Virus record (IMG/VR): IMGVR_UViG_3300035511_000224
Length of the DNA: 20,000 nt
Direction: 5' to 3' (one strand)
Source: an uncultured virus (IMG/VR IMGVR_UViG_3300035511_000224)
Taxonomy: Duplodnaviria > Heunggongvirae > Uroviricota > Caudoviricetes
The notes beneath the pieces were generated by a model. That model saw nothing but the letters and a program-made list of their open reading frames with translations, was not told the DNA's origin and made no database searches. How positions within the stretch are numbered: position 1 is the stretch's first letter; the number at the start of each line of letters is the position of its first letter. Made by a program: the position numbers and the translations under genes. Below are positions 1 through 20,000 of the stretch, piece after piece.

Positions 1-3000
1 TTCAGATTCATTCGCTGTCTCTTCCTCTCCATCATCCTCTTCTGTATATTCAACGCCTGTTGCTGCTTGTACATCTTTATCCATGTCGGCATATTTCGCT
101 TCCTTCTCAGCCATCTCTTTCTTCATCAGCTCATCGTACTCGTCCAACTTGGATTCAGCCTGTGCAAGCTCTTCCGTGAATTGGAATGGCTTGCCCTCGC
201 GTAATTCCATGGAATGCAGTTCTTCGTTGTTACGTTCGATAGAGCGTTCAGCACTCTCTATGCGTTCGCGGAAGTCGTTACCGGTTACTACATTCTCCAC
301 AATGTCAGATATAGCATTTTTGATAAGATTCTCTTTCACCGGCATCTTTTCAATACCAAGTTCCTCACAAGAATAGGTCATCTTGGCAGGAGCCGAGGCA
401 AACAGTGCACCTTGTCCTTGCTTCATCTCCTGTGTAATCTCGGTGTGAATCTTGAAGTCAAAACCTCCGACACTAACAGTGATGTCCATGTTCGCACTTC
501 TACTGTTGTATCCTGTTCGAACCTGCTCCTGTAACTCGCGTTTCTTTTTGTTCTGCTCGCTAAAGAAGTCCTCCATAGCGTCAATATTGGCAAAGCTCTG
601 CTTTCCTACCGTGATGTTGCTAATCTCTGCCTTCTCAACTTTCTCCAGGTAGACCTTATTCTCTGCGGCTCTTTGCTCGGCCTCCTTGTTCTGGCCTGCA
701 ATCTGTCTCTTGCGGTTGTGAATATACGTTTGGTCTGCCTCCCAAGCCTTTTGTTTGGCTCTGAGTTTACGGACCTCTTTCTCTATCTGGTTCTTCATCA
801 TAGCATATTCGGATCCTGACAATTGCGCGGTCATATCACCAAACAAGTCCTGGTCCTCTTCCATAGAGCGGTTGTCCATGGAATTACTCATCAACTGCTT
901 GCCGTTCATGATAGAGTCAGCTATCGCGCCTTTGGTTTTGAGTCGTTGATAGGCTGTAACGTCCAGTGAGTCTTCAACACCAAAACGAAGCACTTTGACA
1001 GGCTTGTTCCAATCTTTGTGCAGGTTACCTTGACGCAAGATACGACCGTTGCGCTGCGTGTAGTCCATCGGTCGGTTAGGTGCATCAACGTGTATAAGAG
1101 TGTTGAGGCGATCTTGAATATTCACACCTGTACCGAGTGTAAAGGTACTACCCAAAATTACACGTACGTCACCGGCATTCACCTTGTCAAAGATTTCAAG
1201 TTTCTTCTTCACACTCATTCCGGACTTCATTACAACAATCTGCTCGGCAGGTACGCCTTGTGCTATGAGCTTGCTTCTTATGTCCTCGTACAGGTTGAAG
1301 CCTGTAGCTTTGTTCTGATAGTTATCTGCAAAGATTGCCACTGTACCTTTATAGTCCTTGGTCTCTTCGAGAGATTGTAAGGTCTGTCTAACGGCCTCAT
1401 TGGTTTTACTGTTCGGATCATCTTCGGCATCTGCTTGCACGAGTCGAGCATCTACGGCAGCGGCTTTCGCTATACCGTACATAACAAGTGGAATGTGGCT
1501 ATTGGCCTTCTTCTCCTTTCCACTCATCTTATCGTATTCGTCAAGCTTTGCATTCACATATTTCAATATACTGCGCAATGCTCGCGTCTGAGGCAGGAAT
1601 ATGTCTTGTGCCTTTCCTCCCTCCATTGAAGGTATCTTGTCACTCACGCCACCGGCTTCTCTTGTCAGCACGGTATCTGCGACTGTTGACCAAATACGCA
1701 CAAGTTCCGGAAGGTTCACGTAACCGGCAAAGCGGTTGTTCTCCTTTGGCTTGCCGTTCGTTCCAAATTCCAACATCTGTTGGATATTACCGAAGTTGCG
1801 TACAAAATCGTCAAAGTAGTAGATACCATATTCTTTCATCTGGTCAGCAGGCATAAGGTAGCGCATGAACGTCCATATCTCGGCCGCGGTGTTACTGATA
1901 GGTGTACCTGTCGCAAACACCACGTTCTTACCTCCGGTCTTTTCAAGCACTGACTGTGCCTTCAAGAATACGCCCTGCGACTTCTTGCTATATGAAGGGT
2001 CAACGCCTTTCACACCTCGCTGCATGGCTGTAGCGAATCCGAGGTGCTTGTACTCGTGAGCCTCATCTACAAGGATGGCGTCAATGCCCATGCTGTCGAA
2101 GTCCTCAACATCATCGGTCTCACGGTCTAGCATCTCTCTTGCCTTGACCTCTGCGTTCTGTCGTGTGACAGCTGCTTTCTTGGCGTCCTTCTCTTTCTTC
2201 TTGTCAGGTACTCCGCCACTAGCGAGCTGAGCAATTTCATCTTCAAGCCTGCTGATTTCACGCTCCGCTTGTTTTACAATAATGCTATTTCCATGCGGGT
2301 CGGCATTCTTCATCTGTTCCAAGACAAGCATTTTTTCCTCGATTTTGTCTTGGATGAATCGTGTTTGTCGCTCTATACTATCTGGAATGCGTTCAAATAC
2401 AGATTGAGGAACAACAATCATATCCCAATCATTGAACTTAATCTTAGCATAGAAAGCCTTACGGCCCTCCGCATTGCGGTCGGCATCTTCAAGTGTCAGC
2501 ACCTTGGCGTTAGGGTACAACGCTTTGGCACTTGCTACGAATTGGCCTACGGTGGCATTCTGTACTACTATCATAGGCTTTCTTGCAGTGCCGAGTCTGC
2601 GCATCTCCATGGCGGTTGTAATAAGAGTGTATGTCTTACCGGTGCCCACCTCGTGTGCCAACAATACTGGCTGTGTGGTTGCTCTGATAACGGCTTTTGC
2701 TTGATGAGGTCTCAACTTGAACGGCTTACCACCTACGACGGTTGCTGCACCTCCGAAGTGCTCCGGAACAAAATCATCGGGGATTTGCTTCGGAACGGAA
2801 TTGTTAAACTGTTCGTTGTACTCTTCCTCCATGCGCATAGACATATCAGGGTCTGCTTGCATCTGTTCTCTAGCCCAATCTTTGAAGTCTTGACGTATCT
2901 CATCAATCTTAGCCATACATGCAGCTGTCGCTGACGGATCGCGTTCAGTCTCTGTGCTTCCGTCTGGCATCTTATATGTTTTGCTGACAACAATGCTCTT

Positions 3001-6000
3001 GTTTGTAATGGCAGCTTCTATCAGTTTATGTCCTGGTATAAGGGTTCCAAATGCTTCACTACGGACTCCCATCTCTGTGTTCTTGGATGTATTTGTATAG
3101 AATGGCTCACCCATGTGCCAGGTACCACCGACACTTGTCAGTGTTACATCCAAGTCAGTACGTTCCTTAACAAAGCGCTCGTACAACTTCGGGTCAATCC
3201 AAGACGAGCCAAGTGTGAACTCGATAAGGTGTGCAGGTATATTCATAGGAACAACGGCCTCCAGCGCCTTGATATTGGCGGTGTAGGCTCCGGGGTTGTC
3301 TTTCTCTGCTTCTTTTGCTTGACGCAGTTTCTCACGCACATTGCCACTGAGGTACTCATACGACACTTCCATCTGTCCGGTGGTCGGATTTTCAAAGCCC
3401 AAACCACGTTCCACCATTTCATTCTTTATCTCCTCCTTACTCTTTCCTAAGTGCTCTGCAAGATAGTCGGAGTCAATGCGGCCAAACTTATACAGACTTG
3501 CAATGATACCATCTTTCACATTGGTAGGTGCCGGCTCTGTTTCCTTGTCAACGACACGACGGCTAAAGATGTCGGTCTTTCCGTACTCTTTAATTTTGCT
3601 GCCGTTCTTGTCACCACGCTCCGAGTAGGTCTCAAGCGCGACAATGCTCGAGAAGTCAACGTCGTTGCGCATCCACGCAAGATTGTTGTTCTTGTTGAGG
3701 TTGCCATACTTCTTCACGAAACTGTCATAAGCGTTATTAAGTTTATTAAGCAACGGCTGCAAGCCTTTGTCATCATCATGCTCTGTTTGGTATTTCAGGA
3801 CCTCAGCAAGAGCATCTTTGATGGCCGTATAGTCTTTGAAGCACTCTTGTTTGGTGTGTCCTTTAATCTTATTGTTGTTTACATCTACAGGTACGGCACG
3901 GCCACTTCGAGCGATACAGATGTTGCCATCGCTGTCTAGAACCATGCTTCCTTCTTTCACACCTTCACCAAGAGCTTCATTGATGTGTGAAGTCTTGTCT
4001 ATTTCGGCTCTACTACCTTGCTCGGATTTCCAGTCTTTATCAGCCAGGCTCTTCACCCATGCTGCAATACGTTCCGTTTGGTCAGCTGAGCGGGTAGGGA
4101 AGAGGCCCATTGAAGTTGGACGGTAATTGTCTCCCTGCTCAAAGCCGAAGAACATCTCACCACCCATATTTTCAGGATGCTCTATGAAATAACGATTAAT
4201 GAGCAACGGAAGGTCTCTCGTCTTTCTTCCATCTGTGAATGCTGCGGTACGTGCAGGACTGACCGTGCTCACGTCGATGGCATTTGCGCTTCGCTGTCCG
4301 TTTACTCGCTTACGTATCACGATGATGTCTGAGGTGGCTGCTGTACCTCCGAATGTTTGATTGTTCATGCGGAATGCACCAACGACATCTGCGTTACCTT
4401 CATGTTCACCTACAATCCAATTGCGAAGCTTTTGAGATTTGTCGAGTGTACCACTTGAAGTGATGAATATACCGATACCTCCTTCACGAAGCTTGCGTAC
4501 ATTCTTAGCGATACAGAAGTCGTGAATGTCGCGGAACTTCTTAGAGAGGTCGCTGTCTCCGCTCTCGTCCATTACGTGCAAGCCTGTGACGAATGGCACA
4601 TTGGTGATGGCCAGATCTACCGTACCGTTACCAATATGTGTTTTCTCAAAGCCCTGTACATCCACTTTAGCATCCGGATATAGTAACGACAGAATACCAC
4701 CTGTCATCTTGTCTATCTCGACGGCATGGATATTACTGCGCTCGCTAATGTCGGTCGGCATCAAGCCGAGGATGTTTCCGATACCGGCTGAACCCTCAAC
4801 GATATTACCTCCTTTAAAACCGAGTGCTTTAGCAATATCCCACATTGCGTCGATAACAGGTGCAGGTGTATAGTACGCACTGTTACGGCTCATCACCGCT
4901 GCATCGTACTCCTCCTGTGTAAGAGCTTTGCGAAGCTGCTGGTTGACAGGATTGCGTGACCATGCATTACCTTCATTAAATGCGGCTCCTAAGCCTCCCC
5001 ATCCGCTATATTTACGAAGAATGGTCATCTCTTGAGGTGTGGCTGTAGCTCCGCTTTCAAGCAGTTTCTTGGCAAGCTCTATCGCTGCGATATTGGCATC
5101 TATACGAGCCTTCTCACCTTTGGGCGCATAATCAACACCACGCTCAGCATGGTTGTTGTGCGTGTTCTTCGGCTCCGTTACGCCTCGCTCGCTCTGATGT
5201 AGTCCAGATACTCCTGTGCTTCGTTTGGTGTCAGACACAGGATGCTCTCCACTACGTTCAGCCACTCCTCCTCGGTCAGTTCGCTCATTTTCATGTGCTG
5301 CGCTCTCTCCCAACGATTCATCAGATCGCGGTTGCTGTCTCCCTCGCCCGGTTGTTTCGGTGCTAGGTCGTACGTCAGTTTTCTCATTGTCGTTATCTTT
5401 TTGAGTGTTATTTACTTTATTTTTCGGCTCAACCTTGGATGGCTCTTCTTCTTTTGTCTCTGCAAAAAGAGGTCCAAACAAGTCACCAATAGTTTGATTT
5501 TGCGTCTCTATCTTCTTAATTCTGCTCCAATCAGCTTTTTCTTTTATCCAATTAGTTCCAAATGAATTAAGGATAGGACTTCCATCTTCGTCGAAGTCAA
5601 CAATCTGCTGTTTCTCCCACTTGCCATTGCCAACTCTGTCCCACATGACATAGTCACCACGTTTGAAGCCGTTGTGTGTCTCATTCTCTTTAGATACACG
5701 CGCTGCCATCTTTACTAAGTCCTCACCAGGGTTAGGTTTCAATGGGGTAGCAGGTTTCACTTTCTCTTCCGGAAGGAGGTGTCTTATAGCTCTACGCACA
5801 TCGGCAATCAGTGCATCATAGGTAACATCTGATGTTATATCATGGTTACCGGTGAGGTATCTGTTTTCTCCTCTTCCTTCCGGATCTTCTGCCCTGAAAT
5901 ATCCTCCTTTGAACACCAAATCGTCTGACGGTCTGTCGGCTCTACCATTGGTAATCCACTTAGAGTTAGGTTCCATGAATAGCACCATGCTAAGTTCTTT

Positions 6001-9000
6001 GCCATTGCCAAGTGGAAGTGTGATTGTCACTTCTCCACCAGCCGGAGCAATATTGCTATGAGCTATCTTGCTACCAAAGCCATAGCGTCTATCGGCTTTT
6101 ACCTTGTCTTTGGCATCAATAGCAAGTCCGAGGTCTTTGGCCAACTGTGTCGCAAGCTGATGCGCATCCTGCGTTGCTTTACGCTCTGCATTGCGCATAT
6201 AACCAAACATCTCGTTGTAGTCCTTATCAACCTCGTCTGCCTCGTAATATCCGAGCAGGGCAAGCTGTTTGTTTACTTCCTCTATTTCTTTGTTGATGCT
6301 TTGATCGAGTCGCTCGGCATCTTCCTCAGTTGTTGCATTTTCGAGTTTACTTTCGACTTGACTTGCAGTAGTCTCTGCTTGGTTGACAACAGCTTCTGTA
6401 TCTGCTGATGTTTTGTCAGCCTCTTTTCTTCTTTGCTCATTACGTTCTTCTTTAATGGTTTCTATTAATTTGTCTGTCTGTTGTTGAGAAGCATTCTCAT
6501 CGACTATCTGTTGTGCAGTTCCGATGATGTCCTTGGCTCCTTGCTTATCAAAGTTATAAACGTCGAAAGCCTTAACGGTCTTTCTGTCGTCCATCTCTTC
6601 GTCCCATCCGAGGTCCATTACCTCCTCCATGTTCTGTGTGGCGGCATATAACGGTTTCAGGTGCGGTCTGATGGCTTCGCCTAACTCATCAACCATTGCT
6701 TCTGCATAGTCCGAGAAGGAACGCAGTCCACCCTTCATCATAAGGTATGTCATTCGGGTACCCATACGAAGAACTTCTGCATCCATCTCTTTAGGCTGCT
6801 GTTTACCGTAGCTCACTTCATCTTCTTTGGCGATGTTTGGGATTCCGCCAAGGTGTGAACGCAGACTATTTCGAAGTGTGTCAAACTCTTCGGCATCCTT
6901 GTCGCTAATCCATTTGCGTCTCTTCGGCTTCGTCTCCTCTGCTTGCGGTTGAGGCTTCGGCGCTTGCGGCTTCTCTTCAACTGGTGTGGCATGGTCGCTA
7001 AGCTTGGTGCTTCCCTTCGTGTATAGGGCATTGAATAATCCTTCAACATCTACCTTCTTGACTGTCGGCTCTTCCTCCTGCTGTTTCTCACTCATATCAG
7101 CCATTGAAAGCGGTGCCTGGTCGGCAACCTCGTCCTCGCTTTTACCCATGATGGCATCGGCAAACGCCTGTGCGTCCTCACGTGTTTTAAATAAGAATCC
7201 TTTCTTACCGAAGTTGGACCAATAGCCTCCATGCTCCTTAGCAATAGCTTTCTGACCTTTGAACTCTTCACGGCTCACTCGATCCTCAAACTTCACTGCA
7301 AAGATGTCCGAGTTATCGCGTGTGTCCTTACGAGGTTCTATGGTGTAGCCTTCGGGTTCTTTTCCCGTTGGGTGCTCGTCTGTGATTTTGTCAACCTTGG
7401 CATAGTCGGCAAAAGGTTTGGTCTTTCGGTGGCTGCTGTCCACCCACTTCTTAAACTCGTCCATGTTCACTTCTGAGATACGAAGTCCCGGATGTGTGTC
7501 TGCCCAATTAGCATCATAGTTGGCAAGGTACGCCTCCATAGCTGCGTCCTTGTCATTGAAGCCAAGCATAACCTTGTGCTCGTCGAAGGTGCCGTCACTG
7601 TTTGTTTGGTCAACGACGAATGCTTTCTTGCCGTCCCATGACTTGATGTCGTTGGCAAGGAACACATCTATATGGTCGCCATCCACGCCCTCAGTGCCAC
7701 GGAAATATCCATAGCTATTCTTCATGGGTGTCTCCCACTGTTTCCCGTTAGAATCAGTGCCACGGCGTACACTGCCTTGTGTGTTCTCGATGGTAACGTC
7801 GAATGGACCAACCTTCACATGGCCCTTCTTATAGTTTCCTGCCTCCTTCTGTGCTTCGGTCGGGTTGTTGTTAACCTGCTGCTCCGCTTCGGCAATCTTG
7901 TCGGCTGTTTCCTCGAGTGGTGACTTCACCTCTCTAGCGCTGCTCTTATCGAACACAATGACCTCGTTAGGCAGTGCTACTGCCTCGCGCATGTCTTTGC
8001 TTGCGTAGTTGATGATGCCGTCATATCCTTGTTCCTTCAACTTCTCCGTGAAAGCTGCTGCCTCTTCAGGAGTCATGTTGGCCACACCTACAGTGTAGTA
8101 AGGCTTCTTCAATGTGATGTTTGCCTCAAATACCTTGCCCTCTGTATGTCCGTCACTCGCGTAGTCCTCGGCAACAGAGCGGTTTGGTGTGAATGATATA
8201 CCATCACCATTGAATCGTGCAGGAGCTTCTTCGCCGTCACGATGGTGCCCTGGCTCGAGGTCGCTCAATGAATTGACATCATCATTTGGTGTACCATGAT
8301 ACAACGTGAGTGTCGTTCCATTAGCGTCAACGATGTTACCATCCTTGTCAACGTTCGTAGGAGTCTGGTCTACATCTTCTGTCAACTGCTTAATGTTGTC
8401 TGCATGCGTTGAACTTTTTTCGTTCTCTGCTTGTTTTTCTGTTGACAAAGTATTAACTTTGCCTTCAGAAGAAACATCATCGCCACGAGATTCAAGGCTT
8501 ATTGCGGATGCAGATTCGTCTGCATGACTGATGGAGGAAGTGCCGCCCTCCGACGATGAACTTTTATGCCGTATGTCATCTATCTTGGCATACGGCTCTT
8601 TCTTTTGGTTGAATGTAGATTTGTGAAGAATGATTTTACCATTTTCCTCAACTTGGGTAAGTTCAGCAAAATAACGACCAATCTTCTTAATAAACACAAC
8701 GGTTCTCTTCCCATCTACAAACGTTTCTTTGATTGCATCCGGGCTGTCAAGAACAGTTTGAATATTAAGATATTTGCTTACATCTACATCTTCTACATCA
8801 ATCTGCATTCCTTCTTGAGCATGATTGCGTAGGGCATGGTCAATGAAATAACCCTTCCCACAGTATATACGTGGGTCGGAGATATTTGGATCGACGTATG
8901 AAAGATATTGTGCAGGTATATATGCTATCGGTTCCGGCTCGTTGCCAAATTCTTCAAAGATTTCTGTACGAGTCTTGCCAATACCCTTGGTGAGGTTTTC

Positions 9001-12000
9001 ATCAGAGAGCCATTCTACAATACGAGACTGCATCTCTGTCCTTTCCTCACCGCTTACTTCCTGCGGTATAACTCTTTCATGTTCGCTCTCATCTCCGCCT
9101 GTTGCGCTATCTCTTGCAGTTCTTCCTCTACGCTCGGTCGGTTCTGTTCCGCCCTCAGCTTGTTCTCCACCTTTATATGGTTCATTGCTTCCAGGTTCCC
9201 CTTCTGTGCTTCCTGTATTACTGAGAGCCACATCAGGACCTCCATTCTTGTCATTGTTGTTTCCATTCTTAGCCGGTTTATAATCAAAATTAAATACTTT
9301 CTTTATTGCCTCCGCAAGAGGGTACAGCGTAGTATCAGCCTCACTAAATAGTGATGCTGCGACTTTGCCCTGTGCATAATCAAACATCCGGTTGAAATAT
9401 GAAGCGATGGTTGTCTGCGACATATCACCTGCTTTATACAACCCTGCGAGATGCAAAGCAAAGTTACTAAAATTATCAGAAGGTCTGACTTGTTCAGAAC
9501 GATCATCAAACATTAATTGCCTTTTGTAGTCCTCAATTGCACGAGATGCCTGTTCTAGATTCTTCGCATTCTTAAATGCTTCGTCACGTTCCAGCTCATT
9601 ATAAGCCACGATAGATGCTTGTATCTCCGGCAAGGCCTTTCCTGCAAAAGGAGAATCCATGTCGCGGAATGCCGTTGACAGAATTGCACGTTGAGCCTTG
9701 GCAGGAAGTTTGTCAAACAGCTCCTCTAACTGCGGTGTAGCACCTTTAAATACTGCTTGATACAAAACCTTCTGCAAATCATTCTTAGCCTCTGGCGTGA
9801 TGGCGCCCTTGCTGTTGAATGCCGACTGGTATTGTGTATTACTGATGGCTCCAACTTGATTCATCCATTTCAGAACATCGGCACCGTTACTGTCAACGAG
9901 TTGGCCGAACGACGCATCTTCATCAGCTGAGCGGAGCAACATATTGGCATACTTGCGCATATCGTCGCCCAACTTCTGTGCTACGTTCTTCGGCTTGATA
10001 CGTTCTACGCCACCGCTTTCAGTGTCATTGGCGGTCATCTGACCTAAGCGAATAGCCTCGTTATCGTCCACATCAAGCATATTTACGAGGACTGGCTGCT
10101 GCTTACTGTTAACGGTTTCTGCATCAATGCCAAGTTGCTCTGCATTGTCGAGAAGGTATTGCTTGTATGCCGCTTGCTGTTCTGGTAGACTGTTCTCCCA
10201 CAAGTAACGCAAAGCGTCCGTGCGGTTATTGCCTTGTACCACCTCACCACGAGTGTTAACTGTCGGTGCGCCGGTGTAAGCGGTTGTGCTACCTGTAATC
10301 TCTTCTGGTCTGATGTTCTCGGCAATTTGTTGTGCTGCGAGTGTTGACACGGCCTCTGAGCGGTTCTTTGGCTGTGCCTCATCAATAAAGTACATCGGGT
10401 TGCGCTTACCTTGAATGTGTGAAGGTTGCAGCTGCGATGCCTCAATCACTGCCACACGTCCGTGCGGTATATCTTCCTGTGAGAACTTGACATTAACCTC
10501 TTTGCCAAGCGCTGCATCAGCGATAGGCTCTTGGCGAACGAACAGTTGACCTTGGAACCGTCGCGCACCTCTAGCACGTGCGTTCTCAGGAGTATCTCTA
10601 TGCCATTCGGGAATACCTTCAAGTGCTTCACGCTCTTTGCGCTCAGCCTCCTCTTGTGCAGCCTTTGCCTCGCGTTCCTGTTCGGCTCTCTCTGCTGCAA
10701 GTCGTTTTTCTTCGGCTTCTTGCTTACTGCGGATGGCATCTTGCTCACGACGTATCGCATCCTGTCTAGCCTGTTCAACACCGGCAATCTTCTGCCACTG
10801 TTCAAGCTCCTGCTGAGCCTTGGCGAGTTCTGCGGCATTCTGTCTCTTAGATTGGAGTATCTCGGTTGGAGTCTTGCCCTTCGATTTGAGTTTCTGCGCT
10901 TTCTCGAAAACTTTGCGCTTCTCCTCAACCATAGTGTCGGCAATCTCCTTGGCTGTGTCCTTGTCTCCCTCGCTGAACTCGATAAGACCATCCCACGCGA
11001 CCTCGGGAGTCTCGGCTTGCTCAAAGATAGGTTCACCATTTTCATCACGAGGAATACTTTGAAGCGGTGTCTGCTCTTCGGCAGGTACTGCAGGTTGCTG
11101 TTCATTTTCTACGGATTGTGAACTCGAAGGTGCGTTTTCTGTTCGCAAATTGCCGTTTTCTGTAATGTTTGGGCCATTTTCCGTACCAAATTCACCGTTT
11201 TGCGTAATATTTGGAGCATTTTCCGTGATATTTTCATTAGTTTCCGTATTTGCGACTTCGGCACCTGACTCCTGTTGTCTGCGCTGTTGCTCATACTGTA
11301 AAGCTGCGACATATCCACTGCCGGCATCAGTCATTTGCTCAGCTTCATTGTTGATGCTTTCCAACTCGGCATTTAGTTCTTCGTCAGTCATCTTCTCAGC
11401 AGACTGCATGCCAGCTGTATATCCTTTCTGGTATTCGTTCGGATCTGCACCCTCAGTAGTCGTTGGCGCCTGAGTGGGTGTTTCCTCTTGCTGTTTTGTA
11501 TCTGGTTTGAAGTCTGTAACCATACTATCAAGCTCTTGCTCAGACGCATAGTGCAAGTGACTGAGGTCTCCTTCTACATAATACTCATACTTGCCAATCT
11601 CGTTGGGAGATAAGCCAAGTTCATCGTAATTATCCTCGGTAACAGTCGTTCCGGTAAGCCATCCTTTAGACTGTGAACCATCGCTGTTTTGTATAGAGAT
11701 TCGTCCTGCACCATACTTCGGCTGTTCTGTAGCTTCCGGTTGCTCGTCAGCTGCTGCTTCGGGTGTAGGTGTAGCCTCTGTAGTAGCCTCTTCTGCCTTG
11801 TAAGGCTCGTAAGACAGAATGTCTTTAGGAGCAACCATCTCCACCTTGCCGGTATTGATGTCACGTATTACAATAGTATTGTCGCTCTTCGCGTGATCAA
11901 CCATTTTACCATCATCGGTCATAACGACATTTCCGCTAAGCACCTCAACCTGTCGGTCCTGGAACTGCATAACGGCTCGTCCTATCGGCTTCTGTTCCCC

Positions 12001-14991
12001 GTTAGGTTCATGAGGTTCTCCATTGATGTCACCCTCTGGCTGTGGATCTGGGCCATTGATTGGGCCTTCGGTCGGCTCACCACTGTCGGTCAAAAGCTTT
12101 TGGTCTTTCAGAAGCTTTTGGTCTGTGACGTCAGTTGCGTCAGCATCTTCAACTGTGCGCTCTTTGGCCTTGTTAGGGATAAGCTCGTTGATATATTCTT
12201 GAATGGCGCTGTTCTCAGCCTCTGTGCGTCTCCGCTCGTCCTTTCGAATTGCTTTGTCGATGTCAACACCATACTTGTCATTTATGCGGCCACGCATCTC
12301 GTCAGTTATAGTGGTTTCATCATAGTCACCTATAGCCTCGACAACCTTGCGAAGTATGTTCTGCTGTGCCTCGCTAAGTTGGTCGTTCTTGTCAGCACCT
12401 TTAAGATGATTGCGACGTGCCTCTTCGCAAGTGCGGTACACTTGCACCATGTCCCAACCATTCTCTTCGGCAACCTTGCGACAAGCGTCTTGCAATCGGT
12501 TCTCAAAGTAAACAATATTCTGCTGATATTGCTCACCTTTTTCTATCTGGTTGATTTCAGCTTGTCGTTTGATGCGTTCCAACTCGAGGTCAGCTGCTTT
12601 GCGGTCTTTAAAGCTTCGCGAGGTGATAACACCATTTGCTCCTTGCGATTCCACAATGAAGCCTCCGTCACCATCTTCAATCATCTCTCCACGCATAATT
12701 GTAGATGGAGGAAGCTGTTTACCTGTAGCATAGTAGTACATCTTTGCACGTGCTGCTTCACTAACACGATTGTCTTCTAACATGTCAGTTAAACGGCTTA
12801 CAATCTTCGGCGCATCTTTTGTGATAAGACTTCCATCAGATGGATTACCTTGTCTCTCGGCGCTCTCTACAAGGCTGCGGAGGTCTCCATAACCATTGCG
12901 TTCCAGTTCGGCCTTCTCGTCCTTTGTCAGTGCCATACCACCGTCTGATGGTGCATCCATGCGCATACGCAGACGGCTCTCGAAGTCGAGACGATTCTTT
13001 GTGCCATTAGTCGGACTCTCGAGCGACTTCTTAAGGTCTCCAAGTACACTTCCTGCTGATTTAATCATGCCCTTAGCCTTGAAACCTACCATCATGGCCA
13101 TATTGTCCGTCCATACGTCCATTGCGTCTTGGTCTCCGTTCAACCATTCCGGAACGGAGAAGATGGTACCTTCCAATACAGTAGAACCGGTAAACACACT
13201 TGCACGTGTGGCAACCTTTCCGACAGTGCTCGACGTGCCTCGTACAAGTTTGTCAGATACATTACCAGACACAGGAGACAGCCAACCGATGGCCGCGCCC
13301 ATCATGCTACCATGAAGAAGTTGTTTTCCAACGGCTCCTGCCGAATATCCTTCATTCATATATCGTCCGCTCTGGTCTTGGCCCACGATGTGACCTCCAT
13401 GAGCGAATTGTGTTTCAGCCTCCTTGATACCTTCCATAGCACCGAAGTTGGCTGCGCCACCTACAACACCACTGACGATACGACCGGTTAATGTAGTCGC
13501 GAACTGGCGTGCAGCGGCGTTTGTTAATGCAGCCGTAGCTCCACGGCCTACAAGATAGCGTCCACCTGCCCACATCGCGCCCTTTGCGGCAGCACTACCT
13601 ATACCTCCGGAAATCCATGTGGTTGGATCGAGAGCAAAACCACCCACGGTACCCACAACACCAAGTACCTTGTGTCCGTCTTGGCGATATTCTTCATTGG
13701 CGGCTTCGTATGCTGCCATATCACCGGTTTTACCGGAAGCGGCCAAAACTTCAAATCCTTTGGTGATATTGTTCACCATGTTACCATCTGAAATTTTACG
13801 TGCAAGGTATTCAAGCTCATTCTTAGGACGGTTCTTCTCGACGGCAAGATCGTACAAGCGCTTATCGGACTGTTGTCGTGCCATCTCTTCTGCTTTCGTA
13901 TAAAGAAGGAGGTCATCCTCACCTGGATAACGGTAACGCAGCATCTGATGACAATCGTCGATGAGTGATTGTTGGCCTTTCTCTCCGAGATTATTCCATG
14001 AATCTTCCATTAAGCGGTCAAGATCAAAATTGGTGAGTCTCGCTACATCCATTTGATATTTCAATCCTGTAGCCATCGCTCGGTTTTCTCTACCACCTAA
14101 CGCCAAAGATTTCAATCCTTTCATTAAGACGTTCTCTTGACCATTTAACTCAGGAGACTCATGCTTTATGATTTTTTCTGACTGTTCATTCAGCCTTTGT
14201 TCAGCAGCGTCCCACGCCTGCTCTGCGGCATTCTCGCCCTCTGCCGGATCATGACGACTCCACAAGGAACTAAGACGGCCCTCAAATTCACGTTGCAACC
14301 GTTTGTTTTTGGAGCGTTGGCCATCCTCGGTGTTGTTTTCCCACCAGGTATGATATTCAGTGTTCTTCCGGCTCTGCTCCATAGGCGTACTTACTCGATC
14401 TCCTTGTTGTGTGTAGTAGACCTTCTCCATCTTTCCGGTCTGTGGATTGAACACTTGCTCACCGGTAGATGCACCAAGCATGTTTCCCTTTTGAATATTC
14501 TCCATGAACTGTTGATTATCCTCCAGGGTCTTTCTCACTTGCTCGTTAGCCTGTCCAATTTGCATGTCAATTGCCTTGCGTTGCATCTCCGTCGGTTGCC
14601 ACGTCGGCTCTTTGGTCTGCTGTGTTGTCTGCTCCGGCTGTTTCACTGCCGGTGCCGTCGGATGATTTTCAACTTTAGCAGAAGTCGCTGTTCTATCTAC
14701 TACAGGATTTACAACAGATGTAACCTGCTTAACAGGTGTACTCGCTTGTGTCTGCGCCTGTTGATTTTTTGTTGTACTACTCTTTGCAGGTGCCTGCGCT
14801 GCCACGGCTCCAATATCCTTAGAGAAGGTGTCGAAGTCTGGCAACGAATAAGCTTTCTGCATATTGTTGTAGAAACGTCTGCGCTTCTCCTCGTCCTTCA
14901 TATCTTTAGAGAAAGTATCGAAGTCAGGAAGCGAGAAGTGCTTCAAGCCGTTTTCGTACAACTTGTGTAAGTTATCGTTTGGATTAACCAT
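1..14991 (-). CDS. Giant phage polyvalent / internal virion protein (DarB-like MTase-helicase containing), >=4997 aa, 3'-partial
   Basis: ATG at 14991 (MVNPNDNLHKLYENGLKHFSLPDFDTFSKD...). The same frame reads ...TGVEYTEEDDGEEETANESE at positions 60-1. It was open in every segment I translated, and the track reports no closed ORF in this frame, which an internal stop would have produced. Several recognisable domains lie in frame. Confidence 0.92.
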   Translation of the reverse strand, partial: MVNPNDNLHKLYENGLKHFSLPDFDTFSKDMKDEEKRRRFYNNMQKAYSLPDFDTFSKDIGAVAAQAPAKSSTTKNQQAQTQASTPVKQVTSVVNPVVDRTATSAKVENHPTAPAVKQPEQTTQQTKEPTWQPTEMQRKAIDMQIGQANEQVRKTLEDNQQFMENIQKGNMLGASTGEQVFNPQTGKMEKVYYTQQGDRVSTPMEQSRKNTEYHTWWENNTEDGQRSKNKRLQREFEGRLSSLWSRHDPAEGENAAEQAWDAAEQRLNEQSEKIIKHESPELNGQENVLMKGLKSLALGGRENRAMATGLKYQMDVARLTNFDLDRLMEDSWNNLGEKGQQSLIDDCHQMLRYRYPGEDDLLLYTKAEEMARQQSDKRLYDLAVEKNRPKNELEYLARKISDGNMVNNITKGFEVLAASGKTGDMAAYEAANEEYRQDGHKVLGVVGTVGGFALDPTTWISGGIGSAAAKGAMWAGGRYLVGRGATAALTNAAARQFATTLTGRIVSGVVGGAANFGAMEGIKEAETQFAHGGHIVGQDQSGRYMNEGYSAGAVGKQLLHGSMMGAAIGWLSPVSGNVSDKLVRGTSSTVGKVATRASVFTGSTVLEGTIFSVPEWLNGDQDAMDVWTDNMAMMVGFKAKGMIKSAGSVLGDLKKSLESPTNGTKNRLDFESRLRMRMDAPSDGGMALTKDEKAELERNGYGDLRSLVESAERQGNPSDGSLITKDAPKIVSRLTDMLEDNRVSEAARAKMYYYATGKQLPPSTIMRGEMIEDGDGGFIVESQGANGVITSRSFKDRKAADLELERIKRQAEINQIEKGEQYQQNIVYFENRLQDACRKVAEENGWDMVQVYRTCEEARRNHLKGADKNDQLSEAQQNILRKVVEAIGDYDETTITDEMRGRINDKYGVDIDKAIRKDERRRTEAENSAIQEYINELIPNKAKERTVEDADATDVTDQKLLKDQKLLTDSGEPTEGPINGPDPQPEGDINGEPHEPNGEQKPIGRAVMQFQDRQVEVLSGNVVMTDDGKMVDHAKSDNTIVIRDINTGKVEMVAPKDILSYEPYKAEEATTEATPTPEAAADEQPEATEQPKYGAGRISIQNSDGSQSKGWLTGTTVTEDNYDELGLSPNEIGKYEYYVEGDLSHLHYASEQELDSMVTDFKPDTKQQEETPTQAPTTTEGADPNEYQKGYTAGMQSAEKMTDEELNAELESINNEAEQMTDAGSGYVAALQYEQQRRQQESGAEVANTETNENITENAPNITQNGEFGTENGPNITENGNLRTENAPSSSQSVENEQQPAVPAEEQTPLQSIPRDENGEPIFEQAETPEVAWDGLIEFSEGDKDTAKEIADTMVEEKRKVFEKAQKLKSKGKTPTEILQSKRQNAAELAKAQQELEQWQKIAGVEQARQDAIRREQDAIRSKQEAEEKRLAAERAEQEREAKAAQEEAERKEREALEGIPEWHRDTPENARARGARRFQGQLFVRQEPIADAALGKEVNVKFSQEDIPHGRVAVIEASQLQPSHIQGKRNPMYFIDEAQPKNRSEAVSTLAAQQIAENIRPEEITGSTTAYTGAPTVNTRGEVVQGNNRTDALRYLWENSLPEQQAAYKQYLLDNAEQLGIDAETVNSKQQPVLVNMLDVDDNEAIRLGQMTANDTESGGVERIKPKNVAQKLGDDMRKYANMLLRSADEDASFGQLVDSNGADVLKWMNQVGAISNTQYQSAFNSKGAITPEAKNDLQKVLYQAVFKGATPQLEELFDKLPAKAQRAILSTAFRDMDSPFAGKALPEIQASIVAYNELERDEAFKNAKNLEQASRAIEDYKRQLMFDDRSEQVRPSDNFSNFALHLAGLYKAGDMSQTTIASYFNRMFDYAQGKVAASLFSEADTTLYPLAEAIKKVFNFDYKPAKNGNNNDKNGGPDVALSNTGSTEGEPGSNEPYKGGEQAEGGTEPTERRGRTARDSATGGDESEHERVIPQEVSGEERTEMQSRIVEWLSDENLTKGIGKTRTEIFEEFGNEPEPIAYIPAQYLSYVDPNISDPRIYCGKGYFIDHALRNHAQEGMQIDVEDVDVSKYLNIQTVLDSPDAIKETFVDGKRTVVFIKKIGRYFAELTQVEENGKIILHKSTFNQKKEPYAKIDDIRHKSSSSEGGTSSISHADESASAISLESRGDDVSSEGKVNTLSTEKQAENEKSSTHADNIKQLTEDVDQTPTNVDKDGNIVDANGTTLTLYHGTPNDDVNSLSDLEPGHHRDGEEAPARFNGDGISFTPNRSVAEDYASDGHTEGKVFEANITLKKPYYTVGVANMTPEEAAAFTEKLKEQGYDGIINYASKDMREAVALPNEVIVFDKSSAREVKSPLEETADKIAEAEQQVNNNPTEAQKEAGNYKKGHVKVGPFDVTIENTQGSVRRGTDSNGKQWETPMKNSYGYFRGTEGVDGDHIDVFLANDIKSWDGKKAFVVDQTNSDGTFDEHKVMLGFNDKDAAMEAYLANYDANWADTHPGLRISEVNMDEFKKWVDSSHRKTKPFADYAKVDKITDEHPTGKEPEGYTIEPRKDTRDNSDIFAVKFEDRVSREEFKGQKAIAKEHGGYWSNFGKKGFLFKTREDAQAFADAIMGKSEDEVADQAPLSMADMSEKQQEEEPTVKKVDVEGLFNALYTKGSTKLSDHATPVEEKPQAPKPQPQAEETKPKRRKWISDKDAEEFDTLRNSLRSHLGGIPNIAKEDEVSYGKQQPKEMDAEVLRMGTRMTYLMMKGGLRSFSDYAEAMVDELGEAIRPHLKPLYAATQNMEEVMDLGWDEEMDDRKTVKAFDVYNFDKQGAKDIIGTAQQIVDENASQQQTDKLIETIKEERNEQRRKEADKTSADTEAVVNQAETTASQVESKLENATTEEDAERLDQSINKEIEEVNKQLALLGYYEADEVDKDYNEMFGYMRNAERKATQDAHQLATQLAKDLGLAIDAKDKVKADRRYGFGSKIAHSNIAPAGGEVTITLPLGNGKELSMVLFMEPNSKWITNGRADRPSDDLVFKGGYFRAEDPEGRGENRYLTGNHDITSDVTYDALIADVRRAIRHLLPEEKVKPATPLKPNPGEDLVKMAARVSKENETHNGFKRGDYVMWDRVGNGKWEKQQIVDFDEDGSPILNSFGTNWIKEKADWSRIKKIETQNQTIGDLFGPLFAETKEEEPSKVEPKNKVNNTQKDNDNEKTDVRPSTETTGRGRQQPRSDESLGESAAHENERTDRGGVAERSGEHPVSDTKRSTGVSGLHQSERGVTEPKNTHNNHAERGVDYAPKGEKARIDANIAAIELAKKLLESGATATPQEMTILRKYSGWGGLGAAFNEGNAWSRNPVNQQLRKALTQEEYDAAVMSRNSAYYTPAPVIDAMWDIAKALGFKGGNIVEGSAGIGNILGLMPTDISERSNIHAVEIDKMTGGILSLLYPDAKVDVQGFEKTHIGNGTVDLAITNVPFVTGLHVMDESGDSDLSKKFRDIHDFCIAKNVRKLREGGIGIFITSSGTLDKSQKLRNWIVGEHEGNADVVGAFRMNNQTFGGTAATSDIIVIRKRVNGQRSANAIDVSTVSPARTAAFTDGRKTRDLPLLINRYFIEHPENMGGEMFFGFEQGDNYRPTSMGLFPTRSADQTERIAAWVKSLADKDWKSEQGSRAEIDKTSHINEALGEGVKEGSMVLDSDGNICIARSGRAVPVDVNNNKIKGHTKQECFKDYTAIKDALAEVLKYQTEHDDDKGLQPLLNKLNNAYDSFVKKYGNLNKNNNLAWMRNDVDFSSIVALETYSERGDKNGSKIKEYGKTDIFSRRVVDKETEPAPTNVKDGIIASLYKFGRIDSDYLAEHLGKSKEEIKNEMVERGLGFENPTTGQMEVSYEYLSGNVREKLRQAKEAEKDNPGAYTANIKALEAVVPMNIPAHLIEFTLGSSWIDPKLYERFVKERTDLDVTLTSVGGTWHMGEPFYTNTSKNTEMGVRSEAFGTLIPGHKLIEAAITNKSIVVSKTYKMPDGSTETERDPSATAACMAKIDEIRQDFKDWAREQMQADPDMSMRMEEEYNEQFNNSVPKQIPDDFVPEHFGGAATVVGGKPFKLRPHQAKAVIRATTQPVLLAHEVGTGKTYTLITTAMEMRRLGTARKPMIVVQNATVGQFVASAKALYPNAKVLTLEDADRNAEGRKAFYAKIKFNDWDMIVVPQSVFERIPDSIERQTRFIQDKIEEKMLVLEQMKNADPHGNSIIVKQAEREISRLEDEIAQLASGGVPDKKKEKDAKKAAVTRQNAEVKAREMLDRETDDVEDFDSMGIDAILVDEAHEYKHLGFATAMQRGVKGVDPSYSKKSQGVFLKAQSVLEKTGGKNVVFATGTPISNTAAEIWTFMRYLMPADQMKEYGIYYFDDFVRNFGNIQQMLEFGTNGKPKENNRFAGYVNLPELVRIWSTVADTVLTREAGGVSDKIPSMEGGKAQDIFLPQTRALRSILKYVNAKLDEYDKMSGKEKKANSHIPLVMYGIAKAAAVDARLVQADAEDDPNSKTNEAVRQTLQSLEETKDYKGTVAIFADNYQNKATGFNLYEDIRSKLIAQGVPAEQIVVMKSGMSVKKKLEIFDKVNAGDVRVILGSTFTLGTGVNIQDRLNTLIHVDAPNRPMDYTQRNGRILRQGNLHKDWNKPVKVLRFGVEDSLDVTAYQRLKTKGAIADSIMNGKQLMSNSMDNRSMEEDQDLFGDMTAQLSGSEYAMMKNQIEKEVRKLRAKQKAWEADQTYIHNRKRQIAGQNKEAEQRAAENKVYLEKVEKAEISNITVGKQSFANIDAMEDFFSEQNKKKRELQEQVRTGYNSRSANMDITVSVGGFDFKIHTEITQEMKQGQGALFASAPAKMTYSCEELGIEKMPVKENLIKNAISDIVENVVTGNDFRERIESAERSIERNNEELHSMELREGKPFQFTEELAQAESKLDEYDELMKKEMAEKEAKYADMDKDVQAATGVEYTEEDDGEEETANESE
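900..2730 (-). other. SNF2/SF2 helicase domain of the giant protein (DarB-like)
   Basis: Q motif LRPHQ, Walker A HEVGTGKT (2655-2632), Walker B LVDEAH (about 2073-2056), motif III ATGTPISN, motif VI QRNGRILRQGN. Confidence 0.93.
4150..5160 (-). other. N6-adenine DNA methyltransferase domain of the giant protein (DarB-like)
   Basis: YSGWGG, motif X AYYTP, motif I VEGSAGIG (about 4800-4777), motif IV NVPF (4602-4591), LREGGIGIFITS. Confidence 0.92.
5178..5387 (-). CDS. Small helical protein (69 aa) nested in the +1 frame of the giant gene
   Basis: MRKLTYDLAP...LTEEEWLNVVESILCLTPNEAQEYLDYIRASEA has globular, amphipathic composition, while the host frame here is a disordered G/R/S/E linker. The start context aaaaagataacgacaATG has A at -3, -6 and -11 to -13. 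Confidence 0.65.
   Translation of the reverse strand: MRKLTYDLAPKQPGEGDSNRDLMNRWERAQHMKMSELTEEEWLNVVESILCLTPNEAQEYLDYIRASEA
7400..7870 (-). other. Inorganic pyrophosphatase (polyvalent-protein InPase) domain
   Basis: NPTEAQKEAGNYKKGH...IEN..GS.R.G...W...M...YGYFRGTEGVDGDHIDVF...VVDQ...FDEHKVMLGF...FKKW. Confidence 0.9.
7945..8360 (-). other. ADP-ribosyltransferase (ART-PolyVal-like) domain
   Basis: LYHGT (about 8304-8290), GDGISFTPNRSVAEDYA, KVFEANITLKKP, LKEQGYDGII, and terminal EVIVF carrying the putative catalytic Glu. Confidence 0.85.
8430..8461 (+). promoter_or_regulatory. Putative antisense Bacteroidetes primary-sigma promoter inside the giant gene
   Basis: cTTG (8430-8433), 20-nt spacer, TAACTTTG (8454-8461); compare consensus TTTG-N19-21-TAnnTTTG. 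Confidence 0.6.
8467..8565 (+). ncRNA. Candidate ~95-nt structured antisense RNA
   Basis: Closing stem TCATCG (8477-82) / CGATGA (8554-59); hairpin ATGCAGA-TTCG-TCTGCAT (8508-25); hairpin GGAGG/CCTCC (8533-51); short T-run at 8562-65; begins just after a promoter match. Confidence 0.45.
8560..8990 (-). other. PBECR-like (Barnase/EndoU/Colicin E5-D/RelE fold) nuclease domain
   Basis: ...YFIDHALRNH...YLNIQTVLDSPDAIKE...VVFIKKIGRYFAELTQVEENGKIILHKSTF fits the H...H / L..PD.I / strand-strand-(S/T)xF layout of phage BECR domains. The segment is lower in GC than other parts of the gene. Confidence 0.65.
9054..9266 (-). CDS. Small helical protein (~66-70 aa) nested in the +1 frame of the giant gene
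   Basis: METTMTRMEVLMWLSVIQEAQKGNLEAMNHIKVENKLRAEQNRPSVEEELQEIAQQAEMRANMKELYRRK. The host frame here is a disordered linker (GGPDVALSNTGSTEGEPGS...). ATG 9254 has A at -3, -6, -12, -13; ATG 9266 has A at -3. Confidence 0.62.
   Translation of the reverse strand: METTMTRMEVLMWLSVIQEAQKGNLEAMNHIKVENKLRAEQNRPSVEEELQEIAQQAEMRANMKELYRRK
10000..10510 (-). other. ddrB-like ParB-superfamily domain
   Basis: AVIEASQLQPSH...AQPKNRS...IAENIRPEEI...AYTGAPTVNTRGEVVQGNNRTDAL...YKQYL...LGID...PVLV. Confidence 0.85.
11131..11250. repeat. Degenerate 21-bp tandem repeat (5-6 units) in a linker of the giant gene
   Basis: Units start at 11131, 11152, 11173, 11194 and 11215, with consensus approximately gCc(a/g)TTTTcCGTaatatttgg; they encode TENAPNI/TENGPNI-like heptads. 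Confidence 0.75.
13070..13690 (-). other. Gly/Ala-rich hydrophobic segment (possible membrane-spanning ejection module)
   Basis: VLGVVGTVGGFALDPTTWISGGIGSAAAKGAMWAGG...IVSGVVGGAANFGAMEG...GSMMGAAIGWL, similar in character to N-terminal regions of injected phage proteins. Confidence 0.55.
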
Positions 14992-15009
14992 AGTCTTTTA
15001 ATATTTTGT

Positions 15010-16140
15010 TTAATATGCTTGCGGTAATTCTCCTACCTCCAATCCTGCAACTTGCTTAATTGCTTTTTGTGCAGATGGAGATTGTTCTACAAACTCTCCA
15101 ATAGCAATAAGCATCGATTCAAGCGATGGCTCTTTATTACCGACAATAATTCCGTCCTTTACGATTGGATCACCTTGTATTTTAGGAACTCGTTTTTTTA
15201 CAGGTTTTCCATCTGAATCAGTACCATCTACGTAGTCATACTTGAATTTATCTTCGAGTGAGTAGTAAATTCGTGATACCGTCTGTGCGTTCAATTGGTC
15301 AGCTGATAAAGTGACGTTGCCATTTCCGCTTCCAAGATTGAATGTCATCGAACCATTCTTGAGCTCCTGTGCAATTTTCTTGCCTTCAAGTTCAAGACGT
15401 TTTCTCTCAATGGATGAAGATGTATTGAATTGCTGAACACTTTGCTTGAACTGACGTTCTGCGAGGTCGGTAGATTCTTTATGCCATTCACCTTCACGTT
15501 CGAACGCTCTGTTTCTGTAGTCAACATCATCTTTGCGGTCTTGGCGTGAAGCTTCGTAATTACGGTCTTGTCGAGCAAGGCCCTGCTCAGTCTGCCATAT
15601 CTGCAAACCTCTGTCAGCATCTTCACCTTTAAGCTTTGCATATTGCATAGCATAGTTGTAGAACTTGTCGTTAGCGGCATCTCTCTCTGCCTTCTCCTTC
15701 TCGAATCGCTCTTTAGCCTTAGCCGACATACCTTCTTTGGCATTATACATATTAGGAGCATACTGTGTCGTGAAGTACAGATTGGCAATAGACTGCGCAG
15801 CATCAGACACGCCGCTGATTATACCTTCAATCTTTTGCTTGCGTCTCAGCTTCTTCAATTCCTCTTCAGTGAGAGGCTTGTTGGCTTTCATGCCTTCCTC
15901 AAGATACTTGTAAAGTTCTCCATAGTTATTGACCTTCTTAAGCTCTTCCGGAACCTTAGTAGAGATTGCAGATGTTACTGATGCTGGTTGTGTGTTTGTC
16001 GTAACTGTTGGAGAAGTGTTTCCACCAGTCGATTGAGAGTTTCCTTCGCTGTTATTTGTACCCTGTGGCACAATGGAAGATTGTTCGCCTTCCACTGCGC
16101 CTTGGGTGTTATCACGTATATTAGGGTCTGTCACTGTCAT
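15010..16140 (-). CDS. Putative internal virion/ejection protein (376 aa)
   Basis: Disordered N-terminus, LRRKQKIEGIISGVSDAAQSIANLYFTTQYAPN motif and coiled coil; lies between a gp7/gp14-like gene and the giant gene in a tight operon. Confidence 0.7.
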   Translation of the reverse strand: MTVTDPNIRDNTQGAVEGEQSSIVPQGTNNSEGNSQSTGGNTSPTVTTNTQPASVTSAISTKVPEELKKVNNYGELYKYLEEGMKANKPLTEEELKKLRRKQKIEGIISGVSDAAQSIANLYFTTQYAPNMYNAKEGMSAKAKERFEKEKAERDAANDKFYNYAMQYAKLKGEDADRGLQIWQTEQGLARQDRNYEASRQDRKDDVDYRNRAFEREGEWHKESTDLAERQFKQSVQQFNTSSSIERKRLELEGKKIAQELKNGSMTFNLGSGNGNVTLSADQLNAQTVSRIYYSLEDKFKYDYVDGTDSDGKPVKKRVPKIQGDPIVKDGIIVGNKEPSLESMLIAIGEFVEQSPSAQKAIKQVAGLEVGELPQAY

Positions 16141-16155
16141 AATTGTTCCTCCATT

Positions 16156-16653
16156 TTAGAATAAACTTGCAATATTTGAAGCTGACTGTGCCGCACCTTG
16201 TACTGCCTGAGTAATTGCAGTAGACTTAGCTTGCTCAAGATTATTCAACTGATTGTTGAGGTCTGCCTTCGTAGATAAGTATTGCGATTCAATCTGGTCC
16301 TTTCTACGGTCACCGTTAACAGCAATCTGAGATGTGGCATCCGCGAGTGCTTGATTGTTCGCTGCTTTCGCTGCGGCAACACTTTCTTCTGTACCACCCA
16401 TTACGGCCTGCGTACCTGCTGCTTGCTGATTACGCTGCTTAATGTTCTCATTCGCCATTGTAAGGATACGTTGTGCGTCTGCGCGCTGTGTAGCATCCTC
16501 GTTGTACCTTCTGTCGTACCAATCCTGATTCTCGGATTGTTGCGTCTGAATGTTCTGCTTGATTTTCTTCATCGCTTTGGATGCCTGGACTCCGCCGAAG
16601 ATACTTGCTCCGACGCCCAATGATCCACCGATGGTTGCGCCTAAAACTCCCAT
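16156..16653 (-). CDS. Putative small DNA-ejection/internal virion protein (P22 gp7 / T7 gp14-like architecture)
   Basis: Gly-rich hydrophobic N-terminus MGVLGATIGGSLGVGASIFGG followed by a Q/N/A-rich coiled coil. Confidence 0.72.
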   Translation of the reverse strand: MGVLGATIGGSLGVGASIFGGVQASKAMKKIKQNIQTQQSENQDWYDRRYNEDATQRADAQRILTMANENIKQRNQQAAGTQAVMGGTEESVAAAKAANNQALADATSQIAVNGDRRKDQIESQYLSTKADLNNQLNNLEQAKSTAITQAVQGAAQSASNIASLF

Positions 16654-16665
16654 AGTCGTAAATTT

Positions 16666-17079
16666 TTATCCCATATTAGTTGATGCACCTTGTGCTAACT
16701 CGAAAATACCCATATTGGAGATACCACCAGCATCTCCGCCAGCGTCTCCGCCAGCATCACCATCTTGCGAATCGTCGCCCAAAGAAGGAATAGGAGAAGA
16801 CTGGCTAGGAGAAGACGAACTTTCATTAGACTTTGCTTGTGGTTTTGCCTCCTCTTCTTTTCCCTCTTCTTCCTTTTCCGGCTCTTTCTGAACCACCACT
16901 TGCGTACTAGGTTGTTGATGAGATGCTGATTGTCCACCACCGGTCCAACTACCTTGGCTTGCATTTATCTCCATCTGAGATTTCATGTCACCATCAATTC
17001 GTGATGAAACTTTTTGAGCTTCCTTGTCCTTCTCTTTAATAGCTTTCATCACTGTGTTTGCTATAGCTGCTTGAAACAT
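16666..17079 (-). CDS. Low-complexity hypothetical protein (137 aa), first gene of the ejection operon
   Basis: ATG 17079 (MFQAAIANTVMKAIKEK...) lies just downstream of the promoter box; S/E/G-rich with DAGG x3; 12-bp gap to the next gene. Confidence 0.65.
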   Translation of the reverse strand: MFQAAIANTVMKAIKEKDKEAQKVSSRIDGDMKSQMEINASQGSWTGGGQSASHQQPSTQVVVQKEPEKEEEGKEEEAKPQAKSNESSSSPSQSSPIPSLGDDSQDGDAGGDAGGDAGGISNMGIFELAQGASTNMG

Positions 17080-17112
17080 AGTTGTATGAATTAATAAGTT
17101 ATATTTATGAAG

Positions 17113-17134
17113 CAAAGATATTTATCTACATTTG
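17113..17134. promoter_or_regulatory. Back-to-back divergent Bacteroidetes -7 promoter boxes
   Basis: Minus strand TATCTTTG (17120-17113) and plus strand TACATTTG (17127-17134), both TAnnTTTG, each facing an adjacent gene start (17079 and 17161). Confidence 0.7.
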
Positions 17135-17160
17135 CGGCACATCTTTAAGTTTTGATTTAT

Positions 17161-17514
17161 ATGGCATTAGGAAAGAAAACAGGAGGCCGAGAGAAAGGAA
17201 CTCCCAACAAGCCGAACCCACTCAAAGAGCATCTACGCTCGCGTTCAATAAACTACTTCGTAACGCCGGTAATACTAGTAGAAGATGAGCAGATTGCTGA
17301 ACGCCTAGGAGTGGAAGTGGGAAGTAAAGTACCACGCGCTGATATTGACGAGATGGCCATGGAGCCAAAGGACCGTGCTGCATGGCACGAGAAGTTATTG
17401 CGTTACCACACACCACAGATGCAGTCTGTGTCTGCTGAGGTGTCATTGTCCGGAGAAGTCACCACGACAATAGGAGATCGTCTTGCACAACTTGCAGCCG
17501 ATAACAATAACTAA
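17161..17514 (+). CDS. Terminase small subunit-like protein (117 aa)
   Basis: N-terminal GKKTGGREKGTPNK motif and C-terminal LLRYHTPQMQSV, a pattern seen in phage TerS-like proteins. Confidence 0.6.
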   Translation: MALGKKTGGREKGTPNKPNPLKEHLRSRSINYFVTPVILVEDEQIAERLGVEVGSKVPRADIDEMAMEPKDRAAWHEKLLRYHTPQMQSVSAEVSLSGEVTTTIGDRLAQLAADNNN

Positions 17515-17634
17515 CCATCTAATTTGGTCTACTTTTAGAACTACATGCCGAGCAGATTACCCGGCATGTAGTTGTGAAATAGAAACGATTTATTCCTTCC
17601 CCAATAATGCCAATTATTCCCCCATTTATGGTCA

Positions 17635-17985
17635 TTAATTCAGAAGTTTTGTTTATTTCTTCCGAAGTTATTACTTTTTCTTCCGAAGTAATTCTTATTT
17701 CTTCGGAATTAATCCCCATTTCTTCCGAAAAATTCCGAATAAAAGGACATTTCTTCCCGGATTGATTTTTTTTCGAAAAACAGGGTGAAAATAGGTGTTT
17801 TGAAAAGGTCCAAAAATTGTCGTTTTACAGGCGTTTCTTGCCATTTTCCGCCAAAAATTACTTCGGAAGTTTTTGCCATTTCTTCGGAAGTTATACTAAT
17901 TAATTCCGAAGTTATTCATATTTCTTCCGAAGTTATTGCAATAAATTCTGAAATCTTCGGAAGAAAAGGGCATTTCTTCCGAAAC
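17635..17985. repeat. Two iteron-like arrays of TTCnGAA with 21-bp period (putative replication origin or other protein-binding array)
   Basis: Cores start at 17639, 17660, 17681, 17702, 17723, 17733 and at 17862, 17883, 17904, 17925, 17946, 17956, 17977. An A/T-rich tract follows at about 17987-18032. Confidence 0.85.
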
Positions 17986-18111
17986 CTTTTTTTTAAAAGA
18001 AAAGAAAAAGAAATAAAAAAGAAATATATATATCGTTGAGTTGACTTTACGCGTACGCGCGAGAGAAATTTTCTTTGAGCTTCGCAGAAAATGGATTGAT
18101 ACGCGAGAATG

Positions 18112-18142
18112 AAAAGAGCCGCGCCACGCCTGGCACGACTCT
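18112..18142 (-). terminator. Intrinsic terminator of the integrase gene
   Basis: Minus strand GAGTCGTGCCA-GGCG-TGGCGCGGCTC-TTTT (two G-U pairs), 10 nt after the integrase stop. Confidence 0.75.
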
Positions 18143-18151
18143 CAAAAATTT

Positions 18152-19642
18152 TTAGAAGCCTTTTCCCTTTTGGTGCTCGTAAACATAAACCTTGCCATTA
18201 TCCATGTTAACGATTTTGAATTGAACGATTGAGCGTTCCGGAATATCATCCGGGAATTTAGCGACCAATATCTTGGTAACCTCATCGACGTTTGAATAGC
18301 CAATATCCTCAAAGTGTGTAAGGCACTTACCCTTGAAGAATGCTGCTGCACGTATCAGCATTTTTGGAGATAAACGAAATACGCCGTCATCCTCTTCATC
18401 CTCGTGTATCATCCGTCGCGAGGTGGCATCACTGAACAAGATAAAATCAATCACACGCTCGTTAAGCTTCCAGGCAGGCGAGAAGTCTATTCGTACATAA
18501 CCTCTTGTCACACGAGCATATCTCTGAGAGTGATTCATGGCAAAGCCAACCTCGGACAATGAAGCTCCACAATCGTTCTGTGCTGTTGTGGCCCAGGTAT
18601 GGCGGAATGTGTACACGCAGTACCATTGCTCCTTTGGTATTCCCATGGATTTGCATATCGCCTTGATGCCTATGTTTACATTGGCGCTAAAACTGTCGTA
18701 GTTCGAATATCTCTCTCCGAAAACAAACAGATAGTCTGAGTCATCTCCGGCTTTATATTTCTCGAACATTGGTTTGAGGATCTCCGGCACTCGCATTTCC
18801 ATGTATGCACCATCGCTTCTGCTCTTCGTCGTCTTTGCTCGCTTGTAATGGATGATGCCTCCGTGATAGTCTTCTTTGCGAAGGTTGTAGATGTCAACTG
18901 TGTTTATGCCGGCTAAACACAAACACATCAAAGCGACATCGCGTCCGAGCTCTGGAAGTGGAGAGATCATCTTCGTCTTTGGCAGTGGAGCAGAAAAGAA
19001 TGCACGGCATGCCTCAGCTGTGATTGCTCTTTTCTCCGGTGTGTCTGATGGCGGAATTTTCACCTTCCCCCATGGATTGTTCTTGACTTGAATGATGCCG
19101 TTGTCGTAATCGTTCAGGTCATTAACAGCTGCTTTGAATATCTGACGGATGCACACCGGATACATCTCCTTGGCTCTCGCTGTTTTGGCCAATGTCTCTA
19201 TCCACTTGGTAATGTTCATCACTGTTAGCTGTGAAAACTTGACTTTTGTCGTGCCAAAGAAACACTCAATGTGCTGTAATGCTAGTTTGTAGTTCTTGGC
19301 GTTTCGCTCTTGCCCATTGTCAATTAGCTTGTCGATATACTTCCTGGCATACTCCGAGAAGGGCTCTACTTCTTCTGGAAGCATCAGGAACTCAACAATC
19401 TTTTTGCAACTCCAATCTCTTGTGTCGTGACGGTTCAGTCTATCCTGGTAGTCGATAATCTGCTTTGTGCAAAACTGCATCACGTATGGATCCTGAATCT
19501 CGCCGGTGCTAGACAGGTAACTTTTGGTGACAGCCTTGTCTGTCTTGATAAATAACGCCTGACGGTTTTGTGTCACCCGGATGTAGACCGTATAAAATCC
19601 ATCCGAACGAGGCCGTCTTACAACTGCTTTGAATGTAGCCAT
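18152..19642 (-). CDS. int: Tyrosine recombinase / phage integrase (496 aa)
   Basis: Likely start MATFKAVVRR (19642). N-terminal arm-binding region (YTVYIRVTQNR), SAM-like core (NAKNYKLALQH), catalytic region GINTVDI / KRAKT / YTFRHTWAT / MNH / TRGY. Confidence 0.93.
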   Translation of the reverse strand: MATFKAVVRRPRSDGFYTVYIRVTQNRQALFIKTDKAVTKSYLSSTGEIQDPYVMQFCTKQIIDYQDRLNRHDTRDWSCKKIVEFLMLPEEVEPFSEYARKYIDKLIDNGQERNAKNYKLALQHIECFFGTTKVKFSQLTVMNITKWIETLAKTARAKEMYPVCIRQIFKAAVNDLNDYDNGIIQVKNNPWGKVKIPPSDTPEKRAITAEACRAFFSAPLPKTKMISPLPELGRDVALMCLCLAGINTVDIYNLRKEDYHGGIIHYKRAKTTKSRSDGAYMEMRVPEILKPMFEKYKAGDDSDYLFVFGERYSNYDSFSANVNIGIKAICKSMGIPKEQWYCVYTFRHTWATTAQNDCGASLSEVGFAMNHSQRYARVTRGYVRIDFSPAWKLNERVIDFILFSDATSRRMIHEDEEDDGVFRLSPKMLIRAAAFFKGKCLTHFEDIGYSNVDEVTKILVAKFPDDIPERSIVQFKIVNMDNGKVYVYEHQKGKGF

Positions 19643-19677
19643 AACTCTGAAATATTTTGTTGAAAATCTAACTTTTT

Positions 19678-19770
19678 CACGTGGACAACACGTGGACAAC
19701 AGCACCATCAAAATGGTACAAACATTGGACAACATTGTTGTTCAAAAGTACACATTTTTGTGTCCAAATG
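19678..19770. repeat. Putative integrase arm-type binding sites of the att region
   Basis: TGGACAACA at 19682, 19693 and 19726, plus an inverted partial copy (TGTCCA) near 19762, between ppdK and the int start. Confidence 0.6.
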
Positions 19771-19782
19771 CACAAACCCTTT

Positions 19783-19830
19783 AAAAAAAACATAGGCGAT
19801 AAGCCCCATGTTTAAAGGGCTTATCACCTA
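19783..19830 (-). terminator. Intrinsic terminator downstream of ppdK (14-bp inverted repeat in the att region)
   Basis: Minus strand TAGGTGATAAGCCC-N10-GGGCTTATCGCCTA-TG-T8. Confidence 0.75.
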
Positions 19831-19857
19831 AGTCGCTCGTAATGCGCATTATTCGGT

Positions 19858-20000
19858 TTATTCCTCAACTGCTGCGGCGGCCGCCGCAAGTCTAGCTATA
19901 GGCACGCGGAACGGAGAGCAGGAGACGTAATTCAAACCTACCTTGTGGCAGAACTTCACGGATGAAGGTTCTCCTCCGTGCTCGCCACAGATACCGCACT
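19858..20000 (-). CDS. ppdK: Pyruvate, phosphate dikinase, C-terminal fragment (5'-partial)
   Basis: [46 protein letters not shown] matches the characteristic PPDK C-terminus. Confidence 0.95.

Follow-up and report, generated by a model that had tools for sequence, protein, structure and literature searches.

A conserved antisense RNA behind the BECR-fold nuclease domain of a phage polyvalent protein: a candidate RNA antitoxin

How does a cell survive the production of a polyvalent phage protein that carries a predicted RNase domain? According to one survey, as many as 26% of polyvalent proteins carry domains of the PBECR type, and its accessible text leaves the survival of the producing cell unexplained (PMC5512222). 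We consider the question at one locus, in a stretch of 20,000 nucleotides of DNA from an uncultured virus (the window, meaning the whole stretch that was analysed), where the relevant genes and the domain are located as follows:

1..14991, minus strand: gene of the polyvalent protein, 4997 codons or more, open at the left end of the window
8569..9045, minus strand: PBECR3-like (BECR-fold) predicted RNase domain, amino acids ~1983-2141, from Pfam, alignment and structure model
16156-16653: T7 gp14-like internal virion protein gene, upstream of the polyvalent gene (weak match, E 2.5e-4, below the cut-off)
18152-19735: integrase gene, upstream of the polyvalent gene

According to Pfam, the polyvalent protein combines ddrB-ParB, PBECR3-like, ART-PolyVal, InPase and SNF2/helicase domains, and Bacteroidales records supply most of its closest relatives. 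The gp14-like gene, weak as its match is, and the integrase fit a prophage end, and together they suggest a prophage whose polyvalent protein is ejected from the virion. Divergent TAnnTTTGC boxes are seen on both strands at 17120-17134, between the minus-strand genes and a plus-strand ORF at 17152.

The nuclease domain itself is recognized by Pfam PF18812 (PBECR3) with E 1.1e-4 and 22.5 bits on a 217-aa piece, which does not reach the gathering cut-off of 30, while several members of the clade exceed it (e.g., L003 at 44.1 bits). PBECR3 is the only Pfam family on the domain, with no ToxN, CptN or TenpN family, and PADLOC and PHROG give no family. In the alignment of 35 homologs the FIDH histidine is invariant, the NH histidine is nearly so, and the HKST strand is present. 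The structure model has a pLDDT of 94 and its nearest solved folds are BrnT (Z 5.2, rmsd 3.0, 72 aligned), CdiA-CT NC101 (Z 4.9, rmsd 3.3, 86 aligned) and colicin D (Z 4.1, rmsd 4.1, 86 aligned); Foldseek gives no match at E<=0.001. By model and alignment the domain can be assigned to the BECR-fold RNases, with modest Z scores to the solved members (3.5-5.2) and an activity that is predicted. The titles of the solved BECR neighbours are those of toxin-immunity or toxin-antitoxin complexes. The colicin-like BECRs so far characterised cut mostly tRNA, and PBECR3 is named in this group in the accessible part of a recent study (10.64898/2026.08.28.747851).

What lies behind this domain? A preliminary description had proposed that the linker there hides, on the opposite strand, a promoter and a structured small RNA. 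From the sequence and its homologs we consider this antisense unit to be real, with a putative promoter (8431-8461), an RNA core (8478-8558) and a predicted terminator (8568-8606), and the parts are assigned as follows:

8431..8433, plus strand: TTG, the putative -33 element in a promoter of the Bacteroidota type
8454..8461, plus strand: putative -7 box TAACTTTG, where the coding strand reads G-K-V-N
8478..8558, plus strand: four-way-junction RNA core, from alignment, mutual information and consensus folding
8478-84/8552-58, plus strand: P1, 7 bp
A8485, G8487 and A8488, plus strand: invariant junction bases
8489-92/8501-04, plus strand: P2, with 2/4 pairs standard in the window's clade
8505-07/8528-30, plus strand: P3, with a GA bulge at 8526-27
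8508-14/8519-25, plus strand: P3 hairpin with a UUCG loop
8533-37/8547-51, plus strand: P4, with a 9-nt loop in which C8544 and G8545 are invariant
GGC 8496-98 with GCC 8542-44, plus strand: loop-loop kissing contact, from covariation
8568..8606, plus strand: hairpin of 11 bp followed by a U-tract, resembling an intrinsic terminator and running over the final nuclease-domain codons

The motifs first noticed are found where they had been placed: TTG at 8431, TAACTTTGC at 8454-8462, TCATCG/CGATGA at 8477-82/8554-59, and the two hairpins ATGCAGA-TTCG-TCTGCAT (8508-25) and GGAGG/CCTCC (8533-51). The -33 and -7 elements were read against the Bacteroidota promoter consensus, and TAACTTTGC belongs to the sole TTG-N19-21-TAnnTTTG in the window, both strands considered; transcription would start near 8467. 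The element is larger than the extent originally given for it: it probably continues past the short T-run (8562-65) to the predicted 11-bp terminator with its U-tract at 8568-8606.

Are the promoter and the terminator found in the homologs? The homolog search, on 50%-identity representatives, gave 205 proteins, 150 of them listed, and among these listed matches about 120 homologs with the domain end keep the linker pattern, followed by a promoter-like shadow. This comparison supports reading the peptide GKVNTL as a shadow cast by an antisense promoter. Scans gave 114 loci, 72 of which, counting the window, are distinct and have sufficient flank. A promoter box lies just upstream of the RNA in 62/74 distinct copies against 3.8% of random windows, within distance limits chosen after the data had been viewed; by the set rule 12/74 copies are without the box. 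The type of box mostly follows the host phylum: records labelled Bacteroidota have TAnnTTTG, and those of spirochaetes, Margulisiibacteriota and Kiritimatiellia have TTGAC-N17-19-xAnnnT. The exceptions are Bacillota-labelled MAG contigs with the Bacteroidota box (L035, L037, L055, L056, L077), which are likely mis-binned. A terminator-like hairpin is present in 52/77 distinct copies against 10.9% of random windows, under ad hoc limits and with a U-tract that lysine codons favour, and in the terminator overlap the codons CCG, GAC, ATA and CGG are fixed in 17/17 close homologs. In a metatranscriptome run (X1), 9% of the words are present. A 376-nt contig from a relative matches 8464-8508 at a depth of 68, against 2-5 for four other pieces; it shows neither strand nor start, and DNA may have contributed to it. 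Upstream this contig continues unlike the window, a loose end that has no match among the loci compared.

The next question is whether the transcript has a structure of its own. By itself, 8467-8570 folds no better than many shuffled sequences (z -0.40, with 59/200 shuffles folding equally well), so the case rests on the comparison with homologs; with the terminator included (8467-8610) the fold has a z of -2.36, which 5/200 shuffles reach. When the antisense element is aligned from 54 distinct loci, 24 of the 28 pairs have changes on both sides and 91% of the cells are paired. The covariation score is 0.544, compared with 0.187 for shuffled and at most 0.122 for slid alignments, controls that are lenient because the structure was derived from the same alignment. 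On the tree of 68 nuclease domains, P1 to P4 show 51, 16, 63 and 29 double substitutions against 24, 10, 9 and 2 breaks, in total 159 against 45. P2 is weak in the window's clade and is 76% paired overall. The pseudoknot first suggested, between CCGC and GCGG, is complementary, but its covariation of 0.077 is reached by 58/500 shuffles and the GGC/GCC kiss is supported instead. Among the 54 sequences both-side changes number 11 at one pair of the kiss and 5 at another, and cognate loops (33 loop types) pair at 3.95 versus 3.02 for non-cognate ones, which 0/2000 permutations reach. Read on the antisense strand there are 66 G-U cells against 30 A-C cells, an excess that favours this strand as the RNA strand. 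Fourfold-site identity among the 17 close homologs, in which L057 with its upstream frameshift was retained, is 0.965 in the element against 0.41-0.45 in the domain. The compensatory changes and the synonymous fixation thus indicate that the linker encodes a conserved structured RNA, as had been suspected. The distances of the RNA and of the nuclease domain correlate only moderately (rho 0.37), and the variable RNA parts are the P3 loop and the L2 insertions.

We turn to the question of whether the RNA and the domain travel together. We applied the covariance model (R1) to the window together with 83 of the 114 loci, omitting near-duplicates and two loci that stop where the domain stops. It gives a match behind the domain, always antisense, in 81/84 sources, of which 54 are training sequences and two have matches clipped by contig ends. 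All of these matches are single copy, downstream and on the opposite strand. The three misses are two truncated domains and L072 (2938-3450, from a Kiritimatiellia record), a stand-alone protein with the sole full-length domain that is without the RNA and with a hydrophobic, signal-peptide-like stretch at its N-terminus (by eye; n=1). Across 15 close homologs the nucleotide identity reaches 0.88 over the RNA and 0.87 over the terminator and falls to 0.43 past the promoter, and the domains next downstream differ between homologs. Where the ORF ends at the domain end the element is still kept, with 17/17 core bases in L076, L108, L110, L111 and L114, 16/17 in L106 and 11/17 in L069, and stand-alone modules of nuclease and RNA are found in L044, L049, L059, L064, L083, L104 and others. 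As far as the sequences indicate, domain and RNA are inherited as one cassette, within a virion polyvalent protein, alone, or inserted in another gene, and the travelling cassette proposed at the outset is upheld.

Several observations belong beside these. In L086:3-3377, L095:1-2745, L089 and L091 a PurL-like gene carries the cassette as an in-frame insertion before GATase_5; in L086, AIRS_C lies upstream of the cassette and GATase_5 after it. At L031:2680-2771 there is a second RNA copy, untranslated and diverged, with its own TTGAC-type box, ~300 nt from the first and beyond the stop, possibly an orphan immunity RNA. Over 151 genomes of one order, R1 gives a strong match in the source genome only; seven weak matches (19-23 bits) were taken for noise on inspection, with L125 set apart. 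Cultured phages and plasmids gave no match to the domains of the window or to LPD13.

Do other BECR domains have RNAs of a similar kind? Two additional covariance-model matches sit behind LPD13 (PF18825), a domain of unknown function that is accompanied by a related antisense RNA in L082:1771-2196 and L128-L192. The LPD13 model is closest to the same BECR toxins (CdiA-CT NC101, Z 6.0, rmsd 4.0, 84 aligned) and so appears to resemble the BECR fold, while the profile comparison of the PBECR3 clade with LPD13 is weak (probability 3.6%, E 0.012) and the fold link between the two rests on models. An antisense TAnnTTTG box is found behind LPD13 in 39/41 and behind PBECR1 in 41/48 distinct loci. Both have related four-way RNAs that covary, kiss included, in 17/30 pairs over 22 sequences for LPD13 and 16/17 pairs over 23 sequences for PBECR1, these sets being made of more closely related sequences than the PBECR3-like set. 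R1 matches at E<=2 in 34/66 LPD13-search loci, mostly with low scores, and the LPD13 search over 401 genomes gives one match, below the cut-off. The geometry of the LPD13 RNAs is 12+4, compared with 7+5 bp in the PBECR3-like RNA.

In the record of the cultured phage Itty13 (L269) all annotated genes run opposite to the frame of the nuclease, and no gene is annotated at the PBC5 match (L268). The PBECR1 model (R2) finds untrained copies of the RNA in 3/7 cultured phages, namely BPP-1 bbp10 (L267) at 64.7 bits, Itty13 at 61.9 bits and phiHP33 weakly; there is no match in PBC5, Atu_ph08, BcepMigl and the Campylobacter phage. A box lies 50-130 nt behind 7/8 other PBECR1/2/3/MuF_C domains against 4/44 non-BECR domains, and behind 0/7 PBECR5 domains, whose ends are uncertain. 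In L042, L051, L146, L150 and L262-L266, antisense boxes and closing stems that differ in sequence stand behind PBECR2, MuF_C and canonical PBECR3 domains; scanning with MuF_C brought up no relatives. Behind LPD13 in L128 (~2422-2570), the linker apparently holds parts of two RNA subtypes in tandem under one promoter, and in L066 an antisense TAnnTTTG box lies ~82 nt behind a Zeta_toxin domain (aa 1742-1884), possibly a toxin-RNA pair and possibly chance.

To what known RNA could the element be compared? A tRNA was rejected: ARAGORN finds 0 in 13 sources, Rfam gives no tRNA match, the CCA end and the T-loop motif are absent, the fourth loop has 9 nt, and there is no conserved anticodon loop. 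A riboswitch of the SAM-I clan was rejected as well, with no Rfam match at E<=5, 2 or 1, variable SAM-binding pairs, and the antisense of the nuclease downstream in place of methionine genes. Likenesses to hammerhead, TPP and ZTP RNAs were considered and found no match in Rfam. In all, Rfam gives four weak irrelevant matches in the window, none of them at the element, and 0 in 16 + 14 loci.

What, then, would the RNA do? The roles of inhibitor, decoy and antisense regulator named in the preliminary description are all inferences. The reading that we prefer, and to which we give slightly more than an even chance, is that the RNA is an antitoxin that binds and blocks the cognate nuclease. The host housekeeping polymerase would make the RNA constitutively, the RNA would fold compactly in a cloverleaf-like topology with the loop-loop kiss closing the core, and the folded RNA would bind and block the nuclease. 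The lysogen or producing cell would thereby make the toxic domain safely, and after injection into a naive cell that does not have the RNA the domain would be active; the RNA may also confer immunity against superinfecting phages with the same domain. We infer the blocking from the conserved unpaired bases and the kiss, the stand-alone two-part modules, the PurL-like insertion, the tight layout that leaves no place for an immunity gene, and the signal-peptide-like start of the sole RNA-less domain. The conserved bases include unpaired ones of the junction and the loops, for which plain antisense pairing has no need. Since the characterised colicin-like BECRs mostly cut tRNA, substrate mimicry is plausible even though the RNA is not a tRNA; the mimicry is a topological analogy only, as the 7+5 bp geometry is lost in the LPD13 RNAs. 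More tentatively, and with somewhat less than an even chance, the proposal may extend to PBECR1, 2, 3, MuF-C and LPD13 as a class, each with a family-specific antisense cloverleaf-like RNA in the coding linker, serving as a substrate-mimic immunity RNA in place of the colicin/CDI immunity proteins.

Because the RNA is by its position fully complementary to the mRNA, it could also act as a type I-like cis-antisense silencer, pairing over ~140 nt including the last nuclease codons, causing decay or a translation block, and silencing leaky toxic expression in the lysogen. A unit with its own promoter and terminator would suit this role, and kissing-type loops are common in antisense RNAs. We nevertheless find it rather unlikely: pairing in cis needs neither invariant unpaired bases nor a covarying intramolecular kiss, the whole virion protein would be off when needed, and the additional L031 copy sits past the stop. 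It is unlikely, too, that the RNA is a cofactor or guide, a subunit of an active ribonucleoprotein that would enter the virion along with the protein and, once in the new host, activate or direct its cuts. Each nuclease family has one RNA type with conserved tertiary features, and the P3 loop and L2 insertions vary; these variable parts, however, are short paired hairpins and no guide-like single strand, the nearest solved BECR structures bear the titles of toxin-immunity or toxin-antitoxin complexes, and the L072 domain exists without the RNA.

The order of promoter, core and terminator is also that of a riboswitch, and the core could be a sensor or attenuator, an aptamer that decides whether transcription passes the terminator and yields a long antisense RNA over the nuclease. 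The P1 top and first junction read AUC-AAGAG...GAU in many copies, which resembles the SAM-I consensus. In the window's clade, however, the A-U and U-A pairs that contact SAM in SAM-I are G-C and C-A; Rfam has no relevant match in the window and 30 loci, no conserved antiterminator is apparent by eye, and a downstream gene is absent, so that we regard this as very unlikely. Still less probable is a mobility signal at the DNA level, or the mark of a selfish cassette, in which the structure would serve as single-stranded DNA or for addiction when the domain inserts in frame: the cassette edge is sharp at the promoter and the cassette does stand in frame between AIRS_C and GATase_5 of the PurL-like gene, but the one-strand G-U excess, the boxes at start-site distance and the terminator point to RNA. 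That only a linker peptide is functional and the nucleotide pattern incidental is hardly credible, for although the peptide is conserved in about 120 homologs among the matches listed and length changes are mostly multiples of three, the synonymous fixation and the compensatory pairs oppose it and the untranslated copies contradict it.

How does the proposed antitoxin compare with known systems? In type III toxin-antitoxin systems a tandem-repeat antitoxin array precedes the toxin gene, both being read from one strand, and the ToxI pseudoknot is of the H-type. Like these systems (ToxIN, CptIN, TenpIN, AbiQ), the present locus combines a predicted RNase with a small structured RNA containing a pseudoknot-type contact, and direct neutralisation is proposed. 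Unlike them, it has a BECR fold and a single ~80-nt four-way-junction RNA with no tandem repeats, which lies downstream, within coding sequence but on the opposite strand, and has a predicted promoter and terminator of its own. When the locus is tested against the features of the type III families, the contact is present as the covarying kiss, in a topology unlike the H-type of ToxI, while the upstream same-strand repeat array and a ToxN/CptN/TenpN toxin are both absent; the kinship with type III antitoxin families is not supported. The RNA would work like a type III antitoxin and fall outside the type III families. Of the earlier interpretation as a whole, the promoter shadow, the structured RNA and the cassette are retained, and the pseudoknot and the type III kinship find no support.

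With type I systems, as described in the accessible text of PMC11980606, the locus shares the layout of a small antisense RNA that converges on the toxin gene and overlaps its mRNA; judged by its sequence only, it has the cis RNA complementary to the mRNA with its own promoter and terminator. Here, in contrast, the toxin would be an enzyme domain inside a protein of 5000 aa, and the tertiary fold of the RNA is conserved. The AbiF protein that is paired with an abiF-motif RNA is of the Abi_2/AbiD/F type with Cas13 links and not a BECR, going by the accessible portion of 10.1101/2025.04.15.648962; the present RNA has no Rfam abiF match, and its gene coincides with coding-strand sequence for a virion protein of several domains. 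The PBECR domains of polyvalent proteins in PMC5512222 agree in domain class, in ParB, ART, InPase and SNF2 neighbours and in the proposed virion delivery, but its accessible text names no immunity factor or RNA, and LPD13 is missing from the main text. Colicin D/E5 and CdiA-CT, the nearest solved folds, have protein immunity, whereas here an RNA gene occupies that place and no immunity gene is possible inside the ORF.

Our literature search found no paper describing the RNA. The element's motifs are absent from six supplementary files of PMC10690425, and that screen for RNAs of DNA viruses, as its accessible text describes it, removed predicted genes first. One of the papers found, PMC5389517, deals with allo-tRNAs near toxin-antitoxin systems. 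We regard the RNA family coupled to phage BECR nucleases as real and apparently undescribed, with a proposed function.

RNAs inside coding sequence are invisible to screens of intergenic regions only, and the PBECR1 version of this one is available in the cultured phages BPP-1 and Itty13. An RNA gene overlapping the linker would account both for the survival of the producing cell and for the domain mosaicism of polyvalent proteins. If the RNA is an antitoxin, it would add a new toxin fold, a new RNA fold and a new gene arrangement to the RNA-neutralised toxins. If the proposal holds for the class, each BECR domain would be a self-protected module, swappable into polyvalent proteins or housekeeping genes, and lysogens would have an RNA-based immunity against injected effectors.

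What the first reader, a model, noticed from the sequence alone, without database searches (positions are those of the whole stretch)
9054..9287. Second nested +1-frame helical gene, between the ParB-associated region and the nuclease domain
Seen in sequence: same architecture as 5178-5387, with the same frame offset, similar size (66-70 aa), helical composition (MEVLMWLSVIQEAQKGNLEAMNHIKVENKLRAEQNRPSVEEELQEI), a G/S/T/E-rich host-frame linker and A-rich start contexts. Two independent instances in one gene make chance less likely. Inference: enzymatic modules of this polyvalent protein carry nested partner proteins, such as immunity factors that protect the producing cell but are not injected.
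Basis: partly seen in the sequence, partly recalled or inferred. Interest (0 to 1): 0.78.

Follow-up and report, generated by a model that had tools for sequence, protein, structure and literature searches.

The report
Hidden gene inside giant phage gene
A 70-residue gene sits in a second reading frame inside a gut phage's 7,302-residue gene, is conserved in its own frame in every close relative examined and has a predicted promoter of its own; its product likely keeps the giant protein's enzyme parts in check.

Summary
Window 9266-9054 (minus strand) is a 70-codon ORF in the +1 frame of a 7,302-codon DdrB/DarB-type gene of a 65-kb Bacteroidales-type temperate phage. Openness alone proves little (10 such ORFs in this gene); comparison does. 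All 117 profile hits are nested in +1, and 81 of 81 loci fetched through the host ParB region carry it 0-46 nt downstream. pN/pS-type ratios are 0.22 in the nested frame and 1.74 in the host frame. It has a Bacteroidota-type start (A at -3 in 50 of 50 contexts) and a conserved TAnnTTTG box about 200 nt upstream (41 of 45 loci). Two cultured phages carry it unannotated. The ~50-residue helical core stays with the ParB module; a tail, also selected, swaps with the downstream enzyme (long in 41 of 54 tails before nuclease/kinase-type modules, 0 of 14 before pyrophosphatase). Best reading: a separately expressed, cell-retained inhibitor of the packaged enzymes (0.4). Translation, binding and toxicity are untested; 13 of 54 such modules lack a tail, one locus lacks ParB, and six distant ParB phages show no such gene.

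The parts
9054..9266 (-). Nested gene, 70 aa from ATG 9266 (66 aa from ATG 9254), +1 frame of the giant gene; predicted three helices (7-21, 25-40, 46-69)
9117..9266 (-). Constant core (residues 1-50) of an unnamed family; W13, A20, G23, R38, P44, E49, L50 kept in >=90%
   Evidence: selection
9054..9116 (-). Variable tail (20 aa), shared with the four relatives that have the same downstream domain; selected in the nested frame (pN/pS 0.43, 95% 0.22-0.79, last 14 codons)
9267..9290 (-). Predicted translation start region: A at -3, A/T-rich, weakly folded, no Shine-Dalgarno
   Evidence: PMC6847099 section 15
9459..9466 (-). Conserved TAnnTTTG box inside host coding sequence; candidate -7 element of an internal promoter, about 200 nt before the ATG; no conserved -33 element
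   Evidence: PMC7366714 passages
10078..10458 (-). ddrB-ParB domain of the host protein (residues 1512-1638)
   Evidence: E 2.2e-24; weak fold matches to ParB/Noc
9277..10077 (-). Helical extension of the ParB module (host about 1639-1905), ending just before the nested start
8572..9048 (-). PBECR3-like domain of the host protein (about 1982-2140), the exchangeable downstream cassette
1..14991 (-). Giant host ORF (first 4,997 of 7,302 codons): ddrB-ParB, PBECR3-like, ART-PolyVal, InPase, SNF2 helicase; next to the portal-gene position of cultured relatives
5178..5387 (-). Second nested +1 gene (69 aa, different family), before the DarB-like methylase-helicase part

Best explanation
This is a real small gene, conserved in the +1 frame of a disordered-looking linker of the phage's giant protein gene, likely made from its own predicted promoter and start site, and its product likely stays in the cell as an inhibitor of the giant protein's enzyme modules. 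Shown: nesting, fixed position after the DdrB-ParB module, selection on core and tail in the nested frame, the host frame kept open, and free exchange of tail plus downstream enzyme as one cassette. Inferred: (1) the internal promoter uncouples expression from the late giant transcript, so lysogens or producing cells hold the protein before the enzymes appear; (2) the helical core binds the ParB module, more likely its helical extension than the catalytic domain; (3) the tail helix helps block the downstream nuclease or kinase; (4) writing the gene into the linker keeps enzyme and antidote inseparable while cassettes recombine, and lets the enzymes be packaged and injected without the antidote.
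For: Nested +1 in 117 of 117 profile hits, 116 of 118 sequences held. Intact in 81 of 81 loci fetched via the host ParB region. Nested 0.22 against host 1.74; upstream control 0.085 host against 2.1 in +1. The host frame would be open in only 0.45% of random codon choices for this protein. A at -3 in 50 of 50 contexts against 36% of 2,078 control ATGs; folding -2.4 against -9.7 kcal/mol. TAnnTTTG in 41 of 45 loci under 88% identity; its Phe and Ser codons rank 1 and 4 of 195 conserved columns for synonymous fixity, and the T survives amino-acid changes. Tails selected in the nested frame, pN/pS 0.29-0.52 in six groups; long in 41 of 54 before nuclease/kinase/LPD3/MuF-C or unassigned modules, 0 of 14 in the pyrophosphatase group; a 73-83 aa tail in 6 of 6 kinase tails. 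Downstream type is scattered over the ParB tree (29 changes, shuffled mean 31.0). Precedents for a gene-within-gene product acting on its host protein: Rpn antitoxins (10.1101/2023.05.02.539157, abstract and figure legend) and GndA (10.64898/2026.10.22.760973, abstract).
Against: 13 of 54 tails before nuclease-type modules are short, some before the same domain type that elsewhere has a long tail (PBECR1 3 of 5, PBECR3 2 of 3, MuF-C 2 of 2). L018 keeps an intact core with no ParB domain in 900 residues upstream; P1 ddrB and five other proteobacterial phage genes have DdrB-ParB and no scoring nested ORF after it. In L010 and L021 the ParB catalytic domain is 41% identical to sister loci while the first half of the core is unchanged. 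Co-occurrence is also what physical linkage gives. No -33 element, and a 190-nt leader is long (median 32 nt, 13.5% over 100 nt; PMC7366714). The activity and toxicity of DdrB-ParB and PBECR are predictions in PMC5512222. One tail group's interval reaches 1.0.
Confidence: 0.4

Rival explanations
1. Assembly helper: the small protein is a folding or packaging chaperone for the giant virion protein, like the small accessory proteins of the P1 Dar system, and blocks no activity.
For: Fixed position next to the ParB module; in P1, small genes flank ddrB and darB and Ulx is listed as aiding DarB localization (PMC9024508 table passage); short tails before nucleases need no explanation.
Against: No likeness to P1 Hxr, DdrA or IddB (hhalign probability <=0.14%; Ulx not compared). 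A housekeeping-type internal promoter box is not needed by a protein made with the late transcript. Tails that change with the enzyme are unexplained.
Confidence: 0.24
2. Independent function: the protein acts on a host or phage target unrelated to its neighbours (lysogeny control, counter-defence); it sits here because the linker tolerates dual coding, and tails are leftovers of cassette swaps kept only for helix and solubility.
For: Core retained without ParB in L018; the same core occurs at the N-terminus of longer proteins of unknown context (P0078 cluster of 5, P0108 cluster of 8, P0093, two copies in P0079 and P0022); own promoter box.
Against: Never found away from this position in the loci seen; tails are under selection, one type is 73-83 aa with conserved aromatic residues and stays with the kinase.
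Confidence: 0.27
3. Recoding: the frame is read by ribosomal frameshifting, giving the giant protein an alternative end, or giving the downstream enzyme a short leader.
For: Database proteins that pass from one frame to the other exist (P0018, P0023), each a single sequence where checked (P0018).
Against: Conservation begins at a Met with a strong start context and an in-frame stop a few codons before it; those fusions are as easily assembly errors or mutants. No slippery site was searched for.
Confidence: 0.07
4. Not a gene: an open frame that shadows a biased linker.
For: +1 frames here are often open (10 ORFs of >=66 aa).
Against: Selection is on the nested frame and inverts against the control; family of 87 clusters at 50% identity; confident fold, pLDDT 95.
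Confidence: 0.02

Closest known systems
Phage polyvalent proteins with DdrB-ParB, PBECR, InPase and DarB-like helicase (Iyer et al. 2017, PMC5512222)
   Same: The host protein has this domain set and lies among virion genes.
   Different: The main text has no occurrence of 'overlapping' and uses 'nested' only twice, the passage shown being about a hairpin; no nested partner genes appear in the passages seen. Its supplementary files were not seen.
Rpn intragenic antitoxins (10.1101/2023.05.02.539157)
   Same: Small protein from an internal promoter and start inside a nuclease gene; the model for the mechanism proposed here.
   Different: Rpn_S is the in-frame C-terminal part of the toxin in a bacterial defence gene. 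Here the product is out of frame, unrelated in sequence to its host, in a phage virion gene, and inhibition is untested.
E. coli GndA in gnd (10.64898/2026.10.22.760973)
   Same: Out-of-frame helical microprotein that acts on the product of the gene that contains it.
   Different: Membrane-associated, heat-controlled, in a metabolic gene; no exchangeable tail.
P1 iddB inside ddrB
   Same: An annotated ORF inside a ddrB gene.
   Different: Opposite strand, 132 aa, lies over the ParB/helical region, unknown function, no similarity to this family.
Lambda Rz1 inside Rz (recalled; also named in earlier scan notes)
   Same: Phage gene fully embedded in the +1 frame of a partner gene.
   Different: Membrane proteins of lysis; small host gene; this product has no lipoprotein or membrane features visible in its sequence.

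Membership tests
Functional overlapping (embedded) gene | ORF conserved in a fixed alternative frame across relatives | tested here: met
   117 of 117 hits; 81 of 81 host-first loci
Functional overlapping (embedded) gene | Purifying selection in its own frame | tested here: met
   0.22 against 1.74; 0.51 (0.40-0.66) against 1.58 over 85 distinct cores
Functional overlapping (embedded) gene | Start signals of the host lineage | tested here: met
   the -3 base is also a second codon position of the host frame
Functional overlapping (embedded) gene | Translation shown | not testable with these tools
   only one low-share RNA run held as contigs
Polyvalent protein (host gene) | Several conflict domains in one polypeptide among virion genes | tested here: met
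Rpn-type intragenic antitoxin | Small product in frame with, and identical to the end of, the toxin | tested here: not met
   +1 frame
Rpn-type intragenic antitoxin | Internal promoter | tested here: inconclusive
   -7 box conserved, -33 not; no transcript ends
Toxin-immunity pair | Each toxin always has its cognate partner | tested here: inconclusive
   core with ParB 81 of 81 but exceptions; 13 of 54 short tails
Toxin-immunity pair | Toxicity, binding and rescue | not testable with these tools
   needs bench work
P1 Dar accessory proteins (Hxr, DdrA, IddB) | Sequence homology | tested here: not met
Sigma-70 region 1.2 / HTH_16-like helix pair (resemblance recalled) | Profile or fold match | tested here: inconclusive
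   HTH_16 in 5 of 76 members, best E 0.04; no sigma factor among solved-structure sequence hits at E<=10; best fold Z 4.5

The most novel reading that the evidence does not exclude
Giant injected phage proteins evolve as arrays of dual-coded cassettes: each enzyme brings, in the +1 frame of the adjoining linker, its own antidote, and here these are spliced into one modular inhibitor (constant anti-ParB core plus swappable tail) made from an internal promoter in lysogens. That would be a phage-against-phage toxin-immunity system written inside a single virion gene, deciding which relatives can superinfect.
Probability: 0.25. Interest if true: 0.9.

Novelty: new variant of a known kind. Interest (0 to 1): 0.72.

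Why it matters
It shows a conserved protein family that standard annotation misses in common human-gut temperate phages: both cultured carriers leave it uncalled, and BS-TP4 was reported in 31.3% of 930 viromes (PMC12694917). It offers a testable answer to how a phage can make packaged nucleases and kinases without harming the producing cell, a question the polyvalent-protein passages seen here do not address. Cultured phages with cultured hosts make the tests direct. The 'low-complexity linkers' of such proteins should be reread as possible coding shadows.

Tried and rejected
Families: no Pfam or PHROG match of note for the nested protein (best E 0.064-0.079 and 0.01). Folds: nothing at E<=0.001 in viral or PDB Foldseek; best Z 4.5 among 48,161 chains, which for a three-helix protein says nothing. 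Atlas: nearest clusters unnamed, top score 0.90. Complex prediction of the nested protein with the ParB module was not available, so binding is open. RNA: one run, share 0.05, scattered low-depth contigs, none listed across the nested ORF; no evidence either way. Plasmids: no match. A sample of 401 Bacteroidales-order genomes gave 3 true hits and 2 marginal ones (E about 6e-4) that the local profile did not confirm. Context of the longer fused forms was not found, so whether free-standing copies exist is open; the most distant family members could not be placed in DNA (a pattern scan returned 17 contigs already seen). A promoter box before site-2 nested ORFs is not conserved. My recalled idea that ulx lies upstream of darB was wrong: it follows darB. 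Stop-start coupling to a host-frame Met after the nested stop: not seen by eye. Literature: no paper on these nested genes in searches; subscription papers and supplements were not covered.

Full report
Setting. The window is the end of a 65,022-base virus record. Its giant minus-strand ORF is 7,302 codons in the whole record, with ddrB-ParB, ART-PolyVal, InPase and SNF2 helicase domains in the part scanned; a T7 gp14-like gene (weak, E 2.5e-4) and an integrase-like gene lie upstream. Relatives are in Bacteroidales genomes and in two cultured temperate Bacteroides phages, BKO1-TP3 and BS-TP4, where the giant gene precedes the portal gene (PMC12694917, passages). Packaging of the giant protein into the virion is inferred from this context and from PMC5512222 (passages and section 15).

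The observation. The ORF runs 9266-9054 from ATG (70 aa), in the +1 frame, over host residues 1909-1978. An open +1 frame is ordinary here: 10 of at least 66 aa in this gene, and a 26% chance for this linker under random codon choice. The evidence is comparative.

Conservation. Searches gave 15 close proteins and 87 clusters at 50% identity. A profile of 76 of them hit 117 places in 116 of the 118 sequences then held (redundant, 55 distinct proteins; the window counted twice; the two misses were the marginal loci); all 117 were nested in +1 of a long open frame. As a less biased test, loci were fetched with the host ParB region: the best 80 of 246 viral loci plus BS-TP4. All 81 carry an intact Met-led copy starting within -2 to +46 nt of the end of the ParB module (51 distinct proteins). 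That alignment was built from loci first found by the nested gene, many loci repeat earlier ones, and the 166 weaker loci were not seen. Both cultured phages have the gene and do not annotate it.

Selection. Over 54 codons in 18 distinct cores (of 23 in ungapped register; L008, L018, L022 and L026 left out), dN/dS was 0.22 in the nested frame and 1.74 in the host frame; the 60 host codons upstream gave 0.085 and 2.1 the other way round. Over 85 distinct cores, pN/pS was 0.51 (0.40-0.66) against 1.58. These are pooled pairwise counts on related sequences. Host read-through is also maintained: free codon choice for this protein leaves the host frame open in 0.45% of 2,000 draws. The AlphaFold model has three helices, pLDDT 95, and no informative family or fold match.

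Expression signals. A at -3 in 50 of 50 distinct start contexts (36% of 2,078 control ATGs), A at -12 in 84%, 73% A+T, weak folding, no Shine-Dalgarno. These are the determinants reported for Bacteroidetes (PMC6847099, abstract and section 15). Part of the signal may come from host amino-acid constraint. About 190-210 nt upstream, a TAnnTTTG box is present in 41 of 45 loci under 88% identity; the synonymous choices that make it rank first and fourth of 195 conserved columns, and the first T persists where the residue changes. This is the -7 element of the primary sigma factor (PMC7366714, passages). No -33 element is conserved and the leader would be long, so it is a candidate promoter; another DNA or RNA signal is possible.

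Two-part anatomy. Among 96 distinct nested genes in 197 loci, a core of about 50 residues is constant and the tail changes with the next host domain: PBECR1, 2, 3, LPD3, MuF-C, kinase or InPase (36 segments scanned, 7 without a hit). Tails of 20 or more residues: 41 of 54 distinct tails before nuclease, kinase, LPD3, MuF-C or unassigned modules, 0 of 14 in the InPase group; five tails in four small groups were not counted. Similar tails join different core clades. Tails are selected in the nested frame (pN/pS 0.29-0.52 in six groups of 2-10 sequences; the window's group 0.43, host 0.78; one interval reaches 1.0). On a quick tree of 45 ParB regions the downstream type needs 29 changes against 31.0 for shuffles (as low in 21 of 200), so cassettes swap freely while the core stays with the ParB module; the junction often falls in or just after the core (L022).

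Results against the partner reading. Thirteen of the 54 tails are short. Two loci keep a long tail after losing the matching enzyme (L034, L194), which fits orphan immunity or plain hitch-hiking. L018 has the core and no ParB domain; the domain in its place is followed by another +1 ORF. P1 ddrB and five other proteobacterial phage genes have DdrB-ParB with no scoring nested ORF after it, by a codon score of my own. In L010 and L021 the catalytic domain is replaced (41% identity) and the core is not. The core also heads longer proteins of unknown context. Linkage alone explains co-occurrence.

Mechanism. Most likely (0.4) the gene gives a cell-retained inhibitor: made apart from the late transcript, core on the ParB module, tail on the next enzyme. 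Rivals are an independent function (0.27), an assembly chaperone (0.24), recoding (0.07) and no gene (0.02). That it is a gene is about 0.95; every step past that is inference.

What is known. Embedded genes are known (Rz1 in Rz, recalled; GndA, abstract), as are intragenic antitoxins (Rpn, abstract and first figure legend). P1 iddB is antisense and unrelated. Seven searches found no paper on same-strand nested genes in polyvalent phage proteins; supplements, including those of PMC5512222, were not seen. Earlier notes of this scan report the same theme in other genomes (unchecked), none by sequence likeness to this family. New here are the family, the conserved internal promoter-like box and the core-plus-swappable-tail design.

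Verdict. Observation confirmed, interpretation partly supported, a new variant of a known kind, interest 0.72.

Noticed in passing
window 5178-5387 (-): Second nested gene is also real: 17 distinct copies, all inside long host frames, pN/pS 0.24 nested against 1.87 host. At the same position before the methylase part, other phages carry at least two different nested families.
   Followed up: partly
G000, host residues 5005-5071, just beyond window position 1: A third candidate nested +1 ORF (67 aa, A/T-rich start) after the helicase and before a stretch that looks like a JAB/RadC domain (label recalled); a TAnnTTTG box lies at its start.
   Followed up: no
L033, L035, L042, L043, L045, L085 (from about 6001): A 73-83 aa nested tail domain always precedes Kinase-PolyVal, pN/pS 0.29; kept in L034 after loss of the kinase; L043 has the core duplicated.
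   Followed up: partly
L018:5710-5946: ParB module replaced by an unassigned helical domain followed by its own 79-aa +1 ORF, then the usual nested gene.
   Followed up: partly
L034, L035, L038, L053, L054, L087 (2.3-4.2 kb after the nested gene): Another nested family of about 105 aa before a further host module.
   Followed up: no
window 9285-9292 (-): A second TAnnTTTG 20-26 nt before the nested ATG, found at this distance in only 1 of the loci.
   Followed up: no
P0078, P0108, P0093, P0079, P0022: The nested core occurs as N-terminal or repeated domain of 230-346 aa proteins; P0079 and P0093 also hold a stretch resembling a domain of the giant host protein (by eye). Context not found.
   Followed up: partly
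window 17519-18039: A/T-rich stretch with repeated short units (translating as EVI/EEI-like runs) between a small plus-strand gene and the integrase-like gene.
   Followed up: no
L017:5709-6356, L020: The host frame is broken near the nested gene in these assemblies while the nested gene is intact; decay or sequencing error not resolved.
   Followed up: no
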